Of a stretch of 64,000 nucleotides of DNA, positions 1-64,000 are shown piece by piece. The stretch is from Bacteriovoracaceae bacterium (lineage in GTDB: Bacteria > Bdellovibrionota > Bacteriovoracia > Bacteriovoracales > Bacteriovoracaceae), in assembly GCA_048270185.1 (NCBI GenBank), contig JBLWTJ010000004.1, positions 164,615-228,614 on the forward strand. The letters run 5' to 3'. The notes beneath the pieces were generated by a model. The model made no database searches, was not told the origin of the DNA, and worked only from the letters and a program-made list of their open reading frames with translations. The first letter of the stretch is position 1. Each line of letters opens with the position of its first letter. The translations under genes were made by a program, and so were the position numbers.

Positions 1-77
1 GCAGCAGTACCACCGTATGCAGCGATAGCCATTGCTAAGAAATACGCGATGTACTTAATTGCTTGAGTGTTTTCCAT
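1..77 (-). CDS. atpE: ATP synthase F0 subunit c, 5' part (runs off window)
   Basis: Manual translation from ATG at 77: MENTQAIKYIAYFLAMAIAAYGGTAA; GGAGA RBS; directly downstream of atpB. Confidence 0.85.
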   Translation of the reverse strand, partial: MENTQAIKYIAYFLAMAIAAYGGTA

Positions 78-140
78 AATAGTCTCCTAAAACGTTAGTT
101 ACTTTGATCAAGTAACAGTTAATTATAAAGTTTAGTTTAA

Positions 141-944
141 TTAGTGCGCGTGGTGCTCATCATGATCGTGGTGAGCAGTTGCTAAGCTAATATAAACCAT
201 TGATAGCATTGTAAATACGTAAGCTTGGATGAAACAAACTAAAAGTCCAAGTAAGTAGAATGGAATTGCAGCACCAAACATACCAACGTTCACACCAAGA
301 ATTTCAAGGTTAAGGAATGTTGTAAGTACGTGGTGGTCACCCATCATGTTACCTCTAAGACGTAGTGCTAGAGATAGTGGACGAATAAAGTTTGAAAGAA
401 TCTCAATTGGGAAAATTAAGATTGCCATATACCAAAGAGGACCTGCAAAGTGCGCTAGGTAGTTCATTGTTCCAAGCTCTTTACAACCTTTAATGTTGTA
501 GTAAACAAAAGAAAGAACACCAAGAGCAAGAGTCGTATTGATATACTCTGTTGGAGGTAAGAAACCTGGAATAAGACCAATAACGTTTGCTAGGAAAATT
601 GTAATAAATAGGAATGAAATAAATTTGAAGTACTTTGGTGCATCTTCTTCACCAATAACTGCACGACATTGAGTGTAGATAAATGATCCATACATCTCAA
701 CGATATTTCTAAGAGTAATTCCTCTATCTGGTACAACTGTATCTTCTAACTTCATTTTAGATACGCGAAGTCTATAAAGAAGCGCTACTACAAGAATGAT
801 GATCGCAACTAAAGACTTAGTAAAGATATGGTCAACATATGGTAGATGGAAAACGTGTGAAAGTTCACCTAACCAAAGGAAACCACCTGCTGCGTATGTA
901 TTTGCTGAAATAAGAGTTGCTAAAAGAAGTGCTATTTTTTTCAT
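141..944 (-). CDS. atpB: ATP synthase F0 subunit a
   Basis: RPLSLALRLRGNM and IQAYVFTMLSMVYI motifs; hydrophobic helices. Confidence 0.97.
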   Translation of the reverse strand: MKKIALLLATLISANTYAAGGFLWLGELSHVFHLPYVDHIFTKSLVAIIILVVALLYRLRVSKMKLEDTVVPDRGITLRNIVEMYGSFIYTQCRAVIGEEDAPKYFKFISFLFITIFLANVIGLIPGFLPPTEYINTTLALGVLSFVYYNIKGCKELGTMNYLAHFAGPLWYMAILIFPIEILSNFIRPLSLALRLRGNMMGDHHVLTTFLNLEILGVNVGMFGAAIPFYLLGLLVCFIQAYVFTMLSMVYISLATAHHDHDEHHAH

Positions 945-958
945 AATAGTAATCTTTC

Positions 959-1327
959 CTATTGTTTTCTCATGCTGGCGCCCAGCACAAAAATATGCAT
1001 GAAATAATTTATTACCGGTATAATTATCTTACTTTGAAGTATTTGTACACCAAATAATAGAGCTGCAATTAAAATTACGAGCTTGCCTATAAATAAAAAT
1101 CCTAGTTTCTTACCATTGGCTTTATAGCCGTCGACGCGATGTGGCTTTATCAGCTCGTTTACAGCTTCAGAGAACATAATTAAGTAAATAACAGAGGCCA
1201 CATAAATAACGCTGAACGCCATCCATTCTTTACCTGGATTCAATAAATAAAGGCATACCAGGGCCATCGGAATCGAAAGCGAGAAAAAACGAATGAAATT
1301 TATTCTCTTAGTTAAATCTTTAAACAT
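959..1327 (-). CDS. AtpI-like membrane protein (about 4 TM)
   Basis: 122 aa hydrophobic ORF immediately upstream of atpB, where atpI normally lies. Confidence 0.6.
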   Translation of the reverse strand: MFKDLTKRINFIRFFSLSIPMALVCLYLLNPGKEWMAFSVIYVASVIYLIMFSEAVNELIKPHRVDGYKANGKKLGFLFIGKLVILIAALLFGVQILQSKIIIPVINYFMHIFVLGASMRKQ

Positions 1328-1384
1328 AATCGAATAATTACTATACTTTCTTCTGAATTCATATTTTTTTAGACAGGAATACTC

Positions 1385-2569
1385 ATGACAGAATCAAGAC
1401 GAGTTAATTTATTAGCTTGGGCCTTATTTTTTTATTTAACTCTAACTATTTTCTATAAGGCCTTTACCGCCATTGGCCTTGTTCTATTCTTAATCTTAGC
1501 ATTTGTTACTTGTAAGAACTCGTACAGAATTACATTCAATAAAAAACAAGCTTTCTTTCTTTTACTACTTAGCTCAATGGTTCTTTCAAATTTGTACACA
1601 GGTCAAGGAACCTATTCAAAACTCAAATACTATATTATTCCATTTCTATTTGTTGCTTCCATATATCAATATGGACCAAAACTTAGCAAAGTATGGATCA
1701 AGCGAATCATATTTTGGTTCCTAGTTTTAAGTGCTATAAGTTCTTTCGTAGGTATTATCCAAATACTTTTCCATTATAATATTATTAAATTTCAAGTTGA
1801 TACATACCCACGAAATCAAGGTGCATTAATGGGTGGAGCCATGTATTACTCATATCCTATTGCAATTATATGTTCCATGACTCTTGCAGCTATTCTCCAC
1901 TATAAGAAGTTCAGAGAATATGTTGATATTAAATTGTTAGTGATTACCTTGGTAATTAATCTTATTGGCCTCTACTATTCATATACAAGAGGAGCCATTT
2001 TAGGGTTCTTAGCAGGTATTCCTTTTCTTATTTACTACACACATAAGAAGATTTTCTACACAGCTTTTATTATTGGAATTATCTCAGCTAGCTCCCTGGC
2101 ATATATCGTAGTTAATCAAATTGACTTAGGGATCTACCGTTTTGAAGCTAAGGAGTCTGACTTGTTCAGAGTATCACTTTTCAAAACTGGTCTTGGTATG
2201 TTTGAGAAGAAGCCTATTTTTGGTTATGGAGTCCGTGTTTTTCAAGACGAATGTAAAGCGATCCAAGAAGAGCTTGATATTAAACCACGCTTTTGTGCCA
2301 ATCACTCTCATAATCAATTTATTGATGCCTTGGCTATGACTGGAATCTTTGGGGGAATTACTTATCTTCTCTTCTTTGGGGCATGGGGGTTTACATACCT
2401 GACATCATATAAGGATCATTTTTTATTCGCCCTTCCAGGGTTTGCAACTTATTTAGGAATAACAATGACCGACACCCCACTCTACATAGGCCCGGTCTGC
2501 TCGATTATCTTTGTCTTATACGCAATGATGTTTGTGCCTGAAAAGACGAAGTCTACTTCTTCTTTTTAA
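1385..2569 (+). CDS. O-antigen ligase (Wzy_C/WaaL-like) family membrane protein
   Basis: Many TM segments; SYTRGAILG, KPIFGYG and HSHNQFIDALAMTGIFG motifs typical of the family. Confidence 0.85.
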   Translation: MTESRRVNLLAWALFFYLTLTIFYKAFTAIGLVLFLILAFVTCKNSYRITFNKKQAFFLLLLSSMVLSNLYTGQGTYSKLKYYIIPFLFVASIYQYGPKLSKVWIKRIIFWFLVLSAISSFVGIIQILFHYNIIKFQVDTYPRNQGALMGGAMYYSYPIAIICSMTLAAILHYKKFREYVDIKLLVITLVINLIGLYYSYTRGAILGFLAGIPFLIYYTHKKIFYTAFIIGIISASSLAYIVVNQIDLGIYRFEAKESDLFRVSLFKTGLGMFEKKPIFGYGVRVFQDECKAIQEELDIKPRFCANHSHNQFIDALAMTGIFGGITYLLFFGAWGFTYLTSYKDHFLFALPGFATYLGITMTDTPLYIGPVCSIIFVLYAMMFVPEKTKSTSSF

Positions 2570-2756
2570 GAGCAAAGATCACCATGGAAATTAAGATATT
2601 TCCAATAGCCGCCAAGAGGAGAAAGATCGCCCAACCTTGCGAAAGGTGACCGGCCTTTACAAGTGACCAGAGTCCCCATGCTACGATGAGAGCAGTTGAT
2701 GGAAGTGACATAGCAAGTGCCATGGGCTTAATCCATTTCGGGTCAAATAAGGCCAT
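2553..2756 (-). CDS. AtpZ/AtpI-like small membrane protein (2 TM)
   Basis: 67 aa, two hydrophobic helices, basic C-terminus; start overlaps the TPR gene stop; lies upstream of atpI-atpB. Confidence 0.55.
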   Translation of the reverse strand: MALFDPKWIKPMALAMSLPSTALIVAWGLWSLVKAGHLSQGWAIFLLLAAIGNILISMVIFALKKKK

Positions 2757-3592
2757 TAGCGCTTCCTAGCGACACGTCTTTCAAAGACACTATTGAGTCT
2801 ATCTTGAATGACTTTGTTATTTGGATATTCACCTAGAATAGAATAGTAAAGATCATAAGCGGTATTTAATTTTTCTAAAGTTTCATAACAATTTGCCATG
2901 AGAAAAATTGCGCGAACCTTTAGATCACGACGATCTTCACGTTTGATATACTCACGAAAATATTGAACAGCTCGGTTCCAATCCTGTGATTCAAAGTACA
3001 TGATTCCAGACTGAAAGAAGCTATCAACAAAGTACTTATGGTTTCCATTATTGTGCATGGAAACTAAGTGGCGTGTGGCATCGTCGTATTTCTTTTGCTT
3101 AATATAAGAAATAGCAAGACGATACTCATACATATCGTGATTTGAAAGTTTCGGCCTAAAATTCACAAGTCGCTTATAAACTTCAGAAGCTTTGTTGTAG
3201 TCATTAATATAGAGAAAAGCGATCTCTCCGATGCGCTCTTGTGTTTTTACAAGCCAAACTGGATCAGTCGTAAGTTTGGAGATTTTCTCATAGAAGGCGA
3301 TACCCTTCGTATATTGACCAAGTGAAACTGCATAGAGCTCAGCAATTTGGTAATTGATTTTAATTTTGATTTCATCATTAGGCGCCATCTCTAAAATCTT
3401 GTGATACTGGCGTACGGCCATAGCATATTCTTGATTTGAGATATGATTTTGCGCAATGAGAATATCTTTGTGAATTCGAGGAGTAAAGTCACAACCAGTA
3501 AGTCCGAAGAGCACAAAGACCAAAAAGGCCAGCACTAGGCCGGCCTTAAAGTTTATGAATTTATTCTTCTGTTGAGTCTTCAATACCATCAT
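2756..3592 (-). CDS. TPR-repeat lipoprotein
   Basis: Hydrophobic signal with lipobox LTGC, then helical repeats with TPR-like Y/A/G pattern; exact start uncertain. Confidence 0.8.
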
Positions 3593-6068
3593 CTTCAGGC
3601 TCTACAATCTTTGCGATTGAAACAACCTTCTCACCATCTTTAGGTTTGATTAATCGTACACCTTGAGTTGCACGACCCATTAGTGAAACTCCACTAACCT
3701 TAGTACGAACAACCTGGCCACGATCTGTAATGATCATTAAGTCATCTTTTTCAGTTACTGGCTTAATTTGGACGATCTCACCATTCTTCTCAGTAAGTCT
3801 CATGGCAAGAATACCTTTCCCACCACGTGTCTGCTTTCTATACTGAGAAGATTCAGTACGCTTACCGTACCCGTGCTCAGTAACAGATAGAATTTCCATA
3901 TTATCGTCAATTAATTCCATACCGATGATTTTTTCTTCATCAGTGTTGATATTGATACCTTTTACACCTTGAGAAACACGTCCCATTGGTCTTGCATCAT
4001 TAGTATCAAAACGGATGATCTTACCAGCTGAAGAACATAGAAGGATATCTTTTGATCCATCATTGATTCTTACGTTTACGATATGGTCACCATCTTGAAG
4101 TTTAATTGCAATTAAACCTGATTGCTTAACATTTGAATATTCTTCAAGTGCTGTCTTCTTAACAAGACCTTTATTTGTCGCAAAGATTAGGTACTTTTCA
4201 TTCATATCCATATCGTGTGGCACACAGATGATTTCTGTTACGCGATCTCCATTTGGAATCTGAATTAGGTTAGCAATATTACGACCTTTTGAAGTTCTAG
4301 TTCCTTCTGGCATTTCGTAAACTTTCTTAGAGAAGACCTGACCACGAGATGTGAAGAATAGAAGCTTATCATGCGTATTGGCAGTGAAGATATTTGTGAA
4401 GAAATCATCTTCGTTAGCAGCACCCTTAACACCTTTACCACCACGCTTTTGCGCTTTGTAAGTGTCAAGTGGCATACGCTTAACATAACCTTTGTGAGTG
4501 ATTGTTACAATCATCTCTTCTTTAGCAACTAGATCTTCAATTTGAATTTCATCTGCTTTAGCGACAATTTCAGTTCTTCTTTCATCACCATATTTTTCGA
4601 TGATTTCTGAGAATTCATCTTTAATAATTCCACGAATTAGATCTTCAGAACCAAGGATTCCTTCTAAACGTGCAATCTCTTTCATAATTGCTTCATAGTC
4701 TGCAATGATCTTATCTCTTTCAAGACCAGTTAGACGCTGAAGTCTCATATCAAGAATTGCTTGTGCTTGAATTTCACTTAATGAGAAATTACTCATTAAT
4801 TTAACACGAGCATCGTGAGGCCCATCAGACTTCTTGATCATCTCAACGACTTCATCGATATTCTCAACAGCTACTTTTAAACCTTCTAAGATATGTGCTC
4901 TTTCACGCGCTTTCTTAAGTTCGTAAACCGTACGACGAATAATAATTTCACGTCTGTGATCAATGAAACACTCAAGTTGTTCTTTAATATTTAGAACTTT
5001 TGGAGATGAGTTAACAATTGATAAGAAGATAATACCAAAAGAAGACTGAAGTGCAGTCTGCTTATAAAGCTTATTCATGATTACTGTTGCGATCTCACCT
5101 TTTTTAAGATCGATTACAACACGAATCCCTTCTCTTGAAGACTCATCACGAAGATCTGAAATACCAACAAGTGATTTAGAGTTTACAAGTTCAGCAATTT
5201 TTTCAATTAGCTTGGCCTTGTTAACTTGATATGGAAGTTCAGTAATTACAATTCTTTCACGATCTTGTTTCTTACCATGAGTCTCAACATCCATTTTCGC
5301 TCGCATTTGCACAACACCTTTACCAGTCTTGTAAGCTGAGCGAATCCCCTCTGTTCCGTGAATTGTTCCCGCTGTTGGGAAATCAGGACCCGGAATAACT
5401 TGCATAATTTCATCAATCGTCATGGCACGGTTATCAACTAACATTGTTAGTGCCGTCATAACTTCAGTTAAATTATGTGGAGGGATATTTGTTGCCATAC
5501 CAACCGCAATCCCAGATGAACCGTTAACTAGTAACGTAGGAATTTTAGTTGGAAGAACAGTTGGCTCTTTTAATGAGTCATCATAGTTCGGTTGCCAGTC
5601 AACAGTTTCTTTATCGAGGTCTCGAAGCATTTCTTCAGTAAGCTTCTTCATTCTAATTTCTGTGTACCTCATGGCCGCAGCGTTATCACCATCGATCGAA
5701 CCAAAGTTCCCTTGTCCATCAACAAGTGGATATCTCATTGAGAAATCCTGAGCAAGACGAACAATCGCATTATAAACGGCAGAGTCACCGTGTGGGTGGT
5801 ACTTACCAATAACGTCACCAACAACACGTGCCGACTTCAAGAAAGGCTTATTGTGGTAGTTACCAAGAGAGTTCATGGCATAAAGACAACGACGGTGAAC
5901 TGGCTTAAGTCCATCACGTACGTCTGGTAATGCACGACCTACGATTACCGACATTGCGTAATCGAGGTAACATGATTTCATTTCATCGCGAATACCAATT
6001 GTTTGAATATTTCCGTGGTTATGATTTCCACCGTCACCATTATCTATTGTATTTGTTTCATCAGTCAT
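3561..6068 (-). CDS. gyrA: DNA gyrase subunit A
   Basis: [17 protein letters not shown] active site, GyrA-box QKRGGKG. Confidence 0.99.
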
Positions 6069-6077
6069 AAATTATCC

Positions 6078-8582
<2,505 letters not shown>

Positions 8583-8598
8583 TTATTAGGAAGAAGGA

Positions 8599-9681
8599 TT
8601 ATTTGATAGAACCATTTGAGATATAAATCTTATTGGCCCCTTCAATTTTTTCTAATTCTTCCTTAAATTTTTCGTTTGCCGTTGTGATTAGCACTTGGAA
8701 CTCTCGTTGTTCCAAAAAATTTACAAGCCTACCCCATCTCGCTTTGTCTAATTCCCCTGAGACATCGTCGATAAGTACAATTGGATAGGTGTATAAGTTA
8801 TACCTAAATAGCTCTATATAGGCAAATATGAGGCTCAAATAAGACATTTTTTGTTGGCCTAAAGAACAAAATTCATAAGCATTCATACCATCAAAAAGAA
8901 GCACATAGTCATCTTTATGAACTTGGTAAGTCGTATGCCCTACAACGAGGTCTTTTTCGAGACGTTGTTGCATATAATCAAAAATCATTTCTGGTGAATA
9001 ACCATGAAAGCGTGAATCCACTTCGATTTTTAGAGAATGTTCTTCAGAGAAGATATCGCGATAAGTTTTTTCACAATGTGGAATAAGTTCAGCAACAAAT
9101 TGATTTCTCATGGCCACTAATTCATAAGCATAATCGGCCATCTGACGGTCAATAACTTGTAATTGCTCTCTAAATTGTGATGGTTTCTTCGATAAAAGAA
9201 TATTGCGAAATTTCAATGCAGAATTGTACTGATTTAATACCTTTTTATAGTCACGACTTAAAAGTGATAAATGGTCATCAAACCACTTTCTTCTAAAGCT
9301 TGGAATATTTGAAAAAGAGTAAGAATCAAATGGATTAATGAAAACTAACTTCGCTTCTAATTTCTTCTTCGTATTTTGGCCATTAAGTGCCCAGCTAGAA
9401 CCCATAGGATTCATCTTTCCCGAAAAAGTTACGTTATCACCTTCTTGGTCAAATAGTGATGAAAATAATATTTCAGGGTTATCCCCATCAATACTTAACA
9501 GCTGTGGAAAAGTCGTGTTTTTACGAAATGATTTTCTTGTTACAAGAACATGTAAAGCTTCAAGAATATTAGTCTTTCCATTTCCATTCTCACCTAAGAT
9601 ACAATTGATATTTTCATTGAATGAAATAATATCAGGAGCGAGATTTCTAAAATTTGTGACCTGAAGTTTTACTAGTTTCAA
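8599..9681 (-). CDS. recF: DNA replication/repair protein RecF (TTG start)
   Basis: GENGNGKTNILEA Walker A, SLGQQK, LIDDVSGELD; between dnaN and gyrB. Confidence 0.95.
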   Translation of the reverse strand: MKLVKLQVTNFRNLAPDIISFNENINCILGENGNGKTNILEALHVLVTRKSFRKNTTFPQLLSIDGDNPEILFSSLFDQEGDNVTFSGKMNPMGSSWALNGQNTKKKLEAKLVFINPFDSYSFSNIPSFRRKWFDDHLSLLSRDYKKVLNQYNSALKFRNILLSKKPSQFREQLQVIDRQMADYAYELVAMRNQFVAELIPHCEKTYRDIFSEEHSLKIEVDSRFHGYSPEMIFDYMQQRLEKDLVVGHTTYQVHKDDYVLLFDGMNAYEFCSLGQQKMSYLSLIFAYIELFRYNLYTYPIVLIDDVSGELDKARWGRLVNFLEQREFQVLITTANEKFKEELEKIEGANKIYISNGSIK

Positions 9682-9700
9682 AGCTTATTATTTTCTTAGA

Positions 9701-10813
9701 TCAAATTCTAAGTGGCATAATGATTCCAAGATAGTTTTGGATGTCATTAGATCTAATAATTACAGCTGAGAATTCATTGTTAAATTCAAACGTAACATTT
9801 TCAGAATTTAAGATCGCAATTGAATCTAGTAAGAATCGAGCATTAAATCCAATCTCAATTTCCTTTCCGTCATAATCAATAGCGATAGTCTCTTTAGCGT
9901 CACCAAGTGATGGATGGTTTGCAGAGATCGTCATATTGTTTTCTGTTAGTTTGATCTTAACAGCGTTTGATTTCTCGTTAGACATGATTTTGATACGTCT
10001 AATAGCGTTTTGTAGAACGTCTTTGTCTGCTGTTAATGAATATGTTGTCTTAGCAGGAATTACTGCTTGATACTTTGGATACTCTCTAGCAATTAAACGA
10101 ATACTTAGTTGATATTGTTCATTTGCAGTTACATATAAATATGAGTCATCAACAGAAATAAAAAGATTAGCACCTGGGTATGTTTCTGCAATTTTTCTAA
10201 GTTCTGAAACACCTTTCTTTGGAATAATAATTCCGTTAATTAGAGCTTCATTATTTTGAACTGTTAAATCATGTTCAATTAGTGAAAGTCTATGACCGTC
10301 AGTTGAAACAGCTCTAAGCTTACCTTCAACTTCTTGGAAGTAAATTCCGTTGAAGTGTAATCTCGTTTCATCATTTGAAATCGCGTATGAAGTTTTAGTA
10401 ATTAAATTTAATAGATCATCAGAATTTAGATTGAAAGTATTATCGCTTCCAAAGTGAAGTTTTGGAAATTCATCTGCTTCATAAATTAACAGTGAATAAT
10501 GGATATCTTCACAATTTATTTTTAGAAGATTTTCACCTTCTTCCAACTCCATGTGGATATCTTTGTTAGGAAGTTCCCTTAATATATCGAATAAATTCTT
10601 AGCGTTGATACAAAATGATGCTGATCCTTCAGTTTCTGCATTGATTGAGTATTTAGCTGATACTTCTAGATCTGTAGCTGATAAATATATTCTCTCGTTA
10701 CTAACTGTGAAAAGTGTATATGTTAATATCGGTCTTGAATTCTTCTTATCAATAACAGTTAAAATTTTATTGAGTGCATCTCTTAAATTATCTGGATCTA
10801 CCCTAAGCTTCAT
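9701..10813 (-). CDS. dnaN: DNA polymerase III beta clamp
   Basis: SATDLE, STDGHRL, IGFNARFLLD, C-terminal IMPLRI; start placed at the ATG 6 nt after AGGA (10819 is an alternative). Confidence 0.97.
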   Translation of the reverse strand: MKLRVDPDNLRDALNKILTVIDKKNSRPILTYTLFTVSNERIYLSATDLEVSAKYSINAETEGSASFCINAKNLFDILRELPNKDIHMELEEGENLLKINCEDIHYSLLIYEADEFPKLHFGSDNTFNLNSDDLLNLITKTSYAISNDETRLHFNGIYFQEVEGKLRAVSTDGHRLSLIEHDLTVQNNEALINGIIIPKKGVSELRKIAETYPGANLFISVDDSYLYVTANEQYQLSIRLIAREYPKYQAVIPAKTTYSLTADKDVLQNAIRRIKIMSNEKSNAVKIKLTENNMTISANHPSLGDAKETIAIDYDGKEIEIGFNARFLLDSIAILNSENVTFEFNNEFSAVIIRSNDIQNYLGIIMPLRI

Positions 10814-10879
10814 CTTCATTCCTATCAAAAATATTGTTGTAATGTTGTATAATGGAAAACACACGTTAGCAAGCTTGAG

Positions 10880-11565
10880 CTTAGTTTTTAATAGCTTTCA
10901 CAGCTTTCTTCCTATCTTCTTTTTTATATATATATTTATATATATTATTATTAAGTCTGTGGAAAAGTTCATAACTCTCGAGGCCTTGATTACTACTCTT
11001 TTGGGCCAATTTCGCAATTGTTAGCAATGGTTGATTAAAAAATATTTCGCTTTGCATACATTCGTATATTATCAATTGAGCAACAATATTTTGACGTTAT
11101 CAGATTTTTACTCACGGCCCAATGTTGATAATTTTAGGGCCATGCATAAAAGTTAAGTTTTCTTAATTTTGACTAGTCATTTACTCACATTTTCTAAACA
11201 TGTTGATAACTTTTTTATCCACGGCCTAAGTTTTTGTCGATAATATTTTCCACGGCCGTGAGTAAGTTCTAATATTCTATTTAACTTACTGTTATTATTA
11301 GATAAATTTATTAACAATATATTTTCATGGCCGTGGATTGGCCGTCTGTGGCCGTTAATAACTAACAATCTGTCGGACCATTTCTGACTAGTCAAATAGT
11401 GCTGTGAATTTGTCGGCCATTTGACTAGTCACAATATTCACTTATCAGCACATTTTTGTTGATACTGACTGGCCAAGTATCCCCAGAAATGACAAAGGCC
11501 GTGGATAAACACGGCCTTCTTATATGTGACTAGTCACTTTGAAATTTTATAATTTGAAATTTTTT
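10880..11565. promoter_or_regulatory. Predicted chromosomal replication origin oriC (dnaA-dnaN intergenic)
   Basis: AT-only tract 10921-10954 next to box TGTGGAAAA (10958-10966); further box variants at 11181, 11201, 11215, 11235, 11246, 11257 and 11500; same location as Bdellovibrio oriC. Confidence 0.9.
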
Positions 11566-13179
11566 TTAGAGTAAATTCTCAATTGTCATAATTGTACGAG
11601 ATAATAGGGGATCCTCTGGCAATTGTTTTGAGATTTTCTGTTCAGCATGGACAACTGAGCTGTGATCTCGTCCACCAAAGAACTGACCAATTTCTTCATG
11701 AGTTGCATTAGCAAGCTTACGACATAAGTACATGGCCACGAAACGCGCATTAGCGATATCCTTCGTACGTGATTTTGACTTAAGATCAGCAATAGGGATT
11801 TTAAAATGTGATGAAGTTTGCTTAGCAATTCCTTCTATTGTAATTTTCTTTTCATCTTCGAAATCTCTAAGTGAAAGAACCTCTTTAACCATCTCTAATT
11901 CGATATCAACCTTCATGATATCAGAGTAGGCTGAAAGCTTAATTAGAGCACCCTCAAGCTCTCTAATCGAGTTTTTAACGTTACAAGCGATAAGATTAAC
12001 AATGTCTTCAGATAGGAAAAGATCTAAGTCATCAGCCTTTGTATTAATGATGGCCGTACGAGTTTCAATATCTGGTTTTTGAATATCAACAACCAGACCC
12101 CACTGAAGGCGAGTCTTAATTCGCTCTTCAAGTCCGTTGATCTCTTGTGGTGTTTTATCTGATGTGAAAATTAATTGCTTACCTTTTTGGTGAAGTTCAT
12201 TAAAGATATGGAAGAATTCACGTTGTGTACCTTCTTTACCTTTAAGTTCATGAACATCATCAATCATTAGAACATCAACTTTATCAGAATATTTCGAACG
12301 GAAGTCCGCAAGTTTACCATCGTGAATGGCCTGAATCATTTCCTTCATAAAATCACGAGCTGTAATTAGACAGATGACATAGTGAGGGTATTGATTTTGA
12401 ATCCCATTTGCCATGGCATGAAGTAGGTGAGTTTTCCCTAGTCCAGAATTACTGTGAATATAAAGAGAAGGGTACTTACCTGATTTACCTGGATTCTTTG
12501 AGATAGCAACTGAGGCTGCGTGGGCCATATTATTTGAAGGACCAATAACAAAATTATCAAATGTTTTCGACTTATCGATGATGATGCGATTGTAGTCATC
12601 ATTTACGTGATCGATATACTTTGATTCAACCTTAGAAAGTAGGTCTTCTTGAACTGGCTCTAAATCTAGTGTGAAAGACATATCTGATAGGGTCTTTGGA
12701 CGAGATTGCTGAGTCGGCTCAACTTGAAGGTTTGAAGATAAGTTACTGTTATTATTAGTAATTATCTCAATTTCATAAGATTTACCCAATGTATTTACAA
12801 TACTTTGTCTAATTTGATCGATATCTTTTTCAATAAATGATTTTATGAAGTTTGTTGTTGTTGAAAAGATTGCTTTATCACCGCTAATTCTTTTAAGACG
12901 AAAGAAATCACCTTGGAAGAAAGAAGCATATTTTTGTGAATTTACTAATAATTTCAGTGTCTTATGAATTTCTTCATTCATCATATTAAGTTCATCTTGG
13001 CTAAAGAACTCATCTTCAGACACCTGATTTGAACTTGTCTGTGCTAGATTTTGCTTAATATTAAATGGATCTTCAATAATTGTGTTTTGATTATTGTTGA
13101 GATCGACTATGTTATTGATTTTATTAGGTTGTGTGCTAGAAGTTTTCAAAAATTCGTTAAAAGGAAAATTACCCTGCAT
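11566..13179 (-). CDS. dnaA: Chromosomal replication initiator DnaA
   Basis: TFDNFVIG, SGLGKTHLLHA, MIDDV, NSIRELEGAL, GGRDHSSVVHA. Confidence 0.99.
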   Translation of the reverse strand: MQGNFPFNEFLKTSSTQPNKINNIVDLNNNQNTIIEDPFNIKQNLAQTSSNQVSEDEFFSQDELNMMNEEIHKTLKLLVNSQKYASFFQGDFFRLKRISGDKAIFSTTTNFIKSFIEKDIDQIRQSIVNTLGKSYEIEIITNNNSNLSSNLQVEPTQQSRPKTLSDMSFTLDLEPVQEDLLSKVESKYIDHVNDDYNRIIIDKSKTFDNFVIGPSNNMAHAASVAISKNPGKSGKYPSLYIHSNSGLGKTHLLHAMANGIQNQYPHYVICLITARDFMKEMIQAIHDGKLADFRSKYSDKVDVLMIDDVHELKGKEGTQREFFHIFNELHQKGKQLIFTSDKTPQEINGLEERIKTRLQWGLVVDIQKPDIETRTAIINTKADDLDLFLSEDIVNLIACNVKNSIRELEGALIKLSAYSDIMKVDIELEMVKEVLSLRDFEDEKKITIEGIAKQTSSHFKIPIADLKSKSRTKDIANARFVAMYLCRKLANATHEEIGQFFGGRDHSSVVHAEQKISKQLPEDPLLSRTIMTIENLL

Positions 13180-13336
13180 TTCGATTCCCTTGAGCTTGAC
13201 TCGTCAATTTTTCTTTAATTCTGTGTTGTGGTCAAAATTTGTATCATGGCCCAAAATCCTAGGCCAATAAAAAAAACAGTTTTTTGTGCATGGCCAAATA
13301 AATCAATTATTTTGGCCTGCACTATGTACAGGGCCA

Positions 13337-13365
13337 TTGACCGGTGATGCGAAATGGTATAATAC
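13337..13365 (+). promoter_or_regulatory. Putative sigma70 promoter of the rpmH-rnpA-yidC operon
   Basis: TTGACC (13337-13342) and extended -10 TGGTATAAT (13355-13363). Confidence 0.6.
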
Positions 13366-13419
13366 TAGCCCTTACAATATTAATTTTTAGTTTAACAGTT
13401 ATAGTTAGGTAGGTTGAAG

Positions 13420-13572
13420 ATGTCTAAAAGAACTTGGCAGCCAAAAAGAAAAAAAAGAATGAGAGTACACGGTTTCCTTAAGCGTATGGCGACACCAGGT
13501 GGTCGTAACGTTATTAAAGCAAGAAGAGCTAAGGGTCGTAAGCAACTTACTGTATCTCACGGTAAGAAATAA
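13420..13572 (+). CDS. rpmH: 50S ribosomal protein L34 (missing from the ORF track)
   Basis: Manual translation [50 protein letters not shown]. Confidence 0.98.
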
Positions 13573-13931
13573 TGACATCAGTTGATAGCACTTTTGATAA
13601 GTCATCAAGGCTGCTATCAACTGAAGACTTTTCTTATTTGCGTAAAAATTCAAGCGTAATTACCGATCGTTGGCTACGTATCTATTACAAGCCATCTCGA
13701 ATTAATTCTGAAACATCTAGAATAGGATTTTCTGTAACTAAGAAGGTAGGGAAAGCGAATAAACGCAATCTTTGCAAGAGAGTTATTAGAGAATTTTTCC
13801 GTCACAGTTCACTTCGAAACTCAGGACAGGACTTTATGGTCGTGGTCTCAAATCGTTTGTTTAAAAATAGTGAACAACCTAAAGATGATCTTCGTTCATC
13901 CTTGCAAAACGCCTTCGCAAAACTTCAATAA
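13572..13931 (+). CDS. rnpA: Ribonuclease P protein component
   Basis: RIGFSVTKKVGKANKRNLCKRVIRE (RNR motif); follows rpmH. Confidence 0.96.
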   Translation: MTSVDSTFDKSSRLLSTEDFSYLRKNSSVITDRWLRIYYKPSRINSETSRIGFSVTKKVGKANKRNLCKRVIREFFRHSSLRNSGQDFMVVVSNRLFKNSEQPKDDLRSSLQNAFAKLQ

Positions 13932-14013
13932 AAGATTAACAAGTTCCTTATAGCATGTTAAAAATTTGCTTACTTAGAGAATTAAGCAAATACCATCTTA
14001 GGAGTTCAATCTA

Positions 14014-15483
14014 ATGAATAATGATCAAAAACGTACTGTTTTGGCCTTCGTTTTAACGGGTGTCATTGTCTTCACATGGCAAGCACTATTTTCGCCGAAA
14101 CAAACTGTTGAAACTGTGAATCAAGAAGCTGTAACTAAAACAGTAGAAACTTCACAGAAGAATGATGCAACGACAGCTAATAAACCAATTGCAACTCATT
14201 CAAATAAAGCAACTGATTTAAAAGATGTAACATTAACAAATGGAGATTACTCTTTCACTGTTAACAATGATCTATCATTTAAAAATGCAGTAGGTAATAA
14301 GACTTCAATGTCTTTAAAAGAGTTATCAGATAAAGATAATTTCTTCTCTTTTAGATTAATTGACATCAATAATAATCTTAAGAATTTTAATTTTGTTTTT
14401 GATGAAATGACTTCTCAAAATGAAGTTGTAGCAAATGACATTGAAAACGGTGTTTCTGTTAAATTAACTCTTCATGAAGATGGAAGACTTGAGTACCACA
14501 TTAATGGTTCAAATGATTTCAGACTTTCATACAATATGGCCTCAACTGAAAAACAATCTGATAATAGAACTTATCGTCAGTATGTTTACCAAACGGTTGA
14601 TACAGAAAGATTAAATTTAGAAAGCGATGAGAAAGGTGAGGGGAATCTTCGTTGGGTTGCTCTTGATTTCAACCACCATGTTTTCTTTAATGTTTTTGAT
14701 CAAAAAGAAACAATTAACTTCATGACAACTGAAAGTGGAGAAGCTTTCTTTCAAACAGTTAATGGTAAGAAGAGCTATAACGGCTACCTTCTTTATGCTC
14801 TAAAGAACTATGACTATCTATTAGGTTTTGATAAGCAACTCGATCTATCAATTGATTTTGGAATTTTTGGAATCTTCTCTGTACCTATTCTAAAAGCAAT
14901 GAAATGGCTTTATGGATATGTAGGTAACTACGGTGTTGCAATTATTCTACTTACTGTTGTTATTCGTCTTGCAACTTATCCTCTTCAGGCGAAGTCATTT
15001 CGTTCAATGAAGAAGATGCAAGTTCTTCAACCAGAAATTGCAAAGCTTAAAGAGAAATATGCTGACGATCCAATGAAGCAACAAAAAGAAACAATGGAAT
15101 TATTTAAAAGATCAGGTGCTTCACCACTAGGTGGATGTCTTCCAATGGTTCTACAAATTCCAATCTTCATTGCTTTTTATCAAGCGATTTCAAACTCTGT
15201 TGAGCTAGTTGGTTCACCATTTTATTTTTGGTTAACTGACCTTAGTGCAAAAGATCCTTACTATATTCTTCCTGCGGTAATGGGTGTGACAATGCTTCTT
15301 CAAACGAAGCTAAATCCATCGACTTCTGCAGATCCGAATCAGCAAAAGATTATGTACATTATGCCAATTGTGTTTATCTTTATTATGAAAGATCTTCCAG
15401 CTGGTCTTAATTTATATTTTACTGTTTCTAATATTCTAGGGATTGCACAACAACTCTACGTTTATAAAACAGCAGACGCTTAA
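14014..15483 (+). CDS. yidC: Membrane protein insertase YidC
   Basis: GNYGVAIILLT, GGCLPMVLQIPIF, WLTDLSAKDPYYILP, LPAGLNLY. Confidence 0.97.
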   Translation: MNNDQKRTVLAFVLTGVIVFTWQALFSPKQTVETVNQEAVTKTVETSQKNDATTANKPIATHSNKATDLKDVTLTNGDYSFTVNNDLSFKNAVGNKTSMSLKELSDKDNFFSFRLIDINNNLKNFNFVFDEMTSQNEVVANDIENGVSVKLTLHEDGRLEYHINGSNDFRLSYNMASTEKQSDNRTYRQYVYQTVDTERLNLESDEKGEGNLRWVALDFNHHVFFNVFDQKETINFMTTESGEAFFQTVNGKKSYNGYLLYALKNYDYLLGFDKQLDLSIDFGIFGIFSVPILKAMKWLYGYVGNYGVAIILLTVVIRLATYPLQAKSFRSMKKMQVLQPEIAKLKEKYADDPMKQQKETMELFKRSGASPLGGCLPMVLQIPIFIAFYQAISNSVELVGSPFYFWLTDLSAKDPYYILPAVMGVTMLLQTKLNPSTSADPNQQKIMYIMPIVFIFIMKDLPAGLNLYFTVSNILGIAQQLYVYKTADA

Positions 15484-15487
15484 AACT

Positions 15488-17050
15488 ATGATTTACGAAA
15501 CGGATGACCTTCCTATTGTCGCTTGTTCGACTGGCCTAAATGAAAATACGGCCATAGGGGTTATCCGTTTATCTGGTTTTAATTCGATTGGTTCTATAGG
15601 ACCATTCTTCAAAAAAGATCTATCAAAACTCGAAGTACGAAAAGCAACTTTCACCAAACTCTACGACCAAGAAGGAAACTTCCTTGATGAGGTCGTTATT
15701 ACCTATTTTAAAGGTCCGCAAAGTTATAATGGTGAAAATATATTAGAGATAGCAGCACACGGTAATACACTCAATTTAAAGCGTATTATGAATGCTTTTA
15801 TAAACTCTGGTCAATTTCGTTTAGCAAAGAATGGTGAATTCACTTATCGTGCTCTAAAGAATAAGAAGCTCTCACTTGCTCAGGTCGAAGGACTTGATGC
15901 TCTTTTAAACGCTTCTTCTTCTCTAATGCTTGATGAAGGTTTGAAACTTTTAAATGGTAGTCTTTATCAAAAATATACTGATCTCTATGATAAATTCTTA
16001 AAGCTTAAGGCAGCAGTTGAAATTAATATCGATTTTGCGGAAGACGTAGGGGAAGAGCAATCACAAAAACTTCTCGATGAAGCTGTTGCTGATATTTCAG
16101 GCCATATTACTTCACTACATCGAAGTGCAAGTGTGAATGCAAAGAGTTTAATGTCACCAGATATCGTCCTTTGTGGTGAGCCTAATGCTGGTAAGAGCTC
16201 TTTGTTTAATCTATTTCTAAATGAATCGCGATCAATTGTTTCTGATATAGCTGGGACTACCAGAGATTATATTTCTGAATATATTAGCCTTGGTAATGAA
16301 ACTTTTAAACTTGTTGATACTGCAGGTCTTCGCAATACGACTGATGTTATTGAAGAAGAGGGTATTAAGAGAAGTCGTAATCTAATTGAAAATGCCTTCT
16401 ATAAAATACTTCTAGTGAATATAAATGAAGTCAAAAAATATCAATATCACGATATTAAAGAAACTCTTTTTGACGCTCTTATTTTTACACACTTTGATGA
16501 ATTTAAAGGTGATATTAATTTAGAGAATTTAAAAGCAAACCTTCCAGAGGCTATTAAATACTATAGTGCCGACACTTCAAAAGGTGAGGGAGGGCTTGTT
16601 GAAATAAGTGGTCCTATCGGACCAGATTCAGCAAGCGGTTCTATAGAACCAAGTGAAAATCATCTTGGTCCTATGGGGGCAGTTATACAAAATGGTCCTA
16701 TAGAACCAGAAAAAGAGCATGGTCCTACAGGGGCAATAACTGAATCAAATCAAGAAACTGGTCCTATAGAACCAGCTCATATAACAGAGTTAATTACTCA
16801 AGATATATTTGGTAAGTATACGAAATTACGTAATAGTGACCCGATCTCGATTGAGCGCCACCGTCTTGTTATCAATGATATTTATGGAAAATTCACAGAG
16901 TTTTCTAATAATATCAAGTATTTAAGTGATATTGCCATCATTTCATCAGAAGTATCAATTCTAGAAAAGAAAACTGCGGAACTTATTGGAATCATTAGTC
17001 CTGATGATACATTAAAGCATATCTTCACTAACTTCTGTATCGGTAAATAA
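15488..17050 (+). CDS. mnmE: tRNA modification GTPase MnmE (TrmE) with internal repeat insertion
   Basis: GEPNAGKSS, GTTRD, DTAG, terminal FCIGK; ATG at 15488 after the yidC stop. Confidence 0.96.
   Translation: MIYETDDLPIVACSTGLNENTAIGVIRLSGFNSIGSIGPFFKKDLSKLEVRKATFTKLYDQEGNFLDEVVITYFKGPQSYNGENILEIAAHGNTLNLKRIMNAFINSGQFRLAKNGEFTYRALKNKKLSLAQVEGLDALLNASSSLMLDEGLKLLNGSLYQKYTDLYDKFLKLKAAVEINIDFAEDVGEEQSQKLLDEAVADISGHITSLHRSASVNAKSLMSPDIVLCGEPNAGKSSLFNLFLNESRSIVSDIAGTTRDYISEYISLGNETFKLVDTAGLRNTTDVIEEEGIKRSRNLIENAFYKILLVNINEVKKYQYHDIKETLFDALIFTHFDEFKGDINLENLKANLPEAIKYYSADTSKGEGGLVEISGPIGPDSASGSIEPSENHLGPMGAVIQNGPIEPEKEHGPTGAITESNQETGPIEPAHITELITQDIFGKYTKLRNSDPISIERHRLVINDIYGKFTEFSNNIKYLSDIAIISSEVSILEKKTAELIGIISPDDTLKHIFTNFCIGK
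15589..15604. repeat. 16-bp palindrome TGGTTCTATAGGACCA (single copy in mnmE 5' region)
   Basis: Exact reverse complement of TGGTCCTATAGAACCA found at 16693, 16759, 21553 and 21580. Confidence 0.85.
16609..16774. repeat. Array of six TGGTYCTATAGRACCA-type palindromes inside mnmE
   Basis: Copies start at 16609, 16636, 16666, 16693, 16720 and 16759 (spacings 27, 30, 27, 27, 39). Confidence 0.95.
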
Positions 17051-17088
17051 TATATAAACCATTGATTTTTCTCTCTTTATGGCTTAAA

Positions 17089-17104
17089 TGTTCCACGTAG
17101 AACA
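17089..17104. promoter_or_regulatory. parS site TGTTCCACGTAGAACA
   Basis: Near-match to chromosomal parS consensus TGTTNCACGTGAAACA; between mnmE and mnmG. Confidence 0.85.
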
Positions 17105-17126
17105 TTATTCTCAAATAGACTTTAAA

Positions 17127-17142
17127 AGTTCCACGTGGAACA
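17127..17142. promoter_or_regulatory. parS site AGTTCCACGTGGAACA
   Basis: One mismatch from the perfect palindrome TGTTCCACGTGGAACA. Confidence 0.9.
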
Positions 17143-17154
17143 AATAGGAAACCT

Positions 17155-18996
17155 ATGTTTGATATCGCTATTATTGGTGGTGGTCATGCCGGACTTGAAG
17201 CCGCATGGGCCGCAGCTCAATTTGATTTGAAGGTCGCCATTGTTACAATGCCAGGAGTAAGTATTGCTTCAGCTCCATGTAACCCAGCAGTTGGTGGAGT
17301 TGGTAAGGGTCAGGTTGTAAGAGAGATTGATGCTCTTGGTGGTATCATGGGTAAGTTAGCTGATCAGAGTGCGATTCAATATCGAACATTAAATGAATCC
17401 AAAGGCTATGCTGTACAATCAACTCGAGTACAAATTGATAAGGAAGTCTATTCACGAAATGCTGAGGCTGCAGTAGCTGCCAATGCAAATATTGAAGTTA
17501 TCCGAGAGATGGTTGCAAAGGTCAGTAAGGATCAGGATGATTTTGTTATTAAGACAGATAAGGGCGAATATCTTGCTAAGAAAATTGTTGTTACGACAGG
17601 TACTTTCCTAGCGGGTAAGATGCACATAGGTGAGGAGCAATCTGAAGGTGGACGTGTTGATTGTTTGAAATCAGACTCACTTGAAGATATCTTTGTGGGT
17701 GTTACGGCACTTAAGACAAAGTTTAAAACAGGTACTCCAGCAAGACTTAAGCGTGATTCAATTGATTTTTCAAAGATGGTTGAACAAGAAAGTGATGCAA
17801 CAGCTATTAATTTCCACTATGGACATAAATTAACAGAAAGATTCATTGATCAAGTCTCTTGTCATTTAACAAAGACTAATGAGAAGACTTTAGGAATTAT
17901 AAGAGATAATAAAGAGAGAAGCCCGATCTTTAATGGACAGATTCAAGGGGTTGGTCCGAGATACTGTCCATCAATCGAAGATAAGGCCTATCGTTATGAA
18001 GATAAAGATGTACACCATGTCTTTGTTGAACCAGAATCTCTTGAATTAGATACTTTCTATCCAAATGGTATTTCAACATCACTTCCACGTGAAGTTCAGC
18101 TAGACTTTATCCGTACAATTGAAGGGCTTGAGAATGCTGAGATTGCTATCTATGGATATGCTGTTGAATACGATGTTGTTAATACAACTTGCCTCGATAG
18201 AACACTTCAGTCTAAAGAAATGCCAGGTCTATACTTTGCAGGGCAGGTAAATGGTACTTCAGGTTATGAAGAAGCTGCGGGACAAGGACTAATTGCAGGT
18301 ATTAATGCTGCCAGATCATTAATCGGTGCTGATACATTTATTCTTGATAGAGAAGATTCATATATAGGAGTTATGGTAGAAGACCTTGTTTCAAATCTTA
18401 GAGATGAGCCTTATCGTCTATTTACAGCTCGTAATGAGAATCGATTATACGTTAGAGAAGATAATACAATTCTACGCATGAAGAAATACCGCTCACAACT
18501 AGGACTTTATGCAGATATTGATCGCTATCAAGAGATGTTTGAACAGAGCTTTAATGTTATTTGGAGTATTGCTAAGAATTTCACGTATAAGGCAAATCCT
18601 GTTAATAAGAAATACTTTGAAGTGAGGGGTTATGGACCACTTAATACAAATATTACATTGGCCGAATTATCGAAGAGAGCTCACTTAAATCCAGTTGAAG
18701 TCTTGATGAGCGAATTAGCTACGAATATGATGGCCTTTGATGAGAATGTGATTCGAACAGTAGCTATCTCGCTTAAGTATGAAGGTTATATTGATCGTGC
18801 TCTTGTTGAGAACGCAAAGATTAATCGCCTTGCTAAGAAACCTATTGATTGGAAAGTACTAGTAGCTAGTGAGAATATCTCATTTGAGTGCCGCCAAAGA
18901 ATTACAGAGATTAAACCTGAAAGCTTTGGGCAATTACAGAGAATAGTAGGGATTCGCCCCGCAACCTTGGCCTTCGTTGCCGGAAATATTTTATGA
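17155..18996 (+). CDS. mnmG: tRNA uridine 5-carboxymethylaminomethyl modification enzyme MnmG (GidA)
   Basis: IIGGGHAGLEAA, CNPAVGG, GPRYCPSIEDK, GQVNGTSGYEEAAGQG. Confidence 0.98.
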   Translation: MFDIAIIGGGHAGLEAAWAAAQFDLKVAIVTMPGVSIASAPCNPAVGGVGKGQVVREIDALGGIMGKLADQSAIQYRTLNESKGYAVQSTRVQIDKEVYSRNAEAAVAANANIEVIREMVAKVSKDQDDFVIKTDKGEYLAKKIVVTTGTFLAGKMHIGEEQSEGGRVDCLKSDSLEDIFVGVTALKTKFKTGTPARLKRDSIDFSKMVEQESDATAINFHYGHKLTERFIDQVSCHLTKTNEKTLGIIRDNKERSPIFNGQIQGVGPRYCPSIEDKAYRYEDKDVHHVFVEPESLELDTFYPNGISTSLPREVQLDFIRTIEGLENAEIAIYGYAVEYDVVNTTCLDRTLQSKEMPGLYFAGQVNGTSGYEEAAGQGLIAGINAARSLIGADTFILDREDSYIGVMVEDLVSNLRDEPYRLFTARNENRLYVREDNTILRMKKYRSQLGLYADIDRYQEMFEQSFNVIWSIAKNFTYKANPVNKKYFEVRGYGPLNTNITLAELSKRAHLNPVEVLMSELATNMMAFDENVIRTVAISLKYEGYIDRALVENAKINRLAKKPIDWKVLVASENISFECRQRITEIKPESFGQLQRIVGIRPATLAFVAGNIL

Positions 18997-19658
18997 TGAA
19001 AGATACAGAGTTTTGTGAGAAATATCTCGAACAGATAAACGGTCCATTTGCTGGAATTAATTTAACACGTATTAATACACCAGAAGAATTTCATGCGAAA
19101 CAATATGTCGACAGTATAAGTCCTATCACTGATGTTCCAAGTCTTAAAAAGATTTATGAAAATACAAAGATCCATGTTGATATTGGTTTTGGGGGAGGCT
19201 TCCCGTTACTACCTCTTGCAAGTCTAAATCCTGATAAAAGATATATCGGATTTGAAGCACGTGGAAAAAAATCTAAGGTCGTAAACCAAATTGCTGAGGC
19301 CATTGGTCTTACAAATGTTAAGACATATCATCAGCGTTTTGAGAATGTTTACTTTGATCGAGATTGTACGATTACCTTTAAGGCAGTAAGCACAATCAAG
19401 AATCTTATACCTCTAATAATTACTGATAAAAAAATTAATATTATCTTCTATAAGGGGCCAAACTTCTATGAACTAGAAGACCTGGATTGGCTTGGAAAAG
19501 AATGGGAGATCGTCGAAGAGACTCATGTTGATATACCAGGAACTGAGGGACGTATTATGATTGCCCTTAAGAATAAAAATGTTCTACGTGGAACAGAGAT
19601 AGCAAGTTTTAGAAAAAATAAAAATAAAAATCTTGTCACATTGTCCTCATTTCTTTAA
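18993..19658 (+). CDS. rsmG: 16S rRNA m7G527 methyltransferase RsmG (GidB)
   Basis: INLTRI, VDIGFGGGFP SAM motif; between mnmG and parA. Confidence 0.9.
   Translation: MMKDTEFCEKYLEQINGPFAGINLTRINTPEEFHAKQYVDSISPITDVPSLKKIYENTKIHVDIGFGGGFPLLPLASLNPDKRYIGFEARGKKSKVVNQIAEAIGLTNVKTYHQRFENVYFDRDCTITFKAVSTIKNLIPLIITDKKINIIFYKGPNFYELEDLDWLGKEWEIVEETHVDIPGTEGRIMIALKNKNVLRGTEIASFRKNKNKNLVTLSSFL
19580..19595. promoter_or_regulatory. parS site TGTTCTACGTGGAACA within the rsmG 3' end
   Basis: Reverse complement of the 17089 site; 100 bp upstream of parA. Confidence 0.85.
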
Positions 19659-19694
19659 AAATATAGTTAGAAACTATTTTATGGGGAGACATAA

Positions 19695-20543
19695 ATGGCT
19701 AAAATCATTGCGCTTATGAATCAAAAGGGTGGAGTTGGTAAGACAACAACCACTATCAATCTTGCAGCTTGCCTAGCAGTAGCTGAGAAAAAGACTCTGG
19801 TAATTGATCTTGACCCTCAAGGGAATGGTAGCGTTAGCTTAGGTCTTGATTCGTCGCAGCATAGCAATAGTAATATCTATCATGCACTAATTGGAAGAAC
19901 AGATATTCGTGAAGCAATTTATGAAACAGAACTTCCAAATCTACATATTTGTCCTGCTGATAATAATCTATCAGGAGCAGAGATTGAGCTTGTAAGTGAG
20001 TTCGCTAGAGAGTCTAAGTTAAAGACTGCTTTTATGCCGATTATGGATGCTTATGACTACATTCTAATCGATTGCCCACCATCACTAGGCCTACTGACTG
20101 TAAACGCTCTAAATGCGGCTGACAGCTTCATAGTACCAATGCAGACAGAATATCTTGCAATGGAAGGTCTAGCTCAACTAGTAAACACAGTTAAATTAAT
20201 TAAAGCAAATTTAAATCCTACATTGGAAATGGGCGGAATCGTTCTTACGATGTTTGATGGAAGAGCTTCTCTTCACAAGCAAGTTGCTGAAGAGATTAGA
20301 AGGCACTTTGGCGATAAAGTATTTCAATCGGTAATACCTAGAAATGTAAAACTCGCCGAGTGCCCATCTTTTGGGAAACCTGTAATCCTTTACGATATTG
20401 AATCAAAGGGCTCAGAAGCATACCTAGCGCTAGCAAAAGAACTTATTATAAGAGATCGCGCTGTGGAAATTGAAAAAAATGAAATCCCTGAAGTACCTTC
20501 GGTAAATGAAATCGATAATACACTTCAAGGTAACATTCAGTAG
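19695..20543 (+). CDS. parA: Chromosome partitioning ATPase ParA/Soj
   Basis: NQKGGVGKTTT, DLDPQGN, IDCPPSLG, IPRNVKLAECPSFG. Confidence 0.97.
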   Translation: MAKIIALMNQKGGVGKTTTTINLAACLAVAEKKTLVIDLDPQGNGSVSLGLDSSQHSNSNIYHALIGRTDIREAIYETELPNLHICPADNNLSGAEIELVSEFARESKLKTAFMPIMDAYDYILIDCPPSLGLLTVNALNAADSFIVPMQTEYLAMEGLAQLVNTVKLIKANLNPTLEMGGIVLTMFDGRASLHKQVAEEIRRHFGDKVFQSVIPRNVKLAECPSFGKPVILYDIESKGSEAYLALAKELIIRDRAVEIEKNEIPEVPSVNEIDNTLQGNIQ

Positions 20544-20559
20544 GTAAGGGGAAAGAGAG

Positions 20560-21522
20560 ATGGCTAAAAAAATGGCACTAGGAAAAGGAATGGGTTCACT
20601 ATTAGGTGGTACTCCAAATTCATCAAAAGCTGCAAAAGCACAGGCTGCTTTTTCTGATCTACAAAAAGTAGCGGCCGAAAACCAGTCGGCGCAACCAGTT
20701 GCAAAACCACAGCAGACAGTACAGGTAGAAACTAACCCATCAATGCTTGATGTAAGTGTAATCTTTGCAAACCCAAATCAACCAAGAAAAATCTTTAAAG
20801 AAGAAGAGCTACATGAGCTTTCTAACTCAATTAAAGAAAACGGTGTTATTCAACCTCTAATCGTTGTTAAGGCCGATAATGGATATGAACTTGTAGCAGG
20901 AGAGAGAAGACTTCGTGCTTCTAAACTTGCAGGACTTACACAAGTTCCAGTTGTTATTAAAAGAGCAACAGATCGTGAAAAGATGGTTATGTCGATCATC
21001 GAAAACGTTCAAAGATCTGATCTAAACTGCGTTGAAGAAGCTCTTGCTTACTTCGCACTAATGGAAGATTTCAACTTAACTCAAGAAGAAGTTGCTAAAA
21101 AAGTTGGTAAAGAAAGATCAACGATTGCAAACTTTCTTAGAATTCTAAAGCTTCCAAGAGATGTTGTAGAGCTTATTCAGAAGGATCAACTTTCTTTTGG
21201 TCACGCAAAAATTCTTGCAGGTGTAAAAGAGAGAGAAGATTGTATTCGCATTGCAAATAAAGCGGCAGTAGATAATTTATCAGTTAGAGAAACTGAGAAA
21301 TTAATTAAAGCTTCAAAACGTGCACCAAAAGTCGTTAAAGAAGAAGAGAACTTTGATTTCTTTAATGGGAAAATGGCGCAATATAGAGAAAAACTAGAAC
21401 AACGTACTGGATATCATTTTGGAATTAAAACTAATAAGAATGGTGGCGGAGAAGTTGTTTTAAAATTTTCTAATGAAGCCGAATTTAATGATATTTACGA
21501 GTATCTATTAACGAACAGATAA
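20560..21522 (+). CDS. parB: Chromosome partitioning protein ParB/Spo0J
   Basis: LGKGMGSLL N-terminal peptide, NPNQPRK, AGERRLRA, ENVQRSDL, HTH RSTIANFLR. Confidence 0.97.
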   Translation: MAKKMALGKGMGSLLGGTPNSSKAAKAQAAFSDLQKVAAENQSAQPVAKPQQTVQVETNPSMLDVSVIFANPNQPRKIFKEEELHELSNSIKENGVIQPLIVVKADNGYELVAGERRLRASKLAGLTQVPVVIKRATDREKMVMSIIENVQRSDLNCVEEALAYFALMEDFNLTQEEVAKKVGKERSTIANFLRILKLPRDVVELIQKDQLSFGHAKILAGVKEREDCIRIANKAAVDNLSVRETEKLIKASKRAPKVVKEEENFDFFNGKMAQYREKLEQRTGYHFGIKTNKNGGGEVVLKFSNEAEFNDIYEYLLTNR

Positions 21523-21525
21523 TTC

Positions 21526-21595
21526 TGGTCCTATGGGACCAGTTTTAACTACTGGTCCTATAGAACCAAACTAAATAAATGGTCCTATAGAACCA
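21526..21595. repeat. Three TGGTCCTATRGRACCA palindromes, 27-bp period, between parB and bactofilin
   Basis: Copies at 21526, 21553 and 21580; same motif as the mnmE array. Confidence 0.95.
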
Positions 21596-21616
21596 ACCAC
21601 GGAAAAGGTAAGAATT

Positions 21617-21949
21617 ATGACACAAGGAACAATGGCAGCAATTATTGAAGATGGTTGTAAGCTTGAGGGAAATATTACCCTTAACGGTGTTGGCCGTATT
21701 GCGGGAATTGTGAACGGTACTATTTTTTCTAACGACACGGTCATTATCTCTGAGGCCGCTGTTATCAATGCAGACATTATTGCTGACGTCATTATGATTT
21801 CAGGTATTGTGAAGGGCGACATTAAAGCGACATCTCGCGTTGAAATTATAAAGCCTGCTCGTTTCGAAGGTACGATAACAACTCCATCATTAATTGTTGA
21901 GGACGGGGTTATCTTTCACGGAACAACAAAAATGCACGACGACAAATAA
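21617..21949 (+). CDS. Bactofilin (polymer-forming cytoskeletal protein)
   Basis: Beta-helix pattern IEDGCKLEGNI...ISGIVKGDIKA...LIVEDGVIFHG. Confidence 0.92.
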   Translation: MTQGTMAAIIEDGCKLEGNITLNGVGRIAGIVNGTIFSNDTVIISEAAVINADIIADVIMISGIVKGDIKATSRVEIIKPARFEGTITTPSLIVEDGVIFHGTTKMHDDK

Positions 21950-22092
21950 TTCAATAAAATTGGTTATTTCGAGCTTAATTAAAATTTGTCAATCATTCAG
22001 AAAAAACCGGTTTATCTTGACGATAGGCCATATAAAGTTTAATTATTAGTGAACTTTTAACCAATCAATTACACAATTTGGGGTAGTCACTA

Positions 22093-22536
22093 ATGGATAC
22101 TATTAACACAGTATTAAACTCTCTAGGTATCAACTCTACTTTATTCATTCAATTAGCAATCGTTACTGTTCTTTATTTTGTAACAAGAAACCTAATTTGG
22201 TCTAAGCTTCAAGAGGTTCTTGATAATCGTGAAGCTCAAACAACTAAAATGGAATCAGGTGCAGATGAAAAATCTCGTCTAGCTGTTGAATTAGAAAAAG
22301 AGTACAAGTCAAAAATCGAAGGCGCTCAGTCTGAAGCATTTAATTTAATTCAAGAAAAGAAAGAAGTAGTTACAAAGCGTGAAGCTGCAAAAGTTAAAGA
22401 ACTTGCACAAAAGCTAGAAGAAAAAGTAAACGCAGAAAAAGATGTTTACGCAAAAGAATTAGAAGAGCAAAAAGTTGCCATCATGAAAGATGCAGAGAAC
22501 TTATCTTCACTTCTAGTTGATAAAATTATTCAGTAA
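22093..22536 (+). CDS. ATP synthase F0 subunit b'
   Basis: N-terminal TM then charged coiled coil; first gene of the atp cluster. Confidence 0.85.
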   Translation: MDTINTVLNSLGINSTLFIQLAIVTVLYFVTRNLIWSKLQEVLDNREAQTTKMESGADEKSRLAVELEKEYKSKIEGAQSEAFNLIQEKKEVVTKREAAKVKELAQKLEEKVNAEKDVYAKELEEQKVAIMKDAENLSSLLVDKIIQ

Positions 22537-22560
22537 TTAAAATAAAGTAAAAGGGTAATC

Positions 22561-23088
22561 ATGAAATTATTATTAGCTTTAGTTATCAGTAATATCACGT
22601 TAGCAGCTGGTGGTGAGTACCACGGTGGTCATTTATCTGATCTATTAGTTCCTGCCATTAACTTCACAATTGTATTTGGTTTTATGGCGTGGAAAATTAT
22701 TCCTTTAATGAAGAAATCATTCATTGAAAAAGCAGACTCTGTAAAAGACCTTGTTGAGTACGCAGCAGAAAAAGATGCAAAAGCTCAAGAAGAGTTATCA
22801 GCTTCAAAATCTAAATTAGATAATATTGAGAGTGAAAAAGAAAAAATCATTTCTAATGCAAAAGTCGATGGTGAAAAGTTTGAAGAAAACTTTGTTGCAG
22901 AAATAAATGCAACAATGGCCAAGATGGAAAAAGATTCTGAGCACAAATTAGAATCTGAAAAGAAAATGATGCTTAAAGCTCTTAATGAATCACTTCTTGA
23001 TGAAGTTATTTCAAAGACAAAAAGTAAAATCAATACTGATAAAAATCTATCAGAAAAAGCAACAAGCAATTTAATTTCAAGACTATAG
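22561..23088 (+). CDS. atpF: ATP synthase F0 subunit b
   Basis: INFTIVFGFM TM then coiled coil; precedes atpH. Confidence 0.88.
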   Translation: MKLLLALVISNITLAAGGEYHGGHLSDLLVPAINFTIVFGFMAWKIIPLMKKSFIEKADSVKDLVEYAAEKDAKAQEELSASKSKLDNIESEKEKIISNAKVDGEKFEENFVAEINATMAKMEKDSEHKLESEKKMMLKALNESLLDEVISKTKSKINTDKNLSEKATSNLISRL

Positions 23089-23101
23089 TTCTAGGGTTAG
23101 T

Positions 23102-23644
23102 ATGATGAAAGAAAAGAATGTAGCCAAAGCGTATGCAAAAGCGATTTACAGCCTAGGTAAAGAGTCTAATGTTGATACAGCAAAAGAGTTTATAACTCTA
23201 ACTGAAGTAATCAACGGAAGTAATGATCTTGAGAATGTATTATTCATAGATGTATTTACTCCTGAAGAAAAAACATCAGTTATTAATGCAGTTATCGATA
23301 AATTAGGTCTTTCTCAAGTTGTTAAATCTTTTATTAACTTCCTACTTCAAGAAAAGAGAATTGGAATTCTTCCATTTATCATTAAAGAAGTAATCGTAAT
23401 GGATGATCATGAAAAAGGTTTCATGAGAGGAACAATTGAAGGTAGTGCAGACTCAATCGATGCTGAATCACTAACTAAAATTAAATCATTCATTAAGAAA
23501 GAACTTGGTGCAGAACCAGAACTTACTTATTCAAAAAATGAAAATATAACTGCGGGTGTTCGAGTGACAGTTGAAGACTATCAAATCGATGCATCTGTAG
23601 ATAAACAACTTAATACTTTAAAAGAATCAATTATAAATGGCTAA
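23102..23644 (+). CDS. atpH: ATP synthase F1 subunit delta
   Basis: VAKAYAKAI N-terminus, AGVRVTVEDYQIDASV C-terminus. Confidence 0.93.
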   Translation: MMKEKNVAKAYAKAIYSLGKESNVDTAKEFITLTEVINGSNDLENVLFIDVFTPEEKTSVINAVIDKLGLSQVVKSFINFLLQEKRIGILPFIIKEVIVMDDHEKGFMRGTIEGSADSIDAESLTKIKSFIKKELGAEPELTYSKNENITAGVRVTVEDYQIDASVDKQLNTLKESIING

Positions 23645-23666
23645 TGGCCAAATATTGTAGAGGTAA

Positions 23667-25178
23667 ATGATGTCAATGAATCCAGAAGAAATTACGAGCA
23701 TTATCAAAGACAGAATTGCTAACTTCGAAACTAAACTACAAGTAGACGAAGTAGGTACAGTTCTAACTGTTGGTGATGGTGTTGCTAGAGTTTTCGGTTT
23801 AAAAAATGCTATGGCCGGTGAGCTTGTAGAATTCGCTACAGGTACTAAAGGTATGGTACTTAACCTTGAAACAAACAACGTTGGTGTTGCCATTCTTGGT
23901 GACGATCCAAAAATTACAGAAGGTTCAACAGTAAAAAGAACTCAAAAGATCGTTGAAGTACCAGTAGGTGACGCTCTTTTAGGACGTGTTGTTGATGCTA
24001 TCGGTAATCCAATCGACGGACAAGGTGAAATCGTTTCTGAACACACTAGACGTGTTGAAATTAAAGCTCCAGGTATTCTAGCTAGAAAATCTGTACACGA
24101 GCCACTTCAAACAGGTATCAAAGCAATCGATGCTATGATCCCAATCGGACGTGGACAACGTGAGCTTATTATTGGAGATAGAAAAACAGGTAAAACTGCA
24201 GTTGCTATCGACACAATTATTAACCAAAAAGGTAAAGACGTTGTATGTATCTACGTTGCTGTTGGACAAAAGAATTCAACAGTACGTCAAGTACAACAAA
24301 AGCTAAAAGAAGCCGGTGCTCTTGATTATACAATCATCGTATCTGCTACTGCTTCTAACTCTGCACCACTTCAATTCCTTGCACCATATACTGGTTGTAC
24401 AATGGGTGAGTACTACAGAGACAGCGGTAAGCACGCAGTTATCGTTTATGATGACTTAACAAAGCAAGCACAAGCTTATCGTCAGCTTTCACTACTTCTT
24501 AGACGTCCACCAGGACGTGAAGCATTCCCAGGAGACGTTTTCTATTTACACTCAAGACTACTTGAGCGTGCTGCAAAACTTTCTGACGAACTAGGAGCTG
24601 GTTCACTAACTGCACTTCCAGTTATTGAAACTCAAGAAGGTGACGTTTCTGCATATATTCCAACTAACGTAATTTCAATTACTGATGGTCAGATCTTCCT
24701 TGAGTCAGACCTTTTCAACTCAGGTATCCGTCCAGCTGTAAACGTTGGTATCTCGGTATCTCGTGTTGGTGGTTCTGCTCAGATTAAAGCAATGAAGAAA
24801 GTTGCTGGTACTCTAAGACTAGACCTTGCTCAATATCGTGAACTTCAAGCTTTTGCGGCTTTCGGTTCAGATCTTGATGAAGCAACTCAAAAGCAACTTT
24901 CTAAAGGTGAAAGACTTGTTGAGCTTCTTAAGCAAGCACAATACTCACCATATGATGTAGTTGATCAGGTTATTTCTGTTTACGCTGGTACAAAAGGAAT
25001 GTTTGATTCTGTTCCAGTTGAACACGTAAGACTTGCAGAAAGAGATCTTATCGATCACCTAAATACTTCACACTCTGAACTTGTAAGTGCAATCAGAGCT
25101 GAGAAAGCAATCTCTGGTGAAAACGATGGTAAATTAGCAACTGCAATTAAAGAATTTATCGCGAGTAAGAACTACTAA
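23667..25178 (+). CDS. atpA: ATP synthase F1 subunit alpha
   Basis: [34 protein letters not shown]. Confidence 0.99.
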
Positions 25179-25194
25179 TTATTGAGGAGCCATC

Positions 25195-27496
<2,302 letters not shown>

Positions 27497-27526
27497 TCCT
27501 TTTTAAGTCATCCAAAGGACTAAAAA

Positions 27527-27937
27527 ATGAGTAACTTTGTTGTAAACATATTAACACCAAGCTCAGTTGTTGCGAAAAACGTACCAGCTGAGTCGGTATT
27601 TATCCCAACTGAAAAGGGTGAGATCCAGGTTCTTGGTGGACATACACATATTGTTGAGAAGCTAGTTACTGGTAGTGTAGCTATTCATGGTGATGATTCG
27701 GAAAGATTCTTCACTGTGACTAACGGAATTGTTAAGGTTTTAAATGACAGTATTACGATTCTTTCTAATACTTCAGAAGAAGACTCAAATATCGATGAAG
27801 ATAGAGCTAACAATGCTTTAATTTATGCTCGTGAAAAGCTTAAAGGGACACTTAATGATGAAGAATTAGTTAAGTATCGCCGTAAAGTAGAAAGAGCGCA
27901 GCTTAGATTACAACTAGTTAAGCAAATAAAAAAATAA
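27527..27937 (+). CDS. atpC: ATP synthase F1 subunit epsilon
   Basis: ILTP...PTEKGEIQVLGGH; follows atpD. Confidence 0.93.
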   Translation: MSNFVVNILTPSSVVAKNVPAESVFIPTEKGEIQVLGGHTHIVEKLVTGSVAIHGDDSERFFTVTNGIVKVLNDSITILSNTSEEDSNIDEDRANNALIYAREKLKGTLNDEELVKYRRKVERAQLRLQLVKQIKK

Positions 27938-27939
27938 TA

Positions 27940-27969
27940 AAAAGGCCCCTCTTGTAGGGGCTTTTTTTT
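27940..27969 (+). terminator. Intrinsic terminator after the atp operon
   Basis: GGCCCCT-CTTGT-AGGGGCT hairpin followed by a T run. Confidence 0.8.
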
Positions 27970-28038
27970 AAGCTAATCACACTAGGCAAATCTTGCCCAA
28001 GCCCCTTGAAAATACAGAAGTCTGCGAAAATGGAAGAG

Positions 28039-29574
28039 ATGAAATATACCTTTCTCATACTCCTATTTTCACTTTTAAATATCGCTACTTTCGCGCTTAC
28101 CGGAAGTGATATCATTCGTCTTAAAGCAAAGACTTTTGGTACTAGTGAGACAAAGGAATTGGCCAGTTCATTCACTCGTCCAATAGCATACCAAGGTAGC
28201 TCACTAGAAGATGAAGTTGATACTAAAGTTTCTGCTACAAAAAAAGATAAAACGACAAATGATGAGTTGGTCTTTTTCACATACGGAACTAATGATAAGA
28301 GTGATAATACAAAAGCTGCTAAGACCAAGCCAAATATAGATCTTAAGTTAGCTAAAAAAATAGTAAATAAGCCTAAAAATTATAAACCCATAATTGATTT
28401 CTCTAGTTTCATGCAGTCGGCTAGTCGTAAGACTAAAGTTGCTTCTAACTTTACAGTAAAGCTACGTGAGGTAGGTGTAAAAGGGCCAAGTAAAGTTAAT
28501 ATTACAGATTATGACCTAGTTCCCTCTTATAATCTAAATGAAGTCATCACAGATGCTGGTTCTGGTGAAATTAAAATGCCAATTACCAGCGATGATAATT
28601 ACTCAACATTTAGGGCGTCAGTAGCTGCTAGAGATATTATTCGAACGAATTTTGAATTAAGTGCACGTAGTGACACTGTTTTTGATATCCCTGTTTTAAA
28701 TAATGAACTTTTCGATAAAATATTAGAGCGCAATAAAGTTAGAGAAGAGACTGGTGCTCATATATTGGTTGATCTTGGAGATAAGGTTGATACATCAACA
28801 TTTCTTGGAAAGTTTAAAAAGAAAGTATTTTTAAATCGAAACTTTAAAGAAGTTGATCCAGGAGATTCTTTTGTATATGAACTCTACCTTGATGTCGAGC
28901 TTGGTAATCACTTAATTAAATACATGGACTTCAAAGGGAAGGTTGCACAAAAAATAGTTCACACAGTACAAGACGAACTTACATATGAAGCACCTCTTCT
29001 TCTCGATGCAAGGGCCTTAAATTTCTCCGTTTATGAAGAAAACTTAGCTGCTAAAACTTTGCAAAAGATGTCTCTGAAGGCCAATGATATAAGGTACTTT
29101 AACCGCGAAATAACAGCTTCTAAAGCTGGATTGAACCGCTATAAGGTCTTAATGCCACTTCGTGATGCTAGCTTTAAACACTACCTTGAAGTTGGTAATG
29201 AGACATCGGTCTTTGTTGGTTTTAATGATATCAAAAAGGTTGTTATTCCTTCCATCGAGTATATCGACTACTTAAAAGAACTCTTTCAAAACCGCGCCGA
29301 TAATGGTGCCTGCGTTATTCAGATTAATTTAAATAGGCCACTTGTAAATTTTGAAGCCTATATATCCTCTCTAAATCCGTCAGGATCGTATGACTTTTAT
29401 TACATGGATAAAGATGGAACGGTTAGCGCTGAAATAACAGGTCTTACTGAAAAAGTTTTTGTTATCTCCCATGACTTTGGAATTTTAAACACAAAAATTG
29501 ATTCGGGTGATGGTAATATTGAATACACACAAAGTTTTTGTACAGAAGGTTTATATATAATTGAACATATCTAG
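28039..29574 (+). CDS. Hypothetical secreted protein
   Basis: Long ORF; signal peptide MKYTFLILLFSLLNIATFA from ATG 28039; no recognised domain. Confidence 0.75.
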   Translation: MKYTFLILLFSLLNIATFALTGSDIIRLKAKTFGTSETKELASSFTRPIAYQGSSLEDEVDTKVSATKKDKTTNDELVFFTYGTNDKSDNTKAAKTKPNIDLKLAKKIVNKPKNYKPIIDFSSFMQSASRKTKVASNFTVKLREVGVKGPSKVNITDYDLVPSYNLNEVITDAGSGEIKMPITSDDNYSTFRASVAARDIIRTNFELSARSDTVFDIPVLNNELFDKILERNKVREETGAHILVDLGDKVDTSTFLGKFKKKVFLNRNFKEVDPGDSFVYELYLDVELGNHLIKYMDFKGKVAQKIVHTVQDELTYEAPLLLDARALNFSVYEENLAAKTLQKMSLKANDIRYFNREITASKAGLNRYKVLMPLRDASFKHYLEVGNETSVFVGFNDIKKVVIPSIEYIDYLKELFQNRADNGACVIQINLNRPLVNFEAYISSLNPSGSYDFYYMDKDGTVSAEITGLTEKVFVISHDFGILNTKIDSGDGNIEYTQSFCTEGLYIIEHI

Positions 29575-29616
29575 TTTGAGAGAAAGTACTAGATTTAATC
29601 TTATTGAGGAGATTTT

Positions 29617-30123
29617 ATGAAAAGATTACTAATTGCAATGATGATTATGATTGCTGGTTTCCAAGCAAATGCTGGAATTTATGTTGAGCCATATTTAGGT
29701 TACAACCTAGTAGGTGAATTTGGTAACAACGATACTTCAGGTGTAAATATTGGTGGCCGTCTTGGTTATTCACTTCCAATGCTTGTAAGTTTTGGACTTG
29801 ATTATAATATGGGTGAGTACACTCATGATGTTTCTGGTACTGATGTAGACGTTGATCATTCAAATTTTGGTGCATTCGTTGCTGTTGATCTACCAATTTT
29901 ACTTAGAGCTTGGGCTTCATACTATATCAGTTCAAAAGCTGATTTTGGTGCATCTGAATATGAAGGTTCAGGATTTAGTTTAGGTGTAGGATTTACAATG
30001 CTTCCATTTGTTTCACTTAACGTTGAGTATCGTGCTATTAATTATGATGAGTTAAATGGTGCGACAGCAGATATTGATGGTTCAGAAATTCTATTTGGTG
30101 TTTCATTACCACTAGATCTTTAA
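29617..30123 (+). CDS. Small outer-membrane beta-barrel protein
   Basis: Signal peptide (QANA), amphipathic strands with Y/G/F alternation, GAGGAG RBS. Confidence 0.8.
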   Translation: MKRLLIAMMIMIAGFQANAGIYVEPYLGYNLVGEFGNNDTSGVNIGGRLGYSLPMLVSFGLDYNMGEYTHDVSGTDVDVDHSNFGAFVAVDLPILLRAWASYYISSKADFGASEYEGSGFSLGVGFTMLPFVSLNVEYRAINYDELNGATADIDGSEILFGVSLPLDL

Positions 30124-30132
30124 TGAATATAT

Positions 30133-30157
30133 GGCCTACTTAATGTAGGCCTTTTTT
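30133..30157 (+). terminator. Intrinsic terminator
   Basis: GGCCTAC-TTAAT-GTAGGCC followed by T6. Confidence 0.75.
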
Positions 30158-31334
30158 AACTCTCATATTCTTTATTATTAAAAACTTCCATAGTTCTCTT
30201 ATATCCTGCCTCTAGCATTCTTGTCATTTTCTTAGGATTCAGACTGAAAACATCAGCAAAGAAGAGATTGTAGTCTTCATGCTTAGGAAAGATATCGATA
30301 AGTTTAACATTAGGGTTAAAATTGAGTTTGCGCTCAATAATTGAAGTGATGTGACGTCGTTGTTCGTTACTAAACTTTTCATTGATCATATACTGATTAA
30401 CAGTATCAACAATATCTTGGGCAGCGACACGTCGTGCTCTTGAGTCGACAATTTTCTTTTGAATCATTAAGTAAATGGCCTGAGTACAGATGGCCGGAAG
30501 CCCATAATTTGCAAGGGAGCCTATTTCATCTTGGTAGTGATAAGGTGTATGTGTCCAACTTGAAATAATATATTCACACTTATTATCAACGGCCACGTGA
30601 GTTGATAATGTTTCTCGAATCTCACCGTCAATGTAGAAATCAGTTTTATTAGTTATATTATTATGAATAGGGTATGGCGTGTAGAAAGGAGGCACACTCA
30701 TTGAAGCCGTTGCAGCTTCTGCTATTGGAATGTCTGTGTAATAATGGGCCGTTGGATCGTGACTTGGATTAGGATAATTATAGCGAGAAAAGATAGTCTT
30801 TCTCGAGTTATCTAATTGAGTCGCTATGATAAATAGATCGGCATCGTAATCTTCAAAACTATTAGATTTAATTATATTTTTAATAATATAGTCATGTAGA
30901 CCTTGCGTCGAAAACAGACCAGAAATCGACATGATCGGTTTTAAAAGACTTTTGATAACTAATGGAAAGCCATCAAGTGGGTCATAGAGATTTGGATGGT
31001 GTGGTTTTAGTGTTGGCCTCTTAAGAGAGAGCATATCTTTATAAGTTATAGGCTTTAAGTCACCACCTTTCTTATGAATGAACGCTTCGATAATTTCAAT
31101 GGGAGAATGTCCTGAAGCTAGGTAGAGACTTATCAGCGCACCAGCACTTGATCCAACATATGTTGAGATTTCATATCCTGTATTTACTTCAGAATGATTG
31201 TGCTTAAAAGTAAATCCTAAGTCATGTAACGCCCAACTAACACCAAGGTGCCATGCGGCAGCTTTAACAACTCCACCAGAGAGTACTAGGGCCGTCTTCT
31301 TATTCTTGAAGTCTTCTATATCAACAGTTTCCAT
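30156..31334 (-). CDS. Patatin-like phospholipase
   Basis: LVLSGGVVKA oxyanion motif, GSSAG nucleophile elbow, ASMSVP, YIDGE; start taken at METVD. Confidence 0.88.
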   Translation of the reverse strand: METVDIEDFKNKKTALVLSGGVVKAAAWHLGVSWALHDLGFTFKHNHSEVNTGYEISTYVGSSAGALISLYLASGHSPIEIIEAFIHKKGGDLKPITYKDMLSLKRPTLKPHHPNLYDPLDGFPLVIKSLLKPIMSISGLFSTQGLHDYIIKNIIKSNSFEDYDADLFIIATQLDNSRKTIFSRYNYPNPSHDPTAHYYTDIPIAEAATASMSVPPFYTPYPIHNNITNKTDFYIDGEIRETLSTHVAVDNKCEYIISSWTHTPYHYQDEIGSLANYGLPAICTQAIYLMIQKKIVDSRARRVAAQDIVDTVNQYMINEKFSNEQRRHITSIIERKLNFNPNVKLIDIFPKHEDYNLFFADVFSLNPKKMTRMLEAGYKRTMEVFNNKEYES

Positions 31335-31412
31335 AGAATAATTATACGCTAAAGTGCGATTATTGCATTGATTAATTTTGGCAATCCACGTCAAGTTAGT
31401 TAAAATTTAAAA

Positions 31413-31727
31413 ATGATTTGGATGGACATAAATGACTATTCATTGTTGAAAGGAATCTCGATCTCAACAATTCGTCGCTACATAAAAAAAGATAAATTAA
31501 TCTGGAAATTTGAAGATGGAAAGTATCATATTCAAATTCAGGAATGGGAATATACAGACTCGTTAAATGAGTCCAATGCAATCGTCTATTTGAAACGTTT
31601 ACAAGAAGAACATGAATTATTAAAAAAAGAACTTCTTAAAACTAAGAACGAAAATAATGAATATAAGATGCTTATCGATCTTTATGAAGGCAATTTTAAT
31701 GAAACAAATAAAATTATTCTTAATTAG
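31413..31727 (+). CDS. Small HTH (MerR/excisionase-like) protein with C-terminal coiled coil
   Basis: MDINDYSLLKGISISTIRRYIKK...GKYHI winged-HTH pattern, then heptad-rich tail. Confidence 0.65.
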   Translation: MIWMDINDYSLLKGISISTIRRYIKKDKLIWKFEDGKYHIQIQEWEYTDSLNESNAIVYLKRLQEEHELLKKELLKTKNENNEYKMLIDLYEGNFNETNKIILN

Positions 31728-33183
31728 TATTACGATTCTAATCTCTTTTGACGTCTTGGCAGCACCTAGTGCAAGAAGATGTATGATACTTCCAGTTAGA
31801 GACTCAGTTGGTGGTGCACTCGGTTTCGAAGTCTTTGCAAAAATTGAATCTTATCTTAAAAGTTCAAGATGGTGTTATTACCAATATAATTCTGAAATCA
31901 TTAATATCTTATCGAATTATAAGAAGAACCTTGATGCGGCTTTAGATAATCCTAAGGTGTTAAAACTAGTTTCTGAAAAAACAAATTCTGGCTCACTTAT
32001 CAAGGTAAAAATTCAGAGTCTACCAAAAGGTGTGGCAATTGATATGAATGTTATCGCAGCTAATGGTCGTGACATTCTCTTTAAAGAAAAAATTGAATTA
32101 AATGGTGATGACCCGGCCTTGATTGCTCAGACTGTTAATAATTGGCTTGATCAATATGAAAAACAAATCCCATATGATGCTAGGGTCCTTGGTGTACTAG
32201 GTCAGCAATTTTCAATTGACCTAGGAAAAGATGCAGGAATCTATACTGACTTTGATGTAAAGGTATTAAGACCGATGCGCAAAAGACGCCACCCTCTTTT
32301 GAAGGAAGTTGTCGATTGGGAAACGAAGACGATTGCAACGGGACGTATTATTCATGTTGGTGAAAGTCTTTCACAAGTAAAAGTTGTTAAGTATGAAGAC
32401 AAGAGCCTTATTCAAATCGAAGACTGGGTTCTAATTGATAAGAATACAAAAGCTTCTGAAAAGAAAGATTTAAAGTACGAACCATATCCAGATGAAAGAC
32501 AAGAGGGATCATTTGGTCGCCTCGGAACTTTAGGCCTAAGTATGGGAATAGGTTCAGGTTCAAATAATAATTCTTCAACTGCTGATGGAACAAAGGCCAT
32601 CAGTGGAGTTAATTTTAATCTTGGAGTTTCTGGAGAATTTTGGATTACAAGAAATTACTGGGTGGGACTTGATCTTGAGAAAGGTTTTGGATCATATTCG
32701 AAAGATGCTGGAAACCTAGTGAGTGATTCAAACTCGATGGATCTTTCTACTGTTAGATTACTCTTCGGTTATAAGTACCTACCATTGGGCTTCTTCTATG
32801 GCCCACAAATTGATGTTTACTTTGGATATGGGTCTTATACTCATGGGTTTGATAATCAAGTAGCAGATGGCTTTACACAGGTAGCATTTAGTGGTCTTTT
32901 AGTTGGAGCTAAAGGTAGTATGCCTATTTCAAAGATGGTGAGAGCTTACTTTCAATTTGATTTTATTTTCTCTCCAAGCTTTGAAGAAGAAGTTGCAATT
33001 AATGGTAAGCCAAAAGATGCAAGTAATATCCGTGTTGAATTTGGTGGCGAGTATAAGTACGCAGCAGGTACAAGTCTATTTGGTGGTATTAATTACTTGG
33101 GTGATAAAGCATCATTTTCAAATGCTAATAAAGTTACAATTAAAAATACGCAGCTTAAGGCCGGTATAAAATTTGATTTATAA
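31699..33183 (+). CDS. Hypothetical outer-membrane protein (periplasmic N-domains plus C-terminal beta-barrel)
   Basis: Signal peptide from ATG 31699; C-terminal half has amphipathic strands ending in AGIKFDL. Confidence 0.7.
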   Translation: MKQIKLFLISITILISFDVLAAPSARRCMILPVRDSVGGALGFEVFAKIESYLKSSRWCYYQYNSEIINILSNYKKNLDAALDNPKVLKLVSEKTNSGSLIKVKIQSLPKGVAIDMNVIAANGRDILFKEKIELNGDDPALIAQTVNNWLDQYEKQIPYDARVLGVLGQQFSIDLGKDAGIYTDFDVKVLRPMRKRRHPLLKEVVDWETKTIATGRIIHVGESLSQVKVVKYEDKSLIQIEDWVLIDKNTKASEKKDLKYEPYPDERQEGSFGRLGTLGLSMGIGSGSNNNSSTADGTKAISGVNFNLGVSGEFWITRNYWVGLDLEKGFGSYSKDAGNLVSDSNSMDLSTVRLLFGYKYLPLGFFYGPQIDVYFGYGSYTHGFDNQVADGFTQVAFSGLLVGAKGSMPISKMVRAYFQFDFIFSPSFEEEVAINGKPKDASNIRVEFGGEYKYAAGTSLFGGINYLGDKASFSNANKVTIKNTQLKAGIKFDL

Positions 33184-33200
33184 AAAATTAAGAGTACATA

Positions 33201-35090
33201 ATGAATAGAGTAGAAGAGTTAGCAAATCTTATCAAGAAACATAAGGCATTATACTATGCTGGAAAGCCTGAGATTAGTGATGCTGATTACGATAAAATCG
33301 AAGATGAGCTTAGGGACTTAGATCCTAATAATTCAGCACTTAAACTTGTTGGAACAGTTGTGACAAGTTTAGATAAGGTCCGTCACGATAAGAAAATGCT
33401 CTCTCTAGGAAAGACTTATAGTACAGATGAACTTATTACTTGGGCCAAGAAATATGAAGTTCTAGGTATCTATAAAGTTGATGGTGTCTCTTGCTCACTC
33501 ATTTATGAAGATGGAAAACTAGTCCTTGGTAAAACACGAGGAGATGGAACTTTTGGTGAGAATATTACTCAAAAAGTTTCTTGGATGAAGGGCGTTCCAA
33601 CTACAATCTCTATCAAAGAGCGCATTGAAGTTCGTGGTGAAATGTATTGTGATGAAGAATCTTTCTTTCATCTTTCTGAAACCATGGTTGCGCAAGGATT
33701 AGAGAAACCAACTTCTCAGCGAAATATCGTAGCAGGACTTGTTGGCCGTAAAGAAAATATTAATCTTTGTTCTTTTATTAATTTTAAGGCATTTGATTTG
33801 TTAGGCCCTGAATTTATAAAAGAGAGCGATAAGTATGAAACTCTCAAAAAAGAAAATTTTGATATCTTAGAATATACATTAATGAAATCTGAGAAAGATT
33901 TTAAAGAAGCTATCGAAGATGCAAAAGACTTTATGACCAATGGGGATTATCTAATTGATGGCCTTGTCTTTGTTTACAATGACCTTAAACTTCATGCTGA
34001 GCTAGGAGAGACTGCGCACCATCCTCGATATAAGATGGCATTTAAGTTTCCTGGTGAGACAGTTCAAACAATTCTTAAGTCAATTACATGGCAAGTTTCT
34101 CGAAATGGAATCCTTACTCCAGTTGGTGAAGTCGAGCCAGTTTCAATTAGTGGTGCAGTTGTTTCACGTGTTACCCTTCACAATTATGGAATGGTTAAAC
34201 AACACAACCTTAAGTCAGGTGATAAGATTGAAATCATTCGAAGTGGGGAAGTGATACCTAAATTTCTTGAAACTAAAGAAGAGTCTTCAAATGAATTTAG
34301 TATTCCATCACAATGCCCTAGTTGTGAAAAGCCTGTTGTAATAGAAGACATTAGACTATTTTGTAAGAACCCTGCATGTCCCGCACAGATTAAAGAAGTT
34401 ATTTTAAACTTCATCCAAAAGATTGGAATCGATGATTTAAGCTCAAAAAGACTCGAAGAAATGATCAAAAGAGGTCTTGTAACAACTATCGAAGATCTCT
34501 ATAAACTTGATATGGATAGCCTTTTAGAACTAGATAAGGTTAAAGAAAAGCTAGCAACAAAATTATTAAGTTCTATTGAAAAATCAAAAGGTGCAGATTT
34601 AATTACATTCTTATCTGCACTAGGAATTACAGGTGGGGCAATCAATAAGTGTGAAAAAGTAGTTCATGGCGGATTTGATTCGATTGAAAAGCTTCTATCA
34701 ATGAATGCAGATCAATTAGCTACACTTGAAGGATTTGCTGAAAAATCAGCCTCAACTTTTGTCAACTCATTACAAGAAAAGAAAGACTTAATTTCAAATC
34801 TACAAAATCTTGGTTTCACTTTTGAAGTAATTGAAGAAACGATTGGTTCTTCATTGGCAGGTATGAAAATTTGTATTACAGGTACTTTATCTCGCAAACG
34901 AGGTGATATTGAAAAAGATATCAAAGCTGCTGGCGGAAGCCCTGTTGGTTCTGTAAGTAAGAATACAGATATACTTCTAACGAATGAAACAGAGGCCAAA
35001 TCTTCTAAGTATAAGAAGGCACTCGAGCTAGGAATTACAATAAAGAGCGAAGATGAAGTTATGAGGATGATCAATGGCCAAGAAGAGTAA
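33201..35090 (+). CDS. ligA: NAD-dependent DNA ligase
   Basis: KVDG adenylation motif, TRGDG, EVRGE, Cys4 zinc finger, BRCT (CITGTL...GSVSKNTD). Confidence 0.97.
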   Translation: MNRVEELANLIKKHKALYYAGKPEISDADYDKIEDELRDLDPNNSALKLVGTVVTSLDKVRHDKKMLSLGKTYSTDELITWAKKYEVLGIYKVDGVSCSLIYEDGKLVLGKTRGDGTFGENITQKVSWMKGVPTTISIKERIEVRGEMYCDEESFFHLSETMVAQGLEKPTSQRNIVAGLVGRKENINLCSFINFKAFDLLGPEFIKESDKYETLKKENFDILEYTLMKSEKDFKEAIEDAKDFMTNGDYLIDGLVFVYNDLKLHAELGETAHHPRYKMAFKFPGETVQTILKSITWQVSRNGILTPVGEVEPVSISGAVVSRVTLHNYGMVKQHNLKSGDKIEIIRSGEVIPKFLETKEESSNEFSIPSQCPSCEKPVVIEDIRLFCKNPACPAQIKEVILNFIQKIGIDDLSSKRLEEMIKRGLVTTIEDLYKLDMDSLLELDKVKEKLATKLLSSIEKSKGADLITFLSALGITGGAINKCEKVVHGGFDSIEKLLSMNADQLATLEGFAEKSASTFVNSLQEKKDLISNLQNLGFTFEVIEETIGSSLAGMKICITGTLSRKRGDIEKDIKAAGGSPVGSVSKNTDILLTNETEAKSSKYKKALELGITIKSEDEVMRMINGQEE

Positions 35091-36444
35091 GAAAGTATTC
35101 GAGTGTTCTAACTGTGGTTTTCAAACTGCAAAGTGGATGGGGCGCTGTACTGATTGTGGTGAATGGAATAGCTTCGTTGAAGAAACTTTCACTCCTGTTC
35201 AAGAAAGTATCAAGGTTAAGGCCGTTGGTGAAACAGTACCTAAAAAATTAAAAGAAATTGAAGTTGAAAAATATAATCGAGTTGAGACTGGTATCGGAGA
35301 ATTTGACCGTGTTGTCGGTGGTGGTCTTGTTCCTGGATCACTTATTCTTATCGGTGGTGAGCCTGGTATTGGGAAATCGACTCTTCTAACTGAGATGCTT
35401 TCAAAGCTTTCTGGAAAACAAAGTGATGAAAGCTTTCTCTACGTTAGTGGGGAAGAGAGTGAAGGACAGGTTGCTGGTCGTGCAAAACGCATGGGCCTTA
35501 AAAATGATTCATTCTATATTTATAATGAAACGAATTGGCAAAATATTCTAAATCAAATCAAAAAGATCAAGCCACGCTTTATGGTTCTTGATTCAATTCA
35601 GACAACGACTTCAAGTGAATTACAATCTCCTCCAGGGACTGTTTCTCAAATTCGTGAAGTGACATATGAATTAATGAATCATGTGAAGGCCACAGGGATA
35701 ACATGCTTTATCGTAGGCCATATCACAAAAGATGGCGCAATTGCTGGACCTAAGATACTTGAACATATGGTTGATACAGTGATCTATTTTGAGGGGGATC
35801 AATTTGGTCATTATCGTATGCTACGAGCTATTAAGAATCGCTTTGGAAATACTAATGAGGTTGGCATTTTTGAAATGAAAGAAGATGGTTTAAATGAAGT
35901 AAAAAATCCATCACAATTCTTTCTTGATGATGATCTCGAAGATAGCTTCGGAAAGAGTCTAACTTGTATTAAAGAAGGAACAAGGCCTCTTTTTGTTGAA
36001 GTACAGGCCCTTGTTGCAGAAAATAAATTTGGTAATGGCCGACGTACAACGCAAGGACTTGATAATAACCGTGTTGCTATGATGGTTGCTATTATAGAAA
36101 AATACGCCAATATACCGATGGGTATGAATGATATCTATGTCAATGTTGTCGGTAGTATGAAGCTAAATACTCGTGAATCTGATCTAAGTATTATTGCTGC
36201 TTTATTAAGTTCATATAAATCTAAACCAATTCCAAAAGATACCATCTTCTTGGGAGAAGTTGGCCTGACTGGTGAAGTTCGTACAGTTCCACATATGGAG
36301 ATGCGAATAAAAGAAATGGAACAACTTAATTATAAGAAATTAGTTGCATCACCAAAGATTGCAAGAGAGTATGCAAAGAAATCTAAATTACAGATTATTC
36401 CAGTTAAAAGAGTAACAGATATCTTCAAAATCCTAGGTGATTAG
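35074..36444 (+). CDS. radA: DNA repair protein RadA/Sms
   Basis: CxxC..CxxC zinc finger, GEPGIGKST, KNRFG motif. Confidence 0.98.
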   Translation: MAKKSKKVFECSNCGFQTAKWMGRCTDCGEWNSFVEETFTPVQESIKVKAVGETVPKKLKEIEVEKYNRVETGIGEFDRVVGGGLVPGSLILIGGEPGIGKSTLLTEMLSKLSGKQSDESFLYVSGEESEGQVAGRAKRMGLKNDSFYIYNETNWQNILNQIKKIKPRFMVLDSIQTTTSSELQSPPGTVSQIREVTYELMNHVKATGITCFIVGHITKDGAIAGPKILEHMVDTVIYFEGDQFGHYRMLRAIKNRFGNTNEVGIFEMKEDGLNEVKNPSQFFLDDDLEDSFGKSLTCIKEGTRPLFVEVQALVAENKFGNGRRTTQGLDNNRVAMMVAIIEKYANIPMGMNDIYVNVVGSMKLNTRESDLSIIAALLSSYKSKPIPKDTIFLGEVGLTGEVRTVPHMEMRIKEMEQLNYKKLVASPKIAREYAKKSKLQIIPVKRVTDIFKILGD

Positions 36445-37919
36445 AAATTTAACTCAATATACTTTGACCATAGGTTTTTCTTATATTCAAAGTATGAGTC
36501 ATTTTTTGAACTAGCTTCAAAATGATTTTCGACTTCCCATTGCTTACTTACATCTTCAATTGTCATAAGCCCTGCACCAATTGCTGCTGCCAGTGCAGCA
36601 CCATATGAAGTTGTTTCAATGATACGGGGTCTTGTCACATTAATCTTTGAAATATCTGCTTGAATCTGCATAAGTAGATTATTGGCAACAGCACCACCAT
36701 CGACTTTAAATTCTTCTAGATCACTTCCCATATCACTCTTCATTGCTTGTATAAGATCATTTATACTAAGTGCAATTCCTTCAAGAGCTACACGACAGAT
36801 ATCATTTGTATTCGTCCCTCTTGTCATTCCGATTAGTGCAGCTTTGGCATTTGGTCGCCAATATGGTGATCCAATACCTGTGAAGAATGGAAAGAGTAGA
36901 AGGTCTTTGATTTGTTCAAGGTCTTTAACTTCACATGCCTTATCTTCAGTTTGTGAAGCTGAATCAATAATTTCTAAATTATCTCGCAGCCATTGCACAC
37001 AAGCACCTGCAATATAGCACGATCCTTCAAGAGCGTAGTAAGTCTTATCTTGGTACTTATATGCGACAGTCGTAAGTAAACCATGTTCAGAATATTTCTT
37101 CTCTTCACCTGTGTTAACTAGCATGAAGGCCCCTGTACCATAAGTACATTTTCCAGTTCCTTTATCAAAGCAAGCTTGTCCAAAGAGTGCTGCTTGTTGA
37201 TCACCTAGTATTCCATTAATAGGAATTCCATCTGGAAGAAAGTCTAATCCCTTTGTGACTCCAAAATCACAAATAGATTCACAAACTTCTGGAAGAGTTG
37301 ATTTATCAATACCTAGAATTTTACATAATTCATCATTCCACTGACATGAATCCAGTGACATAAGGAGGGTACGGGATGCATTGCTAACATCTGTTTTAAA
37401 AGAGATGCAACCAGATAAACGATAAAGTAGGAACGTATCAATCGTTCCAAAGTGTAGATCGTGATTCTTGTGGGCCTCTTTTACATATTGATTATTATTA
37501 AGAAGCCAATTCATTTTAGTTCCAGAAAAGTACGGATCTAAAGGAAGGCCTGTTTCTTTCTTAAATTTTTCTTCATGTGATTTTAGACTGTCACAATAAT
37601 CGGCCGTGCGACGATCTTGCCATACGATGGCCTTTGCAAGGGCATCACCCTTGCGGTTAAATGCACAAGTCGTCTCACGTTGATTTGTGATTCCAATTGA
37701 TTTAATTTTACTCGAGTCAATATTGTTTCTTTTAAGAACTGTCTGCACAGTATTCTTGACACTTTTCCAGATTTCATCGAGATCATGTTCAACCCATCCT
37801 GGATTTGGAAAGTGTTGTTTAAACTCTTGATTCTCTTTATCAATAAATTTGAATGTCTCAGCATCAATGATTGTAGCAGTGGTACCAGTCGTTCCCTGAT
37901 CTAGTGATAAGATAAACAT
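36441..37919 (-). CDS. glpK: Glycerol kinase
   Basis: DQGTTGT, GITNQRET, WQDRRT, GDQQAALFGQ, KCTYGTG. Confidence 0.96.
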   Translation of the reverse strand: MFILSLDQGTTGTTATIIDAETFKFIDKENQEFKQHFPNPGWVEHDLDEIWKSVKNTVQTVLKRNNIDSSKIKSIGITNQRETTCAFNRKGDALAKAIVWQDRRTADYCDSLKSHEEKFKKETGLPLDPYFSGTKMNWLLNNNQYVKEAHKNHDLHFGTIDTFLLYRLSGCISFKTDVSNASRTLLMSLDSCQWNDELCKILGIDKSTLPEVCESICDFGVTKGLDFLPDGIPINGILGDQQAALFGQACFDKGTGKCTYGTGAFMLVNTGEEKKYSEHGLLTTVAYKYQDKTYYALEGSCYIAGACVQWLRDNLEIIDSASQTEDKACEVKDLEQIKDLLLFPFFTGIGSPYWRPNAKAALIGMTRGTNTNDICRVALEGIALSINDLIQAMKSDMGSDLEEFKVDGGAVANNLLMQIQADISKINVTRPRIIETTSYGAALAAAIGAGLMTIEDVSKQWEVENHFEASSKNDSYFEYKKNLWSKYIELNF

Positions 37920-37942
37920 AAAGTCTCCAGTATTCGATTAAA

Positions 37943-38161
37943 TTACTCTGTTAATGATAGGCCAGGATTACTTCCTGGATGATTTCTTACAATACTATTA
38001 ATGGCTATTTCCCATTGTTTGGCCAAATAAAAATTGGAGCTCTTAAGTATAGTAAGTGAGAGGCCGATAAGAACAACAAGCAGAAATATGAACTCAATAA
38101 GGGTTTGCCCTTTTTGGTCCAAAATATGAATTTGTTCTTTAATGTTGAGCTCTTTTTGCAT
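37943..38161 (-). CDS. TadE/Flp-like prepilin
   Basis: KGQTLIEF class III signal motif followed by a hydrophobic helix. Confidence 0.65.
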   Translation of the reverse strand: MQKELNIKEQIHILDQKGQTLIEFIFLLVVLIGLSLTILKSSNFYLAKQWEIAINSIVRNHPGSNPGLSLTE

Positions 38162-38213
38162 AGTGCAATTCTTCCGATTTTGTGTATAATTGTATTTTAA
38201 CTGGGAATATTAA

Positions 38214-38777
38214 TTGAGTATAGAAAGTAAAAAATTTCCATATAAAATTATCGTGATAGCCTGCGTTTTAGTGTTTGGTTCTCTCTTTGTTACTGATGAG
38301 AGCTTCACAACTGCGAAGGTGGCCGGCGTTGATGTTAAAAAAATCCAACACTATGAGTCAATGCTTGTTCGTCCAGATCTTGAGACGACAAGTGGAAAGA
38401 AGTTTGAAAAGGAAGCCCTTTCTAAGGGTGTAGTTATTGTAAATTTTTGGGCCAGCTGGTGCACACCATGTCTTGAAGAATTTCCAAGTATAGTCTCTTT
38501 AAGAAATGAAATAAAAAGTGATAAATTAAAAATTATCGCAATCAATTCTGATGAAGGACCTAAACAATCAAAACAAATTGAAAAAATTGTAAAAAAATAC
38601 AATGTTAACTTTGATATCGTAAAAGATACTCAAGGAAAACTAACAGATGCTTTCATGGTATCTGCAATACCAGTATCGATTATCTTTAAAGATGGACGAG
38701 TTGTTGAAGTTGCAAATGGTGCAAAAGATTTCAACTCAGAAGAATTTAAAGAAAAAATTCGCGATTGGATTAAATAG
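38214..38777 (+). CDS. TlpA/ResA-family thiol-disulfide oxidoreductase
   Basis: N-terminal anchor, VNFWASWCTPCLEEFP, cis-Pro IPVS. Confidence 0.9.
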   Translation: MSIESKKFPYKIIVIACVLVFGSLFVTDESFTTAKVAGVDVKKIQHYESMLVRPDLETTSGKKFEKEALSKGVVIVNFWASWCTPCLEEFPSIVSLRNEIKSDKLKIIAINSDEGPKQSKQIEKIVKKYNVNFDIVKDTQGKLTDAFMVSAIPVSIIFKDGRVVEVANGAKDFNSEEFKEKIRDWIK

Positions 38778-39996
38778 AATCCACACTCACTACTAAATTT
38801 CTACCCCAGCTATAAGTAATTTCAGCAATTGTTTCTGTTTTATAAATTGTGAATCTTGGTGCAAATCTCTTAATGATTGCTCCTTGATTATTTTTTCCTA
38901 AAGCTGCTGCTGCATTTAGAGTAATTCCCGCCCACATTTGCGCCATATTAATACCATAAAGTGGAGCTGCGATTGAAGCGAGTAAGAGAAGATTATCACA
39001 ATGACATGAGCCAGGATTATAGTCAGAAGCGATTGAAAGTTTACAGCCACCATCAGCTAAGGCCTTAGCATCAGCTTTTGGTTTCCCCAAGAATAATCCA
39101 GTTCCCGGTAATACAGTGGCAACCGTTTTTGATTTTGATAATCTTTCGATTCCATCTTTTGTTGTACATAGTAGATGGTCTGTACTTAGGGCACCTAACT
39201 CACAAGCAAGAATAGCACCTTTGTTATCATTGAATTCATCAGCATGTGTTTTTAATGGTATTCCATATTTCTGTGCTGCACTGGCAAGTTTCTTTACGTC
39301 ACTTTCATTAAAATAGCCTTCTTCATGGAAAATATCGACACAGTCAATAATCCCAAGTGGCGCAATTTCATCAAGTAGTGGAATAACTACTTCATCCATA
39401 AAGGCTTCAGTTGAAGTAAAGTTCTTTGGTAGTGCATGGGCGGGCATGAAAGTATTAAAAATTTGGACTTTTGGAGAGAACTCTTTTTTTAATTCTCCGA
39501 TAAGTTTTGTCATTCTCATCTCGCCTTCATATGTAAGAGAGTATCCTGACTTAATTTCTATTGTACCAACTCCATAGCTTAGAATGCGATTAATGCGCTC
39601 GCGACATAGTCTTAGAAGTTCTTCATCACTTTGTGAATTCGTTCCAATTGAGGTTGCAACAATACCACCACCGGCTTTTGCTATTTCCTGGTAGTCGGCA
39701 CCATTTAATCGCATTTGATATTCATTAGCTCGATTGCCACCAAAAATTAGGTGAGTATGTGAATCGACAAGTTCAGGAGTTATAACATAACCAGAGAGAT
39801 CTTTAACAGTTTCTGCTTTCTTAATATATTCCACAGGAATATTTTCAGAATCTCCAACCCAGATAATTTCAGCTTCATCAAAAACAATGGCACCATTTTG
39901 AAGAACACTTGTGTCTTCAGGTAATAGGTTCCTTCCATCTTTTTGATGTGCCGATGATAGGGTTAGAACTTCGTTAATATTCTTGTAGATTTGCAT
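38770..39996 (-). CDS. hutI: Imidazolonepropionase
   Basis: DSHTHLIFGGNRANE, EIKSGY, HADEF, ASDYNPGS. Confidence 0.96.
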   Translation of the reverse strand: MQIYKNINEVLTLSSAHQKDGRNLLPEDTSVLQNGAIVFDEAEIIWVGDSENIPVEYIKKAETVKDLSGYVITPELVDSHTHLIFGGNRANEYQMRLNGADYQEIAKAGGGIVATSIGTNSQSDEELLRLCRERINRILSYGVGTIEIKSGYSLTYEGEMRMTKLIGELKKEFSPKVQIFNTFMPAHALPKNFTSTEAFMDEVVIPLLDEIAPLGIIDCVDIFHEEGYFNESDVKKLASAAQKYGIPLKTHADEFNDNKGAILACELGALSTDHLLCTTKDGIERLSKSKTVATVLPGTGLFLGKPKADAKALADGGCKLSIASDYNPGSCHCDNLLLLASIAAPLYGINMAQMWAGITLNAAAALGKNNQGAIIKRFAPRFTIYKTETIAEITYSWGRNLVVSVDSI

Positions 39997-41534
39997 TACT
40001 TAAGTTTTCCTACGTGCTTCTCAACTGCTCTTAAAAGTTCACCATTATTAATGAGAGCTTCAATATTGTTGATGTCTTTATAGAAAACTCGATCTTCTAC
40101 AATCTTATCAACTGACTTTCTGATGTGAGTAATTAATTCTTCGATTGCATCAGAAGACTTAAGAGGTCTGTGGAATTCGATTGCTTGAGTGTTACATAGT
40201 AATTCAATCGCTAGACATTTTGATGCATTTTCGATTACTTCTAGAAGTTTACGCCCAGATGTAACACCCATTGAAACGTGATCTTCTTTGTCTGTTGAAG
40301 TAGGTACTGAGTCAACACTTGCAGGATGACATAGGTATTTGTTTTCTGATGTTAAAGCAGCCGCTGTAACATGAGCTATCATTAGACCACTATTAAGTCC
40401 TGACTCTGGAGTCAAGAAGGCCGGAAGATCAGAGAATGTTGGGTTCATCATTTTTTCAACACGTCTTTCACTTATATTACAAAGCTCTGCCATACCAATC
40501 GCTAGGTAGTCCATTGCCATAGCAATTGCTTCTCCGTGAAAGTTACCACCTGAGATGACTTCATCTTCTGCTAAAAAGATAAGTGGGTTATCTGTTACAG
40601 CATTAAGCTCGATACCTAATACCTCTTTTGCGTGATTTAGTGTTTGTCTTGAAGCACCGTGTACTTGTGGAACACATCTAAGTGAATAAGGATCTTGAAC
40701 TTTACCACAGTCAACGTGTGAATCTAAGATTTGGCTTCCACTAATAATATTCATAACGTTAATAGCTGAGGCCATTTGACCTGGGTGTGGCTTTAATCCG
40801 TGAATCTTGTGATCGTATGCTCTTAGTGTTCCACGAACCCCATCAAGTGTTGTTGCTGCACAAATATCAGCAATACGAACTAGATTTTCAGACTTTTTAA
40901 TGGCAATAGCTCCAAGAGCTGCCATTACAGCTGTACCATTGATGAGTGCTAGACCGTCTTTAGGTCCTAGTTGAACAGGCTCTTTACCAATATCTCTAAT
41001 AGCAAAGTCAGAGCGAAGAGTTTTGTCATTGTAAACAACTTCACCTTCACCAATCAGTGCAAGAGCAATATGTGACAGAGGAGCAAGGTCCCCTGAAGCA
41101 CCAACTGATCCTTTTTCTGGAACAACTGGAATAATATCATTGTTAATAAAATCAATTAATAACTCAATGGCCGAAATTGAAACACCTGAAAAGCCTGAAG
41201 CAAGACAATTTGCTCTAAGAAGCATAATGGCCTTTGTGATTTCTTTTGAAAAAGGCTTTCCAACACCTGTACAGTGAGAGCGAATTAGATTTATTTGAAG
41301 TTGGCTTAAATCTTCTTTCTTAATATGCTTGTCTGATAGTGCGCCAAATCCAGTGTTGATTCCGTAAACAGGCTCACCTTTATCGACAATATTTTTAACA
41401 TATTCTTTCGACTTAAGAACACTTGCACGTGCTATATCACTTAATTTAACTTTAACACTATCTTTCTTTGCAAAGGCAACTTCGTAAATATCGTCAATAC
41501 TTAAGCTGTGTCCATCAATTATAATTTCTTTCAT
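39996..41534 (-). CDS. hutH: Histidine ammonia-lyase
   Basis: YGINTGFG, GSVGASGDLAPL (MIO), QDPYSLRCVPQ, EDHVSMG; next to hutI. Confidence 0.97.
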   Translation of the reverse strand: MKEIIIDGHSLSIDDIYEVAFAKKDSVKVKLSDIARASVLKSKEYVKNIVDKGEPVYGINTGFGALSDKHIKKEDLSQLQINLIRSHCTGVGKPFSKEITKAIMLLRANCLASGFSGVSISAIELLIDFINNDIIPVVPEKGSVGASGDLAPLSHIALALIGEGEVVYNDKTLRSDFAIRDIGKEPVQLGPKDGLALINGTAVMAALGAIAIKKSENLVRIADICAATTLDGVRGTLRAYDHKIHGLKPHPGQMASAINVMNIISGSQILDSHVDCGKVQDPYSLRCVPQVHGASRQTLNHAKEVLGIELNAVTDNPLIFLAEDEVISGGNFHGEAIAMAMDYLAIGMAELCNISERRVEKMMNPTFSDLPAFLTPESGLNSGLMIAHVTAAALTSENKYLCHPASVDSVPTSTDKEDHVSMGVTSGRKLLEVIENASKCLAIELLCNTQAIEFHRPLKSSDAIEELITHIRKSVDKIVEDRVFYKDINNIEALINNGELLRAVEKHVGKLK

Positions 41535-41548
41535 CTATTTATTCCTAT

Positions 41549-42202
41549 CTATCTTAAAGATTCTACTTGTGTAATATATTCGTTTGTCGCTTTTCCAAAG
41601 ATATAAGAACCTGCTACGAGGTTATCAGCTCCAGCATCACGACATAGTTTTCCTGTTTCTGCATTAATTCCACCATCAACTTGAATTTGGAAATTAAGGC
41701 CATGTTCATTTTTTAAATTTGTGAGATATTTAATTTTATCAATAGCGTTTGGCATAAAGCTTTGTCCGCCAAATCCAGGTTCAACTGACATGACCAAGAT
41801 AAGATCGATCTCTTTTAATAATTCGATTGTTAGCTCTTGTGCTTCAGTGGCCGGCTTTATTGATAGACCAATCTTATTATAAAATGGTTTATACTTTTTA
41901 ATTAACTCTAAATGATTACATTGAATCTCATAGTGATATGTTATATTTTCAATGCCAATATCTTTTAACTCTTCCATGTGAAACTCTGGATTTGTCACCA
42001 TTAAATGTACATCAAGAGGAAGAGTAGTTTTCTTTTTTAATTGTTTAATGACTGGTATTCCAAAAGTTAGGTTTGGAACGAAGTGTCCATCCATTACATC
42101 TAGGTGTAACCAAAGATCTTTTACATTTTCGATAACTGAAATATCTGAGATTAAATTTGTAAAATCAGCAGCGAGAATACTTGGTGAAATAATTGTACTC
42201 AT
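41549..42202 (-). CDS. rpe: Ribulose-phosphate 3-epimerase
   Basis: SPSILAADF, HLDVMDGHFVPNLTFG, MSVEPGFGGQ, VDGG. Confidence 0.97.
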   Translation of the reverse strand: MSTIISPSILAADFTNLISDISVIENVKDLWLHLDVMDGHFVPNLTFGIPVIKQLKKKTTLPLDVHLMVTNPEFHMEELKDIGIENITYHYEIQCNHLELIKKYKPFYNKIGLSIKPATEAQELTIELLKEIDLILVMSVEPGFGGQSFMPNAIDKIKYLTNLKNEHGLNFQIQVDGGINAETGKLCRDAGADNLVAGSYIFGKATNEYITQVESLR

Positions 42203-42212
42203 TTAAAACTCC

Positions 42213-43157
42213 CTATGAAATTTCAAAACTATCATACTTATTAGTAAGTCCATTGACAGCGTCAATATCACTACATGCTTTCTTTCCTTCGAGTTGAATT
42301 GTTTTAAGTCTTACAACACTATCTTTACATCCAACTAGAATCTTATTATCTGCAACTGAAATTTGCCCTGGTGCTAATTTAGTTCCAGCATACTTGGCGA
42401 CTTGAATAATTTTCAATCGCTTTCCATTTAAAAAACAAAAAGTTCCTGGCCATGGCTTGAGCGCTCTAACTTGATTGTGAATAGTTCTAAATTCACTAAC
42501 TGCAAATTTAATATGCCCATCTTCTTTTTTTAAAGTTGGAGCAAAACAAACATTGCTCTCGTCTTGCTCATAAGAAGAGATAGTTCCATTTGCCATATCA
42601 TCGATAAAGTCATTTAGGGTTAAAGCTGCAGCAAACTTTAAACGTGTGTAAAGTTGTCCACCAGTTTCATCATATCCTATTTGAAGCTTTGATTCTTTAA
42701 CAATATCACCAGCGTCCATTTTCTTAACCATCTTCTGGATTGAAACACCTGTTTCTTTATCACCATTTAATAGTGCGTATTGAATTGGAGCTGCGCCTCT
42801 ATACTTTGGGAGTAGAGAAGTGTGAATATTAAAACATCCAATCTTAGGTGAATTTAAAACTTTAGAACCTAGAAACTGAGCGAATGCTAAAACAAGAAAA
42901 AAGTCAGCATTGATATCTTCAAGTATATTTAATAGCTCAGGGTCTTTATTTATATTCTCTGTCTGATAAAATTTAATCTTATTCGATTTACAATAATCAA
43001 TAACTGGTGGAGATTGAAGTTTGTGACCACGCCCTGCTGGCCTGTCTGGCATACTGACGACCAAGGCCAAATCAATTAGTGGATGATTTGCCAGTAGCTC
43101 TAAGCTCGGGCAAGAAAAATCTGGTGTTCCAAAAAAGACGGCCTTAAGCTTATTCAC
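42213..43157 (-). CDS. fmt: Methionyl-tRNA formyltransferase (GTG start overlapping the def stop)
   Basis: FFGTPDF, NIHTSLLPKYRGAAPIQ, MDAGD. Confidence 0.96.
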   Translation of the reverse strand: MNKLKAVFFGTPDFSCPSLELLANHPLIDLALVVSMPDRPAGRGHKLQSPPVIDYCKSNKIKFYQTENINKDPELLNILEDINADFFLVLAFAQFLGSKVLNSPKIGCFNIHTSLLPKYRGAAPIQYALLNGDKETGVSIQKMVKKMDAGDIVKESKLQIGYDETGGQLYTRLKFAAALTLNDFIDDMANGTISSYEQDESNVCFAPTLKKEDGHIKFAVSEFRTIHNQVRALKPWPGTFCFLNGKRLKIIQVAKYAGTKLAPGQISVADNKILVGCKDSVVRLKTIQLEGKKACSDIDAVNGLTNKYDSFEIS

Positions 43158-43747
43158 TATTTTCCCTTTACTCGTTTCATGTATCTCTTTGTTAGAAAAT
43201 TTCTTTTTAGAGTAGAAAGTCTTTCCAGGAAAACAATTCCATCTAAGTGATCGTTCTCGTGTTGAATACAAACTGACAATAGGCCATCGACTTCTAATGT
43301 TTGTTCATTTCCGTCTAGGTCTTGGTATGTAACTTTAATTTGCTCAGACCTTTTTACTTCTTCGTAAATTCCTGGAACTGAAAGACACCCTTCTTCATAA
43401 AGAATCTCACCACTTATTTTTTCAATCTTTGGGTTGATAAAAACTCTTGGGTGAAAATTTGATAACTCGTAATCTCTAGTGCCATCAGCACGAGTAACTT
43501 CTTCGCGGTTATAATCGATATCCATTACAAATATTCTCTCTGAGATACCAATTTGTGGTGCCGCTAGTCCAATACCAGGTGCGTAGTACATAGTGTAGAG
43601 CATATCATTGACGAGTTTTTTTAAATCCTCATCGAATTTCTCAACAGGTTTTGCTACTTGTTTTAGCACTGGTGATGGGTACGTATAAATTTCGAGCTTT
43701 TCGCCCGAAAGGCTATAATTTTCTAAAAATTCTTCTGTCTTATTCAT
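43157..43747 (-). CDS. def: Peptide deformylase
   Basis: GIGLAAPQIG, EGCLSVPG, QHENDHLDG. Confidence 0.98.
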   Translation of the reverse strand: MNKTEEFLENYSLSGEKLEIYTYPSPVLKQVAKPVEKFDEDLKKLVNDMLYTMYYAPGIGLAAPQIGISERIFVMDIDYNREEVTRADGTRDYELSNFHPRVFINPKIEKISGEILYEEGCLSVPGIYEEVKRSEQIKVTYQDLDGNEQTLEVDGLLSVCIQHENDHLDGIVFLERLSTLKRNFLTKRYMKRVKGK

Positions 43748-43825
43748 GGCTTCCTTATAGCATGTGTGCGACGCACAAGTCTAGTCCTAGAACAGATAAT
43801 GGAATATGTCCGTCTTTAGAAATGA

Positions 43826-44932
43826 CTATGTAAGTCTTCGATTCTTAAAGAAAATAATACCAATGACAAAGGTAAATAGAAATGGGACGGAAAATGTCGC
43901 CAGAAACGGTGTGATCTTCAAGTTTCGACCTAACTCAATAAAGTAAGATTGGATTAGCCAGTACAAGATGGTGAAAACAAAAATAAATGCAACACTGCGT
44001 CCAAAAGAGCTATTTCTACGATTAGGATTAAAGATACTTGTGGCAGCAATTAGGGCAAAAATAATACAAATAATCCCTTCAGAAATATGCATATAAAACA
44101 TTACAAGATATTCGTTAACATTAATTCCATTCGAGCTAAGTTGAGAAATATAATCATAGAGCCTCAGGAACGTGAGGGTAGAAATATCAGCTTCAATTTT
44201 ATTGAATTCTTCGATACTTTCGTTGAGCTCAAGAGGAAGGTCATTTGTACTTATAATCGGAAATGATGGATCTTCAAGTTTATCAAATGTAACGCCATTT
44301 GATGGCCACCATCTCTTAGAGGTAGAGTCATAACTTAACATTTTGAAGCTATCAATTTTTGTAAGCTCTCTGTTTTCGTTATAATAGTACATTGTAACTT
44401 CATTTAGTGTATTTGTTTTCCGATCGAAGTTTGAGAAGGCAAAGTAATACTTAGGAGATTTATACCAAATTTTTCCCGACTTAATAGTCGAAGATGAGAG
44501 TCCTTTCTTCTTAAAAACTCTGAACTTTTGATCTGGGTTATCTAAAATATTAAAGCGTCGTGAATTAATATAAGGGTTTATATATGCACTTAAAATAAAT
44601 TGAAAGAGTGCTATATAGAGTGCCGTCAGTAGAATATCTCGCAAGTAATTCTGTCTTGAATAGCCACCTGCAAAAATAGCAACAAGCTCATTTCTACTTT
44701 TTAATTTATTAATTGAAAATAGACTGCCTATAAGACATGAAATAGGGATGACCTTAATAAGGAAGCTTGGTAGTTGAATGAAATAACTTAAAAGAACTTC
44801 TTTAGCAGTAACGTTCTCTCTTAAGAAACCAGTAATTAAATTACCAAGAGAAAGTAGCAACAGAAGGACAATTGCTGATGAAGCAAAAAACTTTAGCCAT
44901 TCTCTTGTTATTAATCTTCTTATGATATTCAT
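43826..44932 (-). CDS. LPS export ABC permease, LptF/LptG family
   Basis: 3 TM + periplasmic domain + 3 TM; LKSRNELVAIFAGGYS motif. Confidence 0.88.
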   Translation of the reverse strand: MNIIRRLITREWLKFFASSAIVLLLLLSLGNLITGFLRENVTAKEVLLSYFIQLPSFLIKVIPISCLIGSLFSINKLKSRNELVAIFAGGYSRQNYLRDILLTALYIALFQFILSAYINPYINSRRFNILDNPDQKFRVFKKKGLSSSTIKSGKIWYKSPKYYFAFSNFDRKTNTLNEVTMYYYNENRELTKIDSFKMLSYDSTSKRWWPSNGVTFDKLEDPSFPIISTNDLPLELNESIEEFNKIEADISTLTFLRLYDYISQLSSNGINVNEYLVMFYMHISEGIICIIFALIAATSIFNPNRRNSSFGRSVAFIFVFTILYWLIQSYFIELGRNLKITPFLATFSVPFLFTFVIGIIFFKNRRLT

Positions 44933-45627
44933 TTTACAACTTTATATATTAGGTAAATTAATGGTTTTAAAAAAAGTCTATTTAAAACTAAATCTAAGAA
45001 CAAATTATTTTTAAATGCTTTTACCAAATATGGCGAGTATTCATAATAATTATTAATAAAAATCATACCTAGTGATGACTTTGCTAAACGTAGCTTAAAC
45101 ACTCTTAAAGAACGTAGTAAATCGTCATTTGTTGGGTAAGCATGAGTTGCTAGGTAACAGTTTTTTGAACGTACATTAATACGATCGTATATCTGTTGAA
45201 ATACTTTCTTATTATGGGCCTTACCTGAGCGAAGAAATTTGCGGATTAGCTGAGCGTTTGCATGCTGATACTTATAGCCAATTGAAAAGACAGCAAATTG
45301 CTGTAGGCAGCGCAGAGACTCCCCCCTAAGTTTTGGGCTTTTATCATAGGCTTTTGCCAGATTCCAGTATGCCTGGCTAATCAGCAGAAGTTCAGAGATA
45401 TCTCGTTCAGGATCAAACATCTTAGGAGTTAAGTGTTTCTCTGTAGTTCGATTATAAGCCGCGATAATAGCGAGATAGTGTTTGAATTTTTCAACACTTC
45501 CCGGAATATTATTCTTAGCAACAGCATCGAGTGCTTGCTTTAAAGTTTTGAATCGCTCCTGATAGGCATTCTTGACGCCTTCATTAAGCTCTTCATTTTC
45601 ATCTGTTTTAGCTTGTTTCTTTGCCAT
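44929..45627 (-). CDS. Hypothetical helical protein with C-terminal CFI-box-like motif
   Basis: CYLATHAY...LRSLRVFK...GMIFINNYYEYSP resembles the CFI-box-CTERM pattern. Confidence 0.65.
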   Translation of the reverse strand: MAKKQAKTDENEELNEGVKNAYQERFKTLKQALDAVAKNNIPGSVEKFKHYLAIIAAYNRTTEKHLTPKMFDPERDISELLLISQAYWNLAKAYDKSPKLRGESLRCLQQFAVFSIGYKYQHANAQLIRKFLRSGKAHNKKVFQQIYDRINVRSKNCYLATHAYPTNDDLLRSLRVFKLRLAKSSLGMIFINNYYEYSPYLVKAFKNNLFLDLVLNRLFLKPLIYLIYKVVK

Positions 45628-45635
45628 TATTTCTT

Positions 45636-46514
45636 TTAGAATCGATATGAAACTGAAAACGAAGTTTCTTTCACATCCTGTGCCTCTTGTCTCAATTCAA
45701 TATCATCTTCTAAAGTTACATTTCGAATTGCAAAATTAAGGGCCAGTTTAGGTTGAATCCAGCTAAGTCCAAAACCTGATCCAGATTCTTTTGCAATCTT
45801 ATCATCAAACATACCTGCTCTTAGGTAAACATTTGTTAAGACTTTGAATTGAATTGCGCCGCGTACGAGTGAACGATCAGAAAACTGTCCGTTGTAATCT
45901 GCTCCAGCATCCAACATAAGTGCTACATAATCTTGATACTGATACTGAAGACCTAGAATAGCTTTGTTATTATTTGGTGATTTTTGTAAAACATCAACTG
46001 CCACTAGTCCTAGTGAAAAGCTTGGCGTGATGGCATGAAATACACCAACGTTAAATTGCTGGTAATCAGTTTTTGTCTTAAGTCCAAGGTATAAGTCTTC
46101 TCTTTCCATTTTTTGATACGTAAAACCTAGAGAAGAGCGCCTTCCAATTGTTGATGCAAATGAAGTGGATAATTGTTTATAATTTTCTTCACCGGCCTTC
46201 GCTTTTACATAAGAGATTGAACCCTTTAGGGCCTTTGAGCTATCAGAAGCGATAACAGCATAATTCGTTGAACCTTGTAGAGAATTAGCATTGTCATCTG
46301 TATTATCTGTTGATGATTTTTCGATATAGACTGAGCCCATGTTGAAAAATGCAATGGGTGCTGGATTTAATACAGTGGCCTCATCCATCAATAGGGAGGC
46401 AACGCCTGTCCCACCTGTCGACTTTAAACGTGTCGTTTGATAATCGAGCAGCTTTGCATTCGCACTTGTTGATATTAAAGTTGCTAGTGTTAAAAACGTA
46501 AGTATTTTTGTCAT
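45636..46514 (-). CDS. Outer-membrane beta-barrel protein
   Basis: Signal peptide, ATVLNPA motif as in FadL/PorV-like barrels, C-terminal SVSYRF. Confidence 0.7.
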   Translation of the reverse strand: MTKILTFLTLATLISTSANAKLLDYQTTRLKSTGGTGVASLLMDEATVLNPAPIAFFNMGSVYIEKSSTDNTDDNANSLQGSTNYAVIASDSSKALKGSISYVKAKAGEENYKQLSTSFASTIGRRSSLGFTYQKMEREDLYLGLKTKTDYQQFNVGVFHAITPSFSLGLVAVDVLQKSPNNNKAILGLQYQYQDYVALMLDAGADYNGQFSDRSLVRGAIQFKVLTNVYLRAGMFDDKIAKESGSGFGLSWIQPKLALNFAIRNVTLEDDIELRQEAQDVKETSFSVSYRF

Positions 46515-46653
46515 GTATTGTCCTTATATATAATCTATTATAAGGGTAATTTTAAAATTCGTCACTTATTAGTGGCCGAGTAAAAAGGTCTGAGTAAATA
46601 GACTTACGGGCCGTTAGAATTTTTGTTATGATAGATCCACCAATAGGAGTCAC

Positions 46654-47676
46654 ATGAAAAAGATTTTATTACTATCACTAATTTTTACTTCAAATATATT
46701 TGCAGCAATTCCTTCTCTTGAAGGTCTTATGAGAAACTCTTCTAATAAAGAGTTAGATAAGGAACTTGTTGTTGCTCACGTAGTAGTTAGAAGAGTAGCT
46801 GCTGATGAAGAGTTTTCAAATAATGAAAATATGATAACGAATTACTTTAAGTATATGTTTGTAACCGCTGAGAACGAAAGGGATTACCAAAAAGCCCTTG
46901 TTATTGATTATGGTTCGCCAAAGTATGATGTAAACTCAGTCGAAAAAGTTGTTGCCTTTGATAATATTGGTAATCTTCTAGATAAGGAACCAACTAAAGA
47001 TTTACTTCAAAGTGTAATTTTAAGCTATGCATTTAATAGTTCATTTGGTTTTAATAAAATTTTCAAAAAAATTGAACCAAGTTATAAGTCAAATGCTGAT
47101 TTAATTAATAAAGAGAAAGCAGGACTTATTGATGATTACAAGAAGTTTTTAGTTAAGAAGAAAGACTATGAAAGTCGTTCAAAAGAAGAGGAAGTTACAA
47201 GCGATGCACCAACTTCACCTCTTGAGTCTGAGAATGATGAGAAGCAAGCACAATTAAAAAGTATCATGAATTCATCTCTATACAGAGGAAGTAATAACTT
47301 AAAGCTTGTAAAAAGAAATCGTGAGTTTATTTGGGCCATTGAGTTAAATAATATTAAAGGTGAGTTTAAAAATGAAAGTCATCAATTAATTTACTTAGAA
47401 CTCAATTTAAATACTGGAGTACATACGATTGTTCCTAGAAGTTTTGTTACTTATAATGGACAATACACTCTTCCAAAATATGTAGAGGTCACAACTTCGG
47501 ATTATAAATATCAAATCGAAATTCCAACTTATTATCTTTTAAATTCATCTGATAAATCAATTGCGGATCGAAATCGTGAGTACCTCCGTTATCTTGAACG
47601 AAATCAACAAAGAGAGGCAGCTCAAGTTACACCTGCAGATAATGAGAAGAAGGAAAATATTAACCTTTTATTTTAG
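46654..47676 (+). CDS. Hypothetical secreted protein
   Basis: Signal peptide MKKILLLSLIFTSNIFA; AGGAG RBS. Confidence 0.75.
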   Translation: MKKILLLSLIFTSNIFAAIPSLEGLMRNSSNKELDKELVVAHVVVRRVAADEEFSNNENMITNYFKYMFVTAENERDYQKALVIDYGSPKYDVNSVEKVVAFDNIGNLLDKEPTKDLLQSVILSYAFNSSFGFNKIFKKIEPSYKSNADLINKEKAGLIDDYKKFLVKKKDYESRSKEEEVTSDAPTSPLESENDEKQAQLKSIMNSSLYRGSNNLKLVKRNREFIWAIELNNIKGEFKNESHQLIYLELNLNTGVHTIVPRSFVTYNGQYTLPKYVEVTTSDYKYQIEIPTYYLLNSSDKSIADRNREYLRYLERNQQREAAQVTPADNEKKENINLLF

Positions 47677-47714
47677 TTAAGTATCCGAAATTATGGGTAT
47701 GTTAGTAATACCCT

Positions 47715-47741
47715 TCAAGAAATTAATAAATTATCCGATAT
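47715..47741 (+). promoter_or_regulatory. Putative sigma28 (FliA) promoter
   Basis: TCAAG-N14-TCCGATAT ending 31 bp before ATG 47773. Confidence 0.6.
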
Positions 47742-47772
47742 GAGTATAGTGATACTTTAAGTAGGGTAATTT

Positions 47773-49800
47773 ATGAAAAGATCGAATCAATTAAAGTTTT
47801 TTATTTGTGCATTATTAATGTCTCCTATTGTCGCCCAAGAGGTTGAATTTGATTGGCTGGCATCAGGTGATGGGAATAACTACAATAATTCATCTGAACC
47901 AAATGAAGTTAGTAATACTGTAAATACAGAAGGAAAAACTATTAGTTGTGAACGCGGTTCTGCTATTCCTTTTGGCTTTCTAAAATCAGTATCAAGAGGT
48001 ATGCCAGAGTTTAAAACTTCAAATGGTCAACTTCATATAAATATGCCCTTCATGGTAACAGCTTGTCTGGCCGGTCCAGTTACTGCTGAGGCAATTACTA
48101 ATGAGAGTGATAATAACGTCTACGTTAGATTTAATGCAAAAGTAGATACGAGTTTATATGACGCCGGTAATGGTAGTTTTGAAGAAGAGTACGCTAAATG
48201 TACAGCTACTCTATATGAAAAATATCCGGACCTGAAAAAGAAAGGACAAAGCGAATTTGTTAAGCATGGGTTCTACGGAAAGCCTAAACCAATCGTCATC
48301 GATCTCAAGGGGATTGACTCAAGCCGTGATTCACAGGTTGTTGTCGCTTCACCAGATTCTGCAAATTTTTATAAAACTCTTCCTTTTGGTCAGGCCAACG
48401 TAAACCAAGATTCAATTTTTAAAAACTCAAAATATAATTGTATGCATTATGCAAAACCAGCTGATTCATTAGTTATGGCAAATAAGACAAGATCATTCTA
48501 CTTAAAAGAAGAAGCTCTTGCTGCTTGTAATGGTAAAAATCTTGCGGATATTGCTGATAGCTTAAGAAAATTGAGAAGTGACTCAAGTGGAAACTATGAC
48601 CAATTAACAAGTATACTGTCTAGCATTCAATCTTCACTTATTAGTGAAAAAATTGATGAGACGATTAAAAAAATGGAAGTTATTGAAGCTGAAATGTATC
48701 CATCAGAAGAAGACATTGCTAACGGCGATAAATACGGTGTAAGTAAGTCGAAGAGAAAACAGCTAATAAAAGATTATGCAAATTTAATGAAGGAATTTAC
48801 AAGTGTTGGTTCTGATACGCAGCCTGATGAAAAGGGTTATCTTCAAATTTTAAAAGATGAACTAAAACATTTAATGGATGAAGCTGAAAACTTAGGTGAT
48901 ACTAAATCTGACGAAACTCGCCGAACTGCCATTAATGAGTCGATTGAAGAGATTAATGAACTGATTAGTAAATTTAATCGTCAAAAAGAAAATGGTGCCG
49001 AGTACAGACGTCTTGTTGAAGCTATGAGAGAAAGTAATTCTCAAATTTCAGGAAAGAAAGTATTAGAAGGTATCATTCTTGCTCAAGAATTTTCTAATGT
49101 GAAATTAGAAGGTGATGGCAAGAGAACTTTAGAAAAAGCTGAATCTAATAGCAGTAAAGAAATTAAGCGTCTTGATCGTAACACTCTTGCAATTTGGGGT
49201 GATGAAGCAAAAATTAGAGCAGGTGATAAATCACCAATTGCTCAAAGAAAGAAAATTGTACAAGGTATTCAACAAAGAGCTGCCAAAGATCGTCAGAAGT
49301 TTGCGCAAAAGCAAAGCGCCTATGATGAGTATATCCAACAATATGCTAGTGACCTTGTAAGTAGCTATTGTACTTCAGGTGGTAATTACCAAGACTGTAT
49401 GACTGTTAGAAATACTTATGTTCCTCACATTTATAATCAATATATGGGATGGAAGCAGAATAATGTACTTGAATATAACGATTATTATAGTAATAAATTT
49501 GGTACAGCAACGACTCAGCAAAATAATATCTTAACTCGTTATAACTCTCTTTATAGTGAGTATCAGCTTAACCAGCTTCAGAACAAGTTCAATAATCAAT
49601 CATCTTCTTATGATGGTGGGTTTGATCTATGGACCGGTGCAGATACTTCTGGTTACTCTAGTGGAATTCCTGGATTAAATTTTAATCTATCTGGGCCAAG
49701 TAATCAGAACTCGTGGAGTAATAATAACAATTTTTCGATAATGAATAATCAACAAAGAACACCTAGCTCAGGTGGTAGCTGGGCGAATCCATTTCAATAA
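47773..49800 (+). CDS. Hypothetical secreted protein (Cys-containing N-domain, coiled coil, N/S/G-rich tail)
   Basis: 675 aa ORF with signal peptide; no recognised family. Confidence 0.75.
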   Translation: MKRSNQLKFFICALLMSPIVAQEVEFDWLASGDGNNYNNSSEPNEVSNTVNTEGKTISCERGSAIPFGFLKSVSRGMPEFKTSNGQLHINMPFMVTACLAGPVTAEAITNESDNNVYVRFNAKVDTSLYDAGNGSFEEEYAKCTATLYEKYPDLKKKGQSEFVKHGFYGKPKPIVIDLKGIDSSRDSQVVVASPDSANFYKTLPFGQANVNQDSIFKNSKYNCMHYAKPADSLVMANKTRSFYLKEEALAACNGKNLADIADSLRKLRSDSSGNYDQLTSILSSIQSSLISEKIDETIKKMEVIEAEMYPSEEDIANGDKYGVSKSKRKQLIKDYANLMKEFTSVGSDTQPDEKGYLQILKDELKHLMDEAENLGDTKSDETRRTAINESIEEINELISKFNRQKENGAEYRRLVEAMRESNSQISGKKVLEGIILAQEFSNVKLEGDGKRTLEKAESNSSKEIKRLDRNTLAIWGDEAKIRAGDKSPIAQRKKIVQGIQQRAAKDRQKFAQKQSAYDEYIQQYASDLVSSYCTSGGNYQDCMTVRNTYVPHIYNQYMGWKQNNVLEYNDYYSNKFGTATTQQNNILTRYNSLYSEYQLNQLQNKFNNQSSSYDGGFDLWTGADTSGYSSGIPGLNFNLSGPSNQNSWSNNNNFSIMNNQQRTPSSGGSWANPFQ

Positions 49801-49829
49801 AAAAAGGCTTCCTTTTGGAAGCCTTTTTT
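49801..49829. terminator. Bidirectional intrinsic terminator
   Basis: A-run GGCTTCC-TTTT-GGAAGCC T-run between convergent genes. Confidence 0.85.
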
Positions 49830-49833
49830 ACTT

Positions 49834-51288
49834 TTAGAATTTAATATTTGCGCCTAGATAAATTAGATATGAATCATTTGTCTCATTTGGTGTGCCAGTA
49901 TTTGAAAAGGCATAGTAGTCACCAACTAGATAATAACCTAAGTTTGCATTAAGAGTTACAGATGTGTTCCACTTGTAGCTGAAGTTCGAGTCGATCTCAA
50001 TACCTAGATCATCTGCTTGATCTGCAAGAGCATTAAATCTTTTATTCTTTTCGTGATTTATTGCTTTTTGTCCTGTTTTTGCAACTTGATCGGCCTTTGC
50101 CCAAATTACTCTATTAGTCCATGACCAAGTACCTGAATCATACATATGGCCAAGACTTGCATAAGTAGTATTTGCTATAGATGAGTTATAAATATTCTCA
50201 TCATCATTTGCTACAGCTGCGATATTATAACGGAACATAATATTTGCAACTTGGAAGTTAGGGTTTAGATACATGGCACCGTATGTTTGATCACTGGCAT
50301 CTGATCCGCTAACCATACCTAGATTTAAATGAAATGAGTGATTTGTATTAAATTTGTATGTGTTATTTAATAGATAAGCACTAGCATCATACTCAGTATC
50401 CGTAACACCACTGTATATTTGTCCAGCATCACCAGAAAGCATAGGTACTTCAACTTCGATCGTGTACTTACCAAAAGTTTTCTTCAGGTATAGATCGATC
50501 ATTGTTACACTTGTTTTACCTGTATTATAGTTTGTACCAGTGTTATCAACATCACCTAGGATTCCTGAATCTTCACCAGCAGAGTTCTTGTTGTATAGTG
50601 CTCCAAAAGTAAATTCTTGATCGAGGTTTTCATAAAGTAGGGAAATACCAAGCTCTCTAATACGGCCGGTCTTTGTTAAGTTATTTGAGCCAATTTTTGA
50701 ATAGTATGGTGAAAATTTAAAATTACCGATTTTAAAATCAATCGTAATACCTTCTCTCATTGAAGCAAAACGATCACCAGCTTCATTACCATCATTGTAG
50801 ATTGCTCCCATACCCCAATTAAACTTCTGACGTCCAACTGTATAAGTCGCAGTGTCAGAGTAGAATACAGCATTAGCTTGTGTAAGGTTTACATTACTTT
50901 CTGTGATTGTATTGAAAGAGTAACGAGCGTTGGCGAATGTTCCTATTGTCGCATCACCAGCTGTACGTGTCGTGTTTGAATCTTTTCCGAAAGCTCCACC
51001 ATAACCATAGCCTGTAGTTAATTCAGCATTAATTGTTGTTGAATCATTAACGATAATCTTAGGTTGAAGCTTAAAGATATAAGTTTGAAAACTTGCTGAG
51101 TCTTTATCAGCATTACCTGGATCGTATGCTTGTGATCCAATATCGTTAGTGGCAAGAGGTGTTGCACGGTTGTAATTTTCAAGTGTATTCATATCAGCTT
51201 GCAGCTCACCATGCCAATCGATTGGAAGGGCCATGATTGGTGTCGCTAAAGTTGCTAAAATAGCTGCTTTATTTAAATTTCTTAACAT
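49834..51288 (-). CDS. Outer-membrane porin-like beta-barrel
   Basis: Signal peptide, VGRQKFNWGMG, GIEID, C-terminal YLGANIKF. Confidence 0.75.
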   Translation of the reverse strand: MLRNLNKAAILATLATPIMALPIDWHGELQADMNTLENYNRATPLATNDIGSQAYDPGNADKDSASFQTYIFKLQPKIIVNDSTTINAELTTGYGYGGAFGKDSNTTRTAGDATIGTFANARYSFNTITESNVNLTQANAVFYSDTATYTVGRQKFNWGMGAIYNDGNEAGDRFASMREGITIDFKIGNFKFSPYYSKIGSNNLTKTGRIRELGISLLYENLDQEFTFGALYNKNSAGEDSGILGDVDNTGTNYNTGKTSVTMIDLYLKKTFGKYTIEVEVPMLSGDAGQIYSGVTDTEYDASAYLLNNTYKFNTNHSFHLNLGMVSGSDASDQTYGAMYLNPNFQVANIMFRYNIAAVANDDENIYNSSIANTTYASLGHMYDSGTWSWTNRVIWAKADQVAKTGQKAINHEKNKRFNALADQADDLGIEIDSNFSYKWNTSVTLNANLGYYLVGDYYAFSNTGTPNETNDSYLIYLGANIKF

Positions 51289-51366
51289 AAGTTGTTATTC
51301 CTTTTTTAATTGGATTAATTGTAATGAAATAATATAAGATGACTTAGTATAACGTCAAAAAAATAG

Positions 51367-53220
51367 GTGTATTACTCAGTGCTTTCCAAAAGAGTTAAGA
51401 TTTTATTATTCTTGGCCCTGACAGTTTTTGTCTTGTGCATCATCTTCGTCATAAAAACAATAAATGACGCAGACTTAACTCGTATTATCAATGATCAACC
51501 TATTTCAGATCATTCTAAGACCATCACTTTTGAAGAAGGAAGCTTTGTTAGAAAAGAGGACTTCTTATTTTTTAAAGCAAATTCTCGAGATGAAAGATTT
51601 ACTTCAGTCTTCGCAGATAAATTTGATAATTTTAATAAAGCTACATTAAGCTTAAAAGATAGTTTCGAGTTAAAGTCACTGAAGGCAAATGATTGTCAGC
51701 GACTAAGATGTCTGCAATATAAAATCAAATTCTATAATATTCCTATAATTCTATCTAAAGGTTTAATTGGAATAGAAGATTTTAGATTTCTTGATCATAT
51801 TGGAATTGATTATATTTCGATCTTAAGAGCAATTGTTGCAGATATTAAAGCAGGAGCCTTAGTTCAGGGGGGATCGACTTTAACTCAGCAGCTCGTAAAA
51901 AATATCTACTTCACGAATGAAAAATCATTTAGCAGGAAACTTAAAGAAGCAATTCTTGCTGTCTATATTGACTTCAAATTTGAAAAATCAGCAATTCTTG
52001 AAGCTTACTTCAATGAAGTTTTTTGGGGAAGCCTCGGTGGTGTTAGGATAAAAGGTGTAAATACAGCAGCAGTTCTATACTTTAATAAGCCGATCTCAGA
52101 ACTTGATCCTTTTGAATCGGCCATACTTGTTTCAATGCTTAAAGGGCCTGGCTACTACCATCCGATTTATAAGACAGAAAGATTAAAAGAGCGTGCCAAC
52201 TTTATTTTTAATAAGCTTCAAAATGTTAATTTCTTCGATAAGAATGAATCATATCAATGGACTAATGAGAAATGGGAACAGTGGCGACAACAACTAATAA
52301 AGTTTCAAGATCAGTACTATTATGAAGCGATTTATTTAACCTCAACTAGAATTAATAAAGAACCTCATTTGAATGAATACAGATTCTTTAAGACCGCACT
52401 AGCTTCGAAAAATCTTCTAAAAGACTTAAAATCAATAGAAGAAAATCTGGCTGTTAAGATCGCTTATGGCGGACCAAAAAGTGAGACGTTTTATTACTCA
52501 AAATTTGAAAGAGATATTGATAAGGCATTATTAAAAGAAAAACATGGAGTTGGATCAACTCTTAAGCCAATTCTTTATCAGCTTTATTTAGAAGAAGGCT
52601 ATAAAATAGATGATCTTGTTTCTACTAGTCCAATAACTCTAGATCTGGTTAGTGGAAAGTGGACTCCCTCTGAGTCGCATACGCCATATAGTGATGAGTA
52701 TACTCTTGGACAAGCTTTAAAAGAATCACTAAATAATCCAGTTATTCGACTGGCAAATGATATTGGTTTTGAAAAAGTTGAAGCTATCTTAAAATCAAAA
52801 ATACCAGAATTGAAAACCCCACTGGCGCAATACCCTGCACAATTACTAGGGGCAATAGAGCTTTCAGTTGATGAGTTATTCAAGCTATATCGACAATTCT
52901 TACTTGCTCAGTGTGAGAAAGGAGCAGATGTTTATGAAGTTTTGGCCGATCCGAATCAGACGACAATCAGAAGAATGTTGGCTCCGGCCTTAAAGTCGCA
53001 GCAGTTTTTTGGAAAAACTGGAACATCAAATAATGGATTCGATAACTTGTTTATTGGTTATGATGGCCATGATCTCTTTACTATTTGGGTTGGCTATGAG
53101 GGAAATCGTAACAATAAGAAAGGTTTAAGGCTATACGGAAGTACGACAGCTTTTAAGCTTTACCAAGAAATCATTCTTTATTCAGGACAACGCATAGCCT
53201 CTTTGGCCTGTCAGGAATAG
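51367..53220 (+). CDS. Class A penicillin-binding protein (transglycosylase-transpeptidase)
   Basis: EDFRFLDHIGID, QGGSTLTQQLVKN, RKLKE; TP motifs STLK, SLN, KTG. Confidence 0.9.
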   Translation: MYYSVLSKRVKILLFLALTVFVLCIIFVIKTINDADLTRIINDQPISDHSKTITFEEGSFVRKEDFLFFKANSRDERFTSVFADKFDNFNKATLSLKDSFELKSLKANDCQRLRCLQYKIKFYNIPIILSKGLIGIEDFRFLDHIGIDYISILRAIVADIKAGALVQGGSTLTQQLVKNIYFTNEKSFSRKLKEAILAVYIDFKFEKSAILEAYFNEVFWGSLGGVRIKGVNTAAVLYFNKPISELDPFESAILVSMLKGPGYYHPIYKTERLKERANFIFNKLQNVNFFDKNESYQWTNEKWEQWRQQLIKFQDQYYYEAIYLTSTRINKEPHLNEYRFFKTALASKNLLKDLKSIEENLAVKIAYGGPKSETFYYSKFERDIDKALLKEKHGVGSTLKPILYQLYLEEGYKIDDLVSTSPITLDLVSGKWTPSESHTPYSDEYTLGQALKESLNNPVIRLANDIGFEKVEAILKSKIPELKTPLAQYPAQLLGAIELSVDELFKLYRQFLLAQCEKGADVYEVLADPNQTTIRRMLAPALKSQQFFGKTGTSNNGFDNLFIGYDGHDLFTIWVGYEGNRNNKKGLRLYGSTTAFKLYQEIILYSGQRIASLACQE

Positions 53221-53288
53221 AATTCCGCTAGAAAAAACTTGTCAAAAATGTCATTCTATTTTATATATTACATACAAATCTATATTGC

Positions 53289-53364
53289 TGGGGTATCGAC
53301 AAGTGGCTAAGTCAGCAGATTTTGATTCTGCCATTCGAAGGTTCGAGTCCTTCTACCCCAGCCA
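53289..53364 (+). tRNA. tRNA-Gln(TTG)
   Basis: Acceptor TGGGGTA/TACCCCA, anticodon arm GCAGA-TTTTGAT-TCTGC, T-loop GGTTCGAGTCC, encoded CCA. Confidence 0.97.
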
Positions 53365-53394
53365 TTCTCACGGATAAGAGAAAGGACTAAGAAC

Positions 53395-54339
53395 ATGAAA
53401 AGAATCGTTCTAGTATCAGGCACATCAAATCCTAACCTTTCTTCCGACATTTCACAAATATTAGACGTACCATTAGTTGATCCTCAGGTTATCAAATTTG
53501 CTAACGGTGAAACCTTTTGTGAGATCGAACAAAACGTTCGTGGTGCTGATGTATTCATCATTCAATCTACTTGTGCTCCAGTTAATGATAATCTGATGGA
53601 ATTGCTTATTATGATTGATGCTCTAAAGCGAGCTTCAGCGGCTTCAATCACAGCTGTGATTCCTCACTATGGTTATTGTCGACAAGACCGTAAGGTGTCT
53701 CCACGAACTCCAATTTCTGCAAAGCTTGTTTCTGACATTATTACAGTTGCCGGTGCCAGTCGTGTCATCACGATGGACCTACACTCTGGACAGGTTCAGG
53801 GATTTTTTAATATTCCATTTGATAATATTTATGCTTCACCAGTTCTTGTTAAGCATATTAAAAAAGAACTAATGACTGAAAATACTATCTTTGTTTCTCC
53901 TGATGCAGGAGGAGTTGAAAGAGCTCGTCATTACGCTAAGAAGTGTGGATGTGATATTGCCATGATCGATAAACGTCGTACTGGAAAGAATGTTGCTAAG
54001 GCGATGAATATCGTTGGTGATGTTAAAGGTAAGGACTGTATCATCCTCGATGATATGATTGATACGGCAGGTACACTTATTGAAGCGTGTAAGGCCTTAA
54101 AGGATAATGGTGCAGCAAGTGTTGTTGCTTGTGCAACACACCCTGTATTTTCTGGCCCTGCTATCGACAGAATTTTAAGTTCTGATGCATTAAATAAGGT
54201 ACTTGTAACGAATACAATTCCACTTAGTAAGCAAGCTCAGGATTGCGGTAAAATCATTTCTGTTTCTGTTGCTGAAATTTTAGCTAAGTCGATTCACCGT
54301 ACATTTAATAACGACTCAGTTAGTTCACTATTTTTATAA
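53395..54339 (+). CDS. prs: Ribose-phosphate pyrophosphokinase
   Basis: FANGE, YCRQDRK, DLHSGQ, VSPDAGG, DDMIDTAGT. Confidence 0.98.
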   Translation: MKRIVLVSGTSNPNLSSDISQILDVPLVDPQVIKFANGETFCEIEQNVRGADVFIIQSTCAPVNDNLMELLIMIDALKRASAASITAVIPHYGYCRQDRKVSPRTPISAKLVSDIITVAGASRVITMDLHSGQVQGFFNIPFDNIYASPVLVKHIKKELMTENTIFVSPDAGGVERARHYAKKCGCDIAMIDKRRTGKNVAKAMNIVGDVKGKDCIILDDMIDTAGTLIEACKALKDNGAASVVACATHPVFSGPAIDRILSSDALNKVLVTNTIPLSKQAQDCGKIISVSVAEILAKSIHRTFNNDSVSSLFL

Positions 54340-54348
54340 AGAGTTAAT

Positions 54349-54936
54349 ATGAATTATTTAATTGTTGGTCTCGGTAACCCTGGTTCCGAGTATAAAGGTA
54401 CAAGACATAATATCGGTTGGGATATTATGAATTTCATTGAACCAATTAAAGATCTTAATTTTAAAGAGAAATTTAAAGGGATCTGGTCAGCATTTGAAGT
54501 TGACGAGGATAAATACTACGTTCTCATGCCGCAAACTTATATGAATCTTAGTGGTGAGAGTGTTATCCCTTTTGCTCAGTACTTCAAAATCGAACCAGAG
54601 AATATTCTTGTCATCCATGACGAGCTTGATCTTCCATGGGGGACAGTAGCCTTTAAAGATGGAGGAGGACTTGCTGGCCACAATGGCCTGAAGTCGATTG
54701 CTGCTCAATTAGGTCATAATAATTTTAAGCGCTTACGTATGGGGATCGGAAGACCGCCATTTGGCAGTGTCTCTGACTGGGTTCTTGGCCGCTATCACGG
54801 TGCCGAGGCCGATTATATTGATGATTACTTAGAAAAAGCTTCAAAAGCCGTTCAATGTTATGTAAAAAGTGGTTTTAAAGTTGCGATTCAAAGATATAGA
54901 AAAAAGAAATTAATTGAATTATTAGGAGATAATTAA
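54349..54936 (+). CDS. pth: Peptidyl-tRNA hydrolase
   Basis: GLGNPG..Y..TRHNIG, TYMNLSG, HDELD, GHNGLKS. Confidence 0.97.
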   Translation: MNYLIVGLGNPGSEYKGTRHNIGWDIMNFIEPIKDLNFKEKFKGIWSAFEVDEDKYYVLMPQTYMNLSGESVIPFAQYFKIEPENILVIHDELDLPWGTVAFKDGGGLAGHNGLKSIAAQLGHNNFKRLRMGIGRPPFGSVSDWVLGRYHGAEADYIDDYLEKASKAVQCYVKSGFKVAIQRYRKKKLIELLGDN

Positions 54937-56045
54937 TGGCCTTAAATTGTGGGATTGTAGGACTACCAAACGTTGGTAAGTCGACTATTTTTCAGGCCCT
55001 AACTTCTGCTCCGGCAGAAGCGGCTAACTTTCCATTTTGTACGATTGAACCAAATATCGGTATTGTAAATGTTGGTGATATTCGTATGAAGAAAATTGCG
55101 GATATTATTGGGCCACAAAAAGTAATTCCTACTTTTGTTGAGTTCGTTGATATTGCAGGTCTTGTAAAAGGTGCTTCAAAAGGTGAGGGACTTGGTAACC
55201 AATTCCTTGGAAATATTCGTCAAGTAAATGCAATTGTTCATGTTGTAAGATGTTTTGATGATCCAAATGTTGTACATGTTCACGGTGAAGTAAATCCAGT
55301 AGATGATATTGAAACAATCAATATGGAGCTAGCACTTGCCGACTTAGAAGTTGCTCAACGTAAGCAAGCGAACCTTCCTAAGCTTATGAAGAATCAAAAT
55401 AAGGAGATTTCTTCAAAAGCAAAGATGCTTGTCCCTGTTCTCGAAAAATTAGTTGCTCACTTAGAACAAGGTCTTGCTGCAAGAATTCTTGATCTTGATT
55501 CTGATGATAAAGAGTTAATTCGCGACTTAAATCTTATCACTCTAAAACCAACACTCTATTTATGTAACGTTGATGAAGAAAGTGTTAGTGAAGATAATGA
55601 TTATGTAAAAGCAGTTAAGGATTTTGCAGAAAAAGAAGGCTCTCGTGCCATTAAGATTTGTGGAAAGCTTGAATCTGAAATTTCAGCACTTGAAGATGAA
55701 GCAGATAAGAAAGACTTCATGGAAGCTGCCGGAATTGAAATTTCTGGTTTAGAAACACTTACTCATGAAGCATATAATATGCTTGGTCTTCGTACTTACT
55801 TTACTGCTGGTGTAAAAGAAGTTCGTGCTTGGACATTTAAAGATGGTGCCAAAGCTCCTGAAGCAGCTGGTGTTATTCACACTGACTTCGAAAGAGGTTT
55901 TATTAAGGCCGAAATTTATCACTATGATGACCTTATCCAATTTGGAAGTGAGTCAAAGGTGAAAGAAAATGGAAAGCTTAGAATCGAAGGAAAAGAGTAC
56001 GTTGTAAAAGACGGGGATATCATTCACTTCAGATTTAATGTTTAA
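54936..56045 (+). CDS. ychF: Obg-family ATPase YchF
   Basis: GLPNVGKST, NFPFCTIEPN, DIAGLVKGAS.GEGLGN, terminal FRFNV. Confidence 0.98.
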   Translation: MALNCGIVGLPNVGKSTIFQALTSAPAEAANFPFCTIEPNIGIVNVGDIRMKKIADIIGPQKVIPTFVEFVDIAGLVKGASKGEGLGNQFLGNIRQVNAIVHVVRCFDDPNVVHVHGEVNPVDDIETINMELALADLEVAQRKQANLPKLMKNQNKEISSKAKMLVPVLEKLVAHLEQGLAARILDLDSDDKELIRDLNLITLKPTLYLCNVDEESVSEDNDYVKAVKDFAEKEGSRAIKICGKLESEISALEDEADKKDFMEAAGIEISGLETLTHEAYNMLGLRTYFTAGVKEVRAWTFKDGAKAPEAAGVIHTDFERGFIKAEIYHYDDLIQFGSESKVKENGKLRIEGKEYVVKDGDIIHFRFNV

Positions 56046-56170
56046 GCACCCGCAAAATAGATTGGCTAAGGCCAATCTATTGTTTGCGGTGCTAGCGCAG
56101 TCGTTTGAAATGATGACTGTAATAAACGAAATGAGCTTTAGCTCATTTATGTTTCCTCAGCGCAAACTTA
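56043..56170 (+). repeat. Structured 3'-UTR repeat element (homologous to the element after etfA)
   Basis: Hairpin AGCACCCGCAAAATAGATTGGC-TAAG-GCCAATCTATTGTTTGCGGTGCT (56045-56093) plus two more hairpins. Confidence 0.8.
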
Positions 56171-56183
56171 TATGAGAAAATAC

Positions 56184-56213
56184 AAAAAAGGCTTCCAACG
56201 GAAGCCTTTTTTT
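56184..56213. terminator. Bidirectional intrinsic terminator
   Basis: A-run GGCTTCC-AAC-GGAAGCC T-run; same stem as the 49801 terminator. Confidence 0.85.
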
Positions 56214-56340
56214 ATGTATCAATTTTTAATATCAATTTTAAGTTTTTATTTTAAATATCAACTTTAAGTACCAATTCCAAAATGTATTTTAATGAATAAG
56301 TTTTAAGTAACAACTCTATCCATTATCCCAAGTAACGACT

Positions 56341-58386
56341 CTATAATTGAGATGAAATCGCACGTTTTGGACTTGGCACTTTCTTATTAGCATTAAATGT
56401 TGAAGCGATACTCTTTTCTAAAATATAATTATCTTTCATTAGATTGTAGAAGAAGAAATTACGATAGATAAGTTTCACGTATAAACGCGTTTCCTTATAT
56501 GGTATTTGTTCAATTTGAAAGATTGGATCATCAACATCCATTAAATCCTCTGCCCATCTGGTAACTTTTGTCGGTCCAGCATTATATGAAGACAAGGCAT
56601 AGATGATATTTCCGTCAAACTTATTAAGCAGTTTTTTAAAGTAGCGAACCCCTGCATCGATATTTTTATGTGGTTTTAAAAGCTCATCTAATTTTCTAAA
56701 CTTTGTCATCTGCTTTGCAGTGGCCGGCATAAGTTGCATTAGTCCCATTGCCCCAACTGAAGACCTTGCATTTGGATTAAAGGCACTCTCTTGTCTAATA
56801 ATTGATAAAACGAGAAGTGGATCAATGTCAGCATTCACATCTTTGATCTTATCAAGATGGAGTACTGGAAAAAGTGTCGTAATATCAATTTTAGATGGTC
56901 TGATAAGATTTAAATCAATTGTTCTCGAAACAAGCTTGAAGCTTGAAAGAAAGTCTTCCTTCTCTTTAAAGCGATGAAGAAAGTAGTTAAATATCGCGAC
57001 TCGTTGGTCTTCAACAGTGAGAGTATCTAACTTATTATGGTTTTCAATGTCTTTTTCTGGATCTAGTCTTATAAATTCATAAATAAGTTTATCAACTTTA
57101 CTAATGAATTTAAGTTCATGCCAAATATTTGATTCGCGAATATTACGCTGCTTTTCTTTTGTGAAATCTGATAACTCAAGCTCGGGTAGATTTATCGTAT
57201 TTTTATGAAAGTATAACGACTTTACATATTTCTTATCAAACTGCGGTAGATAATCTTGAGCAATGATTGAATAAAAACTAAGTGGGTTACTATTAATCAT
57301 GAGTTTGAAAAGATGTTTAGATAGGGATGTGTTGCCATCTTTCATGTAACTATAGGCAATCCAAAACTTGGTCTTTGTGTAGAGGTTTGAGAACTCATCG
57401 ATGAGATTGAATTTTTGAACCGTAACAATACTTTCTTTATAGTCTTCTCTTTTAATTGAATTCCATAAGAGTAAGAAAAGTGATTCATTCTTTGTTTCAC
57501 TGTCATAACTTATTTCATAGGAACGCTCAAAAAAACGATTTGCATTTTTAATATCATTATTATTTTGAAGAAGCTTCCCGATATATCGAACACGTTTCCA
57601 TGCAGACTTTTGATAAATGTATTCTTCGTTGTTTTTTTCAAACATTAGGAACTTATCTAACTGGTCCTTAGTGTTCTTTTTGTTTTTAATAGATTTTTTA
57701 AGAGCACTATACTGATTGATAAATTCATTTGTTATCGTTAGTTTATTTTTCTTAATCCTATGTAGATTGTTTTGAAATAAAAGAGTGATGTCTTTATCAA
57801 AATCTACATGGGAATATAGTCTTGTATCGATCTTTAGACCTTTTATAAGAGTTATTTCTATCAAATACTTCTTTATATGATTATAGATCTTGGAGTTCTT
57901 ATCGACTTTGTTAAGTCTACTGATAAATAGTGAGTTCTTTGTCGTTGCTAGGTAAGAGATTGCTTTCTTGAAGTTTTCTTCATCCTTAATGATGTCCTTA
58001 AAGAATCGATCATTTAAAAGATAATTTACAGTGTGGTAACAATAACTCTTAATTGAGTCGACGAAATCATCCTCAACACGATTTGCAGTTTTTCCCTTAA
58101 TGTCACATGAAAAGTATCTTTCCCTTTTGAGTGACGTTTTTAAGTCTGCTAAGAAATCTAAGTGAGGCAGATAGTTTTTAAAGATACCACCGTCAGCAAT
58201 ACTCTTTCTTGCATAGAATATTTTAGCGTTGGATATCTTCTTACGTTTTAAATGTCTTTCAATCTCTGCAATATATCGAGCAGCTTTAAGCTCTTTATCT
58301 TTAAGAGATACTTTCTTTGCTTGAATTGAAAGACCTAATGACCCACATAGGGAAATTAAGATAATCTTTTTAGCCAATAAACTCAT
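56341..58386 (-). CDS. Soluble lytic murein transglycosylase (Slt family)
   Basis: IIRQESAFNPNARS, GLMQLMPATA, SYNAGP, IPYKETRLYVK; signal peptide. Confidence 0.92.
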   Translation of the reverse strand: MSLLAKKIILISLCGSLGLSIQAKKVSLKDKELKAARYIAEIERHLKRKKISNAKIFYARKSIADGGIFKNYLPHLDFLADLKTSLKRERYFSCDIKGKTANRVEDDFVDSIKSYCYHTVNYLLNDRFFKDIIKDEENFKKAISYLATTKNSLFISRLNKVDKNSKIYNHIKKYLIEITLIKGLKIDTRLYSHVDFDKDITLLFQNNLHRIKKNKLTITNEFINQYSALKKSIKNKKNTKDQLDKFLMFEKNNEEYIYQKSAWKRVRYIGKLLQNNNDIKNANRFFERSYEISYDSETKNESLFLLLWNSIKREDYKESIVTVQKFNLIDEFSNLYTKTKFWIAYSYMKDGNTSLSKHLFKLMINSNPLSFYSIIAQDYLPQFDKKYVKSLYFHKNTINLPELELSDFTKEKQRNIRESNIWHELKFISKVDKLIYEFIRLDPEKDIENHNKLDTLTVEDQRVAIFNYFLHRFKEKEDFLSSFKLVSRTIDLNLIRPSKIDITTLFPVLHLDKIKDVNADIDPLLVLSIIRQESAFNPNARSSVGAMGLMQLMPATAKQMTKFRKLDELLKPHKNIDAGVRYFKKLLNKFDGNIIYALSSYNAGPTKVTRWAEDLMDVDDPIFQIEQIPYKETRLYVKLIYRNFFFYNLMKDNYILEKSIASTFNANKKVPSPKRAISSQL

Positions 58387-58933
58387 TGAAACGACCTTCC
58401 ATATCTTTTAATTTAGTGACGACGTCACTTAAAATTAATTTTTTATCGTCAGGTACTACTTGTTGTAGATTCTTTAAGTAATTACAGATTTCATCAATAT
58501 AGACAGTGTCTTCCTTAAAATTCGTTTGGAAGTACTCAACTGTAAGATTGACTTCGTCAGCAACGTCCTTGAAGTAATCACCATCTCTAAAAGATAACTT
58601 TCTTTCAAAACCTACATGTCTTAAATTAGCAAGATATTGTTTTAACTTATAAAGTGGGCCTGCAACTTTATGTGTAAAGAAGATGCAGGTAATAAAAATT
58701 AAGATTCCAAAAAACGCCTGACATAAAATGAGGAAATTAACTAAGTTAGTCTTCATTGATGCAATATGCTCAGCAGATTGTGGAAACTTCTCTGAAATAT
58801 TTGTTAATACTTGGTAAATAACTAAAGGGTAGAACGCACTTAGTACGAGAATAACGACACAAATCAATGCGCTGAATCTCAGCTGAAATTTAGAGTCTAC
58901 GATGATTATAGAACGCTTATATGGTTTAGACAC
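58370..58933 (-). CDS. Two-TM membrane protein with HAMP-like region
   Basis: FQLRF then 2 TM, THKVAGPLYKL...RDGDYF pattern. Confidence 0.65.
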   Translation of the reverse strand: MSKPYKRSIIIVDSKFQLRFSALICVVILVLSAFYPLVIYQVLTNISEKFPQSAEHIASMKTNLVNFLILCQAFFGILIFITCIFFTHKVAGPLYKLKQYLANLRHVGFERKLSFRDGDYFKDVADEVNLTVEYFQTNFKEDTVYIDEICNYLKNLQQVVPDDKKLILSDVVTKLKDMEGRFNEFIG

Positions 58934-59082
58934 ATTTTCTCCAAACTTTTAATTAGTTTCAATTGTAATTATAACATCTTATGGATTTTGTTGTAGGGCA
59001 AAAATTTGCTTTACCGATTGAATAACTACCCAATATTTAATAGAATCCCCTTAATTTAATGCTAAAAACCGAGAGATCTACT

Positions 59083-60228
59083 ATGTTAAATATTGAAGAA
59101 ATTAAAACTAAATTAATTGATGTTAAAAACCCAAATTCTGGAGAATCACTTCTTAATGAAAATCGTTTTAAGGACATTGCAATTAAAGATGAAAATTTAA
59201 CTCTAGTTTATAATCGCGATGGTATAACTCCAGAGCAAAAGCGCTCGATTGAAGATGATATTGTTGCAAAGCTTTCGTCAGTTATTAACGAAGATAATCT
59301 CTTTATTAAAACGATCTCAACTCAAGAGGCACCTGCTCAGGCTAAGCAAAAGCCAAAACAAGAGGGTGCAAAACTTGAGGTCGGTCACGCAAAAGGTGCG
59401 CCTCAAAAACGTAGTATTGATGGTGTTTCTAAGATTATTGCAGTCTCATCAGGTAAGGGTGGAGTTGGAAAAAGTACAGTTTCGGTTAACCTTGCACTTG
59501 CACTTAAAAATGCTGGTAAGAAAGTAGGTCTTTTAGATGCAGATATTTATGGTCCTTCTATTCCAATGCTTCTAGGTCAAAGAGATGCTAAACCTCTTGC
59601 AACAGAATCAAAGAAGATTGCCCCTATAGAATCACACGGTTTAAAGTTTATCAGCTTCGGTCTTTTCATCGAAGAGAAGGATGCGGTTATTTGGCGTGGA
59701 CCAATGCTTGGTGGCGTACTTAATCAATTTCTTTTTGATGTTGAGTGGGGTGAGCTTGATTATCTTATTCTTGATCTACCTCCAGGAACTGGTGATGTTC
59801 AGCTTTCAATCGCGCAAACTCTCAATTTAGACGGTATTATTGGTGTTTCGACTCCACAAGATGTTGCTATCCTAGACTCTAGAAAAGGTCTAAATATGTT
59901 TGAACAAGTAAATGTACCTGTTCTTGGTTTAGTTGAAAATATGAGTTACTTTGCACCAGATGATATGCCTGAGAAGAAGTACTATATCTTCGGTGAAAAT
60001 GGTGGAGCAGACATTGCAAAAGAGCTTGGCTATAACTTCTTAGGTGGTGTTCCAATAGAAATTGCCCTTAGAGAGTCTTGTGATAAGGGCCTTCCTTATA
60101 TGGCCAATATGTCATACGAAAATAGGCCAGTATGGAATGCTTATTCCTCTATTGCAAAAAAGATAGTTGAGTTAGAAAATGGAGAAGGAAAGGAAAAAGG
60201 TTTTTTCTCAAAAATTTTCAAAAGGTAA
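59083..60228 (+). CDS. mrp: Mrp/ApbC (NBP35) family Fe-S carrier ATPase
   Basis: SGKGGVGKST, DADIYGPS, WRGPM, DLPPGTGD, VENMS. Confidence 0.93.
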   Translation: MLNIEEIKTKLIDVKNPNSGESLLNENRFKDIAIKDENLTLVYNRDGITPEQKRSIEDDIVAKLSSVINEDNLFIKTISTQEAPAQAKQKPKQEGAKLEVGHAKGAPQKRSIDGVSKIIAVSSGKGGVGKSTVSVNLALALKNAGKKVGLLDADIYGPSIPMLLGQRDAKPLATESKKIAPIESHGLKFISFGLFIEEKDAVIWRGPMLGGVLNQFLFDVEWGELDYLILDLPPGTGDVQLSIAQTLNLDGIIGVSTPQDVAILDSRKGLNMFEQVNVPVLGLVENMSYFAPDDMPEKKYYIFGENGGADIAKELGYNFLGGVPIEIALRESCDKGLPYMANMSYENRPVWNAYSSIAKKIVELENGEGKEKGFFSKIFKR

Positions 60229-60231
60229 TGG

Positions 60232-60765
60232 ATGTCCATCGTACAGAAAATAGAGGAGCAGTGCTCTTTTAATTTTACTGGCAGAATTAATATTCTTAAG
60301 AAAGCCGACCGCCAATTTCTTGGTGTTATTTATATCAGCGAAGGAATGGTGGTTGCTGCTCAATTCTCTAAGAAAACTGGGCTTAAGGCCCTTTATTCCC
60401 TCGTTATTTTTGAAATGGATGGTCTACAAGAGTTCTCACTTGTGTCAGAGCCAGAAATTGTCTCGGAAAACGACTTTGAATTCAAGCTCAAGTATAGCGA
60501 GTTAAAAGAAAATATTGAGAATGCTTATCAACAGCACTTAAAGGCCAAAAGTCTACGCCCACCAGAAAATATTCACATTTTAGTCAATCCGGCGTTCATA
60601 AAAGATGGAAAAAAGACTGGTGCAAATGAATTTTTACTATTAAAAACTATAGCAGAATACAGTAAGGTAAAAGATATTTATCTTAATTGCGAACTATTTG
60701 ATTTTGAAATTACGCAGGCCCTTGTTACGTTAAGAAAGATAGGTGCCTTAAAAGTCGTAAAGTAG
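60232..60765 (+). CDS. Hypothetical protein, possibly PATAN/DUF4388-like
   Basis: FTGRINI...GVIYISEGMVVAA pattern and a C-terminal winged-helix-like segment. Confidence 0.55.
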   Translation: MSIVQKIEEQCSFNFTGRINILKKADRQFLGVIYISEGMVVAAQFSKKTGLKALYSLVIFEMDGLQEFSLVSEPEIVSENDFEFKLKYSELKENIENAYQQHLKAKSLRPPENIHILVNPAFIKDGKKTGANEFLLLKTIAEYSKVKDIYLNCELFDFEITQALVTLRKIGALKVVK

Positions 60766-60774
60766 GAGTATAGA

Positions 60775-60966
60775 ATGAAAGATCAAACGCATAACAATGG
60801 ATCATTAAAAGAACTTAAAGTTATGATCGAAGAAGATGTAGTCACTTCGTTTGAGAATATGTCTACAAACACAGGAATTTCCCTAGAGGAGCTTATTGTT
60901 GTCGCTCTAAAGCGTTTTAGGTCATCTCATAGTGACTATGAGAAGAAAACTTTCCAAATGGATTAA
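60775..60966 (+). CDS. Small putative ribbon-helix-helix protein
   Basis: AGGAG RBS; alternating strand ELKVMI, helix, GIS, helix. Confidence 0.55.
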   Translation: MKDQTHNNGSLKELKVMIEEDVVTSFENMSTNTGISLEELIVVALKRFRSSHSDYEKKTFQMD

Positions 60967-60980
60967 TCATCTTATATTAA

Positions 60981-61014
60981 GTGAACACGCCTCAAAAGTG
61001 TGTTCACATTTTTT
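60981..61014 (+). terminator. Intrinsic terminator after the mrp operon
   Basis: GTGAACACGC...GTGTGTTCAC followed by ATTTTTT. Confidence 0.65.
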
Positions 61015-61118
61015 ACAGTGTTAAAAGTTTAACAGTCTAATATCTAAACAAATCAATAAAATTCATTAAAACAGTACGCAATATCAGACACTTGGCTGTT
61101 TTGTGTATTTGTTCAGCT

Positions 61119-61134
61119 TGGCACGCTGGTTGCT
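61119..61134 (+). promoter_or_regulatory. sigma54 (-24/-12) promoter
   Basis: TGGCACGCTGGTTGCT matches TGGCACG-N4-TTGCW, 33 bp before ATG 61168. Confidence 0.85.
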
Positions 61135-61167
61135 TCTATAAATACATATAAGTCTTAGGAGCATTGT

Positions 61168-62325
61168 ATGAAAGCGACAGCTATTTACAAGAAATTCATT
61201 ATTGCATCACTACTATCGGGATCATTTCTTGTTTTCGGTGGTATCTATCAGGGGATGTCTGTTACTGATAACTCTTTTATGCAACAAAAGGATATCTCAT
61301 TTGCAAAAAGAGCAGATGAAAATGCTGATCGTATTGTTGCTTCTTCTGATCGTGAAAAGATTGCGATTCCATATATTCCTGTAGCTGAATATGCAGATGC
61401 AATTAATGGGAAATGGGAAATCGTAAGAGTAGAGAATAATGAAGGAATCGAAATTCATAACGAAGCTAAATCGAATAAGAAAGTAGTAGTAGAATTAGAA
61501 CTTATTGGAACAGGGCTTGTAAGAATTAATAATAATCCAGATTATACATTTGATGTTTCTTTCCTACACGAAAACCTTAAGAATATCTCTATCTTTAGAG
61601 CTTTTGAAAAAGGTTATGAAATGATTGAAGCACGTAAACTTAACGAAGTTAAGGCAGTCGCTAAATCAATTTCAACTCAAGAAGAAGTTGTAGCTGAAGA
61701 AGAGCAGGTAATTGATGTTAATGAAAGAAAAGAATACATCATTGAAAGAGCAGTTCTTCCACAATTTAACAATAAAATGATCCGTGGTGATCAATTTATC
61801 GAGGGAAGTGTTACAGTTGGTCCAAATGGTGTACAAGGTCTGTACTTCTCAGTTTCATCTGAAGGTCAAGATGTTAACGAAGTAATCGGAGATATCAAAC
61901 TTAAAGATGGAAGTTCATTTGAAGTTGAAATCCAAGGACAATTATCACATGGTATCTTTACGAGAAATGGTGAAAATGGATACAGACTAAGATTCGCAAC
62001 TGGTCCATATAAAGGTGCTCTACTTAACTATGTAACTTATGAAGAGTTAGAAAGAATTAATATTGAAATTGAAAATATGGAAAGAGCAAAAGAAGAGTCA
62101 CGTTTTCAAAATGAACTAACTCGTGAAAGTTCAATAGCGGAAGATATCAATCTTGCTCAAAAGAATGTTATCTCTGCAGGATTCAATAAGCCAGCTCAAG
62201 AGCAACAAGTTGAAGAAGAAAGATACGAAGAAGAGTACAATGACGAGTATCAAGATGAAAATTTAAATGACCCTTATTCTGAAGAAAATAACGAAGAGTA
62301 TAATAGACAAGGTTACGAGTTTTAA
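61168..62325 (+). CDS. Hypothetical exported or anchored protein with acidic C-terminal tail
   Basis: N-terminal hydrophobic segment, AGGAG RBS, E/Y/N-rich tail. Confidence 0.75.
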   Translation: MKATAIYKKFIIASLLSGSFLVFGGIYQGMSVTDNSFMQQKDISFAKRADENADRIVASSDREKIAIPYIPVAEYADAINGKWEIVRVENNEGIEIHNEAKSNKKVVVELELIGTGLVRINNNPDYTFDVSFLHENLKNISIFRAFEKGYEMIEARKLNEVKAVAKSISTQEEVVAEEEQVIDVNERKEYIIERAVLPQFNNKMIRGDQFIEGSVTVGPNGVQGLYFSVSSEGQDVNEVIGDIKLKDGSSFEVEIQGQLSHGIFTRNGENGYRLRFATGPYKGALLNYVTYEELERINIEIENMERAKEESRFQNELTRESSIAEDINLAQKNVISAGFNKPAQEQQVEEERYEEEYNDEYQDENLNDPYSEENNEEYNRQGYEF

Positions 62326-62351
62326 TCCCCCCCTAAGAGAAGAGAAATTAC

Positions 62352-62388
62352 AAAAAAGAAGGCCCTCAAAATTGAGGGCCTTTTTTTT
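62352..62388. terminator. Bidirectional intrinsic terminator
   Basis: AAGGCCCTCAA...TTGAGGGCCTT with flanking A and T runs. Confidence 0.85.
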
Positions 62389-62412
62389 GTTTATATTTAT
62401 GCAGAAGATTTC

Positions 62413-62686
62413 TTGCGATAACTTTCCCATTGGCCTAGAGACAACAAAGCCGGGCTTGAACCCGGCTTGTTGAATATGTAAATTATTTCATTGCACAGAG
62501 GCCTAGCACCGCGAACAATAGACTGGCCTTGGCTGGTAAATTGTTGCGATAACTTTCCCATTGGCCTTGAGACAACAAAGCCGGGCTTGAACCCGGCTTG
62601 TTGAATATGTAAATTATTACATTGCACTGAGGCCTAGCACCGCGAACAATAGACTGGCCTTAGCCAGTCAATTTCGCGGATGCTTA
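62413..62686 (-). repeat. Tandem 131-bp duplication of a hairpin-rich element in the etfA 3' region
   Basis: Units start at 62413 and 62544 (TTGCGATAACTTTCCCATTGGCC...), near identical; each has the CAACAAAGCCGGG/CCCGGCTTGTTG hairpin. Confidence 0.92.
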
Positions 62687-63637
62687 AAGAACTTTTTTAA
62701 GTTCTTCTTTTAGAAGAGGTACGATTTGGAAAAGATCTCCAACAATACCGTAGTCAGCTTTAGTAAAGATTGGCGCATCTGGGTCAGTGTTGATTGCAAC
62801 GATAACCTTTGATGTTCTCATCCCTGCTAAGTGCTGGATAGCTCCTGAGATACCACATGCGATGTATAGTGATGGAGCAACAGTCTTACCTGTTTGTCCA
62901 ACTTGCATAGCGTGTGGAGCGAATCCTGAGTCAACAGCGGCACGTGAAGCACCTACAGTTGCACCAAGAACCTCAGCAAGCTCTTCAAGAATTTTAAAGT
63001 TTTCAGCATTCTTCATTGCACGGCCACCTGAAACGATAATATTTGCTTCAGTAAGGTCTAGCTTCTCAGAAGCGCCTTTAACGATTTCTTTAATTGCTGC
63101 TTTGATGTCCCCTGCGTTTGCAGCAACTTCATTAGTTGCACCTGCACCTGCAGTTGGAGCTTCAGGAAGTCCAAGAGCATTTGGTCTAACTGTTACGAAA
63201 CCAGGCTTTGGTCCGTCTAGTTCAACTTTAGCTAGAACTTTACCTGCAAATAGTGGTCTTGTTCCTGCGAAGTTATCACCTTCCATAACAAAGTTAGTTA
63301 CTTCAGATGCCATACCTGCATCAAACATACCAGCTAGTCTTGGCATAAGGTCTTTTGCTAAAGAAGTTGCACCAGCAAATACGTAATCGTAGTTTGAACC
63401 GATGAATTCTTTAAGTGCGTTTGCATAACCTTCTGGTGAATACTTTTCTAAGTTAGCACCTTTTAGGTTGTGTACATTAGCTGCACCGTATTTAGCTAGG
63501 TCAGTAGCTGCGTTTGGACCCATGTCACCAACAATGGCAACATCAACGTCGTGTCCAGCAAGTTTACCTAGAATTTCAAATGTAACAGATTTAACTGATT
63601 CACCACTTGTTTCAGAAAATACTAATATTTTTGCCAT
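62684..63637 (-). CDS. etfA: Electron transfer flavoprotein alpha subunit
   Basis: VSGGRAM, VGASRAAVD, QVGQTGK, GISGAIQHLAG. Confidence 0.97.
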   Translation of the reverse strand: MAKILVFSETSGESVKSVTFEILGKLAGHDVDVAIVGDMGPNAATDLAKYGAANVHNLKGANLEKYSPEGYANALKEFIGSNYDYVFAGATSLAKDLMPRLAGMFDAGMASEVTNFVMEGDNFAGTRPLFAGKVLAKVELDGPKPGFVTVRPNALGLPEAPTAGAGATNEVAANAGDIKAAIKEIVKGASEKLDLTEANIIVSGGRAMKNAENFKILEELAEVLGATVGASRAAVDSGFAPHAMQVGQTGKTVAPSLYIACGISGAIQHLAGMRTSKVIVAINTDPDAPIFTKADYGIVGDLFQIVPLLKEELKKVL

Positions 63638-63649
63638 CTCTTATTCTCC

Positions 63650-64000
63650 TTAGATTACTTTAGCTTCTTCTCTTAAAAGCTTAACAACATCAGCTACAAC
63701 ACCTGCTTGAGCAGCTTCATCCATAGCATCAAACTTCTTACCAGCTGGTTTTTCTGGTGGAAGTTGAAAACCTGAATACTTAACACGACGATCGTCTGCT
63801 GTTACACCTACATCAGACAGTGAATGTTGAGCAAGAGGCTTTCTCTTTGCTTTCATAATACCTGGAAGTGAAGCATAACGAGGGCTGTTAAGTCCTTTGT
63901 TTGCAGCGATTAAAACTGGAGCAGCAACTTCGTAAACTTCTAGTGCTCCACCTTCTACTTCTCTTTTAAGAGTGTAAGTACCACTTGCTTCTTCACACCC
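63650..64000 (-). CDS. etfB: Electron transfer flavoprotein beta subunit, 3' part (runs off window)
   Basis: Frame extends upstream of the listed ORF: REVEGG...LNSPRYASLPGIMKAKRKP; upstream of etfA. Confidence 0.93.
   Translation of the reverse strand, partial: GCEEASGTYTLKREVEGGALEVYEVAAPVLIAANKGLNSPRYASLPGIMKAKRKPLAQHSLSDVGVTADDRRVKYSGFQLPPEKPAGKKFDAMDEAAQAGVVADVVKLLREEAKVI

Follow-up and report, generated by a model that had tools for sequence, protein, structure and literature searches.

In this marine, predatory Bacteriovoracaceae bacterium, the densest GGCC clusters of the genome's non-coding DNA lie in the replication origin and in the dnaA promoter. As judged from the sequence, these GGCC sites are most likely selected cis-elements and the targets of a family-specific C5 cytosine methylase. 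The Bacteriovoracaceae, which are predatory and include Halobacteriovorax and Bacteriovorax, share as a core gene a solitary C5 methylase whose recognition domain is novel. Among tetranucleotides the bias of the family is strongest for GGCC, with a Dcm/Vsr-like signature several times that of E. coli and without Vsr, and in one sub-clade the origins and dnaA promoters are packed with GGCC that is partly fused to DnaA boxes. If the links between these observations hold, they would point to a new epigenetic replication switch, a new class of methylase specificity and a new T:G repair activity. These predators must run several rounds of replication within one prey cell before division, and the GGCC clusters, the family-wide lone methylase and the GGCC signature taken together suggest that cytosine methylation may help to time replication.

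The origin region

Positions refer to the window, which is the whole 64,000-nucleotide stretch of DNA that was analysed. The gene order is rpmH, dnaA, the gap and dnaN, and the plain features of the region are the following.

10865..11565, no strand: oriC, the dnaA-dnaN intergenic region, assigned from open reading frames, the GC-skew minimum and DnaA boxes
11566..13179, minus strand: dnaA, from its open reading frame
9701..10864, minus strand: dnaN as the listed open reading frame, with the real start probably at an ATG near 10821
10921..10955, no strand: AT-only stretch free of GGCC, a candidate DNA-unwinding element
10958, minus strand: plain DnaA box without GGCC, TTTTCCACA
11123 and 11201, minus strand: plain DnaA boxes without GGCC, TTATCAACA
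11181, plus strand: plain DnaA box without GGCC, TTACTCACA
11235, minus strand: plain DnaA box without GGCC, TTATCGACA (the boxes span 10958..11243)
11170, 11385, 11422 and 11527 (within 11170..11536), no strand: four exact copies of the palindrome TGACTAGTCA
10982, 11004, 11116, 11138, 11223, 11254, 11329, 11340, 11350, 11415, 11471, 11497 and 11513 (10982..11516): thirteen GGCC

Given the probable start of dnaN, the dnaA-dnaN gap may extend to about 10822. The cumulative GC-skew minimum of the contig is at C4:176970, within dnaA and about 0.8 kb off the origin (C4:175479-176179), and the region thus has both the adjacency to dnaA and the GC-skew switch that mark the location of a dnaA-dnaN-type oriC. 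A DnaA-box cluster is present as well, with seven octamers in the gap having one mismatch or none. The G+C content of the origin is 32%, the palindrome TGACTAGTCA occurs nowhere in the genome besides its four copies in oriC, and an Rfam search of positions 10500-13800 returned no family above threshold. For Halobacteriovorax marinus SJ, oriC has been predicted at the same dnaA-dnaN location (PMC5124646).

GGCC density of the origin

An earlier note on this DNA had counted 13 GGCC in oriC, and all 13 were found again inside the dnaA-dnaN gap. Its statement that base composition predicts fewer than one is correct as far as composition goes (0.48 expected per 701-bp gap) but understates the genome-wide excess of GGCC, which is 3.24-fold and raises the expectation to 1.9 per 535 bp. 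No other 535 bp of the 3.35-Mb genome contain as many GGCC as the 13 of the origin; the runner-up windows, which are mostly coding DNA, have 12, 11 and then, in seven cases, 10 sites. The Poisson probability is 1.4e-7 per window, corresponding to about 9e-4 such windows expected genome-wide. GGCC density in the origin is 18.5-24 per kb versus 3.3 per kb in other non-coding DNA, and the origin ranks first for GGCC among 831 non-coding-like segments. The expectation of the earlier note that oriC stands out from other intergenic regions was therefore borne out by both the window maximum and the segment ranking.

A wider 'GGCC regulon' was considered and rejected, as RNA genes, small ORFs, terminator stems and a tandem repeat account for the remaining intergenic segments rich in GGCC. 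There is no GGCC in the promoter of the methylase gene.

The dnaA promoter has the second cluster.

13180..13420, minus strand: rpmH-dnaA intergenic region with the dnaA promoter and five GGCC (13248, 13262, 13292, 13314 and 13332)

These five sites, which are not adjacent to DnaA boxes, fall within 88 bp and form the only non-coding one of five such clusters in the genome. The promoter has 5, 5, 5 and 4 GGCC in the four species of the genus and 3 in two sister genera, and three of the sites are shared by three genera, within the conserved blocks TTTGGCCATGC, GGGCCATGnTAC and GGTCAATGGCC. The blocks appear to resemble -35 or extended -10 elements. That the conserved promoter GGCC sit within longer conserved blocks provides another plausible role for them.

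Conservation and distribution of the clusters

In the alignment with the sister species G015, 11 of the 13 origin GGCC are kept at the aligned position, and identity is 90% at GGCC columns versus 67% elsewhere in the origin. Genome-wide survival of GGCC in the same comparison is 30% (n=674), which is rank 216 of 256 tetramers. From these figures the GGCC clusters look selected.

Of 29 family genomes, 13 from about eight genera have an origin GGCC cluster, defined by a density at least 3.7 times that of the local background over 20 kb; none of 22 genomes outside the family has one. The dnaA-dnaN gaps of those 22 genomes hold 0-2 GGCC with one exception, an atypical gap of 2,971 bp in which 11 GGCC amount to background density. 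Of the 13 GGCC-rich origins tested, six have GGCC as the single most enriched tetramer of the gap (p 1e-6 to 4e-11), and its enrichment in these six exceeds that of DnaA-box words. The other 16 of the 29 family genomes lack a GGCC-rich origin, though all carry the methylase described below. Across 28 family genomes, and with kinship ignored, origin GGCC density correlates (Spearman 0.77) with the excess of GGCC in the background. In 14 GGCC-rich origins, 66 of 124 GGCC do not have the AC flank by which box-fused sites are recognised, and nor do 5 of 13 here, which suggests that the tetramer is itself the unit.

Nearest-neighbour spacings of GGCC in the 14 origins peak at 10-11, 22 and 34 bp. 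Helical phasing was rejected as an explanation, since the Rayleigh z of only about 2.4 at 11-11.5 bp comes from related sequences and is not significant.

Composite DnaA-box/GGCC elements

Several of the origin GGCC directly follow an octamer that resembles a DnaA box.

11108..11119, plus strand: composite box TTACTCAC-GGCC, a DnaA-box-like octamer joined to GGCC
11215..11226, plus strand: composite box TTATCCAC-GGCC, with a perfect octamer
11246..11265, no strand: two composite boxes around one GGCC, TTTTCCAC-GGCC-GTGAGTAA, with the palindromic core CACGGCCGTG
11329..11361, minus strand: three GGCC spaced 10-11 bp, namely CAATCCAC-GGCC and TTATTAAC-GGCC (2 mismatches each) and one without a box
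11494..11519, minus strand: terminator-like hairpin with the GGCC at 11497 and 11513 forming the stem

In all, 7 of the 13 origin GGCC are joined in one register to DnaA-box-like octamers according to the pattern TTAYYCAC-GGCC, in which position 9 of the composite box is the first G of GGCC. The 12-mer TTATCCAC-GGCC has two occurrences in the genome, both in oriC. The hairpin, which lies 47 nt past the dnaA stop codon, includes a composite box as GGCCGTGGATAA, the form of TTATCCAC-GGCC on the minus strand. The seven box-fused sites and the two hairpin sites indicate that some GGCC have explanations other than methylation.

A solitary C5 cytosine methylase

G000:C1:546351-547538, outside the window: solitary C5 cytosine methylase, identified by its match to PF00145

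The conserved solitary methylase that the earlier note called for is present as the one PF00145 gene of the genome (241 bits, profile positions 1-324). Its PPCQGFS and ENV catalytic motifs are invariant across 19 orthologs. The gene sits between MnmA-like and Ppx/GppA-like genes, without an adjacent nuclease gene, and synteny with the mnmA-like gene is kept in 39 of 45 loci. An ortholog was found throughout the family genomes (61 of 61 and 47 of 47) and in none of the 154 genomes from other families; 11 of the latter have distant C5 methylases only. The gene thus has the marks of an orphan C5 methylase, namely a PF00145 core with its motifs, no restriction partner and a stable chromosomal context. 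The only other DNA methylase gene in the genome is of the type I HsdM-like kind. No matches were found in the genome to PF01555 (the CcrM/M.Ssp6803II type), to the Dam family PF02086, for which control genomes did match, or to MT-A70 PF05063, whose control matched in no genome either.

The recognition domain of the methylase (approximately residues 199-304) is strongly conserved within the family; in the ortholog of Halobacteriovorax marinus SJ it is 75% identical. Although the catalytic core is similar to that of M.HaeIII (E 3.6e-36 to 1dct), the recognition domain was not aligned by phmmer or profile searches of the PDB to any solved C5 methylase, HaeIII included, and tblastn against 50,697 phage and 72,556 plasmid records gave no match to it. 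The 'HaeIII type' label of the earlier note therefore had to be dropped. Searching 5.8 billion proteins with the recognition domain produced 489 matches; among the best 120 of these, the named ones are from Halobacteriovorax, Bacteriovorax and Bacteriovoracaceae, together with single MAGs labelled 'Bdellovibrio sp.' and 'bacterium', and none of the 120 bears the name of a specificity. An AlphaFold model of the methylase has a pLDDT of 86.3, and in Foldseek comparisons with the PDB the matches to DNMT1/MET1, 8yf3, 3g7u and HaeIII all have a TM of about 0.65. The weak match to 8YF3, a carboxymethyltransferase from a phage (PMC12783734), extends into the recognition domain. No target sequence emerged from any of these homology and structure searches; GGCC is the presumptive target of the family methylase.

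Genome-wide GGCC signature and repair

GGCC is 3.24 times over-represented in the whole genome, with 12,131 sites seen and 3,749 expected. Its Markov ratio of 1.97 is the highest of any tetramer, and those of GGCT and AGCC are the lowest (0.58). The median GGCC Markov ratio is 1.49 in 32 family genomes, about five of which have no GGCC excess, versus 0.96 in 28 genomes outside the family. Codon pairs in this genome (the hyphen marks the codon junction) give 3.65 for G-GCC, 0.37 for G-GCT and 0.29 for A-GCC. The transversion neighbours are G-GCA at 1.01, G-GCG at 1.02, T-GCC at 0.81 and C-GCC at 0.49, and C-GCN is low for every N (0.49-0.88). Ratios for G-GCC, G-GCT and A-GCC are 3.53, 0.35 and 0.28 in the same genus, 2.41, 0.72 and 0.59 in other genera of the family, and 1.02, 1.13 and 1.02 outside the family. 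Within the family, the ratio of G-GCC to G-GCT is extreme in genera g1, g14, g4 and g19 and in G226, and flat in genus g36 and in G028. The composition is of the kind attributed to a Dcm-Vsr system, in that the presumed target is in excess and the T-containing neighbour depleted in a transition-specific manner, with all three values near 1.0 in genomes of other families.

As the presumed site of modification, the codon-pair signature favours the outer (3') cytosine of GGCC. Quasi-independence tables, with GGCT at 0.80 and GGTC at 0.82, do not tell the inner cytosine from the outer one. Polarised substitutions in 241 kb aligned between G015, G209 and G000, a comparison with few events at 78-85% identity, gave C-to-T losses of 11/772 at the outer and 22/772 at the inner cytosine of GGCC, within the range of control contexts; among these few events there was neither an excess of C-to-T losses nor a clear excess of gains at GGCC. 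The link between the methylase and the GGCC excess is one clade contrast, which equals one evolutionary event.

Vsr (PF03852) has no match in this genome, which is 95.9% complete. It was found in two of 61 family genomes, and in one of these (G006) the vsr gene comes directly behind the best-matching methylase copy, at a distance of 44 bp, forming a dcm-vsr-like pair. As Vsr was not found here and is rare in the family, a different repair enzyme would be needed to produce the signature.

A model for GGCC in replication control

GGCC at the sites described here may be methylated, and such methylation may affect initiation. According to the proposed mechanism, GGCC would carry m5C placed by the solitary C5 methylase, and T:G-to-C:G biased repair would retain and multiply GGCC genome-wide. 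Passage of the replication fork would leave the GGCC of the origin and the promoter hemimethylated. Since the first G of GGCC serves as position 9 of the composite box, DnaA binding at the fused boxes would change with the methylation state; so would dnaA transcription, thereby tying initiation to replication. The switch would resemble control by Dam/SeqA or CcrM, with m5C as the mark and possibly without a separate reader protein. That m5C at GGCC tunes both DnaA binding and dnaA transcription is a tentative reading, the chances of which we would place slightly below even. The cell-cycle system based on GGCC methylation that the earlier note envisaged survives in part: the outlier origin, the solitary methylase and the conversion signature speak for it, and the HaeIII-type enzyme and the reader of hemimethylated DNA do not. 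Such a reader was thought to be encoded elsewhere, but SeqA (PF03925) and SRA (PF02182) have no matches in the 95.9% complete genome.

A more specific version holds that the origin contains methyl-switchable DnaA boxes and that DnaA itself reads the methylation, with no SeqA-like reader, which we consider unlikely. In TTATCCAC-GGCC, box position 9 has G:C in place of the canonical A:T, and the C of this pair belongs to the opposite strand, where it is the outer cytosine of a GGCC. A C5 methyl group there would take the place of the thymine methyl group of the canonical box, and after replication the two daughter origins would not be alike. If true, m5C would here be seen for the first time to license the replication of a bacterial chromosome, and the licensing would be coupled to a T:G repair that is independent of Vsr and has reshaped codon context across an entire family.

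Alternative explanations

Alternatively, GGCC could be read as plain sequence with no involvement of methylation, either as part of an extended DnaA box (TTATCCAC-GGCC) or by an unknown origin protein that binds GGCC or CACGGCC. This is somewhat unlikely, but the composite boxes argue for it: 8 of the 26 origin half-sites come within two mismatches of TTATCCAC in one fixed register, versus 0.73% of 24,262 half-sites genome-wide, six copies of the composite 12-mer were counted, and TTATCCACGGCC is confined to oriC in the whole genome. The composite box recurs in at least nine related origins, CGGC stands in place of CACA among the enriched words of the clade, and the lineage-specific 12-mer DnaA boxes of Thermotoga offer a precedent. 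Against this reading, the recognition helix in DnaA domain IV is alike in genomes that have GGCC-fused boxes and in genomes that lack them, with no clade-specific change. Plain TTATCCACA-type boxes are present in the same origins as composite ones, about half of the origin GGCC lack the AC flank, and those of the dnaA promoter lie away from DnaA boxes. Reading GGCC as plain sequence also leaves the family-wide conversion signature and its correlation with origin density unexplained. Without methylation too, the DnaA-box/GGCC composite and the origin-exclusive palindrome TGACTAGTCA still mark unknown origin-binding factors.

It is decidedly improbable that the clusters are a by-product with no regulatory role, in which a GGCT-to-GGCC drive, hairpin stems and promoter hexamers let GGCC accumulate near dnaA. 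GGCC is abundant everywhere, is common in terminator stems and turns over rapidly genome-wide; two of the origin sites are in a terminator-like hairpin, and those of the promoter are in blocks that may be -35 or extended -10 elements. The drive, however, yields the 3.3 GGCC per kb of non-coding DNA and not the density of the origin, from which the precursors GGCT and AGCC, rare there by composition anyway, are missing. The retention of 11 of 13 sites against 30% genome-wide also argues against a by-product, as does the fact that no other intergenic region resembles the origin, the next in rank being RNA genes, small ORFs and repeats. Close to refuted is the idea that GGCC serves as a generic G/C clamp which stabilises the duplex around DnaA boxes. 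The low G+C content of the origin and the location of GGCC in the box region, not in the AT-only stretch, would suit a clamp, but 13 of the 14 G/C-only runs of at least four bases in the 701-bp gap include GGCC, while GCGC, CGCG and CCGG do not occur in it. GGGC, GCCC, CGGC and GCCG are found in the origin only where they overlap a GGCC, and in origins without GGCC no other GC palindrome takes its place.

Comparison with known systems

The reading that we favour, in which GGCC sites are selected targets of the family methylase, recalls several known systems. Both oriC and the dnaA promoter of E. coli are rich in GATC. As with Dam/SeqA, the candidate methylase sites here are dense in the origin and the dnaA promoter and some of them adjoin DnaA sites; the clustering (13 in 535 bp and 5 in 88 bp) is of the Dam/SeqA kind only if GGCC is the methylase target. 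Unlike that system, the motif is GGCC and not GATC, the candidate enzyme is a C5 cytosine and not an N6-adenine methylase, and neither Dam (PF02086) nor SeqA (PF03925) was found in this genome. To our knowledge, methylation-coupled control of initiation is established only for adenine, through Dam/SeqA in gamma-proteobacteria and CcrM in alpha-proteobacteria, and little is known of what solitary m5C methylases do in bacteria. CcrM of Caulobacter, which methylates GANTC, couples dnaA and cell-cycle promoters to fork passage. A solitary cytosine methylase of Caulobacter, ScmA (YGCCGGCR), coexists with a Vsr-like protein, and the accessible part of its description reports no role at the origin (PMC12907096). 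Like CcrM and ScmA, the methylase here is solitary and conserved in its lineage, but the motifs and the enzyme lineages are different.

The genome-wide signature resembles that of Dcm-Vsr in E. coli, a system for which we know of no role at the origin. Both have a solitary PF00145 methylase, an excess of its presumed target and a depletion of the C-to-T product. The effect is far stronger here (3.2-fold; codon-pair values of 3.65 versus 0.37), and Vsr was not found in this genome. In E. coli the excess of CCWGG is +26%, which the available portion of the source ascribes to Vsr acting at Dcm sites (bioRxiv 10.1101/070839).

With respect to GGCC itself, the signature here implies the outer cytosine, unlike M.HaeIII; HaeIII methylates the inner C. 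The recognition domain does not align with that of M.HaeIII and there is no restriction partner. In Synechocystis the orphan methylase M.Ssp6803II acts on 'frequently occurring' GGCC, forms N4-methylcytosine at the first C and affects replication and repair, according to the accessible text of a paper in which oriC and dnaA have no occurrences (PMC6560206). The Synechocystis genome has 38,512 GGCC motifs, as given in the accessible part of a preprint (bioRxiv 10.64898/2026.10.20.760421). Unlike in Synechocystis, no enzyme of the PF01555 type is present in the genome analysed here. In the literature searched, as far as its text was accessible, no paper was found that links Halobacteriovorax or Bacteriovorax to GGCC or to a methylome. 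The oriC of Bdellovibrio bacteriovorus is in the dnaA-dnaN gap and has DnaA boxes of the NN(A/T)TCCACA type, and the words 'GGCC' and 'methylation' do not occur in the paper that describes it (Makowski et al. 2016, PMC5124646). The origin described here shares this location in the dnaA-dnaN gap.

GGCC sites in the replication origin

The genome of the Bacteriovoracaceae bacterium comprises 3.35 Mb in 30 contigs with 36.6% G+C; among named organisms its closest relatives belong to Halobacteriovorax. Gene order around dnaA is as follows.

From 13421, plus strand: rpmH
13179-11566, minus strand: dnaA
Between dnaA and dnaN: the dnaA-dnaN gap, about 700 bp
From about 10821/10864, minus strand: dnaN

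The cumulative GC skew of the contig traces a V whose lowest point falls inside dnaA, at 0.8 kb from the dnaA-dnaN gap, and the gap contains DnaA boxes and an AT-only stretch. Gene order, the nearby skew minimum, the DnaA boxes and the AT-only stretch together identify the gap as the replication origin; PMC5124646 gives the same gap as the predicted origin of H. marinus SJ. Of 30 related draft genomes, seven (loci L018, L021, L022, L023, L029, L032 and L034) have a contig that ends 30-440 bp past dnaA; breaks within the origin are thus frequent in assemblies.

The earlier note had placed 13 GGCC sites in the origin where base composition predicts fewer than one; all 13 are present at the positions it gave, and the computed expectation is 0.48. 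Since GGCC is over-represented 3.24-fold genome-wide (12,131 observed, 3,749 expected), a fair expectation is 1.9 per 535 bp. Thirteen is the genome maximum for a window of that size (the next windows hold 12, 11, then seven with 10), with a Poisson probability of 1.4e-7 per window, which amounts to about 9e-4 expected windows in the whole genome. Among 831 non-coding-like segments the origin likewise comes first, so it is an outlier relative to other intergenic DNA. GGCC occurs in 13 of the 14 runs of at least four G/C within the gap, and GCGC, CGCG and CCGG are absent there, so that the enrichment is word-specific rather than driven by G+C, and the idea of a G/C clamp is essentially excluded.

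Elsewhere in non-coding DNA, the GGCC-rich segments consist of RNA genes, small ORFs without annotation, stems of terminators and a tandem repeat of 130 bp. The repeat (62326-62683) has two copies of about 130 bp, both of which contain three GGCC sites and a hairpin of the CCGGGC/GCCCGG type, and is preceded by a GGCC-stemmed terminator (AAGGCCCTCAAAATTGAGGGCCTTTT).

Conservation of the origin sites

Of the 13 origin sites, 11 are kept at the aligned position in the sister species G015, whose DNA identity is about 78-82%, and origin identity is 90% at the 52 GGCC columns vs 67% at the remaining 649. For the same species comparison, a 241-kb three-genome alignment gives a GGCC survival of only 30% (n=674), and between G015 and G209, the third genome aligned, GGCC ranks 216 of 256 tetramers in retention. 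Ordinary GGCC thus turns over fast, whereas the origin sites are held.

When the gap was compared with its own 20-kb surroundings, GGCC enrichment of at least 3.7-fold was found in 13 of 29 family genomes, drawn from about eight genera (g1, g14, g4, g19, g64, g66, g65, g49), and was absent from the remaining 16 and from all 22 sampled genomes of other families in the phylum. GGCC is the top-enriched gap tetramer in 6 of the 13 (g1, g14, g19; p 1e-6 to 4e-11), above DnaA-box words, and ranks second to fourth or lower in the other seven. Outside GGCC-rich origins the leading gap words are CACA, CCAC and AT-rich words, and no substitute GC palindrome was found in origins without GGCC enrichment.

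Organization of the sites

Seven of the 13 GGCC sites in the origin bear, in a single fixed register, an octamer with at most two mismatches to TTATCCAC. Octamer-bearing half-sites number 8 of 26 in the origin vs 176 of 24,262 (0.73%) genome-wide. The resulting composite 12-mer, TTAYYCAC-GGCC, has six clear copies in the origin, and both genome copies of its perfect form lie there; it is also found in at least nine related origins. Since the octamer is fused to GGCC, box position 9 is G, the first base of GGCC, and not the canonical A. Helical phasing of the GGCC sites is not significant. Further elements are listed below.

11494-11519: terminator-like hairpin, 47 nt past the dnaA stop codon, its stem formed by GGCC sites 11497 and 11513
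11170-11179, 11385-11394, 11422-11431, 11527-11536: exact copies of the 10-bp palindrome TGACTAGTCA
13197-13206: one-mismatch copy of TGACTAGTCA, directly upstream of the dnaA start

The stem-loop of the hairpin, a probable dnaA terminator, includes a perfect DnaA octamer, so that bound DnaA and the termination of dnaA transcripts could disturb each other. The palindrome has four copies genome-wide, all in oriC, and is probably the site of a genus-specific origin-binding dimer. TGACTGGCCA replaces one copy in G015 and G209, and GACTAGTC has three occurrences in the origins of two congeners, with none in the rest of their 19-kb samples.

A second cluster lies in the 240-bp rpmH-dnaA gap, with five GGCC within 88 bp (13248-13335). 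At least five within 90 bp occur at only five places in the genome, of which this is the sole non-coding one. By genome-wide Poisson count alone the cluster is unremarkable (about 0.8 such windows expected), and its weight rests on position and conservation. The gap holds 5, 5, 5 and 4 sites in the genus's four species and 3 in two sister genera, and three sites align in all three genera within the conserved blocks TTTGGCCATGC, GGGCCATGnTAC and GGTCAATGGCC.

The genome-wide GGCC signature

Against a Markov expectation, GGCC is the most over-represented tetramer of the genome (1.97), and GGCT/AGCC the most depleted (0.58). Its density is 3.6 per kb in coding and 3.3 per kb in non-coding DNA, the excess has no flanking preference, and it extends over every codon phase (1.91, 1.87, 3.67). 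In 20-kb samples, the GGCC Markov ratio has a median of 1.49 (range 0.81-2.81) in 32 family genomes, where it is the top tetramer in 17, and of 0.96 (0.60-1.13) in 28 genomes of other families, where it is the top tetramer in one.

Table. Observed/expected ratios of codon pairs X-GCY (X, base preceding the alanine codon)
Genomes; G-GCC; G-GCT; A-GCC
This genome; 3.65; 0.37; 0.29
Same genus; 3.53; 0.35; 0.28
Other family genera; 2.41; 0.72; 0.59
Outside family; 1.02; 1.13; 1.02

Alanine codon choice depends heavily on the preceding base, GCC being used 3.65 times as often as expected after G and 0.29 times after A, a rule common to the family and absent outside it. Transversion neighbours are near expectation in this genome (G-GCA 1.01, G-GCG 1.02, T-GCC 0.81); C-GCC is 0.49, and C-GCN is low for every N. 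GGCT/AGCC is turned into GGCC wherever a synonymous transition allows.

Origin GGCC density rises with the background excess (Spearman 0.77 over 28 family genomes, not corrected for relatedness). The family genome G226 (L084, G226:C2:1708200-1727300; 46% G+C) has 212 GGCC in 19 kb (11 per kb, 4.0-fold) and GGCT at 0.13-fold; its dnaA-dnaN gap of 2,082 bp has no GGCC enrichment, and it bears a second, more distant C5 methylase.

A solitary C5 methylase

The genome has a single PF00145 gene (396 aa, C1:546351-547538, outside the window) and no match to PF01555 or PF02086; PF05063 gave no match here or in control genomes. The one further clear DNA methylase gene is HsdM-like, of type I. The C5 gene lies between a divergent MnmA-like gene and a Ppx/GppA-family gene; no nuclease gene is close by, and the MnmA-like neighbour is retained at 39 of 45 related loci. 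Full-length orthologs (45-89% identity) were found in all 61 family genomes sampled, which represent 60 genera, and in all 47 of a second sample. By contrast, 154 genomes spread over 30 further families of the phylum yielded none; 11 of them bear only distant C5 methylases (at most 38% identity).

Within the family the recognition domain, which spans about residues 199-304, is highly conserved; it matches neither solved methylases, HaeIII included, nor anything in 50,697 phage and 72,556 plasmid records. Among the best 120 of 489 matches in a large protein collection, the named ones are family members; the exceptions are one MAG record each under the titles Bdellovibrio sp. and 'bacterium'. 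In a confident structure model (pLDDT 86.3), DNMT1/MET1, 8yf3, 3g7u and HaeIII match about equally (TM about 0.65). The orphan methylase postulated in the earlier note thus has a counterpart in this solitary conserved gene, but homology assigns it no target, and the label 'HaeIII type' does not fit its recognition domain. By analogy with Dcm-Vsr, the methylated cytosine of GGCC would be the outer one, which HaeIII does not modify.

A variable Lys-rich linker at the C-terminus is followed by a conserved tail, R-G-x-A-F-x-Y-R/K, whose residues R389, A392, F393 and Y395 are invariant in 19 orthologs (alignment A1). The tail resembles a short peptide for docking to a partner protein and does not fit the clamp-binding motif.

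Interpretation

There is little doubt that the GGCC clusters are real and selected. That the origin cluster is a by-product is improbable, given that its GGCC lies six- to seven-fold above other non-coding DNA and that 11 of 13 sites are retained. The main rival holds that GGCC or the 12-mer is read directly as sequence by DnaA or an accessory protein. Across 14 GGCC-rich origins, AC flanks at least one side of 58 of 124 GGCC sites (43 YCAC-GGCC half-sites) and is lacking at 66; no DnaA box adjoins the promoter sites, and the DnaA recognition helix, GGRDHSSV[V/I]HA, does not set genomes with GGCC-fused boxes apart from those without. Direct reading is rather unlikely, if less so than a by-product.

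Judged from the genome-wide signature, GGCC is probably the m5C target of the solitary methylase; the rise of origin GGCC density with background excess and a Vsr gene beside the methylase in genome G006 agree with this. Predicted methylation of origin and promoter GGCC would then tune DnaA binding and dnaA expression, a full chain that is offered tentatively, at slightly below even chances. The association of methylase with GGCC bias is a single clade contrast, and the methylase is present in all family genomes, yet 16 of 29 lack a GGCC-rich origin and about 5 of 32 lack GGCC bias. Vsr was not found in this genome or in 59 of 61 family genomes, so a repair activity other than Vsr must be assumed. 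A polarised substitution count, with few events, gave no C-to-T excess at GGCC, and the hemimethylation reader that had been proposed found no counterpart among SeqA or SRA proteins in the genome.

In the family genome G006 a gap of 44 bp separates the best methylase copy from a Vsr gene that follows it (G006:C3:50143-51829; 402 and 146 aa, same strand, 60% G+C region). As the family is low in G+C, G006 is either a high-G+C member or carries methylase-Vsr DNA that was acquired or is a contaminant.

Comparison with known systems

A literature search found no report on GGCC or methylation in Halobacteriovorax origins. The proposed GGCC system would work like Dam/SeqA and CcrM control, but this genome has no Dam or SeqA and, in contrast to CcrM systems, no PF01555; the methylase differs from HaeIII in its recognition domain. 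The genome signature resembles Dcm-Vsr, although Vsr is lacking. According to bioRxiv 10.1101/070839, citing Bhagwat and McClelland 1992, a CCWGG excess of only 26% in E. coli is ascribed to Vsr converting CTWGG to CCWGG at Dcm sites, and V. cholerae, without Vsr, under-represents its own m5C motif. The nearest precedent is Synechocystis M.Ssp6803II, an orphan methylase acting on an abundant GGCC motif, described in PMC6560206, a paper without mention of oriC or dnaA; the enzyme makes m4C, whereas m5C is proposed here.

Follow-up and report, generated by a model that had tools for sequence, protein, structure and literature searches.

What is a second family of 16-bp palindromes doing around the parS sites of a bacterial chromosome, and which protein might read it? 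Bacterial chromosomes are generally described with one ParB-parS centromere per replicon; where a further ParB-type system is known, it belongs to another replicon or, as with Noc, does not act as a centromere system. The question arises in a window of 64,000 nucleotides (the whole stretch of DNA analysed) from a Bacteriovoracaceae bacterium, for which an earlier note had proposed an origin-proximal binding array for a dimeric protein, perhaps linked to the adjacent bactofilin. The features of the window on which the argument depends are as follows.

11566-13179, minus strand: dnaA (Pfam), marking the origin region.
15488..17050, plus strand: mnmE, a tRNA-modification GTPase of 520 aa (Pfam TrmE_N, MMR_HSR1 and MnmE_helical), host to seven motif copies.
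15589..15604, unstranded: motif copy 1 (TGGTTCTATAGGACCA), within the N-terminal domain of mnmE and read as G-S-I-G-P.
16609..16774, unstranded: six-copy mnmE array (starts 16609, 16636, 16666, 16693, 16720 and 16759).
17089..17142, unstranded: two canonical parS sites (starts 17089 and 17127) in the mnmE-mnmG gap.
19580..19595, unstranded: third canonical parS, at the end of rsmG.
19695-20543, plus strand: parA, encoding ParA1 (Pfam, NCBIfam).
20560-21522, plus strand: parB, encoding ParB1 (Pfam, NCBIfam).
21526..21595, unstranded: non-coding array of three motif copies, from the parB stop codon to the bactofilin start.
21617..21949, plus strand: bactofilin gene (Pfam PF04519), downstream of the non-coding array.

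Pfam agrees with the gene names given earlier (mnmE, parB, bactofilin) and also names mnmG and rsmG. The GC skew has its minimum and changes sign near 12 kb of the window, 2-9 kb from the motif arrays, and the gene order dnaA-rnpA-yidC-mnmE-mnmG-rsmG-parA-parB-bactofilin-atp is conserved. The three parS sites that the earlier note had reported were confirmed, each departing from the consensus pattern used at one position. Motif copies flank them at distances of a few hundred bases to 2 kb, the two sets of sites being interleaved.

The palindrome, TGGTYCTATAGRACCA, has one degenerate symmetric pair (Y5/R12), and all ten copies previously listed were found. Eight of them (15589, 16609, 16636, 16693, 16759, 21526, 21553 and 21580) have 0-1 mismatch, while those at 16666 and 16720 have 3 mismatches each, with the left half intact and the right half reading GGGGCA. 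The copies at 16693, 16759, 21553 and 21580 are identical and 15589 is their exact reverse complement, as had been noticed. By chance, 0.07 matches would be expected in the window at up to 2 mismatches and 0.61 at up to 3, and none of 100 shuffles reached 8 or 11 matches, respectively. The 27-bp period claimed for both arrays holds for the intergenic one, with start-to-start intervals of 27 and 27, but not for mnmE, where they are 27, 30, 27, 27 and 39. Neither array in the window was called by Tandem Repeats Finder, which fits the unrelated spacers that had been described. Across copies the flanks are unconserved apart from a mild base bias (A-rich upstream, T-rich downstream); the 16-bp core alone is conserved, and its TATA centre is almost invariant.

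The earlier note would have taken a motif scattered over the genome, or missing from relatives, as refuting its proposal, and neither was observed. In the 3.35-Mb genome, all eight copies with up to 1 mismatch lie in one 6-kb stretch adjoining dnaA and parAB, with none elsewhere at that stringency; three more matches at 2 mismatches are consistent with the chance rate scaled from the window. Among relatives, the motif occurs with up to 1 mismatch in 23 of 24 family genomes, and it sits at the same origin locus in the window's genome and 20 relatives. In a 301-genome sample of the phylum, with the family (Bacteriovoracaceae/Halobacteriovorax) assigned by record titles, exact copies are present in 61/67 family genomes and 0/233 outside it, and a reversed control pattern had no match in the family genomes. 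Six family genomes have no exact copy; the five of these that were examined all hold variants with 1-2 mismatches: these lie 2.4-6.9 kb from ParB1 in G209, G237 and G290, a 1-mismatch variant and ParB1 are on different contigs in G220, and G276 has motif variants while ParB1 was not found there. When 185,579 species genomes were scanned for adjacent pairs of copies, 87 stretches matched; among the 80 of these that were listed, nearly all carry the titles Bacteriovorax, Halobacteriovorax, Bacteriovoracaceae or Bdellovibrionales, and the five with clearly foreign titles had no full motif. A literature search found no description of the palindrome.

The 104 copies at the origin loci of the window and the 20 relatives form tight arrays with 24-39-bp spacing and are distributed over mnmE (63), intergenic DNA (32), dnaA (4), mnmG (3), yidC (1) and rsmG (1). 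The dnaA copies are one each in four same-genus genomes. A copy at a similar N-terminal position of mnmE is found in five same-genus genomes, the window included, and in G013, G016 and G024. That copy number and position differ among genomes, and that the arrays look locally duplicated, would suit a selfish or neutral repeat with no trans-acting reader, whether REP/MITE-like or a locally expanding minisatellite. Such a repeat should not, however, be missing from the rest of the genome, conserve only a 16-bp core between unrelated spacers, or keep those 16 bases at one locus while MnmE identity to the window's protein falls to 37-60% between genera. The palindrome is neither a REP nor a MITE, and we regard a readerless repeat of any kind as scarcely credible.

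On what, then, does selection act? The earlier note had placed the constraint on the DNA, not the peptide, since one cluster is non-coding, and the larger sample bears this out. The 72/104 coding copies are spread over five genes and occupy two reading frames, the third being impossible because the motif holds a TAG there. The copies of the window's mnmE array are each translated as G-[PS]-[IMT]-[EG]-[PA], and the peptide variation (P/S, E/G) falls exactly at the degenerate positions of the motif. Ile is encoded by ATA in 61/69 in-frame copies, compared with 12.5% of Ile codons genome-wide, and GGT is used in 69/69. The peptide G[PS]I[EG]P occurs five times in 1780 long ORFs, and all five are motif copies. 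In MnmE, the motif units make up a family-specific, length-variable loop insertion, which in the window makes the segment from the G domain to the C-terminal helices about 59 residues longer than in a solved MnmE, and MnmE length tracks copy number over 441-535 aa, a range that leaves out one over-long ORF call. The MnmE proteins of G017 and G018 (451 and 453 aa) lack the insertion, and their mnmE genes have no copy with up to 1 mismatch. Selection acts on the palindrome at the DNA level.

These observations bear on a further explanation, namely that the copies act as hairpins in RNA or DNA (as terminators, attenuators or elements of mRNA stability) or encode a selected MnmE peptide, the non-coding ones being relics. 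Several copies do score as terminator-like in a consensus scan, most clearly the first intergenic copy (21525-21542), which is followed by TTTT directly 3' of the parB stop; the flanking bias would suit terminators, and the mnmE copies are in frame. However, it is base identity rather than pairing that is kept: positions 5/12 on the sense strand are C..A, hence unpaired, in 28/69 coding copies, the commonest state, and the near-invariant TATA centre is likewise at odds with a hairpin. Most copies sit inside genes, and sense-strand terminators in mnmE, dnaA, mnmG, yidC and rsmG would be harmful. As for a selected peptide repeat, we rejected it: almost a third of the copies are intergenic, two frames are used, the peptide varies with the degeneracy of the DNA while GGT is used throughout and ATA in most copies, and two relatives do without the insertion. 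Hairpins or a peptide are an improbable account of these sites, and a protein-binding site is the better explanation.

One conceivable reader is the canonical ParB1, with the copies acting as variant parS that enlarge the ordinary centromere. Proximity favors this, as do the 10/16 positions that the full sites share with the local parS. However, the motif departs from the canonical parS consensus, as 3/8 half-site positions differ from the parS of the same locus, and these differences include one of the two half-site positions by which parS and the Noc site differ. The available text of PMC7383237 describes single changes at specificity positions, in site or protein, that switch or abolish binding. 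In every locus examined, motif and parS are distinct with zero intermediates, and the motif is absent from the 233 other-family genomes of the phylum, which do have ParB. ParB1 itself carries standard parS-contact residues (Q162, K171, R173, N178 and G201). We consider an enlarged ParB1 centromere improbable.

A different candidate lies elsewhere on the chromosome, about 300 kb from the motif arrays.

G000:C1:1559004-1559906, minus strand: ParB2 gene, outside the window, directly downstream of parA2.
C1:1559986-1560765: gene for ParA2, a ParA-like ATPase, in an operon with ParB2.

The earlier note had suggested a ParB paralogue co-occurring with the motif, and ParB2 has the same phyletic range, with 67/67 family genomes of the phylum sample and 0/233 outside. 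One 1.9-Mb motif-bearing genome from the two-copy scan, which may be incomplete, gave no ParB2 match. Since motif and ParB2 are both family-wide, their shared distribution counts as one evolutionary event and says little statistically, and numerous other genes must be distributed in the same way. By the curated cut-off, ParB2 is a member of the ParB/RepB/Spo0J family (NCBIfam TIGR00180, 89.4 bits against 58.45). It also matches Pfam ParB_N (57 bits, cut-off 26.3), while HTH_ParB scores below its cut-off (18.5 against 22.6) and the region nevertheless aligns through the helix-turn-helix of Noc and ParB structures. ParB2 keeps the GERRxR CTP box, with G105, E106, R107, R108 and A111 invariant in 17 sequences, and its predicted fold matches the ParB, Noc and KorB clamps (E 6e-11, TM up to 0.74). 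Its best sequence matches in the PDB are Noc structures; we ruled out ParB2 as Noc itself from its score against the Noc model TIGR04285 (87.1 bits, cut-off 315) and from the origin-only sites. The gene lies in conserved chromosomal synteny (20/20 loci), and the protein forms an isolated clade, with 9 of 1.84 billion representatives at E <= 1e-30 and a drop thereafter from 288 to 90 bits.

The aligned recognition surface of ParB2 diverges from that of canonical ParB and is itself conserved. We fixed the recognition columns by the Noc alignment, using the specificity residues Q, K, K and R at Noc 173/179/184/201 given in the available text of PMC7383237. At the five positions listed above for ParB1, ParB2 has E, I/V/T, K, R and Y; apart from the I/V/T position, none of these residues varies among 17 aligned sequences. 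No conserved palindrome was found upstream of parA2, and apart from AT-rich ones a genome scan yielded no further over-represented near-palindrome, such scans being blind to a single-copy or non-palindromic ParB2 site. The motif also resembles parS in being a 16-bp palindrome whose half-site agrees with the local parS at 5/8 positions (binomial p about 0.03), the same count that the earlier note had given. The palindrome is best explained as a protein-binding site, probably the one on which ParB2, a ParB paralogue confined to the Bacteriovoracaceae, nucleates; we put this at about 55%.

The reader may instead be a dimeric protein outside the ParB family, such as a winged-helix (GntR-like) protein, a RacA-like origin anchor or a replication-control factor, with ParB2 acting elsewhere. 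A DNA-level, origin-restricted, conserved site says nothing on the fold of its reader. Partition cassettes usually keep the centromere beside the par genes, whereas the motif sites do not adjoin parA2-parB2 and, in six genomes, lie about 260-370 kb from it on the same contig. The outer TGGT/ACCA arms presumably resemble the operators of winged-helix GntR-type regulators, and with arrays so close to the skew minimum, replication control is conceivable. Against this, the conserved locus from dnaA to atp has no gene for such a protein, regulator operators would be expected at promoters rather than mostly within coding sequence, and the length, symmetry and half-site parS match of the site suit a reader of the ParB type. 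ParB2 is available for that role, being restricted to the family, altered in its recognition surface and lacking any other visible site. A non-ParB reader is possible, though we would not expect it. The suggested bactofilin link found no support: copies in the parB-bactofilin spacer are present in only 11/16 genomes whose locus covers it (window included), and nothing ties bactofilin to the sites. The earlier reading is thus supported in its origin array, its DNA-level constraint and the existence of a paralogue, but not in this link.

Were ParB2 the reader, its dimers would recognize the 16-bp palindromes through the helix-turn-helix, with base contacts unlike those of canonical ParB. Because it keeps the GERRxR motif, ParB2 would probably close as a CTP-dependent clamp and accumulate around the arrays, forming a second nucleoprotein complex at the origin on both sides of the ParB1-parS complex, which ParA2 may position or anchor. 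The arrays may have grown by local duplication of short units, many of them taken up in frame within permissive loops of origin-proximal genes, chiefly the MnmE loop, because intergenic space is scarce at this locus. Tentatively, and at less than even odds, we suggest that one Bacteriovoracaceae origin carries two orthogonal ParABS-type systems. The second would consist of ParA2, ParB2 and the palindrome, with a centromere partly in coding loops of essential origin-proximal genes and arrays that bracket parS-parAB1; ParB2 would label the origin for a task of its own, driven by ParA2, and would also hem in the ParB1 clamp zone. This task could be pole anchoring in attack-phase cells, distinct from segregation in the growing, multi-nucleoid filament.

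At this locus a second family of sites, conserved and restricted to the origin, is interleaved with parS and has a dedicated ParA/ParB pair as candidate reader. If that reading is true, it would be a natural case of two orthogonal CTP-clamp systems within a few kilobases, opening to testing the divergence of ParB-family specificity, the mutual blocking of unlike clamps, and origin organization in predatory bacteria with a non-binary cell cycle. The locus is also a clear case of a cis-element shaping a protein, the variable MnmE loop having its sequence set by DNA-binding sites rather than by enzyme function. A new orthogonal ParB/site pair would be useful as a DNA-labelling tool.

Several known systems resemble the proposed one in part. 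As in chromosomal ParABS, a multi-copy 16-bp palindrome lies within about 10 kb of oriC, is often intragenic and is taxon-conserved, and ParB2 combines a ParB N-domain, including the GERRxR box, with a predicted HTH and shares its operon with a ParA-like protein. Unlike there, the half-site differs from parS, the canonical system is present and interleaved, the candidate genes are remote, and the sites form tightly spaced arrays. If ParB2 is the reader, it would be like Noc a ParB paralogue with a new 16-bp palindromic specificity. We know of no ParA partner for Noc, while ParB2 has one. The available text of PMC7383237 attributes the new specificity of Noc to few HTH changes, and that of PMC4331003 describes Noc sites as scattered around the chromosome, unlike the origin-only motif; ParB2 also falls far below the Noc model cut-off. 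In Myxococcus, PadC, bactofilin and ParABS likewise combine a ParB-like protein with a bactofilin gene that here adjoins parAB, but PadC (6ryk) is a weak structural match to the ParB2 model (N-domain, rank 27), whereas the alignment of ParB2 to ParB and Noc structures extends through the HTH region, and its gene is not a neighbor of the bactofilin gene.

Plasmids provide further parallels. In F-plasmid SopB-sopC, of plasmid type Ia, a ParB-family reader with a ParA partner acts on tandem short units with a 16-bp inverted repeat. The arrays described here are built alike, but they are chromosomal, split into at least two around another centromere, and partly coding; among the 12 matches listed, no plasmid ParB exceeds 36% identity to ParB2. 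KorB-OB with IncC of RK2 combines a CTP-dependent ParB-family clamp with multiple palindromes and a ParA-like partner, as is predicted for ParB2, and no structure superposes on the ParB2 model with a higher TM-score than KorB (8qa9, 0.74). As a global repressor of the plasmid, KorB has its sites at promoters, whereas most motif sites are intragenic. Finally, Vibrio cholerae has besides its first ParAB pair a second, ParAB2, which uses a separate site sequence, parS2, and serves a second replicon. The Bacteriovoracaceae likewise have a second ParAB pair with its own candidate site in one cell, but here both site sets lie in the origin region of one chromosome.

The 16-bp palindrome TGGTYCTATAGRACCA is very probably (roughly 0.9) a protein-binding site, under selection as DNA and tied to the origin. 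All ten copies that the earlier note placed in the window were recovered. Eight of them match TGGTYCTATAGRACCA with 0–1 mismatch (15589, 16609, 16636, 16693, 16759, 21526, 21553 and 21580), and those at 16666 and 16720 have 3 mismatches each, with the left half unaltered and a right half of GGGGCA. With up to 2 mismatches allowed, 0.07 matches are expected in the window, and eight were reached in 0 of 100 shuffles. Four copies are identical and the one at 15589 is their reverse complement, as had been described. The 27-bp period proposed for both clusters holds in the non-coding array (27, 27) but only in part in mnmE, the gene of the tRNA-modification GTPase MnmE, where successive starts lie 27, 30, 27, 27 and 39 bp apart. 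Neither array was called by Tandem Repeats Finder, because the 16-bp core is the sole part that the units share. By Pfam, the gene order is dnaA (minus strand), rnpA, yidC, mnmE, mnmG, rsmG, parA, parB, bactofilin and then the ATP-synthase genes; GC skew switches sign at dnaA, near 12 kb of the window, and the three parS sites reported at 17089, 17127 and 19580 are present. One motif copy, at 21525–21542 and followed by TTTT after the parB stop, may have a dual role as a terminator:

21525–21546: first non-coding motif copy with TTTT, 3 bases past the parB stop and extended by one pair; has an intrinsic-terminator score

Further along the window, a 3-mismatch variant, TGCCCCTATAGAATCA (59619–59634), lies in frame (A-P-I-E-S) within a 389-aa open reading frame, and a very similar variant occurs in other genomes of the family, outside the origin cluster. 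The resemblance is probably coincidental and stems from a conserved protein motif.

The window corresponds to G000:C4:164615–228614 in an assembly of 3.35 Mb with 36.5% G+C. In the whole assembly, all eight copies at no more than 1 mismatch fall within one 6-kb stretch of the window, which removes the reading as a dispersed REP/MITE repeat; at 2 mismatches there are three additional matches elsewhere, about the number expected by chance. The genome scan thus confines the motif to the origin. We then compared 40 genomes, 24 from the same family (Bacteriovoracaceae/Halobacteriovorax by record titles) and 16 from outside it. The motif is present at no more than 1 mismatch in 23 of the 24 family genomes, the exception being G010, a 78%-complete assembly. 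Outside the family a single genome (G026, 1 of 16) has matches, at 1–2 mismatches and spread over separate contigs. When 301 genomes were sampled evenly from the phylum (67 family, 233 others), exact copies occur in 61/67 family vs. 0/233 other genomes, and a reversed control pattern gave no family matches. Five of the six family genomes that lack an exact copy were inspected, and all five hold variants with 1–2 mismatches: in G209, G237 and G290 these lie 2.4–6.9 kb from the canonical parB, in G220 a 1-mismatch variant and ParB1 (the canonical ParB) are on different contigs, and in G276 ParB1 was not found. A scan for two adjacent copies across 185,579 species, with one genome each, returned 87 stretches; among the 80 listed, nearly all are titled Bacteriovorax, Halobacteriovorax, Bacteriovoracaceae or Bdellovibrionales. 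The foreign-titled matches (Acidobacteriota, Paenibacillus, a cyanobacterium, Muribaculaceae and Mariniphaga) have the full motif in 0/5 cases and are inside-out hairpins at about the chance number. Given these results from the relatives, the phylum sample and the double-site scan, the motif is a hallmark of this predatory bacterial family. Viral contigs were considered as carriers and set aside, with 82 stretches, almost all of them single matches, at what a rough estimate puts at chance level. One viral contig, IMGVR_UViG_638275427_000001 (191,100 bp), holds nine exact matches, at locus L208 (53076–54325) and six other loci; at L208, the one locus examined, three copies belong to a tandem repeat of 313 bp, which contains sub-repeats of 38 bp and is unrelated to the bacterial arrays.

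The origin locus was taken from 20 relatives, and genes, motif copies and parS sites were mapped. In the window and all 20 relatives, motif copies are always within the dnaA-to-atp segment. The 104 copies at no more than 1 mismatch (window included) are distributed over mnmE (63), intergenic DNA (32), dnaA (4), mnmG (3), yidC (1) and rsmG (1). Of the 15 loci in which both flanks are covered, 14 have copies on either side of the parS group; G014 alone carries copies between its parS sites. The near flank is 285–700 bp from parS in most loci (2.7 kb in G018), and the far flank usually follows immediately on parB, at a distance of about 1.9 kb; in G013 and G020 it is 13–15 kb away, past the atp operon.

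Within genes, the palindrome can be read in two frames only, because the third holds TAG, and both occur: 69 copies read G-[PS]-I-[EG]-P and 3 read W-[SF]-Y-R-T, the latter at three different places in mnmG, one of them reading R-F-Y-R-T. The 69 copies use GGT for Gly in all cases, ATA for Ile in 61 and CCA for the last Pro in 63, an invariance that is partly by construction, since copies were picked by similarity to the motif. What is informative for constraint on DNA is the non-synonymous variation at degenerate positions, together with the genome-wide codon and peptide controls and the MnmE controls. Residues two and four of the 69 copies alternate between P/S and E/G, matching the degenerate DNA positions of the motif; ATA makes up 12.5% of Ile codons genome-wide, and G[PS]I[EG]P occurs five times in 1780 long open reading frames, all five being these motif copies. 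Between its G domain and C-terminal helices, MnmE is about 59 residues longer than a solved MnmE, and window positions 16601–16780 (MnmE residues ~372–430) encode a hypervariable, low-complexity loop of motif units. MnmE length in the family ranges from 441 to 535 aa and rises with motif copy number (one 600-aa call, probably over-extended, was set apart). The proteins of G017 and G018 (451 and 453 aa) are without the insertion, and their mnmE has no copy at no more than 1 mismatch. The two frames, the peptide variation at degenerate sites and these two MnmE proteins bear out the earlier proposal that the constraint is on DNA rather than peptide, and the MnmE loop is an insertion whose sequence a cis-element dictates. 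An alternative is that RNA hairpins are the conserved feature. At sense-strand positions 5/12, C..A is the commonest state among the 69 coding copies (28/69). These bases do not pair, so conservation is not at the level of RNA hairpins.

With a binding site selected in the DNA as the preferred reading, we searched for its reader. The genome encodes three ParB_N proteins: ParB1, which lies in the window, and paralogues A and B, which are listed here with the neighbors of A:

G000:C1:1559004–1559906 (contig C1 of this genome): ParB2 (paralogue A, 300 aa), directly downstream of a ParA-like ATPase
ParA2: this ATPase, 259 aa, Walker box KGGVGKT
G000:C1 ~1558032–1558847 (fetched locus L014, 49–864), minus strand: 271-aa open reading frame, no Pfam/NCBIfam match
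G000:C1:69160–70143 (fetched locus L015, 775–1761), minus strand: paralogue B, third ParB_N protein, 328 aa

Paralogue B consists of the N-domain only, followed by a long acidic helical tail. Its clear orthologues are limited to 15 of the 24 family genomes, and it was rejected as reader, as none was found in nine motif-bearing genomes (G012, G013, G014, G016–G020 and G024). For ParB2, 23 of 24 family genomes hold a clear orthologue and G010 holds a contig-end fragment, whereas the 16 genomes outside have none. The listing of ParB paralogues against the motif suggested by the earlier note thus singles out ParB2, which occurs in 67/67 family vs. 0/233 other genomes of the phylum sample, an identity of range that is statistically weak because it amounts to one evolutionary event. 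ParB2 is also encoded in four of the five motif-bearing genomes with other titles; the fifth, a 1.9-Mb assembly of which completeness is not established, gave no ParB2 match. The order nadA, usually a rhodanese gene, parA2-parB2, usually the 271-aa frame, and gdh is conserved in 20/20 loci, which marks parA2-parB2 as a core operon of the chromosome rather than mobile DNA. The 271-aa frame, which has a hydrophobic N-terminus, follows parB2 in 15/20 family loci with 23–100% identity, and could be a third component or a mere neighbor.

ParB2 scores above the NCBIfam cut-off for ParB/RepB/Spo0J and below that for Noc, and its GERRxR box is invariant. Its closest solved structures are Noc and ParB, and its AlphaFold2 model (mean pLDDT 77) matches ParB, Noc and KorB clamps (E 6e-11, TM up to 0.74). 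Identity is 29% over 133 residues between ParB1 and ParB2, and 32% between the canonical ParA1 and ParA2. Against 1.84 billion representative proteins, only nine reach E <= 1e-30, with a drop from 288 to ~90 bits. Among the 12 plasmid ParB records listed, identity to ParB2 does not exceed 36%, which left no plasmid system of known centromere to serve as a guide. Excerpts of PMC7383237 give Q162, G170, K171, S172, N178 and R204 as conserved contacts, and positions 173, 179, 184 and 201 as setting specificity; our columns were fixed by a Noc alignment, in which Noc has Q, K, K and R at the four specificity positions, in agreement with those excerpts. ParB1 is of parS type (Q162, G170, K171, R173, N178, G201). 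ParB2 has E162, G170, I/V/T171, S172, K173, R178, K184, Y201 and L204, and in its own numbering E167, G175, S177, K178, R183 and Y206 are invariant among 17 sequences. Of the six shared contacts, four have thus been changed and then frozen, and so have 173 and 201, the two positions that specify bases; this is the picture expected of a new, conserved specificity. The motif and parS have different bases at positions 3, 7 and 8 of the half-site, and position 7 belongs to the pair that sets parS apart from the Noc site (PMC7383237, excerpts).

A site of its own beside parA2-parB2, as centromere or for autoregulation, would compete with the origin arrays. In 20 genomes, the 300 bp upstream of parA2 hold no conserved palindrome and no motif copy, with sporadic half-sites in four of the 20 only. 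Perfect and near-perfect 14- and 16-bp palindromes were also enumerated over the whole genome, and besides the motif there is no other over-represented near-palindrome family that is not AT-rich. As neither search gave a competitor, the origin arrays are the one parS-like site family in view for ParB2, which would otherwise have no site. Near-palindromes of two further kinds (half-sites TTCTTCAA and TGAATCAA) occur in pairs ~0.9–1.8 kb apart at three C1 locations, and there are more single copies elsewhere; these near-palindromes may belong to a repeated element, as its ends or as sites within it:

G000:C1 near 1089044/1090856: paired near-palindromes TTCTTCAA/TGAATCAA
G000:C1 near 1152329/1153179: the same pair
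G000:C1 near 1656976/1657929: the same pair

ParB2 as the reader of the motif is the best available inference, and one we hold slightly more probable than its negation, on account of its phyletic range, the parS-like form of the site, its altered and invariant surface and the lack of an alternative site. Counting against it is the distance from gene to site: in six genomes parA2-parB2 is on the origin contig, 260–370 kb from the origin. Beyond putative binding, four functions can be envisaged: a second centromere moved by ParA2, an anchor for the origin, a KorB-like regulator or a fence for ParB1 clamps.

Literature searches on ParB/parS in Halobacteriovorax, Bacteriovorax and Bdellovibrio and on second or orphan ParBs turned up neither the motif nor a second ParB of these bacteria. 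Excerpts of a study of Bacteriovorax chromatin (PMC11789641) make no mention of the motif and describe ordinary origin-terminus Hi-C contacts. Described here are a family of putative ParB-type sites and a candidate orthogonal ParAB pair that would share the origin of the canonical system, and it is unusual that such sites have shaped a loop of MnmE.

Follow-up and report, generated by a model that had tools for sequence, protein, structure and literature searches.

An array of parS-like sites within mnmE near the inferred origin of a Bacteriovoracaceae chromosome, and a second ParB as its candidate reader

Plasmid and secondary-replicon ParAB systems, and likewise KorB, have an operon of their own, a private site, and operator-like half-sites at the promoter. 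Among chromosomal ParABS systems, M. xanthus is described as having 24 clustered parS sites (PMC3778016) and Bdellovibrio bacteriovorus as having two canonical ones (PMC10547168). Bdellovibrio is also described as having orphan ParAs with no ParB neighbour (PMC7186360), and a chromatin study of Bacteriovorax, in the part that touches on segregation, mentions only a generic parABS organisation (PMC11789641). In the Firmicutes, Noc is described as a ParB paralogue on the same chromosome that acquired a new 16-bp palindrome, NBS, through changes at positions 173, 179, 184, and 201, and R173 and G201 are described as conserved in the proteins that read parS (PMC7383237).

Here we analyse a stretch of 64,000 nucleotides from a Bacteriovoracaceae bacterium (the window), which carries an array of sites that appears to work like a ParABS site array, yet is neither canonical parS nor Noc-NBS. 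As in chromosomal ParABS, there is a 16-bp motif of two half-sites near the origin, identical to parS at 10 of 16 bases, and a ParB-fold protein with CTPase motifs (ParB2) is encoded beside a Walker-A ParA (ParA2). In contrast to chromosomal ParABS, the core of the site is CTATAG rather than CACGTG, the candidate reader lacks R173 and G201, the parA2-parB2 operon lies far from the sites (on another contig here) and coexists with an intact canonical ParABS, and most of the sites are here written in frame into an enzyme. With Noc-NBS the system shares a ParB paralogue on the same chromosome with changed residues at 173, 179, 184, and 201, although the pairing of ParB2 with the site is predicted; it differs in its code (K/S/K-R/Y, not QKKR), in the sequence and origin-concentrated placement of the site, and in having a dedicated ParA. 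With the plasmid systems and KorB it shares a parA-parB operon of its own, a putative private site, and operator-like half-sites at the promoter, but here the operon belongs to the chromosomal core of a whole family and the centromere-like sites are not beside it. A search of the literature (main texts of openly accessible papers) returned no description of the motif, of the MnmE insertion, or of ParB2.

The gene order in the window is dnaA-rnpA-yidC-mnmE-mnmG-rsmG-parA-parB-bactofilin-atp. The motif takes the form TG(G)TYCTA-TAGRACCA in mnmE (16 bp, two half-sites), and six copies, all in frame 0, follow one another at spacings of 27, 30, 27, 27, and 39 bp. The gene and the sites are as follows (sites are given without a strand):

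15488..17050, + strand: mnmE, 520 aa, host gene of the array (Pfam TrmE_N, MMR_HSR1, MnmE_helical)
15589..15604: site TGGTTCTATAGGACCA in the 5' part of mnmE, in frame, peptide GSIGP
16609..16624: array copy 1, TGGTCCTATCGGACCA, peptide GPIGP
16636..16651: array copy 2, CGGTTCTATAGAACCA, peptide GSIEP
16666..16681: array copy 3, TGGTCCTATGGGGGCA, peptide GPMGA, variant half-site
16693..16708: array copy 4, TGGTCCTATAGAACCA, peptide GPIEP
16720..16735: array copy 5, TGGTCCTACAGGGGCA, peptide GPTGA, variant half-site
16759..16774: array copy 6, TGGTCCTATAGAACCA, peptide GPIEP
21526..21595: second array, non-coding, between the parB stop and the bactofilin start, three copies at 21526, 21553, and 21580 (spacing 27, 27)

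Site mapping thus agrees with a preliminary description of this DNA on the six in-frame copies and their spacings, and counting from the ATG at 15488 gives the 520 aa that it had estimated. That description had missed the four other copies (15589, 21526, 21553, and 21580). It had also read each peptide as the translation of one palindrome: the in-frame translation holds, but none of the six mnmE copies is a perfect 16-bp palindrome, and the GPMGA and GPTGA copies, which carry the recurring variant half-site TGCCCC-, pair at only 5 of 8 positions.

The array is neither a chance occurrence nor an assembly artefact. In the 3.35-Mb genome, GGTYCTATAGRACC has 6 exact and 10 one-mismatch matches, all of them confined to contig C4, with 8 of the 10 inside the window. 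Single contigs from each of the three public DNA runs compared (one of which may be the source) span the array without a gap, and they differ within it only at 16682 and 16686, which are spacer positions. When the whole genome is scored with a position weight matrix built from relatives, the ten best sites are the ten copies listed above. All lie at 15589-21595, a span of 6 kb about 2-8 kb from dnaA, so they cluster at the origin as the sites of a ParABS-type system do. We take the sites to be origin-proximal because the cumulative GC-skew minimum of the contig (window position 12356) falls inside dnaA. Three further matches on contig C4 (scores 15-16) were not counted because a reversed-genome control yields 5 matches that are as good.

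The inferred origin region and the canonical system in the window are:

10865..13179, - strand: dnaA and the dnaA-dnaN gap, inferred origin region
17089..17142: two canonical parS sites (17089 and 17127), between mnmE and mnmG
19580..19595: third canonical parS site, in the 3' part of rsmG
19695..21522, + strand: canonical parA1-parB1 operon; ParB1 keeps the equivalents of R173 and G201

The three parS sites were located with what we take to be the standard parS pattern, and they are interleaved with the ten sites of the new motif. The pattern used agrees with the M. xanthus parS consensus oligo as given in PMC3778016. We rejected the idea that the new motif is itself canonical parS: TGGTYCTATAGRACCA differs from the consensus TGTTYCACGTGRAACA at 6 of 16 positions, and true parS sites exist separately.

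Could canonical ParB1, with relaxed specificity, bind both parS and the new motif? The new sites flank parB and are intermingled with parS, and family ParB1 proteins usually have F or Y at 179 and K or N at 184, with lysine at either position described as permissive (PMC7383237). Against this, ParB1 retains R173 and G201, and the motif departs from parS at six of its 16 bases, including the CACGTG core. Also, position 179 does not track the presence of the motif: a ParB1 with T179 coexists with large arrays (loci L083/L112), and G025, a sister-family genome that lacks the motif, has F179. We therefore regard a promiscuous ParB1 as very unlikely. (The contig of L083/L112, CALIJZ010000002.1, has a rearranged origin with dnaA between mnmE and rnpA-yidC, and it carries 13 motif copies, of which 9 keep strictly to a period of 24 bp.)

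The codons of the array peptides indicate that the DNA is under selection. Among 27 MnmE ORFs that were chosen by protein homology only, 19 carry the peptides, for a total of 83 occurrences of G[PS][IMT][GE][PA]. The first Gly codon is GGT in 83 of 83 (background 0.34), the Ser codon is TCT in 19 of 19, the Ile codon is ATA in 52 of 58 (background 0.24), and the Glu codon is GAA in 29 of 30; the base before the first codon is T in 80 of 83. Although copies within one array are not independent, genera share only 40-49% identity in MnmE; with one ORF per genus, GGT is found in 38 of 38. (A larger count, with 414 peptides from 89 ORFs, is partly circular because most of those loci were chosen by the DNA motif.) As a control, the genuine GPIGP repeats of a collagen-like protein are encoded by a mixture of codons (GGT 109/222, ATA 77/222). 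Between the window and a 93%-identical orthologue (locus L002), 0 of 96 site bases differ, as compared to 30 of 70 spacer bases. The preliminary description had predicted fixed synonymous positions with free spacers, as seen here, and a variable number of copies among relatives, which range from 0 to 11 per ORF. It had named synonymous changes that break the motif while keeping the peptide as the contrary outcome, and none were seen.

The decisive arrangement for selection at the DNA level is at locus L096, where MnmE is free of the insert and five non-coding copies stand behind its stop codon, spaced by 27, 29, 27, and 29. Overall, we found 595 sites in 96 partly overlapping loci. Among the 87 sites that are not in mnmE, 34 fall between parB and bactofilin, 16 follow bactofilin, and 4 lie in mnmG, in another frame. 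Off-frame copies that read LVLWGH are present in loci L016 and L019. Also, the array peptide shifts with the degeneracy of the DNA (GPIEP, GSIGP, GPMGA). Inside mnmE (149 pairs) as well as outside it (13 of 25 pairs), the most common spacing is 27 bp, and few spacings are below 24, consistent with the footprint of a protein. As judged from these comparisons, the array is shown to be selected as DNA and not as peptide.

The repeats could instead be hairpins in RNA or DNA (mRNA structure, a cruciform, or REP-like elements), or a GPxxP linker that matters as protein. The region does fold strongly as RNA (z = −5.9), as would be expected of any array of palindromes. The most common form of the site has a C:A mismatch (229 of 402 perfect-consensus mnmE sites, with about 202 expected under independence), and the two halves vary independently, so what is kept is a pair of protein-type half-sites rather than base pairing. 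REP/BIME-type repeats were also rejected because the sites are confined to the origin, instead of being dispersed through the genome, and because the mismatched form dominates. The fixed codons and the off-frame and non-coding copies exclude a function of the peptide. Overall, we view the hairpin and linker explanations as largely refuted and highly improbable. For the dual-coding claim of the preliminary description, this means that selection on the DNA is supported, even to the point that the array can leave the gene, but that the half-sites are conserved rather than the pairing of a palindrome.

Within the protein, the site-bearing stretch is G375-P429. An in-frame insertion of about 60 aa had been claimed; the extra stretch is real and in frame, and it measures 55 aa. 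From the DTAG motif to the end, MnmE has 244 aa here; in the 8 ORFs (of 85) that have no copy, this length is 165-190 aa. It rises by 8.8 aa per copy (r = 0.88). The NCBIfam models for MnmE match the product below their cut-offs, and MnmE structures in the PDB were matched. We aligned the insert-free L096 protein to a solved MnmE (1xzp), which places the insert at the G5 position. It had previously been placed after the G domain; according to this alignment, it falls in the final part of the domain, at G5 or directly behind it and ahead of the last helix. G1-G3, the catalytic glutamate E289, and FCIGK are intact; the array either takes the place of G5 or comes after it. Relatives with few copies read SGSIEP or AGSIGA at the position of TSALDP or TSSITG in outgroups, so the seed copy probably supplanted G5. 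G4 is [TS]HxD instead of NKxD in 69 of 84 MnmE ORFs; because the same form is found in the array-free G025, relaxation of the loop appears to have preceded the growth of the array. (In the window, [TS]HxD is at 16490-16510, and it also occurs in locus L021; guanine recognition may be altered.) A single-sequence structure model of MnmE had a mean pLDDT of 34.6, too low to be informative about the loop.

The motif is characteristic of the family. Its exact 14-bp core is present in 44 of 46 Bacteriovoracaceae genomes, versus 4 of 154 genomes from other families of the phylum (once in each), and no motif was found in G025, the single sister-family genome. G238, which is a family genome without the exact core, and the low-count genomes G047 and G022 have variant arrays with the TGCCCC half-site; G226 (96% complete, 80 contigs) has only scattered weak matches. 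When one genome per prokaryotic species was searched for pairs of exact copies next to each other, 96 stretches were returned, and nearly all of the 80 matches listed are labelled as Bacteriovoracaceae, Bacteriovorax, Halobacteriovorax, or more broadly as Bdellovibrionota or deltaproteobacteria. One record labelled Flavobacteriaceae (locus L109) has the Bacteriovoracaceae gene order and the array, and it may be mis-binned or mislabelled.

Because the motif matches parS at 10 of 16 positions, with the same Y/R degeneracy, we sought its reader among ParB paralogues. The genome encodes three proteins with a ParB_N domain. Besides ParB1, there is ParB3 (G000:C1:69160-70143; also L033:775-1761), which has an N-domain of the CTPase type and no neighbouring parA in its locus, and which we rejected as the reader as it is found in only 30 of 46 family genomes (and in none outside the family). 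The remaining candidate, ParB2, is encoded outside of the window:

G000:C1:1559007-1560765, - strand: parA2-parB2 operon, candidate reader
G000:C1:1559007-1559906, - strand: parB2, following parA2

As in a ParABS-type system, parB2 is next to its own Walker-A parA2 (KGGxGKT), in 30 of the 30 loci examined. ParA2 aligns over its length to ParA1 with 32% identity. ParB2 scores over the cut-offs for ParB_N and TIGR00180 and weakly for HTH_ParB (E = 0.002). It has the CTPase motifs QVR, GERR, and ENxxRE and an invariant Q55, so it is predicted to combine a CTPase with a helix-turn-helix. Its fold matches are to ParB, Noc, and KorB (including 8qa9, a KorB structure), and its top matches by both sequence and fold are Noc and KorB. 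The recognition helix is nearly invariant (SKSEVHR; the helices listed fit SK[ST]E[VI]HR). At the positions of R173, T179, A184, and G201 in parS readers, ParB2 has K, S, K or R, and Y; thus, it lacks both residues that mark a canonical parS reader, while ParB1 has both. A structure prediction for the ParB2 homodimer scored 0.04, too low to weigh for or against it.

All 46 family genomes encode ParB2, and none of the 154 others does (E ≤ 1e-25). In a wider sample, 146 of 149 family genomes have a strong match, and the three that do not are 81-85% complete. Its DNA-binding domain is single-copy in 61 of 61, and ParB2 is absent from G025, the one sister-family genome. A protein search found 18 proteins under 1e-30, with the next at 3.7e-26, and the best plasmid proteins among the matches listed are 26-36% identical. 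Searches of proteins, viruses, and metagenomes found no close outgroup of ParB2 with adjacent sites, and a scan of viral sequences found no helix of the ParB2 type. All 80 of the metagenome loci that we kept have a helix of this type; 77 also have the GERR motif, and 3 are incomplete. Nevertheless, co-occurrence with the motif is weak evidence for binding because any gene in the core of the family shares that distribution.

As co-occurrence alone is weak, we examined the promoter of parA2-parB2. The 200 bp upstream of parA2 contain 40 exact half-sites in 35 of 104 distinct regions, as compared to 1.06 in dinucleotide shuffles and 6 of 279 for other upstream regions of the same loci. Further controls gave 0 of 47 for dnaN, 1 of 58 for dnaA, and 0 of 23 for parB3. 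(The upstream regions of yidC, parA1, and atpF' are also enriched for one or both patterns, but these are inside the origin cluster.) Two clades supply most of the raw count. After correction for kinship, an exact half-site is found in 7 of 46 ParB2 lineages, whereas permuted motifs average 0.8 and only 1 of 300 reaches 7; the other 39 lineages, including this genome, have no exact half-site at the promoter.

The placement of the half-sites differs by clade: they form a split inverted pair (with a spacer of 9-11 bp), or lie over the −10 box, or lie near the presumed start site. One clade has 15 regions in which split inverted half-sites, among them the array variant TGCCCCTA, are just upstream of the −35 box. 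All 40 exact half-sites are of the GGACC form and none is TAGAACCA, while both forms are common in the arrays. Of the GGACC words upstream of parA2, 40 of 78 are TAGGACCA, versus 2% genome-wide. A methylation word (GGWCC or GGCC) was rejected as the cause because the flanks are specific and GGACC is under-represented (0.77). Full palindromes were not found beside parA2-parB2, unlike at plasmid centromeres, and split-site operators elsewhere in this genome were not above the control. Genome-wide, GGCC occurs at about twice the Markov expectation (1.97).

The promoter half-sites tie the motif to the operon without naming the protein that binds. Thus, the array might be read by some other DNA-binding protein specific to the family, for example one that anchors the origin or regulates the cell cycle, and this protein might also control the parA2-parB2 promoter. 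This seems improbable: the motif resembles parS even in its degenerate positions (Y/R at 5 and 12), no product of the operon other than ParB2 has a predicted helix-turn-helix, and ParB3 is both patchily distributed in the family and without half-sites upstream. Instead, we think it quite likely that ParB2 reads the motif, which gives the centromeric option of the preliminary description a candidate reader.

What would ParB2 do at the array? We tend to favor the view that the array is a loading site ("parS2") for CTP-dependent ParB2 clamps that, with ParA2, form a second centromere-like system. In this scheme, each helix-turn-helix of a ParB2 dimer would read one half-site, and ParB2 would close into CTP-dependent clamps at the array and from there spread across the region of the origin. 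Alongside canonical ParAB1-parS, ParA2 would be responsible for moving or positioning this second partition complex, and ParB2 would repress its own operon via the half-sites at the promoter. The first copy would have taken the place of the G5 motif, followed by expansion within mnmE. The array could grow there because one frame of the motif gives benign peptides rich in G, P, and S and because the G5 loop is tolerant; the other two frames give W-[S/F]-Y-R-T or a stop.

A second role in segregation is not required, as each of the 65 complete origin loci has the canonical ParAB1-parS system. ParB2 might bind the array but act as a clamp like Noc, KorB, or VirB, with a role in division-site control, silencing, or cell-cycle titration. 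The ubiquity of canonical ParABS, the top matches of ParB2 to Noc and KorB, and the half-sites at the promoter, which point to regulation, would all suit such a role. However, Noc sites are spread along the chromosome, whereas these sites are confined to 6 kb at the origin. The constant presence of a Walker-A ParA that resembles ParA1 also argues for partition, and the Noc model (TIGR04285) gives ParB2 87 bits against a cut-off of 315. (Identity with Noc-NBS was rejected: ParB2 falls below that cut-off and lacks the QKKR residues, and the site sequence is different.) Hence, a Noc-like role seems unlikely.

Returning to parS2 as a second centromere, a broader claim, which we advance with some hesitation, is that a single chromosome of the Bacteriovoracaceae is served by two complete and mutually orthogonal ParABS systems, whose centromeres are interleaved. 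If so, the second system would have a new recognition code, an operon far from its sites, and a centromere that arose as repeats expanded within the loop by which MnmE, a tRNA-modifying GTPase, binds guanine, and the length of MnmE would directly record the centromere's copy number. It would also be useful for locus labelling, as an orthogonal pair of ParB and site. The locus is a clear natural example of an insertion that a protein carries for the sake of its DNA. Some relatives have the array outside the gene and others have it in a different frame, and these serve as internal controls. ParB2 and its motif would be a third, predicted protein-site pair in the ParB/Noc family, and with a named site and a named helix, the evolution of specificity becomes directly testable. 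Finally, Bdellovibrio, a relative of this predator lineage, is described as segregating several copies of its chromosome before it divides in a non-binary manner (PMC10547168). In the present lineage, a second origin-bound clamp with its own ParA is a candidate for the spacing or anchoring of origins.

We also noted several features of related sequences. Upstream of parA2 in this genome (locus L131; G000:C1, about 1560775-1560800), a degenerate inverted repeat, GGTCA-N6-TGACC, precedes the ribosome-binding site; two congeners have TGGTC...TAGGACCA at this position, and the repeat could be an operator remnant or an RNA stem. Directly 3' of parB2 is an ORF of 271 aa with no NCBIfam match (L032:49-864), and most loci have an ORF of similar size. 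A scan of viral contigs for the motif returned 82 stretches; we treat these as chance or convergence because those that we fetched had no match to MnmE or ParB2. Among the viral stretches, L210, L256, and L264 are from one 191-kb record (IMGVR_UViG_638275427_000001), which has many spaced copies of the 16-mer within longer AT-rich repeats, probably by convergence. Last, metagenome contigs of 0.9-18 kb encode eight stand-alone DNA-binding domains of the ParB2 type (P0021, P0046, P0076, P0115, P0126, P0127, P0128, and P0133; 119-158 aa, SKSEIHR...EKYVL) that lack the CTPase domain, and these could be mimics or competitors of ParB2 from mobile elements.
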